A DNA stretch of 37,284 nt. Origin: a virus. Its lineage: Duplodnaviria; Caudoviricetes. Positions 1 to 37,284 of the stretch are shown here, one piece after another (the first letter of the stretch is position 1; the number at the start of each line of letters is the position of its first letter). The position numbers and the translations under genes were made by a program. The notes beneath the pieces were generated by a model, which saw only the letters and a list, made by a program, of their open reading frames with translations, had not been told where the DNA came from and made no database searches. The DNA lies in IMG/VR virus record IMGVR_UViG_3300010382_000023, positions 1-37,284 of that record; one strand, written 5' to 3'.

Positions 1-711
1 ATGACGCATGACGCTTTATACAGTGAGCTTACAGTTGAATTAGAACAAGAGTATTCCAAACGAATCGCCGAAATAACCATCGTTGAAAACTTTGTAGAAT
101 ATCATAAAGGAACTGCAACTGAAGATGTTGTGGGTGTAATCAGAAAGTCTTTAATTATGGTGCTATATTCACATTTCGAAGGCTATTGTAAGCAGGTATT
201 ACAATATTATGTTATATATATAAATAAAGAGAAGATTCTGTCTTCAGATGCAAAATCAGGCCTAATAGCTGCAAACATGCACAAAGAATTTCGTAAATTA
301 CTTGATAGCAATCATAAACCCGTAAACATGCATGATTTACTCAAAGAAGACGGTGTTCTACAACAATATGGGCGAAGGCGAGAGTTCCTTGGTCACTGGG
401 GCGAATTTATGACAAAGGAAATTAATATCGGTGAAGATTTTATTGATACAGAATCGAACTTAAAATCTCATGTTCTTAAAAAAATAATGTTTCAATTAGA
501 GTTAAACTATTCAATAGTTGATACATACCAAAACGAAATAAATAAACTTGTAAATATACGTAATAGTTTTGCCCATGGAGATCGTGTCGGATACCCTACG
601 AAAAAGGAGTATGACAATTATAGAGACGCCGTAGTTCACCTTATGGAAAAACTAAAAGATGAAATTGAAACATCTTTTTTAGATAGAGCATATATAAAAG
701 TATCTTCCTAG
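1..711 (+). CDS. HEPN-domain protein (MAE_28990/MAE_18760-like or RiboL-PSP-like), putative RNase/defence moron
   Basis: LYSHFEGY helix motif and RNSFAH (Rx4H) motif near the C-terminus; visibly AT-rich; convergent with the lysis cassette. Confidence 0.75.
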   Translation: MTHDALYSELTVELEQEYSKRIAEITIVENFVEYHKGTATEDVVGVIRKSLIMVLYSHFEGYCKQVLQYYVIYINKEKILSSDAKSGLIAANMHKEFRKLLDSNHKPVNMHDLLKEDGVLQQYGRRREFLGHWGEFMTKEINIGEDFIDTESNLKSHVLKKIMFQLELNYSIVDTYQNEINKLVNIRNSFAHGDRVGYPTKKEYDNYRDAVVHLMEKLKDEIETSFLDRAYIKVSS

Positions 712-739
712 ACTTTCAGTTTAAACTAAAATAAAGCTG

Positions 740-779
740 ACGCAAGGCCCCCGCCGCCGAAGCGACGAGGACCTTACGT
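740..779 (-). terminator. Intrinsic terminator after the lysis genes
   Basis: Minus strand ACGTAAGGTCCTCGTCGC-TTCG-GCGGCGGGGGCCTTGCGT: 18-bp stem with G.U pairs and UUCG loop, followed by a T-rich tract. Confidence 0.75.
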
Positions 780-809
780 ATTATCCCGGCCAGGAGGACA
801 CCGGGAATC

Positions 810-1208
810 TTATTCGTTTTTCTGCGTTGTGCTTTTCTTGAATGTCGCGAGTAGATCATAGCCACCGTTCGCGGCAAGGCCTACCACTACAGCATTGATT
901 GCACACAATATAGCGCTTTCGATGGTAAGAGTGCCCGTGATATAGTTGGCCGCGAGAAGCACGGGAAACGCAATCATCCAGGCAAAGATGCGCTTGGGGA
1001 TCTTCTCGAAAATATGGGCATCCTTGAGCAACTGGGTGATCAGTCCCGTGGCCGCAAGAGCGCCGGCATAGGTCCCAAGCATGGCCCATGTGAAAAACTC
1101 CGGGCTCTCCGCACCGCCGCCAGTGTCAGCGAGCGCGGGAACGGTCAGCATAAAAACCGCCGCGAGCACGAGGATCGCGGCGAGCAACAGGGAAAGGATC
1201 TTCTTCAT
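810..1208 (-). CDS. Holin-like membrane protein
   Basis: Several hydrophobic segments, GLAANGGYDLL motif, basic C-terminus; ATG 1208 after AAGGAGG; next to endolysin. Confidence 0.7.
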   Translation of the reverse strand: MKKILSLLLAAILVLAAVFMLTVPALADTGGGAESPEFFTWAMLGTYAGALAATGLITQLLKDAHIFEKIPKRIFAWMIAFPVLLAANYITGTLTIESAILCAINAVVVGLAANGGYDLLATFKKSTTQKNE

Positions 1209-1225
1209 GATTGCCTCCTTTTTAT

Positions 1226-1429
1226 TTATCCTTTTATCGCCCAAGCGATAAATAGTCCAACAATACCAGTCAAGACGGCACCGATGAGCATGTCCCACCA
1301 TCGCCCGCCTCGACCTTCGAGCTTGCGTATTCGCGCTTCGTGGTCGCTTCCCTGCGAGAGAGCTTTATCAAGCTTCTCGTCCATCACCGCGAGCTTTACA
1401 AGTATTTCGGAACGTTCACCATCTGCCAT
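1226..1429 (-). CDS. Small coiled-coil plus C-terminal TM lysis-cassette protein (XhlA/holin-like)
   Basis: DHEARIRKLE coiled coil followed by a hydrophobic helix; lies between endolysin and holin. Confidence 0.6.
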   Translation of the reverse strand: MADGERSEILVKLAVMDEKLDKALSQGSDHEARIRKLEGRGGRWWDMLIGAVLTGIVGLFIAWAIKG

Positions 1430-1448
1430 AGTCGCATCCTCGTTTCGT

Positions 1449-2999
1449 TTATCTCAGGCAGTTAAGCTGCCCGGCATGCGTCCAGTACGTTTTTCCGCCC
1501 GCGTAGATGCCACGGCACACCACGCCAGCATCGCGCCCCTGCGCCTCGATCACACGGCCATTGCCCATGTATACGCCCACATGATGCTTGTCCCCCGCTT
1601 TGTCCCTGAAAAGCAGGGTGAGCGGTTCGAGGGTGTCCAGCGAAACGGGCGTGCAGATCGCCCACAGCCCGTCACAGTCGATATCGCGCGCGGAAAGGTT
1701 GTGATCCATGAGCCAACGCACGATCAGCCCGGAGCAATCCCACATGCGCATCCCGGTCACGCCTGCGGCTTGCTGTTTCTTCCAGAAAGCTATTGCGCGT
1801 CGGGCGTTGCTGGAGGACGTTTCTTTCGCCTTGATGATACTTTCGGTGATTGTTTTCTGGCCCTGCCCGCCCCATACATAGGGATCGCCTACCGCATCGT
1901 ACAGGTGCGCGCGGAAGTCCGCCTTGAGCGCCGCCACGATATCCGGATCGTTGTCCGGCTGGGGATCGATCTGCGCCGGGTCTTTTGCGAGCGCCGCCCA
2001 GGTGATCGGGCCGACAACGCCATCCACGGTAAGGCCCTTGGCGAGTTGGAACGCGCGCACAGCCTTTTCGGATAGTGGGCCAAATACGCCGTCCGTGTCC
2101 ACCTTATAGCCGTGAACGTTAAGACGTTGCTGTACCCACCGCACATCCTCGCTTTCCATGTACGGGTCTTTCAGGCGGATGCTCGCGTGAACGACAACGC
2201 CATCAATGACCGGCGCTACGTCCTGCTTGTCCTCAAACGGCCACACGGCCATGACGGAATCGGTCTGCAAAACGCCTTCCCAATCCGTCCAGAAATAGCC
2301 CTTGCCATTCCATCCGCCGCCACCGAGCGCAAGGCCGTTCTGCCCCCACGCTTCGCCCCATGAGTTTTTGACTTTGACGCACTCGGAAATGCCATGCCTG
2401 CACATGTGCATTTCGCACGCCGCAATCGTAACCTCGTGATATTTCGTCGGAACAATGGTCTTAAAATCCCAAAAACCGAACTGATCCGGCCTCGAATCGT
2501 CGAAAGGCATAGTGAACTTAATATACAGCCCTTCCAGCTTTTGGGCCTGCAACATAACAGCCTTGATCTCGGCCACGGAATGGAGAAACGCATACCGTTC
2601 AAAGCGGTAAGGCTTCGCCGCTGCAATAAGCTTATCGCGCCTCGGGCGGATATACTCCGTCACTTCCGGAACTTCGAGCGTATTGCACGGATCGTCGTCG
2701 TCCGTTGGCATGCCCACGTCGATCATGAACTGCGCAGAGCCGCGCGGGCTTGTCCCCGGAGCCTTCCCTGCCAGCTCTGAATACATAAGGTTGTCGCTCA
2801 TCTTGCGCTTGAACTTCAATTCAGCACCGGATTGATCGCATTTTGTATTGCATCGTCCGGCCTTCCCTTGATCGAGCACACGCGACATGGGCAGGACGAT
2901 AGGCATGGGGAACTCCTGTGCTGCCGCCGTCGTTACAAAATAATCGCGCAGATCGGGAATATCAGGGATAACGCCTGTGTATTTTTTAAGAGCCTCCAT
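1449..2999 (-). CDS. Modular endolysin: papain-like (C1) cysteine peptidase, PG-binding domain and NlpC/P60 domain
   Basis: DQGKAGRC...YHEV...KNSWGEAWGQNG...GYFW; VRWVQQRL...DGVFGPLSEKAVRAFQ...DGVVGPITW; PYVWGG...DCSGL...HVGVY; ATG 2999 after GGAGG. Confidence 0.85.
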   Translation of the reverse strand: MEALKKYTGVIPDIPDLRDYFVTTAAAQEFPMPIVLPMSRVLDQGKAGRCNTKCDQSGAELKFKRKMSDNLMYSELAGKAPGTSPRGSAQFMIDVGMPTDDDDPCNTLEVPEVTEYIRPRRDKLIAAAKPYRFERYAFLHSVAEIKAVMLQAQKLEGLYIKFTMPFDDSRPDQFGFWDFKTIVPTKYHEVTIAACEMHMCRHGISECVKVKNSWGEAWGQNGLALGGGGWNGKGYFWTDWEGVLQTDSVMAVWPFEDKQDVAPVIDGVVVHASIRLKDPYMESEDVRWVQQRLNVHGYKVDTDGVFGPLSEKAVRAFQLAKGLTVDGVVGPITWAALAKDPAQIDPQPDNDPDIVAALKADFRAHLYDAVGDPYVWGGQGQKTITESIIKAKETSSSNARRAIAFWKKQQAAGVTGMRMWDCSGLIVRWLMDHNLSARDIDCDGLWAICTPVSLDTLEPLTLLFRDKAGDKHHVGVYMGNGRVIEAQGRDAGVVCRGIYAGGKTYWTHAGQLNCLR

Positions 3000-3012
3000 G
3001 AAAATACCTCCA

Positions 3013-3372
3013 TCATTCTTCTTCAAAATAACCAACTGCGCTTATATATCCGTCTATGCTTGAGGCATAGCGAATGACGTTTCCGTTGATGGATACAAGT
3101 CTTAGATACGGATTTGTATAAAGTGTCGCAGGAAGCGATTGCTCTGCCCCGCTGTATGACTTCAACCATGCGAAATAATCCTCAGTAAAAAACGACCATT
3201 GAAGCCCGCTGCCCAAATAGAAACATACCTGCACAATTTGCGTGAAGTCGGGCAGCGTAAGATCGGTTTCCACGCTCGACGTAAGTGGAAGCATGGCCTT
3301 ATAGGTTACAATACTCAGCCCGCCGCCGCTATCTCCTGATGCGCATTGCCCTACAATCCCTACCTTTGCCAC
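3013..3372 (-). CDS. Hypothetical tail-fibre-associated protein (119 aa)
   Basis: GTG 3372 after AAGGAGG, directly after the tail fibre stop codon. Confidence 0.55.
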   Translation of the reverse strand: MAKVGIVGQCASGDSGGGLSIVTYKAMLPLTSSVETDLTLPDFTQIVQVCFYLGSGLQWSFFTEDYFAWLKSYSGAEQSLPATLYTNPYLRLVSINGNVIRYASSIDGYISAVGYFEEE

Positions 3373-3373
3373 T

Positions 3374-5008
3374 TTAGACCACCTCCTTGACTGAGAAGGA
3401 AACTGCCATGCCCGGCGGCTCAATGAGCGTAAGCGTAAGGGTATTAGCCGCCGATATCTCATAGTAATCAATGAGATTCCAATTATTCTTTTCAAACATC
3501 CGGGTCATTGCCTCGCTTGACCATTCTGGAATGAGCAGATAACGCTTATTTGATGCTGTCGACGCCCCCGTTACAGTTATATTGATGGTGTAAGGCCCTT
3601 CGCCGGAATAACCTGATGTTGGGAGAGAAAGGCCGGTAACGAGCAGACCGGGCGTGGCGTAATCCGTTCCAGCAACGGCTAAATCAAATTCCCCGTAGCC
3701 GTCCCCCTTAATTATCCCGCCTATATAGAGCTTGCTGAATATCGCGCCATTATCCCATAGATAGTAAAGCAGTTTAGCTATTGCAGCATTAATAGAATCG
3801 GCAGCGGATATGACCCCGGGATATTCACCCGGGTATTCAGGGTCTACATATCCAGTCAACAAAATATCCGCGCCTGTTGCACCATGCGGATTGCCGGTTT
3901 CCTGAATGTGATCGTCCCATGCCGCTTTTTCTTCATCGGTAACGATCCGATGCGTCTCGTCCTCGTCCATGTTTGCCAGAAGGAATGCATCGGTATTTCT
4001 GCCTCGCGGATCATAATTCACCTTCGACATGTCGCCATCGCCCGCGCGAGCAACCAGTATCCAGTTATCAGTTACAGTGGGGAGAACGCCCGTGCAAGCG
4101 GTGGTATTCCGATAGGTCGAACCGTTATAGGTAACCTCGTTACCGGGAACATAGGCAGCATCCGCGCTGTACGCTCCGATGAACATACGCGCGGCCATGA
4201 GCGCTACGCGAGCAGCCTCGGCGGCAACTCTTGCGATCTCCGCAGCCGCACGGGCGCTTTCTGCGGCAACGCGCGCATTTTCGGCAGTGATCCGAGCATT
4301 TTCCGAGGCGACACGAGCGGCTTCCGCTGTCCCCCTGCCATTTTCCGCTTCTACTTTCGCAGCTTCGGCAGCAACCCGCGCGTTCTCCGCTATAACACGG
4401 GCGGCTTCTGCGGCAGCGCTCGCATTTGCGGCAGCGATTCGTGCGTTCTCCGCCGTTACTCTTGTCGCCTCCGCGTTCGATCGAAGCGACTCCGCGCTTT
4501 GGCGGCCTATCTCGGCTGTTTGGCGCGCGCCTTCGTTCGCGCCGATGTATGCTAGTCCTGCTTCCAGTTCACCGCACAGTTTGATAAGCGCTACAAGCAT
4601 CGGGTATTCATTAGTTGCCTGTGCGGTATCCTCGTTGAAGATGCCACGACGGCATTTGAAGTTGAACTTTGCGGTGGTAATAAGAGTGGAGAGCGTCGCG
4701 TCGGAGTAGATTTGTAATTCGCACTCCACCATTCCGGGCGCGAACGACGATATGAATAGCGCGATGCTCACAAGGTTTCCATCTATGGTGATTCCCCCGT
4801 CCTCCTTCGCGCTATCCTGCGAGGATGTGCCGTTAGATTTCGAGAACACAGCCAATACCCGGCATCCTGTCAGTTCAACCGGCTGTCCACCGTCCGTCAG
4901 CGTCACGTCGATGATATTGCCGTTATCGCCTTCTACGACTTCTATGTCTCGGTTTCCTACCGAGCGCTTCACATCCAGCGCTACCGAGAATCGTTTTTCT
5001 ACGGCCAT
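3374..5008 (-). CDS. Tail fibre/receptor-binding protein with BppU-like N-terminus, Ala-rich coiled coil and a small carbohydrate-binding-like module
   Basis: EGDNGNIIDVTLTDGGQPVELTG (BppU-like), heptad AENARVA-type repeats, YVPGNEVTYNGSTY motif; ATG 5008 after GGAGG. Confidence 0.75.
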   Translation of the reverse strand: MAVEKRFSVALDVKRSVGNRDIEVVEGDNGNIIDVTLTDGGQPVELTGCRVLAVFSKSNGTSSQDSAKEDGGITIDGNLVSIALFISSFAPGMVECELQIYSDATLSTLITTAKFNFKCRRGIFNEDTAQATNEYPMLVALIKLCGELEAGLAYIGANEGARQTAEIGRQSAESLRSNAEATRVTAENARIAAANASAAAEAARVIAENARVAAEAAKVEAENGRGTAEAARVASENARITAENARVAAESARAAAEIARVAAEAARVALMAARMFIGAYSADAAYVPGNEVTYNGSTYRNTTACTGVLPTVTDNWILVARAGDGDMSKVNYDPRGRNTDAFLLANMDEDETHRIVTDEEKAAWDDHIQETGNPHGATGADILLTGYVDPEYPGEYPGVISAADSINAAIAKLLYYLWDNGAIFSKLYIGGIIKGDGYGEFDLAVAGTDYATPGLLVTGLSLPTSGYSGEGPYTINITVTGASTASNKRYLLIPEWSSEAMTRMFEKNNWNLIDYYEISAANTLTLTLIEPPGMAVSFSVKEVV

Positions 5009-5033
5009 GTGGTTTACCTCCATACATAATAAA

Positions 5034-5057
5034 GGGGCGCCCCGTTTGGAGCGCCCC
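5034..5057 (-). terminator. GC-rich hairpin/terminator upstream of the tail fibre gene
   Basis: GGGGCGC...GCGCCCC inverted repeat followed on the minus strand by TTTATT. Confidence 0.5.
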
Positions 5058-5061
5058 CAGC

Positions 5062-5170
5062 TTGACAAAAGGACTCAAATCCGCATATACTGCGTATATA
5101 AGCCACTCTTAGCCTCATCGCTGGGCAATTGGAGCCTTGGAACGTTGCCAAGAAGGTGGCTTTTTTTGTT
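5062..5170 (+). ncRNA. Putative ~70-nt small RNA with its own promoter and terminator
   Basis: TTGACA(5062)-N18-TATACT(5086), then AAGCCAC...GTGGCTT closing stem and a T-run; no ORF. Confidence 0.55.
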
Positions 5171-5178
5171 CCACGCAA

Positions 5179-5205
5179 CAAGAGCACCCGTGAAGGGTGC
5201 CCTTG
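5179..5205. terminator. Hairpin downstream of the antirepressor operon
   Basis: CAAGAGCACCC-GTGAA-GGGTGCCCTTG. Confidence 0.5.
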
Positions 5206-5222
5206 CTTTGTGATCGATAACA

Positions 5223-5456
5223 TCAATCCTTGCGTTTCGTTCGCCGCTCGCGCCGTATCCCTGCGATATAGCCGCCGATGTACAGCGTACGGATTATCAG
5301 GTTGAGCGTCCGCTCCTGTGCGGCGCGATCCTCCGGCCAGCCCTTCACACAATGACTGAAAATGGCCTTCGCGGTGGCGGCGTCACCGGGGCTCATAAAT
5401 TGCGTCAGGTGCGCGGCCTCACATGCAACGGATGGATATTCCCTCTCAGCTGGCAT
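5223..5456 (-). CDS. Small hypothetical protein downstream of the antirepressor
   Basis: 77-aa ORF with AAGGAAG-type RBS; LYIGGYIAGIRRER ending resembles small ant-associated proteins. Confidence 0.6.
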   Translation of the reverse strand: MPAEREYPSVACEAAHLTQFMSPGDAATAKAIFSHCVKGWPEDRAAQERTLNLIIRTLYIGGYIAGIRRERRTKRKD

Positions 5457-5470
5457 ATTCTTCTTCCTTT

Positions 5471-6160
5471 CTACGCTACCATCAACAACCGGAAGGTTTC
5501 GCGGCCTTTGGGCGTAATCAGCGTTTGAGTACCACTCCAGTCTGTTTTTTCGTTAACGCACTCTTTGACCTCAAACAGGCCATTGTCCGCATGTTGCTGG
5601 AAAGGAAGCAGCTTACCGCGCTTGTCCCTGTATACATACTTGTGTTCCAGCAGGAATTCCACAAAATGCTTTGGAGCAACGTGTAGCTGTTTGGCCGTTT
5701 CCCGGAAGTTCGTCAACAGATTCCTCTCGACCAGTTCATCGAAATATTCCGCTTTAGGAGCCATGATGGCGTTCTGAACGGTCAGTTCGGCGTTGACCTG
5801 CTTCAATGCCTGCACGGTACGACTTGCCAGTTGAAGGGCGCGCGCCATAACCGCCTCAGGTTTGTTCCACGCTTCCTCTACGGCGATGAAGTATTGCCGG
5901 GCCTGTTTACCCTTTTCGGTGCGTTGGAGCATGCACAGTTCTTTCGCCATAGAAAGCGTGAGTTGATGATCTTGCGCTGGCCGGCCACCCGTACTTTCGC
6001 TCAAAAATGAGCAAAAGTCCGTTCCCTCAGTAAATCCGTATTCACACATGCGTGGGAACCAGTCCTTGTAGGCGGTCGAGACTTCCAACATCGCGTGCAG
6101 ATCGCGTCCTAACACTGTCGGTCGCTCGCTCTCAAGGTTGATCTTAATAAGCTCGTTCAT
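5471..6160 (-). CDS. ant: Phage antirepressor (AntA/AntB N-terminus, KilAC/ANT C-terminus)
   Basis: GRDLHAMLEVSTAYKDWFPRMCEYGF...MAKELCMLQRTEKGKQARQYFI; PKAEYFD...FRETAKQL...TLITPKGRE. Confidence 0.92.
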   Translation of the reverse strand: MNELIKINLESERPTVLGRDLHAMLEVSTAYKDWFPRMCEYGFTEGTDFCSFLSESTGGRPAQDHQLTLSMAKELCMLQRTEKGKQARQYFIAVEEAWNKPEAVMARALQLASRTVQALKQVNAELTVQNAIMAPKAEYFDELVERNLLTNFRETAKQLHVAPKHFVEFLLEHKYVYRDKRGKLLPFQQHADNGLFEVKECVNEKTDWSGTQTLITPKGRETFRLLMVA

Positions 6161-6186
6161 TCAAAAATCCTCCATCAAAAATTGAG

Positions 6187-6291
6187 TTGATAGAGGAATC
6201 CCAAGCTGATATAATAAATTTATCAGTGGGAAACCTCTGACGCAATAAAGGATGAGCGAACTTTAGTCGGTGCTGCTCGTCCTTTATTTTT
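6187..6291 (+). ncRNA. Putative ~70-nt antisense RNA to the ant leader (Sar-like), with promoter and terminator
   Basis: TTGATA(6187)-N17-TATAAT(6210) with extended TG; hairpin AATAAAGGATGAGC...GCTCGTCCTTTATT plus T-run at 6244-6291. Confidence 0.7.
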
Positions 6292-6436
6292 GAGCCAAAT
6301 ACTCGAGGATAATCATGCGGATAATTCCGCTCACCGTCGTCCCCTTTATAGCTGCCTCATGCTCCAATTTGTTTAGGTCACTTGGGGATAAAAACGTTGA
6401 TACCCTCTCGGTATTGGCTTTCTTCTTCGGCGACAC
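6284..6436 (-). CDS. 50-aa ribbon-helix-helix (Arc/CopG-like) regulator, absent from the ORF track
   Basis: GTG after AAGGAGGTG; MSPKKKANTERVSTFLSPSDLNKLEHEAAIKGTTVSGIIRMIILEYLAQK fits the RHH pattern. Confidence 0.8.
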   Translation of the reverse strand: MSPKKKANTERVSTFLSPSDLNKLEHEAAIKGTTVSGIIRMIILEYLAQK

Positions 6437-6453
6437 GCTATCACCTCCTTACG

Positions 6454-6487
6454 CGTACATTATATAGCCGTAACATGTACGTGTCAA
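6454..6487 (-). promoter_or_regulatory. Consensus sigmaA promoter of the RHH-ant operon with overlapping inverted-repeat operator
   Basis: TTGACA(6487-6482)-N17-TATAAT(6464-6459); CGTACAT(6454-6460)...ATGTACG(6475-6481) inverted repeat. Confidence 0.85.
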
Positions 6488-6503
6488 GAGCTTTTTGTGC
6501 GCC

Positions 6504-9500
6504 CTACTTCTTCATGCCAAGTATTCTTAGCATTGTGTCGTAGTACGCTTCTGCGGCTTTTCTTTGTTCGACTGATAAGCCATCGTCGGCGCGCTTTTTT
6601 TCGATGTACTCGTTAGCCAGCGCCCGGGCCTGTTGCGGCACGGTTTTGCCTTCGGGTATCTTTACCCCGATTACCGCCGCCATGATGTTCATTTCGCTCG
6701 GCGAGAGATCGCTCTTTCCGTCCTTGTCGCGATCAAGGCCCACGATGGAGGTGAGCTTGCCCGCGTTGGTGTTTCCGTCCAGGTCTTTCAGCAGGTAGTA
6801 GGCTTCCATCTTGTCGATACCCTGCGCAACGGCGGCTTGATACTTCTCCGTTTGGGACTGCGTCAGTGTATCTTTGGAATAGCTGTAGCCCTTGGGTAAG
6901 ATGGAGGACGGGCCATTGAGCAGGATTTTGAAGTAGTTATGCCAGTCTGGCTCTGCCGGGTATCTCAACCGCCCATCGTCCGCATAGTAATCGCCCTTAA
7001 CAAAAACCGTGTCTACTCCCCACGCCGTTTTTTTGATTTGCCCGCCGCCCCAAGGGAAGAAGCCAAGAGCAATGTACGCCGCTTCGGTCATAAGGCTGCC
7101 CACATCTTTCTTGCTATCTGCGAGCGATGTAACGAATCTCCACAGATCACTTACATTACTCGCCAAGGGGGTGCGCCCCCCGCTCCACACGGAACCAAAA
7201 GGCAGTTGCTCCACCGTATCGGAAATGGCTGCGCCTGCGTCATCTGCTGTGGCTATATTTATCGCAATGTCGATGGGACTGAACGCCTGATCGCCACCAC
7301 CGATAAGCCAACGCTTAAACTTGTTCCATCCAAACATCAGCACCATGTAAAGCAGCACCCGCCAGATCGTTTCTGGCGGCATTCCCTTGATTTTTTTCTC
7401 CGGCGCGTCCCAGTCTATGCCCTCTGTTGTCCCTCCGTTTCTTTGCTCTATGGCGTAGATTTGTTCACCGATTGCCTGCCGCGAGAGATCGCGGAAGTGG
7501 AACATCTGGTTCCAGCCCTCAAGCATGAACTGCATCCACGGTCTTGCGGCTCTTGCTGTGAATATCAACGGAACCGTGCCTTTGTTTCTGTCGGCAAACA
7601 TTTTCACGAGGAAGTCATCGGTTTCGCGTATGGCATCTTCCGGGGTGTAGCCTTTTTCCATAAGCTCGCCATACTTCGCGCGCGCTACGGTTATTGTACC
7701 GATGCGGTCGGTTACCTCAAACCACCAGCCAAGGAAATTCCCAAGTCCACGTTTGACCCTATCTACCTTGGATATGATGATCTTCTCATTCTGTTCCAGC
7801 CTGCGTGCGAGAGTCGGGATTTTTTCCGTGAATCCGTCTTCGTTCTTGAAAATGCCATTCTGGAACGTGTTCAGTATAGCGATTGGGATTTGCTTTGCTT
7901 GCAACCCCGGTACAGATGAGAACAGCGATATCAGGTTGGACAATCCAACCGATATGTTTCCCGCAACGGCGGCCCCGCCGACCGTGCCCGTCAACTTATC
8001 AGATATCGTGTAGATTTCTCTGCCTGCCGCGGCCTCAAGCGCGCGGTCAAGATCGGGCTTTTTATTGGCAAGCTGGTTCGTATAGTCGTGCAGCCACGTT
8101 ATAAGCGCGCTGTTTTTGCTGCCTCCGCTGTTTTCTCGCAGATACTTTTCAAGCTGCCTATGCCGTTGAATAACGGGCGTCATGTAGATAAGGGAGGACG
8201 CGCCTTGCAAGTAGCGGTTGAATCCCCGTATCGCGTCGTATTCCGTCAAATCCCCCATCCGTTCAAGCATGTGGGAAACAAACTGTCTTCCGGGGCTGAA
8301 GGACGCCGTAAGCCCCGCGATAGAGGATGGAAGTTTTTGTGCCTCGCCCTTGATTATGTCGATGAAGTCCTGCGGCCCATAAGCCTCTCGCCCGATGTGG
8401 TGGAAGTACTCCTGCCGCATGGGGATGGGCGAATAGCCGTTCTCCGTAAGCGAGCCGTTTTGCATCGGCAACACGCGGGCGTAGAAGTCCACAAGCGCAT
8501 CTTTAAGCTTCTTGACATCCTCCATATTCGGCTTTTGACCGTCCTCGATCACCGCGAGAGCGTTCATACCGGCGTAAACCGTCGTAACGTTCCCACGTTG
8601 CTGGATGATTAGGTTGCCCTGCGTAGAGGTAGGCTTTGCGTTGTTGAGCGCGCTAAGGTACGCCTCGCGGATACCCTTGTAGTATTCCTCGTTGGGCTGT
8701 CCGCGCTTTCTCTTTGAGGCCTCCTTTGCCGCCGCGATCTCCGCCTTGCGCTGCTGCGCGCGGTACTTCGAATCGAACATGAGCAGTTCGTTGCCCGAGG
8801 AGAGCGCCACAAGCTGCCCACGTTTGTCGAACAAGAACACGCCGTTTTCGGTTTTAACGACCATGTTCTTTTTGCCATAAATGGCGTTTGCCGCGTCTTT
8901 TTCGGCTATGATGCCCTCGCCAAGCATTTGTGCTAACGTGGAGGTGCTTTGCTTCCCGTCAAACGCTTCTAGCACCTTTGCTGTCTCGGCGTTCTCCCAC
9001 AGCGTGGCGGCTGCACCTTGGTCTTTCAAATACCCCAAATAGGTGTCCCGCAAGCGGTTACCCTCGAGGTAGTTTCCTGCGCGACCCTCCGATGTTTTCG
9101 TATCCCGCCAATTCGCAACATCTTCCCATATCCGGGCGGGGAACGAAAACGTAAGGGCGAGCTGCTTGCCGACCTCTCCGATAACGGATGGCTCGTTCCA
9201 CAGCTTCACATTTTCCAACAGCTTATCGAGTTCGACAGAGTTTATCATGCCGCCTTGGTTGAAGCCGTTGGCGAGGTACATACCCCTCAAAGCCAGCGCG
9301 ACTTCGTGATCTGCTCCGCCTTGTTGGTAATACTCCGCCACGGAAATACGCTCGCGGTATAACCGCTGCACCTCGCGCAGTTGCTTGATCTCGCGACCAA
9401 GCGTTTTCATGCGCTGTTCTTGTTTTAGCGTTTGAACTTGCTTCTCAAGCTCCGCACGGTCGCTTCCCGTGAGGCGTTGCTTCTCTCCGTCAATGGTGGT

Positions 9501-12500
9501 ATCTACGTAATAGGTCCCATCTTTTTTCTGATGAATGGCCGGCATGGGATAACTAACTTCGATGCCCTCGCCAATATCAAAGGAAATACGCGAGTGTTCA
9601 ATATTTTCGTTGCTATTTTCGGTGGAATCGAGTACGCTAGTTATAAGGACGTCATCAGCACTCGCCTCGGGTAATTGTTTCCCGTTGGAAAGAAGCTGCC
9701 TGATGTCCTCATTATTTTTGTTGCTTTCTTCAGCGGCTTCGAATATACTTTTATTAGGATTTAGGTGGGCATGTAAAGTCCCGCCGTTTCCGATAAGGAT
9801 TTCGTTAGAATCCACCTCGGGTAATTGTTTCCCGCTGACCAGGATCTGATGATCGTCCTTATTTTTTTTGTTGCTATTTCCAGTGGAATTGAGTATATTA
9901 GTTATGAAGATGTCGTCAGTGCTCGCCTCGGGAAATGACTTCCCGTTGGAAAGAAGCTGCATGATGTCTTCATTTTTTCTGGTATACCGCGTGCCTCCAG
10001 CCTTTGCAAGAAGGCCTTTAAAATAATCGGCCTGAAAAACAGAGACAACTCTGGTTTCCATCTCAATAGCACCCTGAACATTAAGATGGAATGGAATAAT
10101 TATTGGTTTACCGCTTTGATCTTTCCATTCAGTTACTACTATATAACTCTTATATCCCCCCTTGTTTGGCTGTGGATTATCCATAATTGCAACCGGATCG
10201 TCTATCTGGAATGGTAATTGCTTTAACACCGACATTCCAAGGTTATGCTTCCCATTAAAATAGCTTAATGGATAGGCAATTTTCCTTGCCGTTGATTGTT
10301 CCATGTAAAGTGTACGGTCAGGAAAACCATTTTCAATCAGAATTCCCGGGGTCTTGCCGAGAATAACCATCTGGCCCGATGGTAACGAGCCATCGAAAAC
10401 ACCATCTATTTCTTGATGATACCGTCTAAGATTATCCTCGTCGGTAATAGGTAGAGTTTTTGCTTCTTCTCGACTTACTTCGCGCCCACCCACCCGCGAA
10501 TACTCGACCTTATTGTCCGTCCACCGGGGTGTTTGTAGATTTTTGGCATACGGCCCCATATTGACAGATTTGAAAAGGTCGAATATACTAATACTATCTA
10601 CACCACCCGCACCACCTGACGCGTTCTGCGTCGGCGAGTTCAGCAAAGCTTGCTTTGTTGACAGCGGGTGGTGATCTATTTTGCTCACATCCACGTCATC
10701 AACAGCATAGCCATGCATCCGGTCAACCGTATCGTTGAGAGACAGTTTCAGCGTGGTCTTTACTGCGTAATACCCTCCATCGTATTTAATGAGGTTTACT
10801 AGGTATGTAAATTCGCTGTTCTCCGACTTTTCCTTCCCCGATACAGCCCTTCCGAGATACTTTGATGCTTCAAGAATTTGTTTGTATTGCGGAAGAATAC
10901 GCAGAAGTAACGTTTGGTGCTGCGCATCGCCATGCCTTTGATAGATGACTTTGCGCATGCCTTGCTTATAGTCCAAGATTACCGGCATGTTAAGCTCCGC
11001 AATCGTCACGGTTTCATTTCGCGTCCCGCTTTTTAAAAAGGCGTCCGCTTCTCTCTGCATGGTCGGTATGCCTTGGGCGGTATATATCGTAGTTGGATTA
11101 ATTACCGTAGCATCTACCCGCTCGCCCTTCCAACGCTCCGCAGGAAATAAAACAGCCGCCGTCCGCGAATACTCCGGATCGCCCGTTGCTTTCAGGTTGT
11201 CCGTTATAGCCGTTGTGTCCTTTACGGCTTCTGTATAGAACGCACCGCGGTTTACGAGGGCTTGCCAGAAGGCACGCTGGAAGTCGTTTTTTATATCCGC
11301 GTTTACTCCGAACGGGCGCACAGCTCCACCTTTATTCGTGCTCCACCAAGCACCATACATATCCGCGATGAGTTCGCGTGACAAGTCAACATGCCCTTCG
11401 TCTGGCGAAGAGATGCGCTCCGAACGATAGGCGGCATATTCGCTCACGATATCCTCGCCCCGATTGCTGAACGCCTCAATGACCTTTTGTCCCGCGGCAT
11501 TGATCTCGGGGATGTTGTGGGCGGTTTCATGAGCAGCCACATGTATGGGGTCGGCGCTATTGAGATTCACAAAGATTCTTTGCCCGTCCGTGAACCCCTC
11601 GCTGAACACATCGTCCGATTCGTACAAAAAAACATCGAGGGCGTTGATTCCCGCGATGTCTGTTATATCTGCCAATGCCTCTGTCAGTTCGGGCGGCGCT
11701 TCGTCCACAAGCCTTGCCGTTGCCTGTTTGCCGTCCGGAGTGCGCTTGTCAGCGATGTATCGTTTCAAGACCCGATCGGCCTGTTTGCGGCTTACTTCTT
11801 GTGCTTCGTTTCGGCTATCGCTTCTTCGTACTCCCTCTTGGCCTTTTTGGCGTCCCTGTTCAATTGAACCAGTTCGTGCAGTTTCTTCTCGTAAGGCCCC
11901 TGCGGTGCGTTGCGATCCACTGCCAACACCGGCCGTATCGGACGGATATCCTGCTTCTCTTCCATGGCTTAACTCCCCCTCTCGGCCTTCGTTTCGGCTA
12001 CTGCCTCCTCGTACTCTTTCTTGGCTCGTTTGGCGTCTTTGTTGATCTGCGCCCACTCTCGCATCGCTTTCGCGTAGGGGCAAGTCGAGGGCTCCCCGGT
12101 CGGTCTGCCCACCGGGCGCGCGTAGTGCAGTTCCTGCTTCTCTTCCATGGCTTAACTCCCCCTCTCGGCCTTCGTTTCCGCTATCGCTTCGTTGTATTCT
12201 TTCAGTGCTTGCTTCGCGTCCCGGTTGAGTTGCATCAGGTCGCGCAAGCCTTGCGCTTCCACCGACAGAGGCCGTTTCTCGCCCGTGCGTGGAATCTTTC
12301 CCAATATCGGTTGTATCAGCCGGATTCCCTGTTTTTCTTCCACCGTTTATCCCTCCTGCTTCTTGGTTAGTTCCTCGTACTCCGAGAGCACTTGCCGCGC
12401 TTCTTTGTCCAGTTGAAACAGATCTCTCAGTCCCTGTTCTTCCGGCGACAGAGGCCGCTTCTCGCCCGTCCGGGGAATTTTCGCCAATACTGAGCCGATT

Positions 12501-15308
12501 TCCCTGATTTTCCGTCCTTCCAACGTTTATTCCTCCTGCGGTCGTTCGGATGGCCTGTGCACTTCGCTGTACGCCGCTCTGCGCGGCTTCGCTTTGCTTG
12601 ATTATACTTTGTTCCTGCTGGATTTTCAAGGTCTGCGCGGCCTCTACAACGCCGTTTCGCAGACCTTTGAGCCTGTTTTCCGTCTTGATCTTCGCTGCGC
12701 CGTTCTTGGCGTTGGCAATCTCAACCTTTTGCAGGTATTTTGCTTTTGCCGCATTGAACGCCGCCTCGTCGCCCTTTTGCATGGCCGTGGTCATGGCGTC
12801 ATAGGAAGTCTGCAGGTCGGCCTTAAGTTCCATCTTGGCAATGTTGAAATCGGCATTTACTTCCGCAATCTGCGCTGTGGCCGTCTGGATGGTGTTTTGG
12901 AACTTCATCGCCGCCTGCGGATCGCTGCGCACCGCCGCCGCGTATGCCTCTGTAACGGCTTGTACGGCGGCTTCGTTCATACCCATATTCTGCGCCGCCG
13001 CGACAACTTCCGCGACTTGGGCGGTCTGCTGCTGGGTCAGCGGGGCCGCTGCGGGCGTTTCCGTGTTCACGAGCGCTTCCATGGGTGCACCCTGCGCAAT
13101 CGCCTGCGCGATCGCTTCCTGCGCCGCTTCCGATATACCGGGTGCAGCAGTGGGAATGGCGGCATTTTGCGGTGCCACTTGTTCGGTGGGCACGCCCGTC
13201 AAACCGCCCACGTTTGGCGCGGTGTTGGGCTGCACAGGAGAAGCCGCCCCCATAACGGCGGGCATTCCGGATGTATCTCCGGAATAAGCCCCGGTTCCCC
13301 CCGCTAACCCGCTTTTTATCATCCTGATCTGCTCATCAACGGCATCTAGTCCTTGGAGGACTTCGTTTATAAACGATTGCTGACCCGCATAATAGTGCTG
13401 CGAGATCGCGCCACGGATGGTTTTATTGTATTCGAGAATCTTTTCAAGAGCAGCAGCCCTTTGAGCGGGGGTCATGTTTTCATTCAACGTTGCCTGATAA
13501 TCGCGGCGCATTTGTTCGACCGCGTTTTCAAGATAAGCTTTATTCTGCTTTGTGACCTGCGCAGTATTCACCGCCGAGGTAATCGCCGAAAACAGGAACG
13601 AAACCGCGATATCCTGTGCAATTTGCTCTTTCGACGGGCGGCTTCCTTCGGGATACAGCCAATAAGTTGATGTGATTCTCCCAGCGGCAAAAGCGGTTCC
13701 GGAAAGCGTCTGCCGCAAGGCTTCCGCGAACGGCGTCTGTAAGCCATACTTGACAAGGATGGATTTTCCGAGATCGCCTACAACGATTCCCGCGATGCTC
13801 CCCGCTGCGCCGCCAACGGTGTTTATGCCCGCCTGTTTTAGCACGTTGCTTACCTGATCCCACGCGCTGTATTCAATAGGCTCGTACATATAGCCCTGTT
13901 CAAGGTAATAATCCTTCTTCGCCTGTTCGAGCTGGTTCCACTCATCGCGCGTTACGGTATTAGTCATTCCCTGATACGCTCCCTGCGCGCCGAATGTAAG
14001 GCTGTTAATAATCACTTTCTGTAGGGCCGGGGCCACTTTAGAAAGCCACGGAATCGCTTCTTGCAGCGCCGCTATACCGCCCCCTATGGCATCGCCCATC
14101 ATAAGCAAAGAAGTAAGATCACCTGTTACATTTCCGGCAGCGTATGCTCCTTCGTTCGCGGTCTTTATCTCGGCGAATTGCTCCTGAATGCTTTTGCTCG
14201 CTTCTGTCCTTGTTCCCTTTGCGGCAAGGTCGAAACCCTTATCCATGAGCCAATCGATTCCAAAGGCCTCCGCAAAACCGGCCCCAAAGCCCGCGCCCCA
14301 ATTCGATTTATTTTGAAGATTAATATAAACATTCTGGATTTCAGCCGGCATATTCGTATAAAAAACATCGCCCTGATCCACCACGGAATACTTACCCTGC
14401 ATTGCCTTAAGAGCGGCTTTTGCTTCGCGCTTTTCGTCCCCAGTAAGCGTATCCTTCTGCGAAAGTTCAACATACCTTGTCCAGTTATCGCCGAAGTTTC
14501 TGTGTCCTTCACTACTCTTGGCGATAAACGCGGCCTGTGCCGCTGCTTCCCGCTGTTTTTTCGCTTCCAACTCTGCAAGCTGCGCCTGATATTGCTCGTA
14601 TTCCTTCTGCTGTCCCCTCGCGATGCGCTGATGCTCCCAGCCGGAACGGGCGGCAGCATAAGCCTGACGCTCGGCGGCATACTTTTTCAGAAGGTCATCA
14701 TATGTTACGCCTTTTGTGTAGTCCTCGGTATACTTTCCTGCCACGGCTTCCTGTGTGGCTTTCAGCTTTTCCTCATCGAGCGCGCCCGAGTACGCGTCAA
14801 CTCCCTTCCATGCGGAAAGAACCGCGTCGGTGTACTCCTTCTGCTTCGCTTCCGTGGCAAGCGCGCCCTGCGCGTCGTAATAGTATTTTGAAAACTGCGA
14901 GTACGAAGGGAGTCCTTGCGAAAGAAGATAAAGATCGATATCGCTATCGGTATATTTGGATGCATACGAAACAGGCATATACCCGGCGGCCTTACGCGCC
15001 GTATCGATCTGATCGAGTACATTATAAGCGTCAGCCCATCCGGACTGATAATTCGACTTCACGCGATCCAAAACGTTCTGGTCAAGACCGGACAAATCGA
15101 TGGCAGGGGTTTCAGAAGCAAAGGTGAACTTGTCACCGTCACGTCTTAATTTTCCTGTTCCGCTCTTGACATAATTATAGAAATTCTTATATAGAGCACT
15201 TATTTCGGCGGAGCTATACGCTGCTGTGGCTGATGGAGTTTTTCCGTTTTTCCGCCAATCATCAAAACCTTGAAAAGCTTCAATAAAATCTCTTTTTGCG
15301 TCCGCCAT
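6504..15308 (-). CDS. Large polyvalent protein, probable virion ejection protein: Gly/Ala-rich hydrophobic helices, HExxH metallopeptidase, LPD3-like and MuF-C/PBECR-like domains, helical C-terminus
   Basis: 2934 aa at the position of podovirus internal proteins; HETAH at 11517-11531; YLVNLIKYDGGYYAVKTTLK...MHGYAV (LPD3-like, ~10690-11100); LGKTPGIL...HNLGMSVLKQLPFQIDDPVAIM (MuF-C-like, ~9985-10450). Confidence 0.8.
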   Translation of the reverse strand: MADAKRDFIEAFQGFDDWRKNGKTPSATAAYSSAEISALYKNFYNYVKSGTGKLRRDGDKFTFASETPAIDLSGLDQNVLDRVKSNYQSGWADAYNVLDQIDTARKAAGYMPVSYASKYTDSDIDLYLLSQGLPSYSQFSKYYYDAQGALATEAKQKEYTDAVLSAWKGVDAYSGALDEEKLKATQEAVAGKYTEDYTKGVTYDDLLKKYAAERQAYAAARSGWEHQRIARGQQKEYEQYQAQLAELEAKKQREAAAQAAFIAKSSEGHRNFGDNWTRYVELSQKDTLTGDEKREAKAALKAMQGKYSVVDQGDVFYTNMPAEIQNVYINLQNKSNWGAGFGAGFAEAFGIDWLMDKGFDLAAKGTRTEASKSIQEQFAEIKTANEGAYAAGNVTGDLTSLLMMGDAIGGGIAALQEAIPWLSKVAPALQKVIINSLTFGAQGAYQGMTNTVTRDEWNQLEQAKKDYYLEQGYMYEPIEYSAWDQVSNVLKQAGINTVGGAAGSIAGIVVGDLGKSILVKYGLQTPFAEALRQTLSGTAFAAGRITSTYWLYPEGSRPSKEQIAQDIAVSFLFSAITSAVNTAQVTKQNKAYLENAVEQMRRDYQATLNENMTPAQRAAALEKILEYNKTIRGAISQHYYAGQQSFINEVLQGLDAVDEQIRMIKSGLAGGTGAYSGDTSGMPAVMGAASPVQPNTAPNVGGLTGVPTEQVAPQNAAIPTAAPGISEAAQEAIAQAIAQGAPMEALVNTETPAAAPLTQQQTAQVAEVVAAAQNMGMNEAAVQAVTEAYAAAVRSDPQAAMKFQNTIQTATAQIAEVNADFNIAKMELKADLQTSYDAMTTAMQKGDEAAFNAAKAKYLQKVEIANAKNGAAKIKTENRLKGLRNGVVEAAQTLKIQQEQSIIKQSEAAQSGVQRSAQAIRTTAGGINVGRTENQGNRLSIGENSPDGREAASVAGRTGTERSVSTGQRSAASALGVRGTNQEAGGINGGRKTGNPADTTDIGKDSTHGRETASVGGSARLARPDATQPGREASTERIQRSDSGNEGREGELSHGREAGTALRAPGGQTDRGALDLPLRESDARVGADQQRRQTSQERVRGGSSRNEGREGELSHGREAGYPSDTAGVGSGSQRTAGALREETARTGSIEQGRQKGQEGVRRSDSRNEAQEVSRKQADRVLKRYIADKRTPDGKQATARLVDEAPPELTEALADITDIAGINALDVFLYESDDVFSEGFTDGQRIFVNLNSADPIHVAAHETAHNIPEINAAGQKVIEAFSNRGEDIVSEYAAYRSERISSPDEGHVDLSRELIADMYGAWWSTNKGGAVRPFGVNADIKNDFQRAFWQALVNRGAFYTEAVKDTTAITDNLKATGDPEYSRTAAVLFPAERWKGERVDATVINPTTIYTAQGIPTMQREADAFLKSGTRNETVTIAELNMPVILDYKQGMRKVIYQRHGDAQHQTLLLRILPQYKQILEASKYLGRAVSGKEKSENSEFTYLVNLIKYDGGYYAVKTTLKLSLNDTVDRMHGYAVDDVDVSKIDHHPLSTKQALLNSPTQNASGGAGGVDSISIFDLFKSVNMGPYAKNLQTPRWTDNKVEYSRVGGREVSREEAKTLPITDEDNLRRYHQEIDGVFDGSLPSGQMVILGKTPGILIENGFPDRTLYMEQSTARKIAYPLSYFNGKHNLGMSVLKQLPFQIDDPVAIMDNPQPNKGGYKSYIVVTEWKDQSGKPIIIPFHLNVQGAIEMETRVVSVFQADYFKGLLAKAGGTRYTRKNEDIMQLLSNGKSFPEASTDDIFITNILNSTGNSNKKNKDDHQILVSGKQLPEVDSNEILIGNGGTLHAHLNPNKSIFEAAEESNKNNEDIRQLLSNGKQLPEASADDVLITSVLDSTENSNENIEHSRISFDIGEGIEVSYPMPAIHQKKDGTYYVDTTIDGEKQRLTGSDRAELEKQVQTLKQEQRMKTLGREIKQLREVQRLYRERISVAEYYQQGGADHEVALALRGMYLANGFNQGGMINSVELDKLLENVKLWNEPSVIGEVGKQLALTFSFPARIWEDVANWRDTKTSEGRAGNYLEGNRLRDTYLGYLKDQGAAATLWENAETAKVLEAFDGKQSTSTLAQMLGEGIIAEKDAANAIYGKKNMVVKTENGVFLFDKRGQLVALSSGNELLMFDSKYRAQQRKAEIAAAKEASKRKRGQPNEEYYKGIREAYLSALNNAKPTSTQGNLIIQQRGNVTTVYAGMNALAVIEDGQKPNMEDVKKLKDALVDFYARVLPMQNGSLTENGYSPIPMRQEYFHHIGREAYGPQDFIDIIKGEAQKLPSSIAGLTASFSPGRQFVSHMLERMGDLTEYDAIRGFNRYLQGASSLIYMTPVIQRHRQLEKYLRENSGGSKNSALITWLHDYTNQLANKKPDLDRALEAAAGREIYTISDKLTGTVGGAAVAGNISVGLSNLISLFSSVPGLQAKQIPIAILNTFQNGIFKNEDGFTEKIPTLARRLEQNEKIIISKVDRVKRGLGNFLGWWFEVTDRIGTITVARAKYGELMEKGYTPEDAIRETDDFLVKMFADRNKGTVPLIFTARAARPWMQFMLEGWNQMFHFRDLSRQAIGEQIYAIEQRNGGTTEGIDWDAPEKKIKGMPPETIWRVLLYMVLMFGWNKFKRWLIGGGDQAFSPIDIAINIATADDAGAAISDTVEQLPFGSVWSGGRTPLASNVSDLWRFVTSLADSKKDVGSLMTEAAYIALGFFPWGGGQIKKTAWGVDTVFVKGDYYADDGRLRYPAEPDWHNYFKILLNGPSSILPKGYSYSKDTLTQSQTEKYQAAVAQGIDKMEAYYLLKDLDGNTNAGKLTSIVGLDRDKDGKSDLSPSEMNIMAAVIGVKIPEGKTVPQQARALANEYIEKKRADDGLSVEQRKAAEAYYDTMLRILGMKK
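9610..9719 (+). ncRNA. Embedded antisense sRNA unit 1 (promoter, long hairpin, T-run)
   Basis: TTGCTA-N17-TACGCT; stem AGGACGTCA/TGATGTCCT; apical CGGGTAATTGTTTCCCG. Confidence 0.6.
9721..9869 (+). ncRNA. Embedded antisense sRNA unit 2
   Basis: TTGCTT-N17-TATACT; extra 5' hairpin; stem ATAAGGAT/GTCCTTAT plus T8; same apical CGGGTAATTGTTTCCCG. Confidence 0.65.
9871..9978 (+). ncRNA. Embedded antisense sRNA unit 3 (adjacent to the MuF-C-like domain)
   Basis: TTGCTA-N17-TATATT; 13-bp stem ATGAAGATGTCGT/ATGATGTCTTCAT plus T-run; apical CGGGAAATGACTTCCCG. Confidence 0.65.
10561..10682 (+). ncRNA. Embedded antisense three-way-junction sRNA adjacent to the LPD3-like domain
   Basis: TTGACA-N17-TATACT; perfect 10-bp closing stem CACCACCCGC/GCGGGTGGTG enclosing two hairpins, one with a G(CUUG)C tetraloop. 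Confidence 0.7.
11792..11965 (-). CDS. Overprinted small protein D (57 aa, +1 frame inside the polyvalent gene)
   Basis: MEEKQDIRPIRPVLAVDRNAPQGPYEKKLHELVQLNRDAKKAKREYEEAIAETKHKK; ATG after GAGGGGGAG; paralog of A-C. Confidence 0.75.
   Translation of the reverse strand: MEEKQDIRPIRPVLAVDRNAPQGPYEKKLHELVQLNRDAKKAKREYEEAIAETKHKK
11969..12148 (-). CDS. Overprinted small protein C (59 aa)
   Basis: MEEKQELHYARPVGRPTGEPSTCPYAKAMREWAQINKDAKRAKKEYEEAVAETKAERGS; ATG after GAGGGGGAG. Confidence 0.75.
   Translation of the reverse strand: MEEKQELHYARPVGRPTGEPSTCPYAKAMREWAQINKDAKRAKKEYEEAVAETKAERGS
12152..12343 (-). CDS. Overprinted small protein B (63 aa)
   Basis: ORF-track entry MEEKQGIRLIQPILGKIPRTGEKRPLSVEAQGLRDLMQLNRDAKQALKEYNEAIAETKAERGS; GTG after AGGAGG. 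Confidence 0.75.
   Translation of the reverse strand: MEEKQGIRLIQPILGKIPRTGEKRPLSVEAQGLRDLMQLNRDAKQALKEYNEAIAETKAERGS
12347..12523 (-). CDS. Overprinted small protein A (58 aa)
   Basis: MEGRKIREIGSVLAKIPRTGEKRPLSPEEQGLRDLFQLDKEARQVLSEYEELTKKQEG; TTG after AGGAGG (12532-12537). Confidence 0.75.
   Translation of the reverse strand: MEGRKIREIGSVLAKIPRTGEKRPLSPEEQGLRDLFQLDKEARQVLSEYEELTKKQEG
12601..12629 (-). promoter_or_regulatory. Internal sigmaA promoter upstream of the overprinted gene array
   Basis: TTGAAA(12629-12624)-N17-TATAAT(12606-12601), about 80 nt before ORF A. Confidence 0.75.
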
Positions 15309-15326
15309 ATCATATCTCCTTTGTAG

Positions 15327-16103
15327 TTACTTAACCCCCGGAACCGACAAGAGATTTTTACCACTTGCGCCGCCAATATACGGAACGTTCTTTTTATTGA
15401 GGGGCGGCAGATCCGGCTTGACCTTAGGCTTTAGGTCTTGGATACTAGCCAACAATGCCGCGAGTTGCGCCGCCCAGTCTATACCACCACCGCCAGAACT
15501 TGCCTTGTTCTGCGCGTAGAAACTGCCCGCCAGCGAAAGCGCCTGAGAAAGCGCGTTATTCTGCATGGCCGCGTTGTATTGCTGGGCTGTGAGTTGGTTT
15601 TGCTTCTCCTGTGCGAGCGCCGCCGCGATCTGCTGCGCGAGCGTTGCGCTATAATTGGATTCCATCGTCGCCACGTCCGAAGCTTCGTAGTTCTGCTGGC
15701 GGTTCTTCACGTCGGTTACCCATGTGCTTGCACCCATGCCCCGCGCCGCCGCGTCCGCGTCGATGTTGGCCTTGTTCGTGACCGTTTGCTTCCCGCGGTT
15801 GACGATTGCCTGATCCACCGCCGGGCGAAGGTACGAAGCGATGTTATTCTTAATCGTCGCCTCGTCTGTCGGGGCATAACTGATCGACGGCATATACGCG
15901 CCGATCATAGAGTAAAGATCATCAAACATAGAAGAAAACTCGGACGGCACCGAGGAACCGTTGGCCTTATCATATGCCGCCTGCGTCTGAGGCCCCCACA
16001 TGCCGTCTGTCTTAACGCCAAGCTTCTGTTGCAGAGCCTTGACCTGTTCCGCGTTGCTAATGTCGGACGGTGGTGTATAGCCCGGAAGATAGTAACTTGC
16101 CAT
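15327..16103 (-). CDS. Putative internal virion/ejection protein with N-terminal PG-binding domain
   Basis: VKALQQKLGVKTDGMWGPQTQAA; Q/A/N-rich helical body; directly precedes the giant gene. Confidence 0.65.
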   Translation of the reverse strand: MASYYLPGYTPPSDISNAEQVKALQQKLGVKTDGMWGPQTQAAYDKANGSSVPSEFSSMFDDLYSMIGAYMPSISYAPTDEATIKNNIASYLRPAVDQAIVNRGKQTVTNKANIDADAAARGMGASTWVTDVKNRQQNYEASDVATMESNYSATLAQQIAAALAQEKQNQLTAQQYNAAMQNNALSQALSLAGSFYAQNKASSGGGGIDWAAQLAALLASIQDLKPKVKPDLPPLNKKNVPYIGGASGKNLLSVPGVK

Positions 16104-16130
16104 TGCTGTATCTCCTTAAAATGGTATAAT
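16103..16130 (+). promoter_or_regulatory. Promoter of the solitary CRISPR repeat RNA
   Basis: TTGCTG-N16-TATAAT with extended TGn; -10 at 16125-16130, 13 nt before the repeat. Confidence 0.7.
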
Positions 16131-16143
16131 TTATACAGTAACC

Positions 16144-16175
16144 GTCGCGTGCTACGTGCGCGCGTGGATTGAAAT
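16144..16175 (+). CRISPR. Solitary type I-C CRISPR repeat unit (candidate RNA anti-CRISPR or mini-array)
   Basis: GTCGCGTGCTACGTGCGCGCGTGGATTGAAAT: 32 nt, 7-bp stem at positions 3-9/15-21, canonical 11-nt TGGATTGAAAT handle; no cas genes in the window. Confidence 0.85.
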
Positions 16176-16222
16176 ACCTTATCGCTGTTTGTCACGTCAC
16201 TCGGCGACATGCGCACGAATGG

Positions 16223-16256
16223 AAAACCGGCAGCTAAAAACAGTTTCCGGTTTTTT
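16223..16256 (+). terminator. Terminator closing the repeat-containing RNA (possibly bidirectional)
   Basis: AAAACCGG...CCGGTTTTTT. Confidence 0.7.
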
Positions 16257-16458
16257 ATTTTGCTTCTAGAGTAGTTATGCGGGAAAGAAGATCGTTGTGA
16301 GCCGATAACAGTTCGGCATAGGCGTTAAATAGCGTGTTGAAATTCTGATTCAATGCGTTTTCGTTTTGGGAAACGCTTGTATCGTATTCCTCTGCATCTT
16401 CGTCGCGCTTTGACTTAGGTAGATATACGGGAAGTTGTGTTTGCAATTCGTTCGCCAT
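16255..16458 (-). CDS. Small coiled-coil tail-region protein
   Basis: 67 aa, 1 nt after the stop of the upstream tail gene. Confidence 0.6.
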   Translation of the reverse strand: MANELQTQLPVYLPKSKRDEDAEEYDTSVSQNENALNQNFNTLFNAYAELLSAHNDLLSRITTLEAK

Positions 16459-16459
16459 G

Positions 16460-18175
16460 TTAAGGCCTCCCTGTCACCGAAAATTCGGTCTGCACACCGC
16501 CCTTGATTGTCCAGCGACCGCCCGCCTCGTTAGAGAACCTGAATGTCACCGTCCGTCCCTGGCCCCGAAGAGGTATCTCGGCCACCTCATGTTCATCCTC
16601 GGACAGTAATATTCGCGAGGTTATGGTGTGCCGCCCAGTCCGGCTCTCGACCAAAAGAGCAGCATCATTTTCGGATATTCCACGAAGGTACATCCTCACA
16701 AGGTTTTTTTCTTCGTATTTCCCGTTCAGATCGGAAAGAGGCGTTTTCCAATACGCTTCTATGGGATCGCCGTCGTAGGTGTCGCCTTCTTCCATGCGGT
16801 AGAAGTACCCGTTCGGGTTCATCATATAGAGCGTTCCGGCTCTGGAATAAAGGTCAGATACATCGAAGCCTCGGCGTATCATGTAAGTTTTGTTCACTAC
16901 ATCGTACACGACAAGCACATTATCCGCGTCTCCTCTGCTGTCGTCACCTTCTCGTGCGGTGAAGTAGAGCTTGTCCCGGTTTTCACAGCCCTTGCATCGT
17001 TTCAGACTAACACCTTCAAGGAATGTTTTAATCTGCCTCGCATTACCCATGGGCCGCGCGGTTTGCCCGTCGAAGAAGTACAGGCCTGCTTTGGTCATCC
17101 ATATGGGCGTATCGCCGTAAAGGATTATGGAATCGTTTGTTGTTTCTTCAATCTCTGCGTTGACCTGGACAATCCGGTAATTGCTCGGGCGGTCACCGAG
17201 GAGCCTATACAGTGAATCGCGCTTGAATATCAAGAGCTGGTTTGACAACGCGCACAGGCCGACAATCGGATCGCTGCTGCTCCCAACTTCGACGTATCCG
17301 CCGCCCGTGTTTTCGGAAGCGTCGTCCGCCGTCCAATCTTCGATACTCCGGTAATCTCCGGGAACCTGCGACCAGTAAAGCCGTACGGGATACCGCTTAT
17401 CGCCTGCCGCAAAGAGCCGCCCGTAGTGCATTTCAATGAAGCGCACGGGAGCATCGGAAAGGCCGCCCGTTACTTTCACGGTCTGCCCGGCAGTCGGCGC
17501 GTTGGAAGGCGCTTCCTTGAGCGTCACCGTCTTTGCGGTTTTGTTGACCGATTCCACGGCGTGATAAACGTCGTTGATATAAATCCCGGCCTGCATAAGG
17601 CGGTTTTCCGTGTTCTGGTTAATCGCCCCGTCGAGCGTTACGACCCGATCGGCGTATGCGGTTACGGTGCTTTGGTAGATATATTCACCGCTGCCAAAAC
17701 TGCCCGTGAGGCCTCCGTATACCATTTTGACAATCGGCCCGTCCCCGCTGGCAATAAGCAAGTAATCAATCTCTCCGATCGTCACCTCACGAAAATGCCA
17801 GTCCGCATAGGCGTTTTCATCCGTGAAATTCCACGAAGTACCACCAAGCCAATCTGACGAGTTGGTGTTGACATGGCAAGCTATTCCGTGGAATTTCGTC
17901 AGCACCGAAGCCCCATGCATCGCGTCGAATCCCATAACATAGACCGTTCCGCTTTTCGTTTTCCACGCGTATATTTTGATACTAGCCATCCCATGATCTC
18001 CCGGGTCGGAGAATTGAATCGGGATATGCTTCACAAACCCTTTTGCGACGGCAAGATCGCCGTTTTCTGTGTCCATGTTGCATGCGTCGGGGCTATATGC
18101 AGGGTTCAGGCCGTTTTCGCTCTTGCTCTGGTCGATGCCCCGAAATTCGGATATGGTGTACATTTTGGTAGACAT
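16460..18175 (-). CDS. Tail hub/nozzle (P22 gp10 or T7 gp12-like stabilisation protein)
   Basis: FRGID...SPDACNM N-terminus; GRLFAAG...LYWSQ, LLIFKRDSLY propeller-like motifs; position after the adaptor. Confidence 0.7.
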   Translation of the reverse strand: MSTKMYTISEFRGIDQSKSENGLNPAYSPDACNMDTENGDLAVAKGFVKHIPIQFSDPGDHGMASIKIYAWKTKSGTVYVMGFDAMHGASVLTKFHGIACHVNTNSSDWLGGTSWNFTDENAYADWHFREVTIGEIDYLLIASGDGPIVKMVYGGLTGSFGSGEYIYQSTVTAYADRVVTLDGAINQNTENRLMQAGIYINDVYHAVESVNKTAKTVTLKEAPSNAPTAGQTVKVTGGLSDAPVRFIEMHYGRLFAAGDKRYPVRLYWSQVPGDYRSIEDWTADDASENTGGGYVEVGSSSDPIVGLCALSNQLLIFKRDSLYRLLGDRPSNYRIVQVNAEIEETTNDSIILYGDTPIWMTKAGLYFFDGQTARPMGNARQIKTFLEGVSLKRCKGCENRDKLYFTAREGDDSRGDADNVLVVYDVVNKTYMIRRGFDVSDLYSRAGTLYMMNPNGYFYRMEEGDTYDGDPIEAYWKTPLSDLNGKYEEKNLVRMYLRGISENDAALLVESRTGRHTITSRILLSEDEHEVAEIPLRGQGRTVTFRFSNEAGGRWTIKGGVQTEFSVTGRP

Positions 18176-18179
18176 ATCA

Positions 18180-18719
18180 TCACCACTTATTCATAATGCT
18201 GTAAGCGTGCGGCTCCCCTACATGCGGGCGTATCCTGCGCTTTCCGGCTTCGTAGATTTCGTAGTAAATGTTCGCGCCTCGCTGATTGCTTGCGTCCGTT
18301 GCGGAGCGTTCGCGTGCCACAACATAGCTCACGATCAACGGATGCATATATTCGGGCAGCTCCGGCTTGTCGGTCGTGGAACGCAAAAGAATGGGCGCAA
18401 ACTGGTATGTGATACTCACATCGCCGTTCACGCCCACTGTCACTTCGCCGGATCCTGTGCCCGCGTTGAACGTTATTACTTTGCCATCCTGCGTAATTTT
18501 CAGGATTTTTACACAGTTTCGCGGCAGAGTAGAAAGGTTAATCGTCCCATCTGAAGCAACGACGGAATCCATACGCACAGGCTTATATACCGCTGCCAAA
18601 TCAAGAATCGCGTCGTTGGCATAACCGGCCAGCTTATCCGCATAGGTATCTATGCTTTGCGCGTCCTGCCCCCTGCCGAGCTGGGCAAGTGCAGATACGA
18701 TAATGTCGTTGCGCGTCAT
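18180..18719 (-). CDS. Head-tail adaptor (P22 gp4/T7 gp11-like)
   Basis: MTRNDII...YANDAILDL...DKPELPEYMHPLIVSYV; position after the capsid gene. Confidence 0.7.
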   Translation of the reverse strand: MTRNDIIVSALAQLGRGQDAQSIDTYADKLAGYANDAILDLAAVYKPVRMDSVVASDGTINLSTLPRNCVKILKITQDGKVITFNAGTGSGEVTVGVNGDVSITYQFAPILLRSTTDKPELPEYMHPLIVSYVVARERSATDASNQRGANIYYEIYEAGKRRIRPHVGEPHAYSIMNKW

Positions 18720-18726
18720 GGCTCCC

Positions 18727-19026
18727 TCACATTTCCGCGACTTTTTTGCCGCTACCCTTCCTGTACGGTTCAAGTTTCTTTTCGGATTCCCGAATGATCT
18801 TAGCGTTACTCTCGATGAGCACCGCCACATCCCGCGGCACACTCACGGATTCGTTTGTGCGAATCATAATGCCGTGGCCGTTTATCATGCCTTCCCAAAA
18901 TGGCGCATCGCTGATGATGGTGATATTCACTTTCGGCTGCGCGGCCAACGCTTTTTTCGTATCGTTGGTCACAGCATCGCACATTCTGTCATAATCGCGC
19001 TCGGTCTTCTGTTCCACGTTGTTCAT
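18727..19026 (-). CDS. Conserved hypothetical head-region protein
   Basis: INGHGIMIRTNESVSVPRDVAVLI motif; AAGGAGG RBS. Confidence 0.65.
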   Translation of the reverse strand: MNNVEQKTERDYDRMCDAVTNDTKKALAAQPKVNITIISDAPFWEGMINGHGIMIRTNESVSVPRDVAVLIESNAKIIRESEKKLEPYRKGSGKKVAEM

Positions 19027-19042
19027 CCTCCTTCATGAATAA

Positions 19043-19070
19043 AAGGAGGGGCAGTAATCCGCCCCTCCTT
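19043..19070. terminator. Terminator after the major capsid gene
   Basis: AAGGAGGGGC-N8-GCCCCTCCTT, with T-rich flanks on both strands. Confidence 0.8.
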
Positions 19071-19088
19071 CTTTTATGTTGTTTTCTG

Positions 19089-20303
19089 TTACGCCGTGGC
19101 GCCGTGCTCGATGCGTACAAGCCACGCCTGGTTGAGAATCGCAACCGCATACGCGGGCACTTTCGCGCCCACGGTCGCGCGCTGGTCAAGCGGATCTTCC
19201 GTGCCACCCGAACCGAACGGCTTGATAATGCTCTTGATGCCGCCCGTGCCGCCGATATCCACGATGCCGTAAGCATCCTTGCCGAACACAAGACTTGCGA
19301 ATACTTCGACGCCCGCCGCGCCGGCGTCCTTGGTGAATACCACATCCCCTGCTCCCGGATCGGATGCAGGAGCAGACGCGAGAACCACGGTGCTTTCATC
19401 CTCGTCCTCGCTGCGGGTCACACTGGTAATAGCGTAGTCCGCCCCGTCCACGGAAATCTTCGCGCCGGTAGATTTGAGATAAGCTTCACCGGCTGCGGAA
19501 AGGATGCCCGCCAACGTCACGGTCTTTGTCGCGGAAACATAAGACTTTACCGTGCCGATATAACCGGCTGCGAAGCTCTTTGCCTCGGTGCTCTCCACAA
19601 ACACGACGCCGAACATGCGCCCCAGCTCGCCGGCATAAATCTGCTCGGCGTTAGAGTATTTGGATACATCCTGCCACAGGGTATCGTCCTGAAGGTCGTA
19701 AGTTGCGTCGGGGCCGCAGATGCAGATGAAATGCGGGCGGCGGGACTTCCCGCCGTATTCGGTACCGTTGAACATGCGTGCCTTTGCCTTTTTGAGCGTC
19801 CTGACGGCTTTCCGGATTTCGGTCGTGGTCAGTTTGTCGGTTGCTTCGAGTGCAATACGCGCGGTGTTGCCGCCTGCGAACTGCACGTTCGTTCCCGCTG
19901 CCATGACGTCGCGCGTCGCCCACTCGAGCACAGTTCCGAGCTGTTCGCCCAGGAGCTCCACGCTGTCGTCCATGGCGTCGTCCACGGCGGTCATGTCGAG
20001 AAGATCGCTGATCTCCACGAACGCACCGTACTGCTTCACCTCGGCTTCGACGTGGGTCTGTCCGAGTTCCATTCCGGTCGGGGTCACACCTTCGGTCAGG
20101 CCGCCCGTAGCCAGGGCAGGATCAAACAGGTTCCATCTGCGGAATTCTACGCGCTTTCCGTTGTTCTTGGGAATCGGGCGCTTCTGGCCGAACTTCGCAT
20201 GCACGAACTTCGTGCGCGCGAAAGCCAGAAGGTCGCGGTCGATATAGGTTTTATTGAGATAAGTCGCTGTTTCAGCGGTGCTGGTTGTGGTGTTGATAGC
20301 CAC
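19089..20303 (-). CDS. Major capsid protein (N4-gp56 family-like) with an inserted beta-rich domain
   Basis: FGQKRPIPKNNGKRVEFRR, LTEGVTP, QYGAFVEISD, GELGRMFGVVFVES, DPLDQRATVGAK. Confidence 0.9.
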   Translation of the reverse strand: MAINTTTSTAETATYLNKTYIDRDLLAFARTKFVHAKFGQKRPIPKNNGKRVEFRRWNLFDPALATGGLTEGVTPTGMELGQTHVEAEVKQYGAFVEISDLLDMTAVDDAMDDSVELLGEQLGTVLEWATRDVMAAGTNVQFAGGNTARIALEATDKLTTTEIRKAVRTLKKAKARMFNGTEYGGKSRRPHFICICGPDATYDLQDDTLWQDVSKYSNAEQIYAGELGRMFGVVFVESTEAKSFAAGYIGTVKSYVSATKTVTLAGILSAAGEAYLKSTGAKISVDGADYAITSVTRSEDEDESTVVLASAPASDPGAGDVVFTKDAGAAGVEVFASLVFGKDAYGIVDIGGTGGIKSIIKPFGSGGTEDPLDQRATVGAKVPAYAVAILNQAWLVRIEHGATA

Positions 20304-20328
20304 TGTCTTTCACTCCTCTTTTGTTGAA

Positions 20329-21153
20329 TTACCCCCTGTAACGCGCCTCCTGGCGCTGCCGCCTTGCGGCAAGGACATCCTCGTCGCTCATTGCGTTAAG
20401 GTTTACATCAGGCATGACGGGCTGTTCCTTCGCCAACGGTTGGGGGATCTGCTGGCGGGCTTGCAATTTTTCGGATATGTCCTTCGCGGCCCTTGCTTGT
20501 GCGTTCTTTGCCGATTGCTCGGCGTGATACACCCTTACGGCTGCCGCCGCAGGCATGTCCCATAGGAGCCGCATAAATGCCGGGTCGTCTTTGGCCGTTT
20601 CGAGGCTGAACCCGACAGGAAGCTCCATTGTGGTGAGTTCTTCCGCGATCTGAGCCGCTTTCGCGTTCACGTCAGGTGCGGCGGGTTCTTGCGTGGGTTG
20701 TACGGCGGCTTGCACCGCTTGCCCATAAATCGCGCGCGCTACGTTCGGCGTGATGTTCTCCCGCGTCGCAATCGCCTGCATGAGATTGTCCTCAGCGATA
20801 CGGATCGCGTCGGCTTCGCTTACATTCGGCTGCGAGCGCATGATGTCACCCACGACCTTTTGGCCGAGGATGCGGAGCGGGTCGCTCGCAAGCTTTTGTT
20901 CGTATGCCTTGCGCTGCTCCGCAAAGGCGTGTCCAACTTTTCCCTGCCCGTCTCCCGGCTTCGGCGCGTCGACCGCCGGTTTTTCTTCGACCGTTTTTGC
21001 GGGCGGTTCGGCGGGTGTTTGGTCGGGTGTTTTCGGCGCGAGCCCCAAGAGCTCCGCTGCGCTGATTCGCTGCTCCCCGTCATCAGGAGCCGCCGCAGGC
21101 GATTCTATCGTCTCGCCCTGGGCAATGTTGACCGGTTCCATGATCTCTTCCAT
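20329..21153 (-). CDS. Capsid scaffolding protein (putative)
   Basis: Acidic/Pro-rich N-terminus and helical body; between portal and capsid; start 21153 chosen from RBS. Confidence 0.65.
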   Translation of the reverse strand: MEEIMEPVNIAQGETIESPAAAPDDGEQRISAAELLGLAPKTPDQTPAEPPAKTVEEKPAVDAPKPGDGQGKVGHAFAEQRKAYEQKLASDPLRILGQKVVGDIMRSQPNVSEADAIRIAEDNLMQAIATRENITPNVARAIYGQAVQAAVQPTQEPAAPDVNAKAAQIAEELTTMELPVGFSLETAKDDPAFMRLLWDMPAAAAVRVYHAEQSAKNAQARAAKDISEKLQARQQIPQPLAKEQPVMPDVNLNAMSDEDVLAARRQRQEARYRG

Positions 21154-21217
21154 GGTTTTCTCCATAAAAATGAGCGCCGAAGCGCTCATATCGACCTTCA
21201 TGGCAGTCGTCGCCAAT

Positions 21218-22906
21218 TTATCCTAACGCCATCTCCGGCGCTGGAATCTGTTCAAGCTGCTGCGCTATCCCGGCCTGCGCCGCCTGCTGCTGTTGATCCG
21301 GGGAAAGCTGTGTAGACATTTGCTGCTGCATTTTCTGCATCTTCGCAAGCACCGCTTCGCGGCCTTCGAACTGCATGAGTTCAAGGGCCTGCGCAGGCTG
21401 GATCACTCCGAGTTGTACCATTTGGATGATAAGCTCGTTGTGGGACATGATCGACCAGCGGTTTTCCTTCTGAACCTTAATGGAAACATAAAACTCCATG
21501 GGCACAACGTTTCCGAGCACCGTTTCGCGCTGCATCATCGAGCTTTCGAAGGTAGCCTTCTCCTGCCGCCCGTCCTCGGTAATCACCACTTCGCGCGGAA
21601 GCACGTTGTATTCGCGCTCGACCTCGATTTCCATGCGCGTGGCATCCTTAAACGCTTCATGCATCTGCCTGGCCGCCGTGCGGCTTCTCTTGCTTGACAT
21701 TTCCTGCAATGCAGCGATCGCCGAAGCCGCCGTAACGCCGGATGCCGTATTTCCCCGTGAAAACTCATTGGCGCCGCTCTCCTCCTTGATGCTCTGCCGG
21801 ATACTTTCGATGTACTGTATGATGTACGCCGGAAGCGGAGGGGTGGAAAACCACTTGATCCCGTTGAGGTTTTCGACCTCATGAACCTCTTTCGACCAAT
21901 CGCGAAAATCGCCAACGTCTGCCGCGCCGCTCTGTATAAGCAGTTTATTGCGTGATGCCATGAGCGCGTTTTTCATAACGATCTGATCGAGCTTATCCGA
22001 ATACCGCTGCTGCTCAATGAACATATCTACGAAGCCATAACCGAGGCAGGAGCCTTTGCGGACAAAAAGCGGGGTTATCACGAAAGGGTATTCGCCATGC
22101 GCGTAGTAGCCTTCAGGCTTTTGATCGCGGCTGTCCTCCAAGAGCCATCCCCCGCCCACCTTTGCCATGTGCACCTTGTATCGGTTAGTCTGCGCGTCGA
22201 ATTCTCGCCACCAGTATTCGATCATTAGCACGTTTTTGAGGTCGTCACGCATAATCGAACTATCTTTCGGTGCGTCGCTTGCATAGGTGTCCGGTTTGAA
22301 CTCGCCCGCGTGCTTGGGATAGTGTTCATCCATCCATTTGATAGGCTTCGCTGCGAATTTCATCACCGCGCGAGAATCCTTCATATTCACGACGAGCGGG
22401 TCGAACATGATGTTCCGCGCATCCACATGCCGGATGAACGCCCCCCCGATCCCCCGATTGAGCGTCGTATCGTACCCGACCTCCTGCACCATATACCCGC
22501 CGGTCAGAAGATCATGTGCCAGCATCCAGTATTCGCGAGCGTATGATGCCGCGTCATGGTTCTGCTTGATGAGCGCGTCCAACACCTTTGCAACGCCGGC
22601 ATCTTCCGGGTTCTCCGGTTGTATGATCGCCTCGGGGATGTTGTCCATGAGGTCGGCATGTACATTTTCGATGGTTGATTGTATGATAGGCGTCACGGGC
22701 TGCGGTTCGTTCGTTTCTTTTTTCGGCGTATCATACCAATGCTCACCCCTGTACATGTGTTCGCAGACTTTTAGCCTCTCCCACTCGGCGGAGTAAGCGG
22801 AGCGGTACTCTGAAAACATGGCGTATACGTGATCCACGAAAGCTTTGTTTTTGTTCATTTCCTGTTTCATAGCCCTTTTCTCCTTGATTTTCCCGAATAT
22901 TTTCAT
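21218..22906 (-). CDS. Portal protein (P22-like)
   Basis: YRGEHW, IIQSTIEN, YPFVITPL...GYGFV, SGANEFSRG...TAASAIAALQE, Q-rich tail; follows terL. Confidence 0.88.
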   Translation of the reverse strand: MKIFGKIKEKRAMKQEMNKNKAFVDHVYAMFSEYRSAYSAEWERLKVCEHMYRGEHWYDTPKKETNEPQPVTPIIQSTIENVHADLMDNIPEAIIQPENPEDAGVAKVLDALIKQNHDAASYAREYWMLAHDLLTGGYMVQEVGYDTTLNRGIGGAFIRHVDARNIMFDPLVVNMKDSRAVMKFAAKPIKWMDEHYPKHAGEFKPDTYASDAPKDSSIMRDDLKNVLMIEYWWREFDAQTNRYKVHMAKVGGGWLLEDSRDQKPEGYYAHGEYPFVITPLFVRKGSCLGYGFVDMFIEQQRYSDKLDQIVMKNALMASRNKLLIQSGAADVGDFRDWSKEVHEVENLNGIKWFSTPPLPAYIIQYIESIRQSIKEESGANEFSRGNTASGVTAASAIAALQEMSSKRSRTAARQMHEAFKDATRMEIEVEREYNVLPREVVITEDGRQEKATFESSMMQRETVLGNVVPMEFYVSIKVQKENRWSIMSHNELIIQMVQLGVIQPAQALELMQFEGREAVLAKMQKMQQQMSTQLSPDQQQQAAQAGIAQQLEQIPAPEMALG

Positions 22907-22915
22907 GCCGCCTCC

Positions 22916-24247
22916 TTACAAATTGATGAACCCGCTTCCTTGCTTCTCCGGCATGGAAAGCGGGTCGTAAGGTTTGGGTTTCTGTTGCTTCGGCACCCGC
23001 GTTTTAGCCGGTCTGCTCATGAGCGCATAACGTAGAGATTCCGGTGCATGATCCTCGAGGCCATCCGCCACGTCTTCCGCATTGTGATCGTCGTAGATCA
23101 TTTCCGGCAGCGCACGGATAAGGTTTTTACAGTTATCAGTAACTCTCCACCATGGCACGCCATCCGGCGCGTCATCCATATACTCCCGGCATCGCTGCCA
23201 GCCGATCACGCGCGAGTTATCCGCCTGGATCAACGGAACGCCATTGTGTGCAAAGGTATCCGCAATGCTCTCACCCTCGATGTCCTTATGCCCGCGCTTC
23301 TGCCACATATCGGGCGACGCGACAGTGTACGAGATCTTCTCTCCCTCCGATAACCGAACGATCTCCTTCGCTGCGTCCACGGCGTACATCTGCCGCACAT
23401 ACAGCTCGCGATAGGTGTAAACATGGCCGTCTTCATCGCAAGCGTGCCACAGCACCGCGCAGGGGTCGTTATAGCCCCAGTCTATCGAGCGAAAGCGCCG
23501 CCAATGCTTCGGTAGCTCAAACGGTGCAATAACATGCTTTTTGCGGTCAAATTCTTCGAAGTATTGGCCCTCGAGCGCGTCCCAGTCCCCTTCCAGGTGA
23601 GCACGGCGCATCTTCTCGGGAAGATTTTTCAAGACGGTCAGATATTCGGCATTGTTGCGCATAAGCACAGCGTTGTCGTAGACTTTAGCTTGAATAAAAA
23701 CATAATCCTCTGGGCGCTCATCATCCTTATATACGCGGTCGATAAACAGCCGCTTCACCCAGGCGTGACCTACGTTACCTGGGTTACAGGTATAGTACAT
23801 CCGCGGCTTGAAATCCGCTCTGGTAGAGCGGTTACATGTCGCTATGAATTGCACCTGCTTCTCTGTGAAATGTGTGGCTTCCTCGAGGCCGATCACGTCA
23901 TACTCCTGCCCCTGATACTGGTAAATATCATTCTCCGCGTCGCAATATCCCAGTTTAATCCGGGAGCCGTTCGGAAATAGAAAAACCTTGTCGCTCGTGT
24001 TGTACTTAGCGACACCCTTTAACAAGATCAGAAGCGGCACAACATGGTTTTCCTTCAGCTCTGGCAGGGTCCGACGCAGAAGCAACAGACGCAGGTCTGG
24101 ATAACGGGAAGCGAGCATAACAAACTTCGTACGCATGGCCCAGCTTTTCCCACCGCCACGCGCGCCACCATATGCTGTATGGCGAGCCCGGCTCAAAAAA
24201 AACTCGCGTTGCCGCGGGTTCGGGGTTTCACCTAAAGTCACAATCAT
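22916..24247 (-). CDS. terL: Terminase large subunit
   Basis: YGGARGGGKS Walker A, IGLEEATHF Walker B, TCNPG, SIDWGYNDP nuclease motif, DHAPESLRY. Confidence 0.95.
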   Translation of the reverse strand: MIVTLGETPNPRQREFFLSRARHTAYGGARGGGKSWAMRTKFVMLASRYPDLRLLLLRRTLPELKENHVVPLLILLKGVAKYNTSDKVFLFPNGSRIKLGYCDAENDIYQYQGQEYDVIGLEEATHFTEKQVQFIATCNRSTRADFKPRMYYTCNPGNVGHAWVKRLFIDRVYKDDERPEDYVFIQAKVYDNAVLMRNNAEYLTVLKNLPEKMRRAHLEGDWDALEGQYFEEFDRKKHVIAPFELPKHWRRFRSIDWGYNDPCAVLWHACDEDGHVYTYRELYVRQMYAVDAAKEIVRLSEGEKISYTVASPDMWQKRGHKDIEGESIADTFAHNGVPLIQADNSRVIGWQRCREYMDDAPDGVPWWRVTDNCKNLIRALPEMIYDDHNAEDVADGLEDHAPESLRYALMSRPAKTRVPKQQKPKPYDPLSMPEKQGSGFINL

Positions 24248-24250
24248 GGG

Positions 24251-25120
24251 TTACTCCGAAATCTCGTCTTCCCGCGGATCGTCGAACCGATACACAACCT
24301 CGTTATCCGGTTTTTCCGGCTCAGTCCGTTTCCTCTCTATCTCAAGCCGCGCGTTGTCATACGCCTTCTTGTGCTTGTCCATCGGGTTTGCTTCAAACCA
24401 GCGCTCGAGGAATGCCCGGGACTTTTCGCGGCCTTCTATTTCGATGCTAGCCCCATCCTTACCTACTTTAACCTTTGAGATCAGCCGTCCATCGATCTCC
24501 GTACTCTCGCGGAAACGCATGTCGTTGACCTCTTTCATTAGCGGTACCTTTTCGCCGGTCTCTGGATCATCAATCTCTACCGGGCCGAATGATCCCATCA
24601 CGGGTACTTCTTTACGCCCGAACTCCACGAAATCCGTGATATCGCCGAAAGCGATAAGAATGTGCAACTCAACCAGATCGTTAACATCGGCCATAAGCGC
24701 GAGGTTGCGCTCTGTTTTCAAGCGCTGGATCTCGTCTTGGGCTTTCGGATTCTTGAGTAGAGCCGGACCCTTTGTCAGCGCCGTTTCATAACTGCATCCA
24801 TATGCCCTCTGATACGACCGAGTCGCATTGAAGGACTTCACATATAGCAAGCAAAAAAGCTTCTGTTTATCGTTGAGTCCTTCGTTCTCCTCGACCATAG
24901 CAGAGAGCTTCAAATCAAGTTCCTTTGATTCGGAACGTTCCTTTTCCTCGTATCGGAACGTTCTGTTTCCCGTGTTTTCCCATTTATCCTCACACTTCCA
25001 CTTTCGGATACGAACCTCCGGGAGCCCCATCTCCGCGGCAATCGACGTCAAAGAGCGCGCTTTGTTCGCTTCCCATAAAGCCCGTGCTCTTTCCCGATCC
25101 GGGTTCCGCTGTCTGGGCAA
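24251..25120 (-). CDS. terS: Terminase small subunit with N-terminal HTH
   Basis: IRKWKCEDKW HTH; LNDKQKLFCLLYVKSFNATRSYQRAYG. Confidence 0.9.
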   Translation of the reverse strand: MPRQRNPDRERARALWEANKARSLTSIAAEMGLPEVRIRKWKCEDKWENTGNRTFRYEEKERSESKELDLKLSAMVEENEGLNDKQKLFCLLYVKSFNATRSYQRAYGCSYETALTKGPALLKNPKAQDEIQRLKTERNLALMADVNDLVELHILIAFGDITDFVEFGRKEVPVMGSFGPVEIDDPETGEKVPLMKEVNDMRFRESTEIDGRLISKVKVGKDGASIEIEGREKSRAFLERWFEANPMDKHKKAYDNARLEIERKRTEPEKPDNEVVYRFDDPREDEISE

Positions 25121-25270
25121 TCCTCACCACCTCAATACCTGCATAATGCAATGCGCCACGCGCCTCCGCCTGCGCATATCTGTGCGGCGCTTTCCTCCGC
25201 TCCATCCGTCCACATGAAACAAACGTCCTATGAAAGGCGCTATTTCTCATAACTTTTATGCAATTACTCG

Positions 25271-25299
25271 TCGACAACATCACGCTATCGTGGTATGCT
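25271..25299 (+). promoter_or_regulatory. Promoter of the HTH moron
   Basis: TCGACA-N17-TATGCT with TGn extension. Confidence 0.55.
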
Positions 25300-25323
25300 T
25301 AACCATAGAAAGGCGGTAACAAA

Positions 25324-25536
25324 ATGACAAGTAACCCGTTCGACGATCTCTATTCTCTCGCGGATGCCGCGCAAACGTGGGGAAAAGAGGACAGTACTCT
25401 TCGTCACGCCATCCGGCGCGGAAAATTCGCCGAGGACACTGATGCCAAACTATTCGGTAAGCAATGGGTTATCACCGGCGCGGCCATGCGCCGAGAATAC
25501 GGTGAACCAAATCAAACAACGAAGGCTCCCCAATGA
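25324..25536 (+). CDS. Small helix-turn-helix protein (moron, opposite to lytic genes)
   Basis: YSLADAAQTWGKEDSTLRHAI...KLFGKQWVIT; AAAGGCGG RBS; hairpin AGGCTCCC/GGGAGCCT at 25523-25545. Confidence 0.75.
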   Translation: MTSNPFDDLYSLADAAQTWGKEDSTLRHAIRRGKFAEDTDAKLFGKQWVITGAAMRREYGEPNQTTKAPQ

Positions 25537-25565
25537 AGGGAGCCTATACACTTGGGCATGATACG

Positions 25566-25598
25566 ATTATACAACACAAAAAACGCACAAAACGCACA
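25566..25598 (-). promoter_or_regulatory. Late promoter with tandem activator-binding repeats
   Basis: Minus strand TGTGCGTTT x2 in place of a -35, then TATAAT (25571-25566), directly after the RinA-like gene. Confidence 0.7.
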
Positions 25599-25607
25599 TT
25601 TTGGAAA

Positions 25608-26024
25608 TCAGGAGAAAAATCTTTCCACCTTCATTCGGGCTGCACTTTCTGACAGCGCGGAACCGTACACTTCTGACCCGACTCGACGCCAGGATGCGCC
25701 CTGCACATAACGCAGCGTGACGATCTGGCGCAGCTTGCTGTCCTCGAGCGCGGCGATCCACTGCTCGACTTCCAACTGATCTTTTTCGAGCTTGACGCGG
25801 CGGCGCCGATAAATGCGTAACAGCCGCTCCTTGTTCTTGGCCGCCCGTGCTTTCGTGCCAGTAACCACTACGGTATGCTGAGTATACGGGAACTCCTCTA
25901 GCGACGCCTGAACAACGTCGGTCGCTGTTGCGATGCGTTTCTTCGATAGCTCGTCGATTTGCCGCTTCAGCTGCTCTAGCTCCTTCCGCAGGTCCCTATA
26001 TTGTTCAAGCTGATGAAGCGTCAT
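25608..26024 (-). CDS. RinA/ArpU-like late transcriptional activator
   Basis: LEQYRDLRKEL...IAALEDSKLRQIVTLRYVQGASWRRV sigma-region-4-like HTH; precedes terS. Confidence 0.8.
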   Translation of the reverse strand: MTLHQLEQYRDLRKELEQLKRQIDELSKKRIATATDVVQASLEEFPYTQHTVVVTGTKARAAKNKERLLRIYRRRRVKLEKDQLEVEQWIAALEDSKLRQIVTLRYVQGASWRRVGSEVYGSALSESAARMKVERFFS

Positions 26025-26061
26025 ACAGTTATTCCCGCCCTTTCGACCTATATAAGGCCCA

Positions 26062-26223
26062 TTACCTATAAATCTCGTCCAAGCGCTCGCTTGCTACCTT
26101 CTTTGAATATCTGATATACTGCTTCAAGAGCAGCTGATGAGGCACCGGGACTGTTGCTACTTTGTGGCGACACCCCACCGTCCAAGGCTGCTCTTTTAAT
26201 TCGGCTTCGATGGTCTTATGCAT
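26062..26223 (-). CDS. Small hypothetical protein
   Basis: ATG overlaps the end of the RusA-like gene, preceded by GGAGG. Confidence 0.45.
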   Translation of the reverse strand: MHKTIEAELKEQPWTVGCRHKVATVPVPHQLLLKQYIRYSKKVASERLDEIYR

Positions 26224-26560
26224 CCTCAACCTCCACCACCACATGAGGATGTATCCTGTCGGTTTTCCCCTGACGGAGCCGCAACTCTACGCAGTCAAAG
26301 CAATCGTCCTTGATGACCTTTGCTTTAACTAGACCGTCCATCAAAAGCTTGATATAGTTGTCAGGATCACGCCGGCGCACGTCTCCGAAGTGGTATTCCA
26401 GCGTCACAACGGCCTTTTCATACGGCGCCTCCAGGCGCGGGCGGCAATAAGCGTCGACGAGCTGTATCCACTCGGCTTTCACGCGTCGGTATTCCCATGT
26501 GTTCTCGCGCCCTGCGAATTGGTTCAAACTCGGAGGTATTGCGGGGATGGTGTATTTCAT
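26216..26560 (-). CDS. rusA: RusA-like Holliday junction resolvase
   Basis: PPSLN and RRRDPDNYIKLLMDGL...IKDD. Confidence 0.85.
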   Translation of the reverse strand: MKYTIPAIPPSLNQFAGRENTWEYRRVKAEWIQLVDAYCRPRLEAPYEKAVVTLEYHFGDVRRRDPDNYIKLLMDGLVKAKVIKDDCFDCVELRLRQGKTDRIHPHVVVEVEDA

Positions 26561-27207
26561 GTGTCCTCCAACAGGTCCCGCGACCCAATGCTGTTAATTT
26601 CAGCGTAGGTTCGCGTAGGGTGGTTGGCTGCTTGTCCTTTGCGCTGGGGCTTCGTTTCCCGCTTCCCCCAGCCTTCGCGGGCAGCCTTGCGCAAAACAAG
26701 GTTCCAATCCCGCCATTTGTTTTTGTTTTTTGTCGCTGCCGCCGATTCATCCACATAAGCTATGACACGGGCAGCTTCTGCCGTGCCGAGATCGGCAATG
26801 AGCCTTTCGTATTCGGCATCCGAAAGCCGGACATATCCATGTTCGCCGCGCTGATGAGCCGGCGGTTTCGTGGGGGAGATTATAGAGAGGGTAATATCTT
26901 CCTTCTCCTTTTCCTTCTCCTTGGTATCTTTGGTATCGGTTGGTATACCATCGTATACCGTGGTATTCCATCGTTTATTTATGTTCTCGGTTTGTTTTCG
27001 GCACTTTTCGGCGTAAGAAGCTTTATCCCTATCTATTTGCTCCCGTATCGCCGGAAAGAGGATGCGCTCGCCTCCCGGGAGTTTTTGCGCTTCGCCGGTC
27101 ATGCTGTATTTTAGGCACGCCCTGAAAAGTCGCCCGCACTCCGCGTCGTTGAGCTCCTCCATCGACTTGAGGTAGCTGTGATAGGCATTAAAATACTCTC
27201 TTGCCAT
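26557..27207 (-). CDS. Phage replication initiator (DUF6291-like N-terminus)
   Basis: EYFNAYHSY...LNDAECGRLFRACLKY...QIDRDKASY...INKRW; internal iterons; ATG 27207 after AAGGAG. Confidence 0.75.
   Translation of the reverse strand: MAREYFNAYHSYLKSMEELNDAECGRLFRACLKYSMTGEAQKLPGGERILFPAIREQIDRDKASYAEKCRKQTENINKRWNTTVYDGIPTDTKDTKEKEKEKEDITLSIISPTKPPAHQRGEHGYVRLSDAEYERLIADLGTAEAARVIAYVDESAAATKNKNKWRDWNLVLRKAAREGWGKRETKPQRKGQAANHPTRTYAEINSIGSRDLLEDT
26921..26970. repeat. Iteron-like repeats inside the initiator gene (probable origin)
   Basis: TGGTAT x4 and two GTATAC palindromes, flanked by pyrimidine and AT-rich tracts. Confidence 0.6.
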
Positions 27208-27337
27208 ATTGCTCCTTATGGGCGGACTCGCAGCGCCGCCCACGCTGTCCCGGTTTGCCGGGCCCAGTACCGGATCACAATCTAGTGAACAACAATGCCG
27301 CGCGCCTCGTTTAACCGCCCCGGCGCGTTAGGCGTGA

Positions 27338-27718
27338 TTAAAATGGTAGATCAGGGTCGTTGATTTCCGTGAAGCCCTCCGGCTCGGAGGATTCCTGACG
27401 TTCTCGCGGCGAGAGGAATTCCACCTCGTCCGCGACAATCTCGGTGACATAACGCTTAACGCCCTGCTTGTCGTCATATGAGCGTGTTTGCAGCTCGCCA
27501 ATGACCGCGACTTTCTTACCCTTTTCAAGATGCTTTGCGCAGACCTCGGCGAGCTTGTCCCATACCACGACCGGGAAAAAGTCCGTCACTGTATCACCGG
27601 CATGATTTTTAAATCTGCGGTTTACCGCAATAGTGAAGGTCGTTACGGCTTTTCCGCTACCGGTGGTACGGGAATCCGGGTTTTTCGAGAGATTTCCGAT
27701 CATATAGGCCTTGTTCAT
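27338..27718 (-). CDS. ssb: Single-stranded DNA-binding protein
   Basis: MNKAYMIGNL...FTIAVNR...GELQTRSY...DLPF. Confidence 0.95.
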   Translation of the reverse strand: MNKAYMIGNLSKNPDSRTTGSGKAVTTFTIAVNRRFKNHAGDTVTDFFPVVVWDKLAEVCAKHLEKGKKVAVIGELQTRSYDDKQGVKRYVTEIVADEVEFLSPRERQESSEPEGFTEINDPDLPF

Positions 27719-27802
27719 GGTGTCCTCCCGTAATAAAGCTTTTTCTCGTCCCATCCGGGATAGATTGACTTGAAATGTTCTCTTGCTTTCTCGCGCATTG
27801 AG

Positions 27803-28339
27803 CTAAACTCTTCCGTAAATTATCAAGATGTCTCTAACCCTATCTCTGCCGATCTTTAGGTTCGAACTAACATCGGTTATAGAAGCGCCAGAATCATAAA
27901 GGCACAATACGGATTCCTTGTTTTCGAGAATATAATTAAGGCTTTTGTTTGCAAGCGTCCGCTGTTTTTTATCGTCATGCTTGCGTGCCATTCTCGATTC
28001 TCTAAAATGCACGATGTTCATTTTTGGGGTTACCCATTCAAGGTTCAAATAATGGTTATTCGCCTTATTGAAATCCTTGTGATTGATCTGCGTGTAGCCA
28101 CTCGGATTTGGCACAAACGCTTCTGCTACCAAACGATGGACATAAATGTGCTTCGCGCATGTACCATCCTTATTTACCAAAGCCAACGTTAAATATCCAT
28201 TGCTTTTAGCGTAGAATTTCATCAACCGCCCAGGCTTCGTGTAATTCCAAACCTTGCGCGGACAACTGCGAACATTCCCGTGATCGCTAACTTGATATAG
28301 CCCTTCGTATCCTTTGATATCTCGCCATTGCTCGATCAT
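27803..28339 (-). CDS. NUMOD4-HNH homing endonuclease
   Basis: EQWRDIKGYEGLYQVSDHGNVRS; VHRLVAEAF...INHKDFNKANN...NLEW; AT-rich. Confidence 0.9.
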   Translation of the reverse strand: MIEQWRDIKGYEGLYQVSDHGNVRSCPRKVWNYTKPGRLMKFYAKSNGYLTLALVNKDGTCAKHIYVHRLVAEAFVPNPSGYTQINHKDFNKANNHYLNLEWVTPKMNIVHFRESRMARKHDDKKQRTLANKSLNYILENKESVLCLYDSGASITDVSSNLKIGRDRVRDILIIYGRV

Positions 28340-28614
28340 AGGTAGTTCCTCCCGAAGATTTTCCTAAAGTCCAGATCGGGGAAGCGCTTTTCAAATGCCT
28401 CTTGACCGATGCGCTCTAATTCCCGGCGCCGCTCTTTGTTGTGGTGTACACCCTTCGGCGGCTCGTTGTGGTAGTCGTGTGTCAGCCATACCTTTAAGCC
28501 GTATTTCTCAGAGAGTTTCCTGCGCCCCGCACCGAAGAAAATGTGATGTTCCTCAAGCTGGTCTGTCCGCTTCGTAAAGTAGCACTCTTTTTCATCCTGA
28601 ATGATGCTTTTCAT
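28336..28614 (-). CDS. Small HNH-like phage protein
   Basis: CYF...EEHHIFFG...VWLTHDYHN. Confidence 0.65.
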   Translation of the reverse strand: MKSIIQDEKECYFTKRTDQLEEHHIFFGAGRRKLSEKYGLKVWLTHDYHNEPPKGVHHNKERRRELERIGQEAFEKRFPDLDFRKIFGRNYL

Positions 28615-29146
28615 GCCACCCCTCCTTCATCCGCGCCAGCTCCGCAGGGGTGAGGGTTTCTATGCCGAGTTCCTTTGCGTCCTGAACAATCAGGTCTATT
28701 AACGCGGACATCTGCTTGGTGTCATAAGTTGAAGAGCCGTAGTACAGCATGACGTTGGTGCATCCGGGCAGTTTCGAGGGCATGGTATCGGTGATCCATC
28801 CAAGGCCATTGTGCGTCCATCCTTGGATCAATTTTGATACAGCCTCCGTAGGGACGCAGACGAGCTGCGATGCGCCGGGAACCTCGCGGATGTATGAGCG
28901 GTAAACCTCCGTCTTACCCTGTTTCACGACTTCCGAGATCCGGTCTATAAGCACCCAGGCGTAAGCGTTTGCCTCCAGAGATCGCTTTTCGCGCCATTGC
29001 TTAACCTCGACCGTCAGAGGCTTGTCCCGCAGTTCACCCATAGCTTCCTTTACTGCTGCCCGACTCTCACGGGCTACGCAGAGGGTGATTTCCATGTCTC
29101 CCGAAAGGGTGAGCCGGACATCGATTTTATCAGCCTTGAGCCGCAT
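28592..29146 (-). CDS. NinB/Orf-like recombination accessory protein
   Basis: KRSLEANAYAW...GSSTYDTKQMSALIDLIVQDAKELGI. Confidence 0.7.
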   Translation of the reverse strand: MRLKADKIDVRLTLSGDMEITLCVARESRAAVKEAMGELRDKPLTVEVKQWREKRSLEANAYAWVLIDRISEVVKQGKTEVYRSYIREVPGASQLVCVPTEAVSKLIQGWTHNGLGWITDTMPSKLPGCTNVMLYYGSSTYDTKQMSALIDLIVQDAKELGIETLTPAELARMKEGWHEKHHSG

Positions 29147-29870
29147 TGTTCGTGAGCCTCGTCAAAACGTCCTGCAACTCTTCGGTGGTGAGAGCGTTCA
29201 GCCCTTTTCCATAGGTCTTGCGGCAGGATGCCCCCAATGCCTCGGATGTAATGTTGCGTTCCTTGCATGTGCTGTTGATCTGCCGCAGAACAGTCCCGCG
29301 CGCGATCTCGTCATCTGGATTGGTGTTATAGGTGGATGCAAGGGCGGCAGCTGTATCATCGAACGCGGCCTTGGTATCCACGGGCTTATCCTTTTCACCC
29401 GTGAGGTTAGAAGTGTACACGTCGGACGATATCTTGTCCGGGTCTTCCCCCGTCGGGATGGCAAACGTCCGAAGGAGCAGGTACTTGTACGCATACGTTA
29501 GGGCTTTTCCTACACCCTTGTCCTGCGTGTCGACGCCCGTGCCGGAAGATACGGCGAGGATAAAATCCTCCGCGTCCTCTGTGTTCTGGATGCGGTACGT
29601 CACATCTACGGAAGTTATGCGATTAATCCGCTCAACCTCTTTTTTTGCGTACTTATCAAACGCCAGGACTTTTTCGTCTGTCCGGGAGTGATCGATCTTT
29701 ACCGGCACGATCACAATGCCATTCTTAATAAGCGATGCCCGGATGATGGACGTGACCTTTTCTTCGGTGATTGCCCGGTAGCCTTTCCCGCCTCCTGTTT
29801 CAACTGTATCGTCCTTTGTGAGGTATTCAACGTCCTGCATAACCGCAGCGATTTTTTGATAGAGATTCAC
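29130..29870 (-). CDS. ERF-family single-strand annealing protein
   Basis: MNLYQKIAAV...GVDTQDKGVGKALTYAYKYLLLRTFAIPTGEDPD. Confidence 0.85.
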   Translation of the reverse strand: MNLYQKIAAVMQDVEYLTKDDTVETGGGKGYRAITEEKVTSIIRASLIKNGIVIVPVKIDHSRTDEKVLAFDKYAKKEVERINRITSVDVTYRIQNTEDAEDFILAVSSGTGVDTQDKGVGKALTYAYKYLLLRTFAIPTGEDPDKISSDVYTSNLTGEKDKPVDTKAAFDDTAAALASTYNTNPDDEIARGTVLRQINSTCKERNITSEALGASCRKTYGKGLNALTTEELQDVLTRLTNNAAQG

Positions 29871-30160
29871 GTCATTTCCTCCTTGATGTTAAGCTCGTCC
29901 GCTATGTAGTCCAATATCGCCTGTGTCGCATCGTCCAGCGTTAAGCACCCGTTTGCCGCCGCGTCCAGCGCGGCAAGGTGGAGCAGATTTTCATATGCCT
30001 CCCGCATGCAGTCCTTGCAGATGTGGAGATCGGATATGCGATACTCAAGCCCGCTCTCGGCACCGCACTCAGAGCAACGCTCCGGCTCGTCCAGATGATC
30101 GAAGGACGGCAGCTCTCCGGCGGCTACCATGCCGTTCTCAATCAGCGCGTCGCTGCGCAT
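29867..30160 (-). CDS. Hypothetical protein with CxxC...CxxC motif
   Basis: CSEC, CKDC; overlaps both neighbours. Confidence 0.6.
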   Translation of the reverse strand: MRSDALIENGMVAAGELPSFDHLDEPERCSECGAESGLEYRISDLHICKDCMREAYENLLHLAALDAAANGCLTLDDATQAILDYIADELNIKEEMT

Positions 30161-30518
30161 GCTTCTGCCTCTCTTTCTCGATGGCGTTGTATGTACCGGC
30201 TTTATCCTGCGGGATGGCCTTCAGCCCTTCTCTGATCAAGTAAATGACCGTGTCTGCGACATATCGATGTCCTAATTGTTTTTGCGCCCTGTGCACAGCC
30301 GTATAAAGCGTTTTTGTTGTGCGACAGTACAAGCGGCATGGTGCGCCGTGCTTGTCGTGTTTGCGGGGTTCTGGCGCAGCCTTTCCATCTCTAAGCTCCT
30401 GTGCCCGTTTCACGAGATGGATACCATAGCGGTCAGGGTTGTCCACTTTTACCAGTAGAGGGCGGTCAAATCCGGGAAACTCCGCTTTGATTGCCTGGAC
30501 GGTTTCACGGGTGCTCAC
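30138..30518 (-). CDS. Hypothetical early protein
   Basis: GTG after GGGAGG; in operon. Confidence 0.6.
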   Translation of the reverse strand: MSTRETVQAIKAEFPGFDRPLLVKVDNPDRYGIHLVKRAQELRDGKAAPEPRKHDKHGAPCRLYCRTTKTLYTAVHRAQKQLGHRYVADTVIYLIREGLKAIPQDKAGTYNAIEKERQKHAQRRAD

Positions 30519-30700
30519 TTGACAACCCTCCCATCCTTTGTATAATAGGTATTGAGATTTTTCTTCTGCCGCTCCGTGGATGCCAGTCCCGGGCGGCTTT
30601 TCCTATCCTCGCTGAGGATCGCACCTACGATGATCCCCAGCGGGAATGCTATCGCAAATCCCATGAACATGTAGCCCATTTCATACCAAGGGTGATTCAT
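30515..30700 (-). CDS. Small membrane protein
   Basis: One hydrophobic helix; ATG 30700 after AGGAGG. Confidence 0.5.
   Translation of the reverse strand: MNHPWYEMGYMFMGFAIAFPLGIIVGAILSEDRKSRPGLASTERQKKNLNTYYTKDGRVVK
30519..30601 (+). ncRNA. Putative short antisense RNA in the early operon
   Basis: TTGACA-N16-TATAAT (30519-30546), then hairpin GCCGCTC...GGGCGGC plus TTTT. Confidence 0.55.
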
Positions 30701-30855
30701 GTTCTTCCTCCTTTTCTCCATTGGCCTTTTCGTTTCTGTTCTTCAATCATAGACCGGTACCGCTGATGGTCGAGGTCTCCATTGCGCCGCCGATCGCGTT
30801 GACGGTCTTTATAACGCTGGATGAATTCATCGCGCGAGATAGGCCGGGTCATCAT
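30697..30855 (-). CDS. Small basic hypothetical protein
   Basis: ATGA overlaps with neighbours on both sides. Confidence 0.5.
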   Translation of the reverse strand: MMTRPISRDEFIQRYKDRQRDRRRNGDLDHQRYRSMIEEQKRKGQWRKGGRT

Positions 30856-31073
30856 GACGCTGCACCGTTCGCCCACCGCGCAGCCTGTCGGACGAGGATA
30901 TGACCGTTCGGGGCTACTGCAAGCCGACCGTCCTGTGCCATGCGCCACACCGTCGTGGTGCTGACTCCAAGCATCTTTGCCGCCGTGGTCTTCCCTACCG
31001 CCTCGCCCCACTGATCGACCCACGCTTGTTCGAGCTCGGAGATCGAAATCATACGCAGCTTTGGCTTTTTCAT
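30852..31073 (-). CDS. Excisionase-like HTH protein
   Basis: VGKTTAAKMLGVSTTTVWRMAQDGRL; second gene of the lytic operon. Confidence 0.7.
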   Translation of the reverse strand: MKKPKLRMISISELEQAWVDQWGEAVGKTTAAKMLGVSTTTVWRMAQDGRLAVAPNGHILVRQAARWANGAAS

Positions 31074-31264
31074 GTTGACTCCTCCTTCAGCAACTCGTCC
31101 ACAGTCACGCCAAAGTAATCGGCGACGCGTTTCAACTTGTTGGCCGATGGACTGCTCTCGTCCCACCGGTAAATTGTGTTTCGGCCTAGTTGGGTCTCCC
31201 GCTCAAGCGTCGAAATGTTAATGTTCCTTTTTACGCATAAATCCCTTATTTTGCCGAAAAGCAA
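31070..31264 (-). CDS. Cro-like XRE repressor
   Basis: TTG 31264 after AGGAGG; ISTLERETQLGRNTIYRW...KRVADYFGVTVDELL. Confidence 0.85.
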   Translation of the reverse strand: MLFGKIRDLCVKRNINISTLERETQLGRNTIYRWDESSPSANKLKRVADYFGVTVDELLKEEST

Positions 31265-31288
31265 TCTAGCACCTCCTATATCTTGTTG

Positions 31289-31457
31289 TTGCTTGTTGTT
31301 AGCATATATGCTAATATTATCTTGCTGGAATAACTGCATATATGCAAAATGACTTCCTTCCTTTTGCGCATCTTGCGCATACACGCTGTAATCGCTACTT
31401 GTGCTCTCATTATACAGCATAAACGCGGAATGTCAACACTGCTTTTTGCGCATATGC
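31289..31457. promoter_or_regulatory. Lysis-lysogeny switch: promoters and multiple operators
   Basis: Minus TTGACA(31436)-N16-TATAAT(31414-31409); plus TTGCTT(31289)-N17-TAATAT; GCATAnAyGC-type boxes at 31302, 31336, 31377, 31417 and a variant at 31448. Confidence 0.7.
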
Positions 31458-31486
31458 GGAAATAATGTTGGAAGAGGATTCCTTCT

Positions 31487-31792
31487 ATGGTTGATAAGAT
31501 TAAGCAACTATGCAAAAATGCCGGAATATCGTTAAACGCATTAGAGCAGGAAATAGGTATAGGAAAAAGCACTATATACCGCTGGGATTACATGCCCCCC
31601 GCGCTAGATAAGGTGCAAAAAGTCGCTGACTATTTTGGTGTATCTCTAGATTATCTTTCGGGTCGTGATGAGTATGCTCAACCTGTCATTATCGGCGCTG
31701 CTGCTCACCTCGACACGAACGATCCCGAAGCCATAGAGGAATACAACAAATTAGTCGAATACCTCAATTTCAAATACAGCAAGAAAGATTAA
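31487..31792 (+). CDS. CI/ImmR-like XRE repressor
   Basis: ISLNALEQEIGIGKSTIYRW...VADYFGVSLDYLSGR; divergent from cro; followed by ImmA. Confidence 0.9.
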   Translation: MVDKIKQLCKNAGISLNALEQEIGIGKSTIYRWDYMPPALDKVQKVADYFGVSLDYLSGRDEYAQPVIIGAAAHLDTNDPEAIEEYNKLVEYLNFKYSKKD

Positions 31793-31862
31793 GCTTGTCC
31801 GTTTTATGGTGCAGTCTATGAGATATATTAGTTTCACTATCTAGCAAGGAGATGAGCTCGTA

Positions 31863-32309
31863 ATGGAGCTATCGGAACAATTATATGATGATGCCAAACG
31901 GTCAGGCATTGAGATCTCCATTGAAAAGGCGCCCTTTGAAACCAAGCACGTAAAAGCCATGTACCTCAACATACTCGGAAAGCCGATAATCCTCATACAG
32001 CCCACAAAAACACAAGCAGAGCTCGCATGCCTACTCGCAGAGGAGCTAGGACATTACCATACAGAGCCTTGTCGGGTGCTTCGGTATCGTAGCATAAACG
32101 ATCTGCGGGCAGAGGCAGCCGCCCGGCGATGGGGTTATCGTCGCATTATTTCGCTTGATCGCGTAATAAAGGCTTTGCGCGCGGGACTGCGTGAGCGGTG
32201 TGATATCGCGGACTACCTTGGCGTAACTGAAGAGTACCTTGAGGAGGCGGTAGAGTATTACCGCACTACTGATGCGTGGAAGGCAATAGAACAGGAACTT
32301 CATGATTGA
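31863..32309 (+). CDS. ImmA/IrrE-family metallopeptidase
   Basis: CLLAEELGHYHT...EAAARRWG...IADYLGVTEEYL. Confidence 0.88.
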   Translation: MELSEQLYDDAKRSGIEISIEKAPFETKHVKAMYLNILGKPIILIQPTKTQAELACLLAEELGHYHTEPCRVLRYRSINDLRAEAAARRWGYRRIISLDRVIKALRAGLRERCDIADYLGVTEEYLEEAVEYYRTTDAWKAIEQELHD

Positions 32310-32367
32310 CTACACCGAGTAGCTAGACAGCGAACTACATGTAGAAATTATCGAGGGGGAGAACATC

Positions 32368-32622
32368 ATGTGGAAAAGAAGTGACTTCGGCATGAAGCTA
32401 GTCATTGTTTCAGGTTGGGCGCTTGCGATTCGCGGGCTATTGGCAATCTTTAGTACGCCTGCAATCGGATTTGAAGCTGCAAAAGCAACGCTGCTCATGA
32501 GCTTGTGGCAGTCATTGATTGGAGCCGCGATCGGATTGATGATTCATTGGATTATCGCGGCTGTTAAAAAATCAAAACGCAAGAAGCAAGTTGTCATAGA
32601 GAGTGCACAGGATAATTCTTAA
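32368..32622 (+). CDS. Small 2-TM membrane protein
   Basis: Two hydrophobic segments, basic tail, GAGGGGG RBS. Confidence 0.6.
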   Translation: MWKRSDFGMKLVIVSGWALAIRGLLAIFSTPAIGFEAAKATLLMSLWQSLIGAAIGLMIHWIIAAVKKSKRKKQVVIESAQDNS

Positions 32623-32683
32623 GAGTAGGCCGATGCATAGAAAGCGATAAACAAGAAATGCACAATTGAAAGGAAACAGAACG

Positions 32684-33073
32684 ATGAAGAGGGTTTTGTC
32701 ATGGTTGGCGCTCATTGGTTGCTTCTTTCTTTTCTGCCTTGTCGCAACATTGGACTCCTTACTCATAAGCTATATATCCAGTTTATATAGCCAGCTATCA
32801 CCCTTTTTGAAACTAGTTATTATAATTATTGGTGGCGCTTTCATCCTTGGATTGACGCTCACTCCAATTTATTACGGAGCCATCTTAACGATCACATGGT
32901 GCGAAGGAATATATCCTAGTGTGAAAGGAAGCCGATACATCGTGATGGGAGTTGTCGTCATAATATTGTGTGTAATTGATCTTGTACATGGTTTCAGAAC
33001 AAGCGACATTATTGTTGGGATATACGGAATAGCGCTTATGATTTTTGGAAGAAGCAAGAGAAAAACAGCATGA
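32684..33073 (+). CDS. Multi-TM membrane protein (possible superinfection exclusion)
   Basis: About four hydrophobic segments, AT-rich, in the lysogeny operon. Confidence 0.6.
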   Translation: MKRVLSWLALIGCFFLFCLVATLDSLLISYISSLYSQLSPFLKLVIIIIGGAFILGLTLTPIYYGAILTITWCEGIYPSVKGSRYIVMGVVVIILCVIDLVHGFRTSDIIVGIYGIALMIFGRSKRKTA

Positions 33074-33285
33074 TCGAATACGACCCTGCAAGCGAGATCT
33101 ATATCATCCATTTCAATGACCAAACCGATCTGATGGGGTGGGTTCGAGAATTGAACGGACAAGTGTTTGTAGGTCTCAACGACGCGTTTCCGGCACAGAG
33201 ATCACGCGTTATGAAAAGGCTCCTTTCAAGCGCAAATAATCAGATCCGCAAAGAGATGCTGGTTGTTGAGCTTAGTCGTAAATAA
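33070..33285 (+). CDS. Hypothetical protein
   Basis: ATGA overlap with the upstream gene. Confidence 0.5.
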   Translation: MIEYDPASEIYIIHFNDQTDLMGWVRELNGQVFVGLNDAFPAQRSRVMKRLLSSANNQIRKEMLVVELSRK

Positions 33286-33381
33286 AAAATACTCGCCTTC
33301 GCGTTGGCGCACGAAAGCGAGCGGGTGCAGTGAAGGACATTTTCTTGCACCTCCAAATATCATATTGAAGGTTGAAAAACG

Positions 33382-34539
33382 ATGGCGAAGAAGCAAAAAG
33401 ACGGGCGGTACCGCTCTAAAATCTCGGTCGGAACTGATGTAAACGGCGAAGCTATCTACAAGTATGCCAGTGGCCGCACTAAAAAAGAACTCGAAGCGAA
33501 TGCAGAGGAATTAAAGAAGCGGTATATCGGCGGTGTAGAGGTGCAGCGCGATGTTACCGTCGAAACATATATTACTGAATGGTATGAAGCATTTAAGGAA
33601 GCAGATTTATCCCCCTCAACTCGTTTGAATTATATAGCTGCTATGAATCAGCACATTTTCCCCATTATCGGCGACCGCCGCATGAGCGCTGTGACCTCTA
33701 CCGATTTACACAAGCTCATGGGAACGATGTCAGGCATGGGAAAGACGAGCATTGGCAACGTTAAGTCAATAATTAAAAACGCGTTTCGTGAGGCGTCATC
33801 TTCGGGGATAATCGATCGTGATCCAGCGGCGTCACTTAAGAAGGCGGCCGCGGAAACCAAGAGCCGCCGGGAACTGACCGATAAAGAAGTAAGCGCCGCT
33901 CTCTCGGTAGCTGAGAGCCACCCTGCCGGGCTTATGCTTGCCCTGCTATACTACACCGGTATGAGGCGTGGCGAGATGCTGGCGCTTACGTGGACTGACG
34001 TAGACCTAAAAAAAGGCGTCATTCATGTGTGCAGGGATATAGATTTCGTGACCAATGACGTGGGAGATGTAAAATCACAGTGCTCTATTCGTGACATTCC
34101 GATCCCGATTCCGTTAAAGCGGATCCTCCGCGCGCGGGCGGGCATCGGGTATATCATTAAAGGCCCGGACACTGGCCGCTTCATGCCGCAGGCAACATAT
34201 ATTCGTACTTGGAAATCGCTCATGGCTGCCATGTACCAGGTCGACCCAACAATTGAGCATACGGACCTCAACGCAAACGTGAAGCCAAGAAAAACAAAGA
34301 AAGCCGCGAAAACGAAAAGTACCATAAAGTGTACACCGCTGATCGGGTCGGTACTCACCGCGCATTACTTCAGGCATAATTACGCGACCCTGTTATACGA
34401 CGCCGGCGTGGACGTTCTAACCGCCCAAAAATACCTTGGTCACGCTGACCCGGTCACTACGCTACGGATATACACGCACCTGAAGAACCTGCGCGAACAA
34501 GGCAGCAAACAGAAGGTTATCGAGATGTTCGGGAAGTGA
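33382..34539 (+). CDS. int: Tyrosine integrase
   Basis: YTGMRRGEMLAL, HYFRHNYAT, LGHADPVTTLRIYTH; N-terminal arm-binding region. Confidence 0.97.
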   Translation: MAKKQKDGRYRSKISVGTDVNGEAIYKYASGRTKKELEANAEELKKRYIGGVEVQRDVTVETYITEWYEAFKEADLSPSTRLNYIAAMNQHIFPIIGDRRMSAVTSTDLHKLMGTMSGMGKTSIGNVKSIIKNAFREASSSGIIDRDPAASLKKAAAETKSRRELTDKEVSAALSVAESHPAGLMLALLYYTGMRRGEMLALTWTDVDLKKGVIHVCRDIDFVTNDVGDVKSQCSIRDIPIPIPLKRILRARAGIGYIIKGPDTGRFMPQATYIRTWKSLMAAMYQVDPTIEHTDLNANVKPRKTKKAAKTKSTIKCTPLIGSVLTAHYFRHNYATLLYDAGVDVLTAQKYLGHADPVTTLRIYTHLKNLREQGSKQKVIEMFGK

Positions 34540-34562
34540 CACTTCGGTAAAATTCGGGGTGT

Positions 34563-34606
34563 AAAGTTGCCAGCAAAATTAAAACAAAGTTGCCAAAAAG
34601 TTGCCA
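34563..34606 (+). repeat. Three 10-bp direct repeats, probable integrase arm-type sites
   Basis: AAAGTTGCCA at 34563, 34586 and 34597, between int and the tRNA. Confidence 0.7.
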
Positions 34607-34647
34607 GAAGGCATGTTAATAAGTCGCTTTACCAATTCTCATAAAAC

Positions 34648-34676
34648 AAAAAAGCTAGACAATGTCTAGCTTTTTT
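34648..34676. terminator. Bidirectional terminator between int and tRNA-Met
   Basis: AAAAAAGCTAGACA-A-TGTCTAGCTTTTTT. Confidence 0.85.
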
Positions 34677-34677
34677 A

Positions 34678-34754
34678 TGGTAGCGGCGACTGGATTCGAA
34701 CCGGTGACACTTCGGGTATGAACCGAATGCTCTGGCCAACTGAGCTACGCCGCC
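34678..34754 (-). tRNA. tRNA with CAT anticodon, elongator tRNA-Met type; probable integration target
   Basis: GGCGGCGTAGCTCAGTTGG...TT-CAT-AC...GGTTCGAATCC...CCA, 77 nt. Confidence 0.93.
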
Positions 34755-34792
34755 ATATATGATGCGCACATCATAAGGTGTGCGCATCAAAT

Positions 34793-34868
<76 letters not shown>

Positions 34869-34893
34869 ACGCTGCCGCTTTGCGGCAAAGGTT

Positions 34894-34922
34894 ATATTAC
34901 CACAACGGCGTTTCAGGGTCAA
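34894..34922 (-). promoter_or_regulatory. tRNA operon promoter
   Basis: TTGACC-N17-TAATAT with TGn extension. Confidence 0.7.
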
Positions 34923-34929
34923 GTGTTTT

Positions 34930-35763
34930 TTAGGGATTTATCATATAACAATCGGGCACCGGCGTCGACTTGGGCAGAAGCCTTTCTCGCAGCGTTTCGC
35001 TTTTTGGCAATTCGTCCGTGATGACGACGGTCGTGCCGGGGCACAGATACAGGTAAACCCACTGCGCGTCGTCCGCAAGCAAGCGGATGCAGCCGTGGGA
35101 CGCGGGCGCGCCGAGCTTCCAGAATTCCTCCTCCATCAGGTAGCGGTCGTCCCGCTGGGAATAGGGGATGGAATGGAAATAGATCCTGCCTCTGATCTGC
35201 GACCAGTACTGGGCGTAGCAATCGAAGCTTGTGAAGTACGCAAAACGCTTTTTATCCTCGCCCATCGTGAACGTGCCGCGAGGGCTGCGGTCCGTTTCCT
35301 CGATACCGGAGGAGCAGATCATCTCGCGTACAAGCACGTTGTAATTGCCGTACGCGTCCCTTTCATAGATCATAACGACCTGATTCGTCAGATCGACAAC
35401 CGCGATGAATTTTGCCGGATCGTCATTGAGCTTCTCCTCCTCCGGATACCGTCCACCCTCATGCGCGCGAAGGCTCTTTGGCGCCAGCGGATAATCCGCG
35501 CTTTGATATGCCGTAGGCTCCGGGGTCGGGGTCGGCTCCGGCGTGGGTTCCGGCGTCGGCGAGGGGGAAGGCGTCGGCTCCTCGGTCGGCGGGGGCGTTG
35601 GCGCAACCTCCGGCGTCGGCGCGAGGGTGACCTCAACGAGCGCGGTCGGTCCGGCCGAAGGCGCGCCCGGCGTGCCCGCGTTCTCCATGCAGGCTGCGAA
35701 CAGGGCAAGTGAAATTACGGAAATAACGGCAAACAGCGTCAGTCTCGCGCGGCAATCTTTCAT
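34930..35763 (-). CDS. Host L,D-transpeptidase (YkuD domain), probable lipoprotein with Pro/Thr linker
   Basis: LFAAC lipobox-like, PTPE repeats, VDLTNQ, IYFHS, ASHGCIRL. Confidence 0.88.
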   Translation of the reverse strand: MKDCRARLTLFAVISVISLALFAACMENAGTPGAPSAGPTALVEVTLAPTPEVAPTPPPTEEPTPSPSPTPEPTPEPTPTPEPTAYQSADYPLAPKSLRAHEGGRYPEEEKLNDDPAKFIAVVDLTNQVVMIYERDAYGNYNVLVREMICSSGIEETDRSPRGTFTMGEDKKRFAYFTSFDCYAQYWSQIRGRIYFHSIPYSQRDDRYLMEEEFWKLGAPASHGCIRLLADDAQWVYLYLCPGTTVVITDELPKSETLRERLLPKSTPVPDCYMINP

Positions 35764-35955
35764 CTGTGGCTCCCTAAGCGTCGGTTCCCGATGATTGTAC
35801 CATATCCCCCGCACCCGCAACAACCCGGACGGGCCGTTTGGCCATATATTTTCGCCGCCTGCGGATGCTCGCCGCCTGCACCTTTCTTCCGGCCCCTTCA
35901 TAGCTTATGTATTAGGGCGCGGTTCGTCGCCCAATAAAGGCAGAGGTATGGCAGT

Positions 35956-37284
35956 ATGAGAATTTTAAGACGCGGCGACACGGGCGGCGACGTAAAAGTT
36001 GCGCAAACTGCGCTCACGCGCGCAGGATACGCCCCGGGCCCGATAGACGGCGTGTTCGGAAAACAGATGGAAGGCGCCGTACTCCAATTCCAAAGCGCAA
36101 TGAATATCAGGCAGGACGGGATTATCGGCCCTGTTACATGGTCGTATCTTGAGCCCTATATAAACGCATCAAGCCCGGAGGTCCTGCAGCTCGGCAGCCG
36201 GGGAGAAACGGTAAAAATCCTGCAGATGGCGCTCAAGGCTTCCGGCAACGACCCGGGCGCGATCGACGGCATTTTCGGCACGAAAACCCAGGCCGCGCTC
36301 AAAGCCTTTCAAAGGGCCGCGGGTATACCGGAAACCGGCACCACGAACGTGATCACCTGGCTTGCCCTGTCGCCGTATCTCGATTATACCAACGTGCAGC
36401 TCAGGCGCGGCAGCACGGGCATGTATGTCGCGATCCTGCAGGCGGCCCTCATCAACGCGTGCCAGAATCCCGGCGCGATCGACGGCAACTTCGGCTCGAA
36501 AACCCAGGCGGCCGTTGCCGCCTTCCAGAAGGCAAACAACCTTACGGCTGACGGTACCGTCGGCTCCCTGACATGGGCGGCTCTCAAGCCCCACATCACC
36601 GGCAAGATCGTGCCTCATACCGTTGCGCAGGGGGATACGCTGGAGACGATCGCTCAAATGTATCATACGACGGTGAGCGACATCCTCGAACTGAACCCGC
36701 GCACGGGCACGCAGCTTTACGCGGGCGAGATCCTGTATATCCCGGTGAACAGCTGCGCGACCGGCGGCAGCACGAGCCTCAGCATCACAAGCGGCATGGA
36801 CAGTATGGACTACAGCGGCATGGACAGTATGGAATACAGCGGCAAAGGCAAAGCCGGAAAAATGGGCAAACCCGAAAACATGGGCAATGCCAAAAACATG
36901 GGCAATGCCAAAAACATGGGTGAACCCGAAAACATGGGCAAACCTGAAAACATGGGCAAAGCCGGAAACATGGACAGTGTTGGAAACATGAACAATGCCG
37001 GAAACATGGGCAAACCCGAAAACATGGGCAGTGCTGGAAACATGGGCAGCGCCGGAAACATGGGCAGCGCCGGAAACATGGGCAGCGCCGGAAACATGGG
37101 CAGCGCCGGAAACATGGGCAGCGCCGGAAACATGGGCAGCGCCGGAAACATGGGCAGCGCCGGAAGCAGCAACAAAAGCATGGTAACCGGCAGCACAGGT
37201 GCGGTCAACAAAAGCACCGTCGGCGTAGGAAGCACGGGCACCTGCGGCAACGGCTGCACCAGCATCTGCGGGCCTTTCTGCTAA
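35956..37284 (+). CDS. Host protein with three PG-binding domains, LysM and a repetitive tail (possibly sporulation-related)
   Basis: Three LRRG...DG.FG..T..A...FQ units, HTVAQGDTLETIAQMY LysM, NMG hexapeptide repeats; weak sigmaK-like AC-N17-CATAGCTTA upstream. Confidence 0.85.
   Translation: MRILRRGDTGGDVKVAQTALTRAGYAPGPIDGVFGKQMEGAVLQFQSAMNIRQDGIIGPVTWSYLEPYINASSPEVLQLGSRGETVKILQMALKASGNDPGAIDGIFGTKTQAALKAFQRAAGIPETGTTNVITWLALSPYLDYTNVQLRRGSTGMYVAILQAALINACQNPGAIDGNFGSKTQAAVAAFQKANNLTADGTVGSLTWAALKPHITGKIVPHTVAQGDTLETIAQMYHTTVSDILELNPRTGTQLYAGEILYIPVNSCATGGSTSLSITSGMDSMDYSGMDSMEYSGKGKAGKMGKPENMGNAKNMGNAKNMGEPENMGKPENMGKAGNMDSVGNMNNAGNMGKPENMGSAGNMGSAGNMGSAGNMGSAGNMGSAGNMGSAGNMGSAGNMGSAGSSNKSMVTGSTGAVNKSTVGVGSTGTCGNGCTSICGPFC
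37036..37161 (+). repeat. Coding 18-bp tandem repeat, 7 perfect copies, with degenerate copies upstream
   Basis: GGAAACATGGGCAGCGCC x7 encoding GNMGSA. Confidence 0.9.

What the first reader, a model, noticed from the sequence alone, without database searches (positions are those of the whole stretch)
9590..12630. Polyvalent virion gene appears to carry embedded immunity modules next to each effector domain
Seen: each of three predicted enzymatic domains in the 2934-aa ORF has a hidden, separately promoted unit beside it. Four overprinted small proteins precede the HExxH peptidase, one structured antisense RNA follows the LPD3-like domain, and three diverged antisense RNAs follow the MuF-C-like domain. 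The host-frame peptide is low-complexity linker exactly where these units lie, and linker motifs such as SISIFDLFKSVN and LKIQQEQSII are simply encoded -35/-10 boxes. Established: phage polyvalent proteins combine metallopeptidase and BECR-fold RNase domains and are thought to be delivered with the DNA; type III TA systems use RNA antitoxins against RNases. Inference: these are effector-plus-antidote cassettes within one reading frame, expressed in the lysogen. Extra diverged copies could protect against effectors of related phages. I know of no description of this layout but cannot check the literature.
Basis: partly seen in the sequence, partly recalled or inferred. Interest (0 to 1): 0.93.

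Follow-up and report, generated by a model that had tools for sequence, protein, structure and literature searches.

The report
RNA antidotes hidden inside phage effectors
A giant phage gene hides promoter-plus-hairpin small-RNA units on its opposite strand right after each predicted RNase domain, a layout repeated in dozens of related genes and also found as stand-alone copies, and these RNAs likely act as antidotes to the RNases that the phage is predicted to inject.

Summary
In the 2934-aa gene, four +1-frame ORFs follow a near-consensus promoter, and codon bias and substitution pattern favour their frame. Promoter + hairpin + U-tail units lie antisense after LPD3 (one) and MuF-C (three). 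A strong antisense promoter sits in the same zone in 34 of 38 MuF-C and 20 of 22 LPD3 loci (background 3-5%). The MuF-C RNA covaries strongly, is not in Rfam, and occurs in Clostridia, Pasteurella and Stx phages; the protein motif GLQLP is its shadow. Promoter-bearing orphans without the domain also occur in 5 of 160 genomes, one as a nine-unit mixed cluster. Orphans argue for a trans-acting, protein-directed antidote over antisense silencing (about 0.6). The link between the small proteins and the peptidase is weaker: 7 of 22 HExxH motifs, binding untested. Transcription, toxicity and rescue are not shown. Eight literature searches found no description.

The parts
6504..15308 (-). 2934-aa polyvalent gene in the virion module of a podovirus-like temperate phage; predicted ejection/internal virion protein
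   Evidence: ORF; Pfam MuF_C and LPD3, P22/SU10-type portal, terminase, capsid and integrase nearby; neighbour matches an internal virion protein
12601..12629 (-). internal sense sigma-A-type promoter TTGAAA-17-TATAAT (host frame LKIQQEQSII)
12347..12523 (-). overprinted +1 ORF 1, 58 aa, TTG start
12152..12343 (-). overprinted +1 ORF 2, 63 aa, GTG start
11969..12148 (-). overprinted +1 ORF 3, 59 aa
11792..11965 (-). overprinted +1 ORF 4, 57 aa
11214..11771 (-). predicted zincin metallopeptidase domain (HETAH at aa 1260, distal Glu 1312); no Pfam family
   Evidence: H1260, E1261, E1312, D1316 invariant in 9 homologs
10734..11066 (-). LPD3 domain (Pfam aa 1415-1525); predicted helix plus beta-meander, BECR-like order of elements, fold match inconclusive
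10561..10589 (+). antisense promoter TTGACA-17-TATACT (host frame SISIFDLFKSVN)
   Evidence: boxes kept in L041
10596..10683 (+). LPD3-linked RNA: 10-bp outer stem, two inner hairpins, short U tail
   Evidence: z -5.0; L041 keeps the outer stem with different inner hairpins
9984..10250 (-). MuF-C domain (Pfam aa 1687-1775; fold extends from about aa 1610); predicted BECR-fold RNase with K-H motif
9871..9978 (+). MuF-C unit A: promoter 9871-9899 (TTGCTA-17-TATATT), RNA 9904-9978
9721..9870 (+). MuF-C unit B: weak promoter 9721-9749, 5' extra hairpin, core RNA 9793-9863
9610..9718 (+). MuF-C unit C: weak promoter 9610-9638, RNA 9643-9718
5062..5168 (+). orphan MuF-C-type unit D, between genes: promoter TTGACA-18-TATACT 5062-5091, RNA 5096-5168 with the canonical GGCAAUUGGAGCC hairpin and U tail
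   Evidence: 13-mer once in window, 0 of 100 shuffles; model R1 20.8 bits, E 0.04, not in the training set; centroid fold fits the family but MFE z only -0.46; intergenic

Best explanation
The giant gene carries small-RNA units on its opposite strand, each a promoter, a 65-95-nt hairpin and a U tail just after a MuF-C or LPD3 domain, and these RNAs likely bind and block the predicted RNase domains, which the phage would deliver with its DNA. Shown: the units, their fixed position, their covariation, their tie to BECR-type domains, and orphan copies without a domain. Inferred: the protein is virion-borne and injected; the domains cut RNA; the RNA, made from a housekeeping-type promoter in the lysogen or right after entry, works as a folded decoy (for MuF-C a 7-nt loop on a short G-C stem, like an anticodon arm). 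Nesting lets effector and antidote be shuffled as one in-frame cassette. Extra copies (B, C, D) and chromosomal clusters would extend protection to domains of other phages. The four small proteins would do the same job for the peptidase, but that step is weaker (about 0.4).
For: Position: promoter score 10 or more in the zone 40-160 nt after the domain, antisense, in 34 of 38 MuF-C and 20 of 22 LPD3 loci; sense strand 2 and 4; other zones of the same ORFs 32 of 924 and 18 of 372. Structure: z below -2 for 35 of 37 MuF-C RNAs against 2 of 37 control stretches; 11 of 12 pairs with double-sided changes, 87.9% paired against 70.9% shuffled and 35-51% slid. RNA-level constraint: Gln CAA 24 of 24, Leu TTG 20 of 22, Gly GGG 18 of 20 in the hairpin, against 0.49, 0.22, 0.20 in the domains. 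Domain tie: PBECR3 2 of 2, ART-PolyVal 0 of 4; His kept in 38 of 38 MuF-C loci; Mu gp30 has neither His nor unit. Trans action: orphan D has at most 9 nt of complement to the giant mRNA; promoter-bearing orphans with no MuF-C domain in G014, G060, G123, G173, G252, one 96.7% identical over 60 nt to the RNA in another genome's phage gene. Fold: best matches CdiA-NC101 Z 5.7, BrnT 4.9, colicin D tRNase 4.6. Virion location of a MuF-C-bearing giant protein in phi24B.
Against: No transcript, toxicity, binding or rescue is shown. Fold scores are middling (Z under 8) and LPD3 gave no clear match. Promoters of copies B and C are weak, and orphan D folds poorly by MFE. LPD3-linked RNAs differ widely in sequence and inner shape, which a strict substrate mimic would not need. 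The MuF-C loop is nearly constant across very different proteins, so specificity, and hence the need for diverged copies, is unexplained. Orphan loci lie in incomplete genomes and several sit beside remnants of polyvalent genes, so some may be decay products. The strict scan behind the ART count missed 4 known units. 15 of 22 HExxH motifs have no upstream small ORF. Mu gp30 is a single case.
Confidence: 0.6

Rival explanations
1. The RNAs are cis-antisense silencers, type I-like: they pair with the late mRNA and trigger its cleavage, damping leaky expression of a toxic domain in the lysogen.
For: They are perfectly complementary to the mRNA just after each domain (sequence); 3'-overlapping antisense antitoxins are common in Firmicutes (own knowledge; reviews seen only as listings).
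Against: Orphans have no sense partner. An almost fully paired rod with a conserved loop is a poor base-pairing RNA. Fold and loop are conserved, not just overlap. No reason for the tie to BECR-type domains.
Confidence: 0.12
2. The RNA is a partner of its domain but not an inhibitor: a cofactor, guide, packaged ligand or designated substrate whose cleavage times a step of infection.
For: Strict pairing with domains that keep the catalytic His; Iyer 2017 suggests PBECR domains may act on phage RNAs or simply bind RNA.
Against: Bacteria would gain little by collecting cofactors for enzymes they lack; 7 of 9 units in the G060 cluster follow no recognisable domain. No variable guide segment is evident in the MuF-C RNA.
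Confidence: 0.15
3. The units act on host or competitor targets (protein sponges, decoys for host defence RNases, early accessory proteins) and only ride along in tolerant linkers.
For: Small ORFs also lie beside other unannotated domains; phages are known to use RNA decoys against host type III systems (own knowledge).
Against: Fixed distance (54-94 nt in 37 of 38), RNA type follows domain type, and RNA and domain are lost together.
Confidence: 0.1
4. The features are chance by-products of linker codons and AT-rich patches.
For: Consensus hexamers are common: 16 sites against 8 expected in 10.5 kb.
Confidence: 0.02

Closest known systems
Phage polyvalent proteins with PBECR/MuF-C domains (Iyer et al. 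2017, PMC5512222)
   Same: Same protein class and domains; predicted virion delivery; mosaic domain shuffling.
   Different: In the passages and section 19 that I read, no antidote, nested ORF or nested RNA is proposed; targets suggested are mRNA or CRISPR RNA.
Type III toxin-antitoxin systems (ToxIN, AbiQ, CptIN, TenpIN; recalled) and AbiF/RCd22 (PMC12373285, abstract read)
   Same: A structured non-coding RNA is proposed to neutralise an RNase by direct binding, in cis and in trans.
   Different: Known antitoxins are, from recall, upstream, same-strand and co-transcribed, often repeats cut by the toxin; toxins are cytoplasmic defence proteins. Here the RNA is antisense inside the ORF, has its own promoter and terminator, and faces a BECR domain of a virion protein.
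MuF polymorphic toxins with downstream immunity ORFs (Jamet et al. 2017, PMC5576092)
   Same: Temperate-phage head proteins with toxin domains; lysogen protected by a linked antidote; model of delivery into competitors.
   Different: Toxin is C-terminal and immunity is a separate downstream protein gene. Here domains are internal, no MuF domain was found, and the candidate antidotes are nested RNAs or overprinted ORFs.
Orphan immunity clusters of CDI/T6SS systems (recalled)
   Same: Antidote genes collected without their effectors at variable loci.
   Different: Those are proteins; here they are RNA units of about 120-170 bp.
Type I TA antisense RNAs of Firmicutes prophages (recalled; listings)
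   Same: Convergent sigma-A antisense RNA overlapping a toxin transcript.
   Different: Toxin there is a small hydrophobic peptide, and the RNA needs complementarity; orphans here have none.

Membership tests
Phage polyvalent proteins | Large multidomain protein with MPTase, PBECR/MuF-C or LPD domains in a virion gene module | tested here: met
   Pfam MuF_C E 8.6e-12, LPD3 E 2.3e-6, HExxH; portal, capsid and terminase upstream
Phage polyvalent proteins | Packaged in the virion and injected | not testable with these tools
   By analogy only: phi24B gp47 is abundant in virions and proposed as ejection protein
BECR-fold RNase (MuF-C domain) | Helix plus four-stranded meander | tested here: met
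   Model pLDDT 84.5; top rows are CDI, BrnT, colicin D and RelE toxins, best Z 5.7, rmsd 2.9, 83 aligned, which is a middling score
BECR-fold RNase (MuF-C domain) | Catalytic His in the N-terminal helix region | tested here: met
   K85-H86 conserved; His in 38 of 38 loci; activity itself untested
BECR-fold RNase (LPD3 domain) | Fold match to a BECR toxin | tested here: inconclusive
   Similar order of elements; Foldseek no E below 0.001, highest-probability row CDI toxin 6cp9_A, prob 0.72; profile comparison with MuF-C negative; wide search not obtained
Type III TA (ToxIN/AbiQ/CptIN/TenpIN, AbiF) | Antitoxin upstream, same strand, co-transcribed with the toxin gene | tested here: not met
   RNA is downstream, antisense, inside the ORF, with its own promoter
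Type III TA (ToxIN/AbiQ/CptIN/TenpIN, AbiF) | RNA matches a described antitoxin family | tested here: not met
   No Rfam match in the window region or in 12 related loci
Type III TA (ToxIN/AbiQ/CptIN/TenpIN, AbiF) | RNA binds and inhibits the toxin protein | not testable with these tools
   Inferred from orphans and structure conservation only
Type I TA | Small hydrophobic toxin silenced by mRNA pairing | tested here: not met
   Partner is an internal domain of a 2934-aa protein; orphan D has at most 9 nt complement
MuF polymorphic toxins | N-terminal MuF domain, C-terminal toxin, separate downstream immunity ORF | tested here: not met
   No Phage_Mu_F hit; domains are internal
Peptidase immunity protein (small ORFs) | Binds and inhibits the adjacent peptidase | not tested
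   No complex model was obtained; no Pfam or PHROG family above noise

The most novel reading that the evidence does not exclude
Temperate phages inject RNase effectors inside their ejection proteins and neutralise them with a large, undescribed class of RNA immunity genes nested antisense in the same reading frame. Phages and bacterial chromosomes collect orphan copies in arrays, an acquired RNA-based immunity against phage-delivered effectors, with overprinted small proteins as the counterpart for peptidases.
Probability: 0.4. Interest if true: 0.95.

Novelty: categorically new. Interest (0 to 1): 0.88.

Why it matters
PBECR-type domains occur in up to 26% of polyvalent proteins and have only predicted functions. 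A cognate RNA gives a direct handle: it should allow cloning of otherwise toxic domains and point to their substrate. It shows that conserved 'protein motifs' (GLQLP, SI...VN) are RNA and promoter shadows that annotation misses. It would add RNA to the antidotes for delivered effectors and suggest a new layer of phage-phage and phage-host conflict in Clostridia and in common coliphages.

Tried and rejected
Expression: one metatranscriptome holds the region, but only as contigs with low flat cover over the whole prophage; it cannot show strand, ends or level. Rfam: no family. Close relatives in viral contigs: none for the peptidase, the small ORFs or the scaffold, one weak for LPD3; none for LPD3 in named phages. 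Small proteins: no credible family, exact sequences of three not in the collection, no tblastn match of the four window ORFs in fetched loci; their likeness to the L041/L042 ORFs is only 20-25%, so homology there rests on position. Atlas look-alikes of the peptidase are unnamed. Foldseek gave no E below 0.001 for either domain; the wide fold search for LPD3 was not obtained. No complex model of small protein with peptidase was obtained. RNA-model hit L168 has no promoter and looks like a terminator, rejected; L180/L181 lie near a contig end, inconclusive; L182's hit was not examined. The genome RNA search scored 61 candidates per genome and missed known units in G009, G083, G088, G091. My first codon count was one base out of frame and was redone. 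L102 first looked unit-less; the unit lies further on. Earlier findings: nothing relevant.

Full report
Setting. The window is a whole virus record of 37,284 bases with integrase, repressor-like gene, terminase, P22/SU10-type portal, capsid and lysis genes: a podovirus-like temperate phage. The nearest genome relative is a Bacillota MAG. The 2934-aa ORF (15308-6504, minus) carries Pfam LPD3 and MuF_C and an HExxH motif.

Observation. All listed elements are in the sequence; details and two corrections are in the observation check. The four small ORFs are paralogs (49-62% to ORF 2). Differences at their codon positions 1/2/3 are 136/111/175 over 339 aligned codons, and identity is higher in their frame than in the host frame in 12 of 12 pairs, six from the window and six from a second family (alignments were made in the small frame, which favours it).

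Closest relative. P0002 shares the scaffold, lacks MuF-C and the three RNAs together, and keeps LPD3 with its promoter. Its LPD3 RNA keeps the 10-bp outer stem while both inner hairpins differ in sequence. Before its peptidase lie TTGCGT-17-TATAAT, a strong ribosome site and one 90-aa +1 ORF.

Generality of the RNA units. MuF_C matched 26 places in 23 of 400 genomes; I used the 23 over the cut-off. From 81 redundant viral and metagenome loci I picked 14 by eye; two pairs are still near-identical. With the window this gives 38. The best antisense promoter lies 54-94 nt after the domain end in 37 of 38. LPD3 matched 33 places in 28 of 399 genomes; I used the 21 over the cut-off without stops, plus the window. 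A promoter score of 10 or more in the zone 40-160 nt after the domain was found antisense in 34 of 38 and 20 of 22, sense in 2 and 4, and in 32 of 924 and 18 of 372 other zones. Folding z was below -2 for 35 of 37 distinct MuF-C RNAs, against 2 of 37 control stretches, and for 19 of 22 LPD3 RNAs (the window's was cut short there and scores -5.0). An alignment of 31 MuF-C RNAs (8 longer, divergent, redundant or unit-less rows left out, 2 extra window copies added) gives 12 pairs, 11 with double-sided changes, 87.9% paired against 70.9% shuffled and 35-51% when slid (shuffles ignore relatedness). The apical hairpin reads GLQLP or RLQLP in 17 of 31 host frames; codons are fixed far beyond background, and GVQFP is a compensatory swap. 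Of 124 protein-only homologs, 98 show the hairpin shadow and 90 the -35 shadow. The unit is also present in 933W (weaker promoter, z -2.9), Lyz12581Vzw (z -6.6) and Pasteurella phage Pmp11 (z -5.1). Rfam has no family for it.

Domain specificity. In 32 related long ORFs annotated by Pfam, a strict scan found units after PBECR3 (2 of 2) and after unannotated meander domains, and none after ART-PolyVal (0 of 4), MPTase-PolyVal, LPD23, LPD25 or SNF2. That scan missed 4 known units, so absences are soft. The MuF-C model resembles tRNase and RelE-type toxins at middling Z and keeps its His in 38 of 38 loci. Mu gp30, called inactive by Iyer 2017, shows no His in that segment by eye, no promoter scoring 9 and no hairpin motif. 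LPD3's fold is inconclusive.

Orphans. A model built from the alignment was run on 160 genomes: 18 places, 8 already known. Promoter-bearing units with no MuF-C domain in six frames occur in G014, G060, G123, G173 and G252 (positive controls rang). In G060 nine units of mixed type lie between genes that I recognise from recall as spoVT and hemN; two follow their own domain in a 688-aa remnant and seven follow none. One is 96.7% identical over 60 nt to the RNA inside the G020 phage gene. G123 has a different set at the same site. G173 has two between genes recalled as smpB and pyrR. The window itself has an orphan at 5062-5168 with the canonical loop, between genes, with at most 9 nt of complement to the giant mRNA. 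An antisense silencer would be useless at such sites; a folded inhibitor would not. Against: genomes are incomplete, and some orphans flank decayed polyvalent genes.

Small proteins. Overprinted ORFs precede 7 of 22 HExxH motifs in 18 genes, and promoter/ribosome-site shadows appear in 7 of 9 listed close homologs. A second family precedes another peptidase subfamily in four loci. Others sit beside unannotated domains. They look like real genes, but partner and role are open; Iyer 2017 proposes that such peptidases process the polyprotein, so an inhibitor could control maturation instead of giving immunity.

Mechanism. Shown: anatomy, conservation, domain tie, orphans. Inferred: delivery, RNase activity, transcription, binding. 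I give 0.6 to RNA antidote acting on the protein, 0.15 to a non-inhibitory partner, 0.12 to antisense silencing, 0.10 to independent cargo.

Literature. Eight searches listed no paper describing nested RNAs or ORFs in polyvalent genes. Read: Iyer 2017, passages and section 19; Jamet 2017, passages; BECR preprint 10.64898/2026.08.28.747851, passages; phi24B preprint 10.64898/2026.04.10.717836, passages; PMC5155283, passages, giant Sp5 gene essential for morphogenesis; PMC12373285, abstract. No supplements were opened; sRNA catalogues of EHEC or Clostridia may list single members unnamed, and subscription papers are not covered. Details of type I, type III and orphan immunity systems not tied to a call are recalled.

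Verdict. A real, widespread and apparently undescribed class of nested RNA genes paired with phage RNase-type domains; function likely immunity, untested.

Noticed in passing
window 5062-5168 (+): Fourth MuF-C-type RNA unit between the 77-aa ORF and the next gene; now counted as part of the finding.
   Followed up: yes
window 6160-6504: Perfect promoter at 6487 (-) towards the antirepressor gene and an opposing promoter at 6187 (+) followed by a folded RNA (z -4.5); layout recalls P22 immI with sar antisense control (recalled).
   Followed up: partly
window 1-711 (+): HEPN (RiboL-PSP) gene at the edge of the record, a possible defence cargo.
   Followed up: no
L183 (G060:C17) and L184 (G123:C22): Variable chromosomal site holding clusters of promoter-hairpin units of several types plus a remnant with PBECR-like, peptidase and LPD3 domains.
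   Followed up: partly
L141:8855-9127, L145 near aa 1977, L033:3597-3854, L036 near aa 1227: Overprinted +1 ORFs just after small unannotated domains; L141's has a faint Imm15 match (E 0.03).
   Followed up: partly
L150 aa 589 and 680; P0108, P0134, P0154, P0194, P0216: Tandem extra RNA units or their protein shadows after one domain in other phages.
   Followed up: partly
L144 (G224): MuF-C with its RNA unit in an ArdC/MPTase polyvalent gene of conjugative-element type.
   Followed up: no
L056, L061, L079, L102, L127: RNA units stay intact where the host frame after or around the domain is broken.
   Followed up: partly
window 16120-16255: AT-rich gap with hairpins between two virion genes, possibly a further promoter or terminator.
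   Followed up: no

Follow-up and report, generated by a model that had tools for sequence, protein, structure and literature searches.

The gene for the Rz1 lipoprotein of phage lambda is embedded in the +1 frame of Rz, and the orphan or poly-immunity arrays of bacterial toxin systems are made of tandem, diverged small paralogues that are free-standing genes. Overprinting is also documented among viruses in general (PMC8227390). Temperate phages of Firmicutes deliver MuF toxins, and the small ORFs that neighbour the toxin genes have been proposed to confer immunity on the producer and on the lysogen (PMC5576092); two immunity proteins have likewise been reported for one prophage effector (PMC11699363). 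The zincins, in turn, are the hub domain of the phage polyvalent proteins, for which self-processing or an attack on host proteins has been proposed (PMC5512222).

We report the analysis of a 37-kb virus record (37,284 nucleotides, here called the window), a temperate phage with genes for an integrase, terminases, a P22-like portal, a capsid and an adaptor protein, whose DNA was matched in one sediment metagenome sample. Inside its giant gene for a polyvalent protein lie four short ORFs in another frame, termed o1 to o4 (Table 1). Genes nested in phage genes are an established arrangement, as are effector-immunity pairs; the four-copy array and the evidence from a domain swap are new here, and no description of nested genes in polyvalent proteins was found in the literature, mostly the main texts of open-access papers.

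The locus shares with the MuF toxin/immunity pairs a phage-delivered effector domain and small ORFs that are candidates for protection. In those pairs the ORF follows the toxin gene, whereas in the window the ORFs lie inside the gene, out of frame and before an internal domain, with a promoter-like site of their own and in four copies. It is not a MuF pair as such: no N-terminal MuF head domain was found in the host protein, the effector-like domains are internal and the ORFs are nested upstream of the domain. Like Rz1, each ORF is contained entire in another gene, in the +1 frame, and possibly encodes its partner, although Rz1 is a single lipoprotein gene within a small gene and the window has tandem diverged paralogues in a neutral linker of a gene for 2934 aa. 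The poly-immunity arrays offer a parallel for tandem diverged paralogues beside one effector domain (here four copies, 28–61% identical), with the difference that their members are free-standing and those of the window are nested.

The host gene and its nested array

The host protein is large and joins several conflict domains (LPD3, MuF_C above the Pfam cut-off and a zincin), as polyvalent proteins do. With those of PMC5512222 it has in common the giant, multidomain build, the place in the virion module, an HExxH zincin with a downstream Glu, LPD3 and MuF-C; the available parts of that account describe no nested genes, whereas the host gene of the window has four. Its product is likely an ejection (internal virion) protein. 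The position of the gene, and the packaging and injection proposed for phi24B gp47, which we use as a comparison (10.64898/2026.04.10.717836), suggest that the protein would be packaged in the virion and injected.

Table 1. Coordinates of the nested ORFs, their signals and the domains of the host gene in the window
Feature	Position	Strand	Details
Host gene	6504..15308	(-)	2934-aa phage polyvalent protein; after portal, capsid, adaptor and virion genes
Internal sigma70/sigmaA promoter-like site	12601..12629	(-)	TTGAAA-17-TATAAT; 11/12 consensus
Nested ORF o1	12347..12523	(-)	58 aa; TTG start; SD AGGAGG at 12537-12532, -10.3 kcal/mol
Nested ORF o2	12152..12343	(-)	63 aa; GTG start; SD -11.2 kcal/mol; 61% identical to o1
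47-nt exact repeat, o2/o3 junction	12132..12178	(-)	Stop, SD, start
Nested ORF o3	11969..12148	(-)	59 aa; ATG start; SD -11.1 kcal/mol
47-nt exact repeat, o3/o4 junction	11949..11995	(-)	
Nested ORF o4	11792..11965	(-)	57 aa; ATG start; placed where relatives have their one nested gene
Zincin-like metallopeptidase domain	11250..11801	(-)	Host protein aa about 1170-1353
LPD3 domain	10734..11066	(-)	Pfam PF18798; aa 1415-1525; E 2.3e-06
Antisense promoter-like site and candidate three-way-junction RNA of ~90 nt	10561..10685	(+)	TTGACA-17-TATACT; after LPD3; converges on array
MuF-C (predicted RNase) domain	9984..10250	(-)	Pfam PF18819; aa 1687-1775; E 8.6e-12

The domain that follows the array carries the HExxH motif, as HETAH at 11531-11517, and a conserved downstream Glu (Glu1312) on a later helix. 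An earlier note on this DNA, made from the letters alone, had placed the motif correctly and ended the domain at 11720, though the zincin model reaches about 11800. In the numbering of the domain, H91, E92, H95 and E143 are invariant in all seven homologues, and the model (pLDDT 88.8) has three strands and helices. Its best fold matches are of the zincin type but weak (Z 5–6, E 0.06): in the fold searches no hit reached an E below 0.001 or a Z of at least 8, and no Pfam MPTase family matches the domain. In the host frame, no internal start that could express the zincin from the internal promoter lies before the domain with an SD better than -7.1 kcal/mol.

The four ORFs lie where the earlier note had put them, all offset by +1 from the host ORF (15308-6504), with gaps of exactly 3 nt between neighbours. 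Each is preceded by an SD, again as had been claimed, with duplex energies of -10.3 to -11.2 kcal/mol. These are the four strongest among the sense-strand nested starts of the host gene, and the SDs of o2 to o4 each fall within the final codons of the ORF before. A common ME(E/G) start had also been described; its methionine comes from an ATG in o3 and o4, and o1 and o2 begin with TTG and GTG. The ORFs are thus wholly inside another gene, in a shifted frame and with start signals of their own. The promoter-like site was located as described, 78 nt before the start of o1, and is one of seven sites in the whole window with at least 11 of the 12 consensus letters. An RNA run gave short contigs at a depth of 3–5 across the whole host gene and none over 12350-12879; such contigs show neither level nor start, and the library may contain DNA, so that neither the coverage nor the gap is taken as evidence.

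Contigs of the metagenome run from which the window probably comes give the four copies in the same order, with the 47-nt repeat at double depth; they offer no independent check on the window but argue against a misassembled copy number. For o4 a flexible N-terminal half and one helix (residues 24-56) are predicted, with pLDDT above 90 in the helix core. The peptides have no Pfam, PHROG or PADLOC family beyond weak helical matches, and the best ESM Atlas score for a nested peptide, 0.86, is a lead only. A profile of the four gave five matches among 1.84 billion representatives, all of them repetitive proteins and judged spurious. No relative of the array or of its host region was found in annotated phages, in viral contigs (single-sequence or three-row queries) or in metagenome contigs.

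Between the -10 box and o1, the nested-frame reading of the leader (12598-12527, minus strand) resembles the C-terminal end of a copy, and this segment is the fifth-best site for the helix profile; it may be what is left of a fifth copy that has decayed.

Selection on the nested frame and conservation in relatives

When the host linker was recoded synonymously, none of 2000 recodings gave more than two SD-led ORFs of at least 50 aa, against the four observed. The scarcity of stops in the +1 frame is not in itself significant given the host residues (five observed, a mean of 5.2 in the recodings). The similarity of the copies is clearer in the nested frame, as the earlier note had seen, with pairwise identities of 28–61% against 21–43% in the host frame. 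The frame-specific comparison that it had proposed separates the two frames: the pooled pN/pS among the copies is 0.55 in the nested frame (column bootstrap 0.43–0.70) and 1.07 in the host frame (0.83–1.40), and each of the six pairs follows suit (0.45–0.63 and 0.87–1.30, respectively), these values being uncorrected, with silent sites near saturation, and the six pairs of four copies not independent. Within the nested frame the helix has a pN/pS of 0.44 and the variable N-terminal half one of 0.69, at which no positive selection is seen.

In an alignment guided by the DNA alone, the mismatch frequencies are 0.41, 0.35 and 0.55 at nested codon positions 1 to 3; the third position of the nested frame changes most and that of the host frame least. 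GC content by codon position has a gene-like pattern in the nested frame that is absent from the host frame of the linker, which is also poor in bulky hydrophobic residues (11% vs 30%).

The relatives that carry a homologous zincin repeat the layout with a single gene. All four such loci with DNA (L001, the closest, which sits in a Bacillota genome, and L003, L004 and L005) have one SD-led +1 ORF, of 90, 106, 70 and 87 aa respectively, whose stop lies 269–281 nt before the HExxH codons, against 263 nt in the window. Orthologous promoter-like sites are present in L001 (TTGCGT-17-TATAAT) and L005 (TTGCAG-17-TATAAT), with a weaker one in L004; L003 has none of 9/12 or better before its nested gene. 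Between L001 and L005, 30 of 86 letters are identical in the nested frame and 10 of 86 in the host frame, with pN/pS of 0.64 and 1.33. Homologues that gained stops or lost the RBS in the nested frame had been named as what would speak against genes; the homologues found keep frame, SD and position. The peptides of L001 and L005 align with those of the window at 19–25% identity, which makes their kinship with the array likely but weak. As to whether the extra copies match effectors of other elements, close relatives are few, and all four window copies are 20–23% identical to the peptide of L001. In L005 the giant gene is split by a frameshift at about 9135-9520, shortly before the internal promoter-like site, as a sequencing error or in reality.

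For two further relatives, available as proteins only (P0002 and P0003, zincins 42% and 33% identical to that of the window), the helix profile was compared with about 2100 positions, and its best +1-compatible match falls 119 and 126 aa, respectively, ahead of HExxH, the distance for o4 being 119; five other proteins tested with the profile have no such peak.

The nested frame is under purifying selection (0.55 vs 1.07 here, 0.64 vs 1.33 in L001/L005), and by the measures above the host frame of the linker is neutral here. Because of this frame-specific selection, and because frame, SD and position are conserved in relatives, we judge o1 to o4 to be genes; the sequence evidence supports real, conserved, unannotated and overprinted paralogous genes.

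Two groups of gut-phage loci extend the layout. Their giant proteins are related to the window protein in the C-terminal part alone, their nested peptides are of another family, and the loci are not independent of one another. All 71 loci of group 1 keep a 55-aa +1 ORF that ends 266 nt before HExxH, with pN/pS of 0.31 in the nested, 0.56 in the host and 1.44 in the third frame (49 distinct segments). Among the 12 loci of group 2, nine zincins read HALFH and all nine loci keep a 64-aa relative of the 55-aa ORF. The other three, 80–82% identical over the first 790 aa, carry a different zincin (27–28% identical; HEAFH or HESFH); none of these has the 64-aa ORF, and two show a different 63-aa +1 ORF at the same place. 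In L096, which has the swapped zincin, the linker letters are nearly the same and the ORF falls below the threshold used. No promoter-like site of at least 9/12 precedes the nested gene in 70 of the 71 and nine of the nine loci; with L003 also lacking one, expression in the lysogen is not general.

Of eight more distant zincin loci, five have enough upstream DNA and none of the five has a convincing abutting nested ORF, so such zincins can do without one; in another frame of one distant locus, L011, an R-rich stretch of 69 codons runs into the zincin domain. A second nested copy was found in none of 87 loci, although the SD filter of one scan was strict and some single genes escaped it, and the four-copy array appears unique so far.

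Zincin variants short of a catalytic or metal residue (HALFH in L086-L097, HEIAE in P0004) occur with the preceding linker kept, and in L086-L097 working and dead-looking zincin modules alternate on one backbone.

What the nested proteins may do

The earlier note had taken the array for diversified inhibitors of the adjacent metallopeptidase or for other effectors expressed in the lysogen. The link to the domain has indirect support, in that a nested gene, where present, lies directly against the zincin and the two are exchanged together; inhibition and diversification fare less well, with one group that keeps the gene beside HALFH and no positive selection in the variable middle. The reading we favour, and rate at about an even chance, is that the products of o1 to o4 bind the adjacent zincin as cognate antidotes, and that the array widens or strengthens a protection that relatives encode with one copy. 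In our view the peptides most likely bind the zincin, because their gene abuts it and is exchanged with it, and because they are small and helical, as in effector-immunity modules, where a small protein is likewise co-inherited and co-exchanged with an effector domain. That said, the joint exchange of nested gene and zincin may come from physical linkage alone.

As antidotes, the small proteins would be made together with the giant protein from the late mRNA and hold its zincin in check while the cell produces phage; in a lysogen, where the internal promoter would supply them, they would blunt the zincin injected by superinfecting kin. A naive cell would receive the giant protein without them. 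The array would have arisen by tandem duplication of a single gene, in frame three times, so that the host linker only grew, and the copies would then have diverged under purifying selection. An SD in the tail of the previous copy could couple translation, and the extra copies might bring a wider range or a higher dose. Plain blocking of proteolysis cannot be the whole rule, because the HALFH group, which has lost the general-base Glu, keeps its nested gene and P0004 reads HEIAE.

The same observation bears on the first alternative, which we consider unlikely: that the small proteins are dedicated chaperones or packaging aids, which during late expression would attach to the zincin fold, whether active or dead, or to helices of the giant protein close to it and keep that protein soluble or loadable into the head, with no role in immunity. 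Retention of the nested gene beside a HALFH zincin would follow, as would the joint exchange with the domain, and for the gut-phage groups that lack a promoter-like site co-expression from the late mRNA would suffice. Such co-expression would, however, not need the near-consensus vegetative promoter-like site of the window, L001 and L005, and four diverged copies for a single client domain are hard to explain.

A promoter-like site of their own, and paralogue arrays that suit diversifying host targets, are what independent effectors would have, expressed early or in the lysogen (for counter-defence on host targets, for example) and using a tolerant linker as free coding space; the neutral host frame with its few bulky hydrophobic residues agrees with such tolerance. 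We nevertheless regard this as distinctly unlikely. The A/P/T-rich linker of the same protein (aa about 680-790) has no SD-led nested ORF, every group with a nested gene has it directly beside a zincin, with which it changes, and no stand-alone homologue appeared among the 1.84 billion representatives.

ImmA/IrrE-type proteases use the cleavage of a repressor as a signal, and the small proteins could similarly be substrates or sensors of the zincin, whose cleavage by an incoming protease reports superinfection or releases a signal. The flexible, variable N-terminal half before a stable helix could serve as bait and joint exchange with the zincin would be expected, but the peptides have no DNA-binding or other effector domain and a nested gene is retained beside the HALFH zincin, which makes this reading highly improbable. 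That the ORFs are no genes at all, a by-product of tandem duplication in a low-complexity linker, is hardly credible: the number of +1 stops is that expected from the host residues and there is no called homologue, but none of the 2000 recodings reaches even three SD-led ORFs, selection acts on the nested frame only, and frame, SD and position are conserved in relatives.

Annotation has missed these nested genes, although at least 84 of 87 related loci with a linker of this kind have the same layout. It accounts for the R/G-rich, 'low-complexity' character of linkers in polyvalent proteins, which would be the shadow cast by a helical protein encoded in the +1 frame. The array, evolving in tandem within another gene, shows that gene families can grow inside an open reading frame. 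The zincin is the commonest domain of these injected proteins, and cognate peptides would offer a direct handle on its role and control, as an inhibitor, a co-crystal partner or a means of cloning the domain. Should its copies differ in specificity, the array would also be a new way to immunity against superinfection. Next to other domains (ADP-ribosyltransferase-like, Zeta-toxin-like, helicase), too, R/G-rich linkers are present, in P0015 (aa 837-902), P0074 (aa 1186-1251), P0010 (aa 2288-2345) and P0025 (aa 1050-1150), which suggests further nested genes there.

Antisense sites and other features of the window

On the opposite strand, the three-way-junction fold that follows the antisense promoter-like site has a z of -5.6 in the window, and the same fold with different inner arms occurs in L001 (minus strand, 7226-7102; z -5.1). 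Inside the giant genes of the window, L001 and L015-L085, which are related loci, 63 antisense promoter-like sites, mostly TTGACA-17-TATACT, were found in 61 of 73 loci, against no sense site of at least 10/12 in the same 73. In the host frame the antisense sites read S-I-x6-V-N/K at domain ends, and hairpins of 70–90 nt follow, often with a U run; the hairpin matches no Rfam family. The transcripts are candidates for antisense or antidote RNAs of nuclease-like domains. A second antisense promoter-like site (TTGCTA-17-TATATT, plus strand, 9871-9899) follows MuF-C and falls within a repeated segment of the protein (aa about 1806-1900).

Taken with the nested array, these candidates would fit a hidden antidote layer in phage polyvalent genes, made of +1-frame proteins before zincins and of small antisense RNAs behind nuclease-like domains, each moving together with its domain; the array of the window would then be a four-member poly-immunity, encoded within the gene, by which lysogens disarm the injected zincins of several related phages. 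We offer this only tentatively and hold it, on balance, to be doubtful.

Elsewhere in the window, two tRNA genes (34681-34754 and 34796-34868, minus strand) lie beyond the integrase and are followed by bacterial-type cell-wall genes; this is probably the attachment site and the host flank. At the other end (1-711, plus strand), in the orientation opposed to that of the late genes, a RiboL-PSP-HEPN protein is encoded beside a 353-aa ORF that belongs to no family, and the two are possible prophage defence cargo. Downstream of the host gene (6487-5471, minus strand), a perfect promoter-like site is followed by a 50-aa ribbon-helix-helix-like ORF (6436-6284, a weak Pfam match) and an antirepressor gene, with an opposing promoter-like site (plus strand, 6187-6215) between the two, a region that we take to resemble the arc/sar/ant immunity region of P22.

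Follow-up and report, generated by a model that had tools for sequence, protein, structure and literature searches.

The DNA analysed here (the window) comprises all 37,284 nucleotides of the virus record IMGVR_UViG_3300010382_000023, and a Pfam scan of its 29 larger open reading frames (ORFs) identified an integrase, terminase subunits, a P22-like portal, a capsid protein and an NlpC/P60 lysin. With its integrase, terminase, portal and tRNA site, the window is by gene content a tRNA-integrated prophage, and beyond the integrase two tRNA-Met genes and host-type genes follow (Table 1). A 12-base sequence at the integrase end has a second copy within the first tRNA-Met gene and is possibly att-related. 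An attL repeat was looked for and none was found, and therefore the HEPN gene at the left end of the window may lie outside the prophage; it is a possible defence moron, and its homologues amount to one weak match among 240 host-family genomes. The locus of interest is the junction between a 258-aa phage gene, which probably encodes a virion protein, and a conserved 67-aa phage gene. The sequence-only reading had placed a solitary CRISPR repeat here, antisense between tail genes. The antisense position between genes is correct, and virion genes is the better name for the neighbours, as the product of a 571-aa gene matches the PHROGs category "virion structural / internal virion protein".

Table 1. 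Features of the prophage window around the solitary repeat, and loci of host-family genomes with comparable RNAs.
Feature	Position	Strand	Remarks
HEPN gene (RiboL-PSP / MAE_28990-like)	1–711		Low G+C; convergent with the lysis region and directly beside it
2934-aa protein with MuF-C and LPD3 domains	6504–15308		Polyvalent-protein-like; internal repeats of 183, 150 and 111 nt
258-aa phage gene	15327–16103	−	Peptidoglycan-binding domain in several relatives
Promoter-like site	16103–16130	+	Extended −10 TGnTATAAT at 16122–16130; −35-like TTGCTG at 16103–16108, 3/6 match
Solitary type I-C repeat	16144–16175	+	32 nt, layout 2+7+5+7+11; 7-bp stem, 5-nt loop, 11-nt handle
Repeat handle TGGATTGAAAT	16165–16175	+	Intact, 11 nt
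Guide-like stretch after the handle	16176–16200	+	15–25 nt by parse
Possible decayed second repeat	16191–16225	+	Weak bulged hairpin at 16201–16218, off canonical register
Intrinsic-terminator-like hairpin and T run	16220–16257	+	z −4.25; 0/200 shuffles as stable; missed by simple scan
Conserved 67-aa phage gene	16255–16458	−	In relatives its stop codon abuts the next gene
Two tRNA-Met genes, with the 12-base stretch at the integrase end	34536–34548 and 34678–34868		After the integrase; host-type genes beyond
CreR-like loci of host-family genomes: L145 (G324), L144 (G288), L095, L289, L294, L098, L285, L287, L290, L297	Upstream of cas5c		AT-rich guide

The central element is indeed a 32-nt repeat with the stem geometry and handle of type I-C, as had been read from the sequence. 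It folds into the expected 7-bp stem, and the chance expectation of its 19 fixed I-C bases in the window is 3e-7; taken by itself, the stem energy does not stand out (z −1.3). A repeat search of the whole window returned it as the only I-C-type repeat, and no cas family was recognised among the 29 larger ORFs (Pfam) or among 29 ORFs (PHROGs) out of the 172 listed, which agrees with the earlier statement that neither an array nor cas genes are present. The same Pfam and PHROGs scans recognised no acr gene beside the cassette, unlike at RacrIC1, and an Rfam scan of the window gave no relevant family, its one weak match (E 8.4) lying elsewhere. The promoter that had been proposed before the repeat is present in its extended −10 box, which ends 13 bases upstream of the repeat, whereas the −35-like element is poor, and for this reason the promoter was not listed by a consensus scan. 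The putative start site would be near 16137. The promoter-like site shares bases with the ribosome-binding site of the 258-aa gene on the minus strand, whose coordinates end at 16103. The terminator proposed downstream of the repeat was confirmed as a highly stable hairpin, and it is nearly symmetric, so that it may work on the minus strand too. Because of this near-symmetry, and because the promoter extends into the ribosome-binding site of the late gene downstream, the cassette may also damp late-operon read-through into the genes of the 258-aa and 2934-aa proteins. The DNA was found in two sequencing runs only, both of one sediment sample. RNA contigs from one run on the same sample as the DNA gave low, patchy cover over 20 kb of the prophage, with contigs of up to 79 kb, and left positions 15990–16182 uncovered; this cover is consistent with DNA carry-over.

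The flanks were compared with related loci. These had been collected with an alignment query built from 41 homologues of the 258-aa protein, out of 108, and comprised 32 loci from genomes, 33 from metagenomes and 16 from viruses. An I-C repeat was found in none of the 82 related phage loci. In the 51 loci in which the 67-aa gene was detected (44 distinct gene sequences), the gap after its stop codon is −4 to 27 nt in 50 cases and 82 nt in one, and the closest relative, L003, has a single base at this junction. Here, the gap is 151 nt, and since at most 27 nt are found in 50 of the 51 loci, the cassette is an insert. It is a singleton among the viral contigs, phages and plasmids searched: neither the exact repeat nor the handle with the guide-like stretch occurs in the viral contigs, and BLAST with the cassette gave only eight short phage matches (E 0.1–5) and none to plasmids.

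A scan of viral sequences for I-C repeats with a −10 box shortly upstream gave 17 loci, most of them arrays. In another prophage, a cassette of matching design (L176:1500–1620) is antisense to the terminase and portal genes between which it lies, and it consists of a −10 box, an I-C repeat, about 20 nt and a hairpin. Different viruses have solitary I-C repeats that are identical in sequence (L160/L168:1500–1600 and L381:701–732), and in L160 and L168 the repeat sits at the same type of junction as in L176; in L168 it has its own −10 box and lies between the terminase and a probable portal gene. Yet another solitary I-C repeat, with a −10 box and a hairpin downstream, lies just before an integrase-like gene (L161:1500–1650).

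As to the decayed second repeat with a 15-nt pseudo-spacer that had been suspected downstream, the similarity depends on the scoring. Under affine scoring, the observed score was reached by 14 of 2000 shuffles and by 26 of 2480 window segments (p about 0.01), whereas under SRUFinder-type scoring the segment matches at 18/32 positions, a value that 13% of 739 control segments also reached and that is thus not significant. The canonical stem is broken, and the start is ambiguous, so that the pseudo-spacer would be 15 or 20 nt long, with 25 nt to the internal hairpin. This residual similarity, together with the singleton status of the cassette and the finding that viral mini-arrays are common (Shmakov et al., PMC10120712), would suit a decaying relic that now does little, left from a one-spacer mini-array that was once directed against a competing virus or taken from a host array. 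We consider such a relic improbable, as the first repeat, the extended −10 box and the terminator are all intact, the stem change is compensatory, the second repeat alone is broken, and its similarity is not significant under the SRUFinder-type scoring. Two-repeat ancestry may be shared with the viral mini-arrays described in that study, but the second copy, at 18/32, falls far short of the 90% identity required by SRUFinder, lacks the canonical stem and leaves a spacer of only 15–20 nt. Two near-identical repeats and a full-length spacer define a mini-array, and by its sequence the cassette is not one.

By position, it is instead a solitary repeat unit. The SRUFinder procedure requires 90% identity to a known array repeat, draws on a database of 17,823 repeats and limits partial repeats in the flanks to 70% (PMC10651486); in its "truly solitary" flank test over 100 bp, the cassette is on the solitary side, with 56% against the 70% limit (18/32 downstream, 16/32 upstream). 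The Racrs and solitary repeat units described there, including RacrIC1, share with the cassette the intergenic single repeat on a prophage, the predicted promoter, the lack of cas genes and a subtype that is also found among the kin of the inferred host. RacrIC1, an I-C solitary repeat that alone protects phage against I-C targeting (Camara-Wilpert et al. 2023, PMC10651486), differs in that it is described as lying 11 nt behind acrIC5 on one transcript, while the present repeat stands alone, antisense in a virion operon and with its own terminator.

The host was approached through the YkuD gene at 34930–35901, whose orthologues have 67–78% identity in nine genomes of one family that includes Clostridia and Christensenella genomes; five of them fall in one genus of 16 genomes. 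On this basis, we infer a Christensenella-related clostridium as the host. A lack of type I-C in the host lineage would have spoken against the RNA anti-CRISPR idea, and type I-C is present in the inferred lineage: cas5c scored above its cut-off in 57 of 240 host-family genomes, and cas8c was found in 3 of the 10 close host-kin genomes tested as well as in 11 of the 32 genomes that carry related prophages.

The comparison with host I-C array repeats was made with such host-family kin. The best identity to the sampled 32-nt array repeats of the family is 26/32, with the first five and the last fourteen bases kept, and this lies below the 90% cut-off of SRUFinder with respect to the sampled host-family repeats only (PMC10651486). 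In the stem, the prophage repeat has G8/C16, whereas C8/G16 is found in all 20 host-family repeat types that were seen at least three times. As the pair is exchanged and pairing kept, the comparison points to selection on the structure of the stem; it is a single compensatory event, and the G8/C16 pair is also found in the repeats of other lineages. An origin of the repeat from another host is therefore possible. We had considered G8/C16 as a hallmark of solitary phage repeats and dropped it, because a full array (L378) has it too. The stem motif was not found in the nine supplements of the Racr paper (PMC10651486).

Type I-C loci of the host family have a further property that bears on the function of the cassette. 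Upstream DNA of at most 3.6 kb was taken from 65 cas5c loci (218 kb in total, some of the loci being truncated or weak matches), and about 10 of the loci have an antisense repeat handle shortly upstream of cas5c, followed by 20–28 bases and a hairpin, as counted by eye after a relaxed filter. These antisense RNAs look like I-C CreR regulators. Four of the CreR-like RNAs match their own locus over 12–18 nt beside a TTC or TTT PAM, in L145 at a site just upstream of a TTGACA box; the self-match in L294 covers 16 nt and has CCC, which is non-canonical, at its side. CreR-like regulators are present at three I-C loci of the likely host genus (G324, G288, G377), and at about 55 of the 65 cas5c loci the scan detected no self-regulator. 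As about 10 of the 65 loci carry such RNAs, the circuit that is exploited by Cracrs exists in the host lineage.

It must hence be asked whether the cassette is itself of the Cracr type. Its processed RNA would then guide a non-cutting Cascade to a TTC-flanked promoter site in the real host, be it of the cas operon or of a guarded toxin or defence gene, and would also compete with crRNAs. Cracrs act by repression and competition and require a seed match (Liu et al., bioRxiv 10.1101/2024.10.29.618823), and the preprint also has I-C Cracrs on record. Common to them and the cassette are the repeat-like unit, a short spacer-like stretch, a terminator and the location on a phage, and to this the CreR-like regulators of the host lineage may be added, with their self-matches beside TTC or TTT. 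Host I-C crlRNAs (CreR/CRISIS; bioRxiv 10.1101/2024.12.27.630466) likewise share the 11-nt handle, a short guide and a 3′ hairpin, and their products of 48–50 nt would fit the internal hairpin here; as described in that preprint, crlRNAs sit inside cas operons beside a TTC/TTA-flanked target promoter, whereas the present repeat lies in a prophage with no nearby target.

The sequence-only reading had offered guidance to a host promoter, especially that of cas, or to a competitor as one possible action, and this part found no support in the target searches. Within the 65 cas5c-upstream regions, the best PAM-flanked run of the guide-like stretch was 9 nt and lay within host repeat-like sequence, and 27 wide I-C loci gave no convincing match. 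Two guide runs of 12 nt, located at the beginning of cas3 or within it, have non-canonical PAMs and were rejected. A host regulator with the same guide start was sought in 240, 301 and 381 overlapping genomes; of the 14, 34 and 16 pattern matches, the 14, 30 and 16 that were inspected proved to be array spacers or unrelated sequence. The Cracr preprint defines the class by 9 or more PAM-proximal bases that match a host CreR/CreA guide or a cas promoter, and the genomes searched, which are host kin only, contain no such match. Moreover, the lowest-energy fold pairs 16182–16187, which are bases 7–12 of the guide, with 16202–16207; guide bases that are predicted to be folded away weakly favor a decoy over a guide. 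A Cracr-type function thus appears unlikely to us, but as a Cracr directed at an unsampled strain it stays real, because the three I-C loci of the likely genus seem to be self-regulated and plain decoys are argued to fail there.

Guidance to a target other than cas was also considered. Such a target could be a competing virus, some host gene or the HEPN cluster of the prophage, the last as an addiction or Acr-sensing switch. What speaks for it is the low-G+C HEPN gene itself, which lies beside the lysis region and whose upstream DNA and promoter fall beyond the left end of the window, and the resemblance of the complement of PAM plus seed to a ribosome-binding site. In the viral contigs, 46 matches to a 16-base guide pattern were found, the best of which (L316) has a TTC PAM, agrees in 17 of the first 18 bases and is at a gene start. 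By our own arithmetic, chance alone would give a number of matches of this order, with about 0.7 matches extending as far as that in L316. All TTC- or TTT-flanked guide matches of 10–12 nt that were inspected in genomes of the genus lie within ORFs, no PAM-flanked match to the guide in the window itself exceeds 7 nt, and the HEPN gene may be no part of the prophage. We therefore regard a guide of this kind as very improbable. A tripwire, in which Cascade would be guided to repress the prophage's own HEPN toxin or defence gene and an Acr-bearing invader or the loss of Cascade would release the toxin in a CreTA-like manner, is hardly to be expected.

The best reading, which we place about midway between doubt and confidence, is that the inserted cassette produces a Racr-type decoy RNA that weakens the I-C immunity of the host. 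Its anatomy, its insertion and the presence of type I-C in the inferred host lineage fit the RNA anti-CRISPR that had been proposed. The promoter would give an RNA of about 120 nt starting near 16137, and since this start would be independent of the late operon, transcription in the lysogen is possible. Cleavage of I-C repeat-like RNAs by Cas5c is known to fall 3′ of the hairpin and to leave the 11-nt handle (bioRxiv 10.1101/2024.12.27.630466), and by analogy with the I-C crlRNAs the predicted cut by host Cas5c lies at the base of the stem, between 16164 and 16165. Trimming at the internal hairpin would give a handle-bearing product of about 45–55 nt, whereas a product that runs to the terminator would have about 92 nt. 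As the repeat occupies the very 5′ end of the RNA, Cascade could be nucleated by this downstream product only. Loading of Cas5c, Cas7 and Cas8c onto it would sequester Cascade subunits in a non-targeting form, and interference would be reduced; as no target was found, sequestration is the most likely action. Following the logic of the Cracr preprint, simple sequestration should work at the approximately 55 of 65 cas5c loci where no self-regulator was seen. Some points weigh against the decoy. The cassette is a singleton among the sequences searched, and no acr gene was recognised beside it. The layout of repeat, about 25 nt, hairpin and terminator matches that of crlRNAs and Cracrs equally, and CreR-like regulators are present at the three I-C loci of the likely genus; it is against systems with such CreR-type self-regulation that plain decoys are argued to fail (bioRxiv 10.1101/2024.10.29.618823).

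The phage trick itself has already been described, as I-C Racrs and Cracrs have been published, and judged from its sequence the cassette would be a new example with a candidate function rather than a new principle or mechanism. If functional, it adds an RNA anti-CRISPR from a lineage of anaerobic sediment Clostridia, and it would indicate that RNAs of this type can be mobile as inserts of about 135 bp that are complete in themselves and sit in a virion operon. The stem has diverged enough that identity-based searches may miss it. Since some I-C loci of the host lineage are regulated and others apparently are not, the cassette also lends itself, as a small system, to distinguishing a decoy from guided repression in type I-C.
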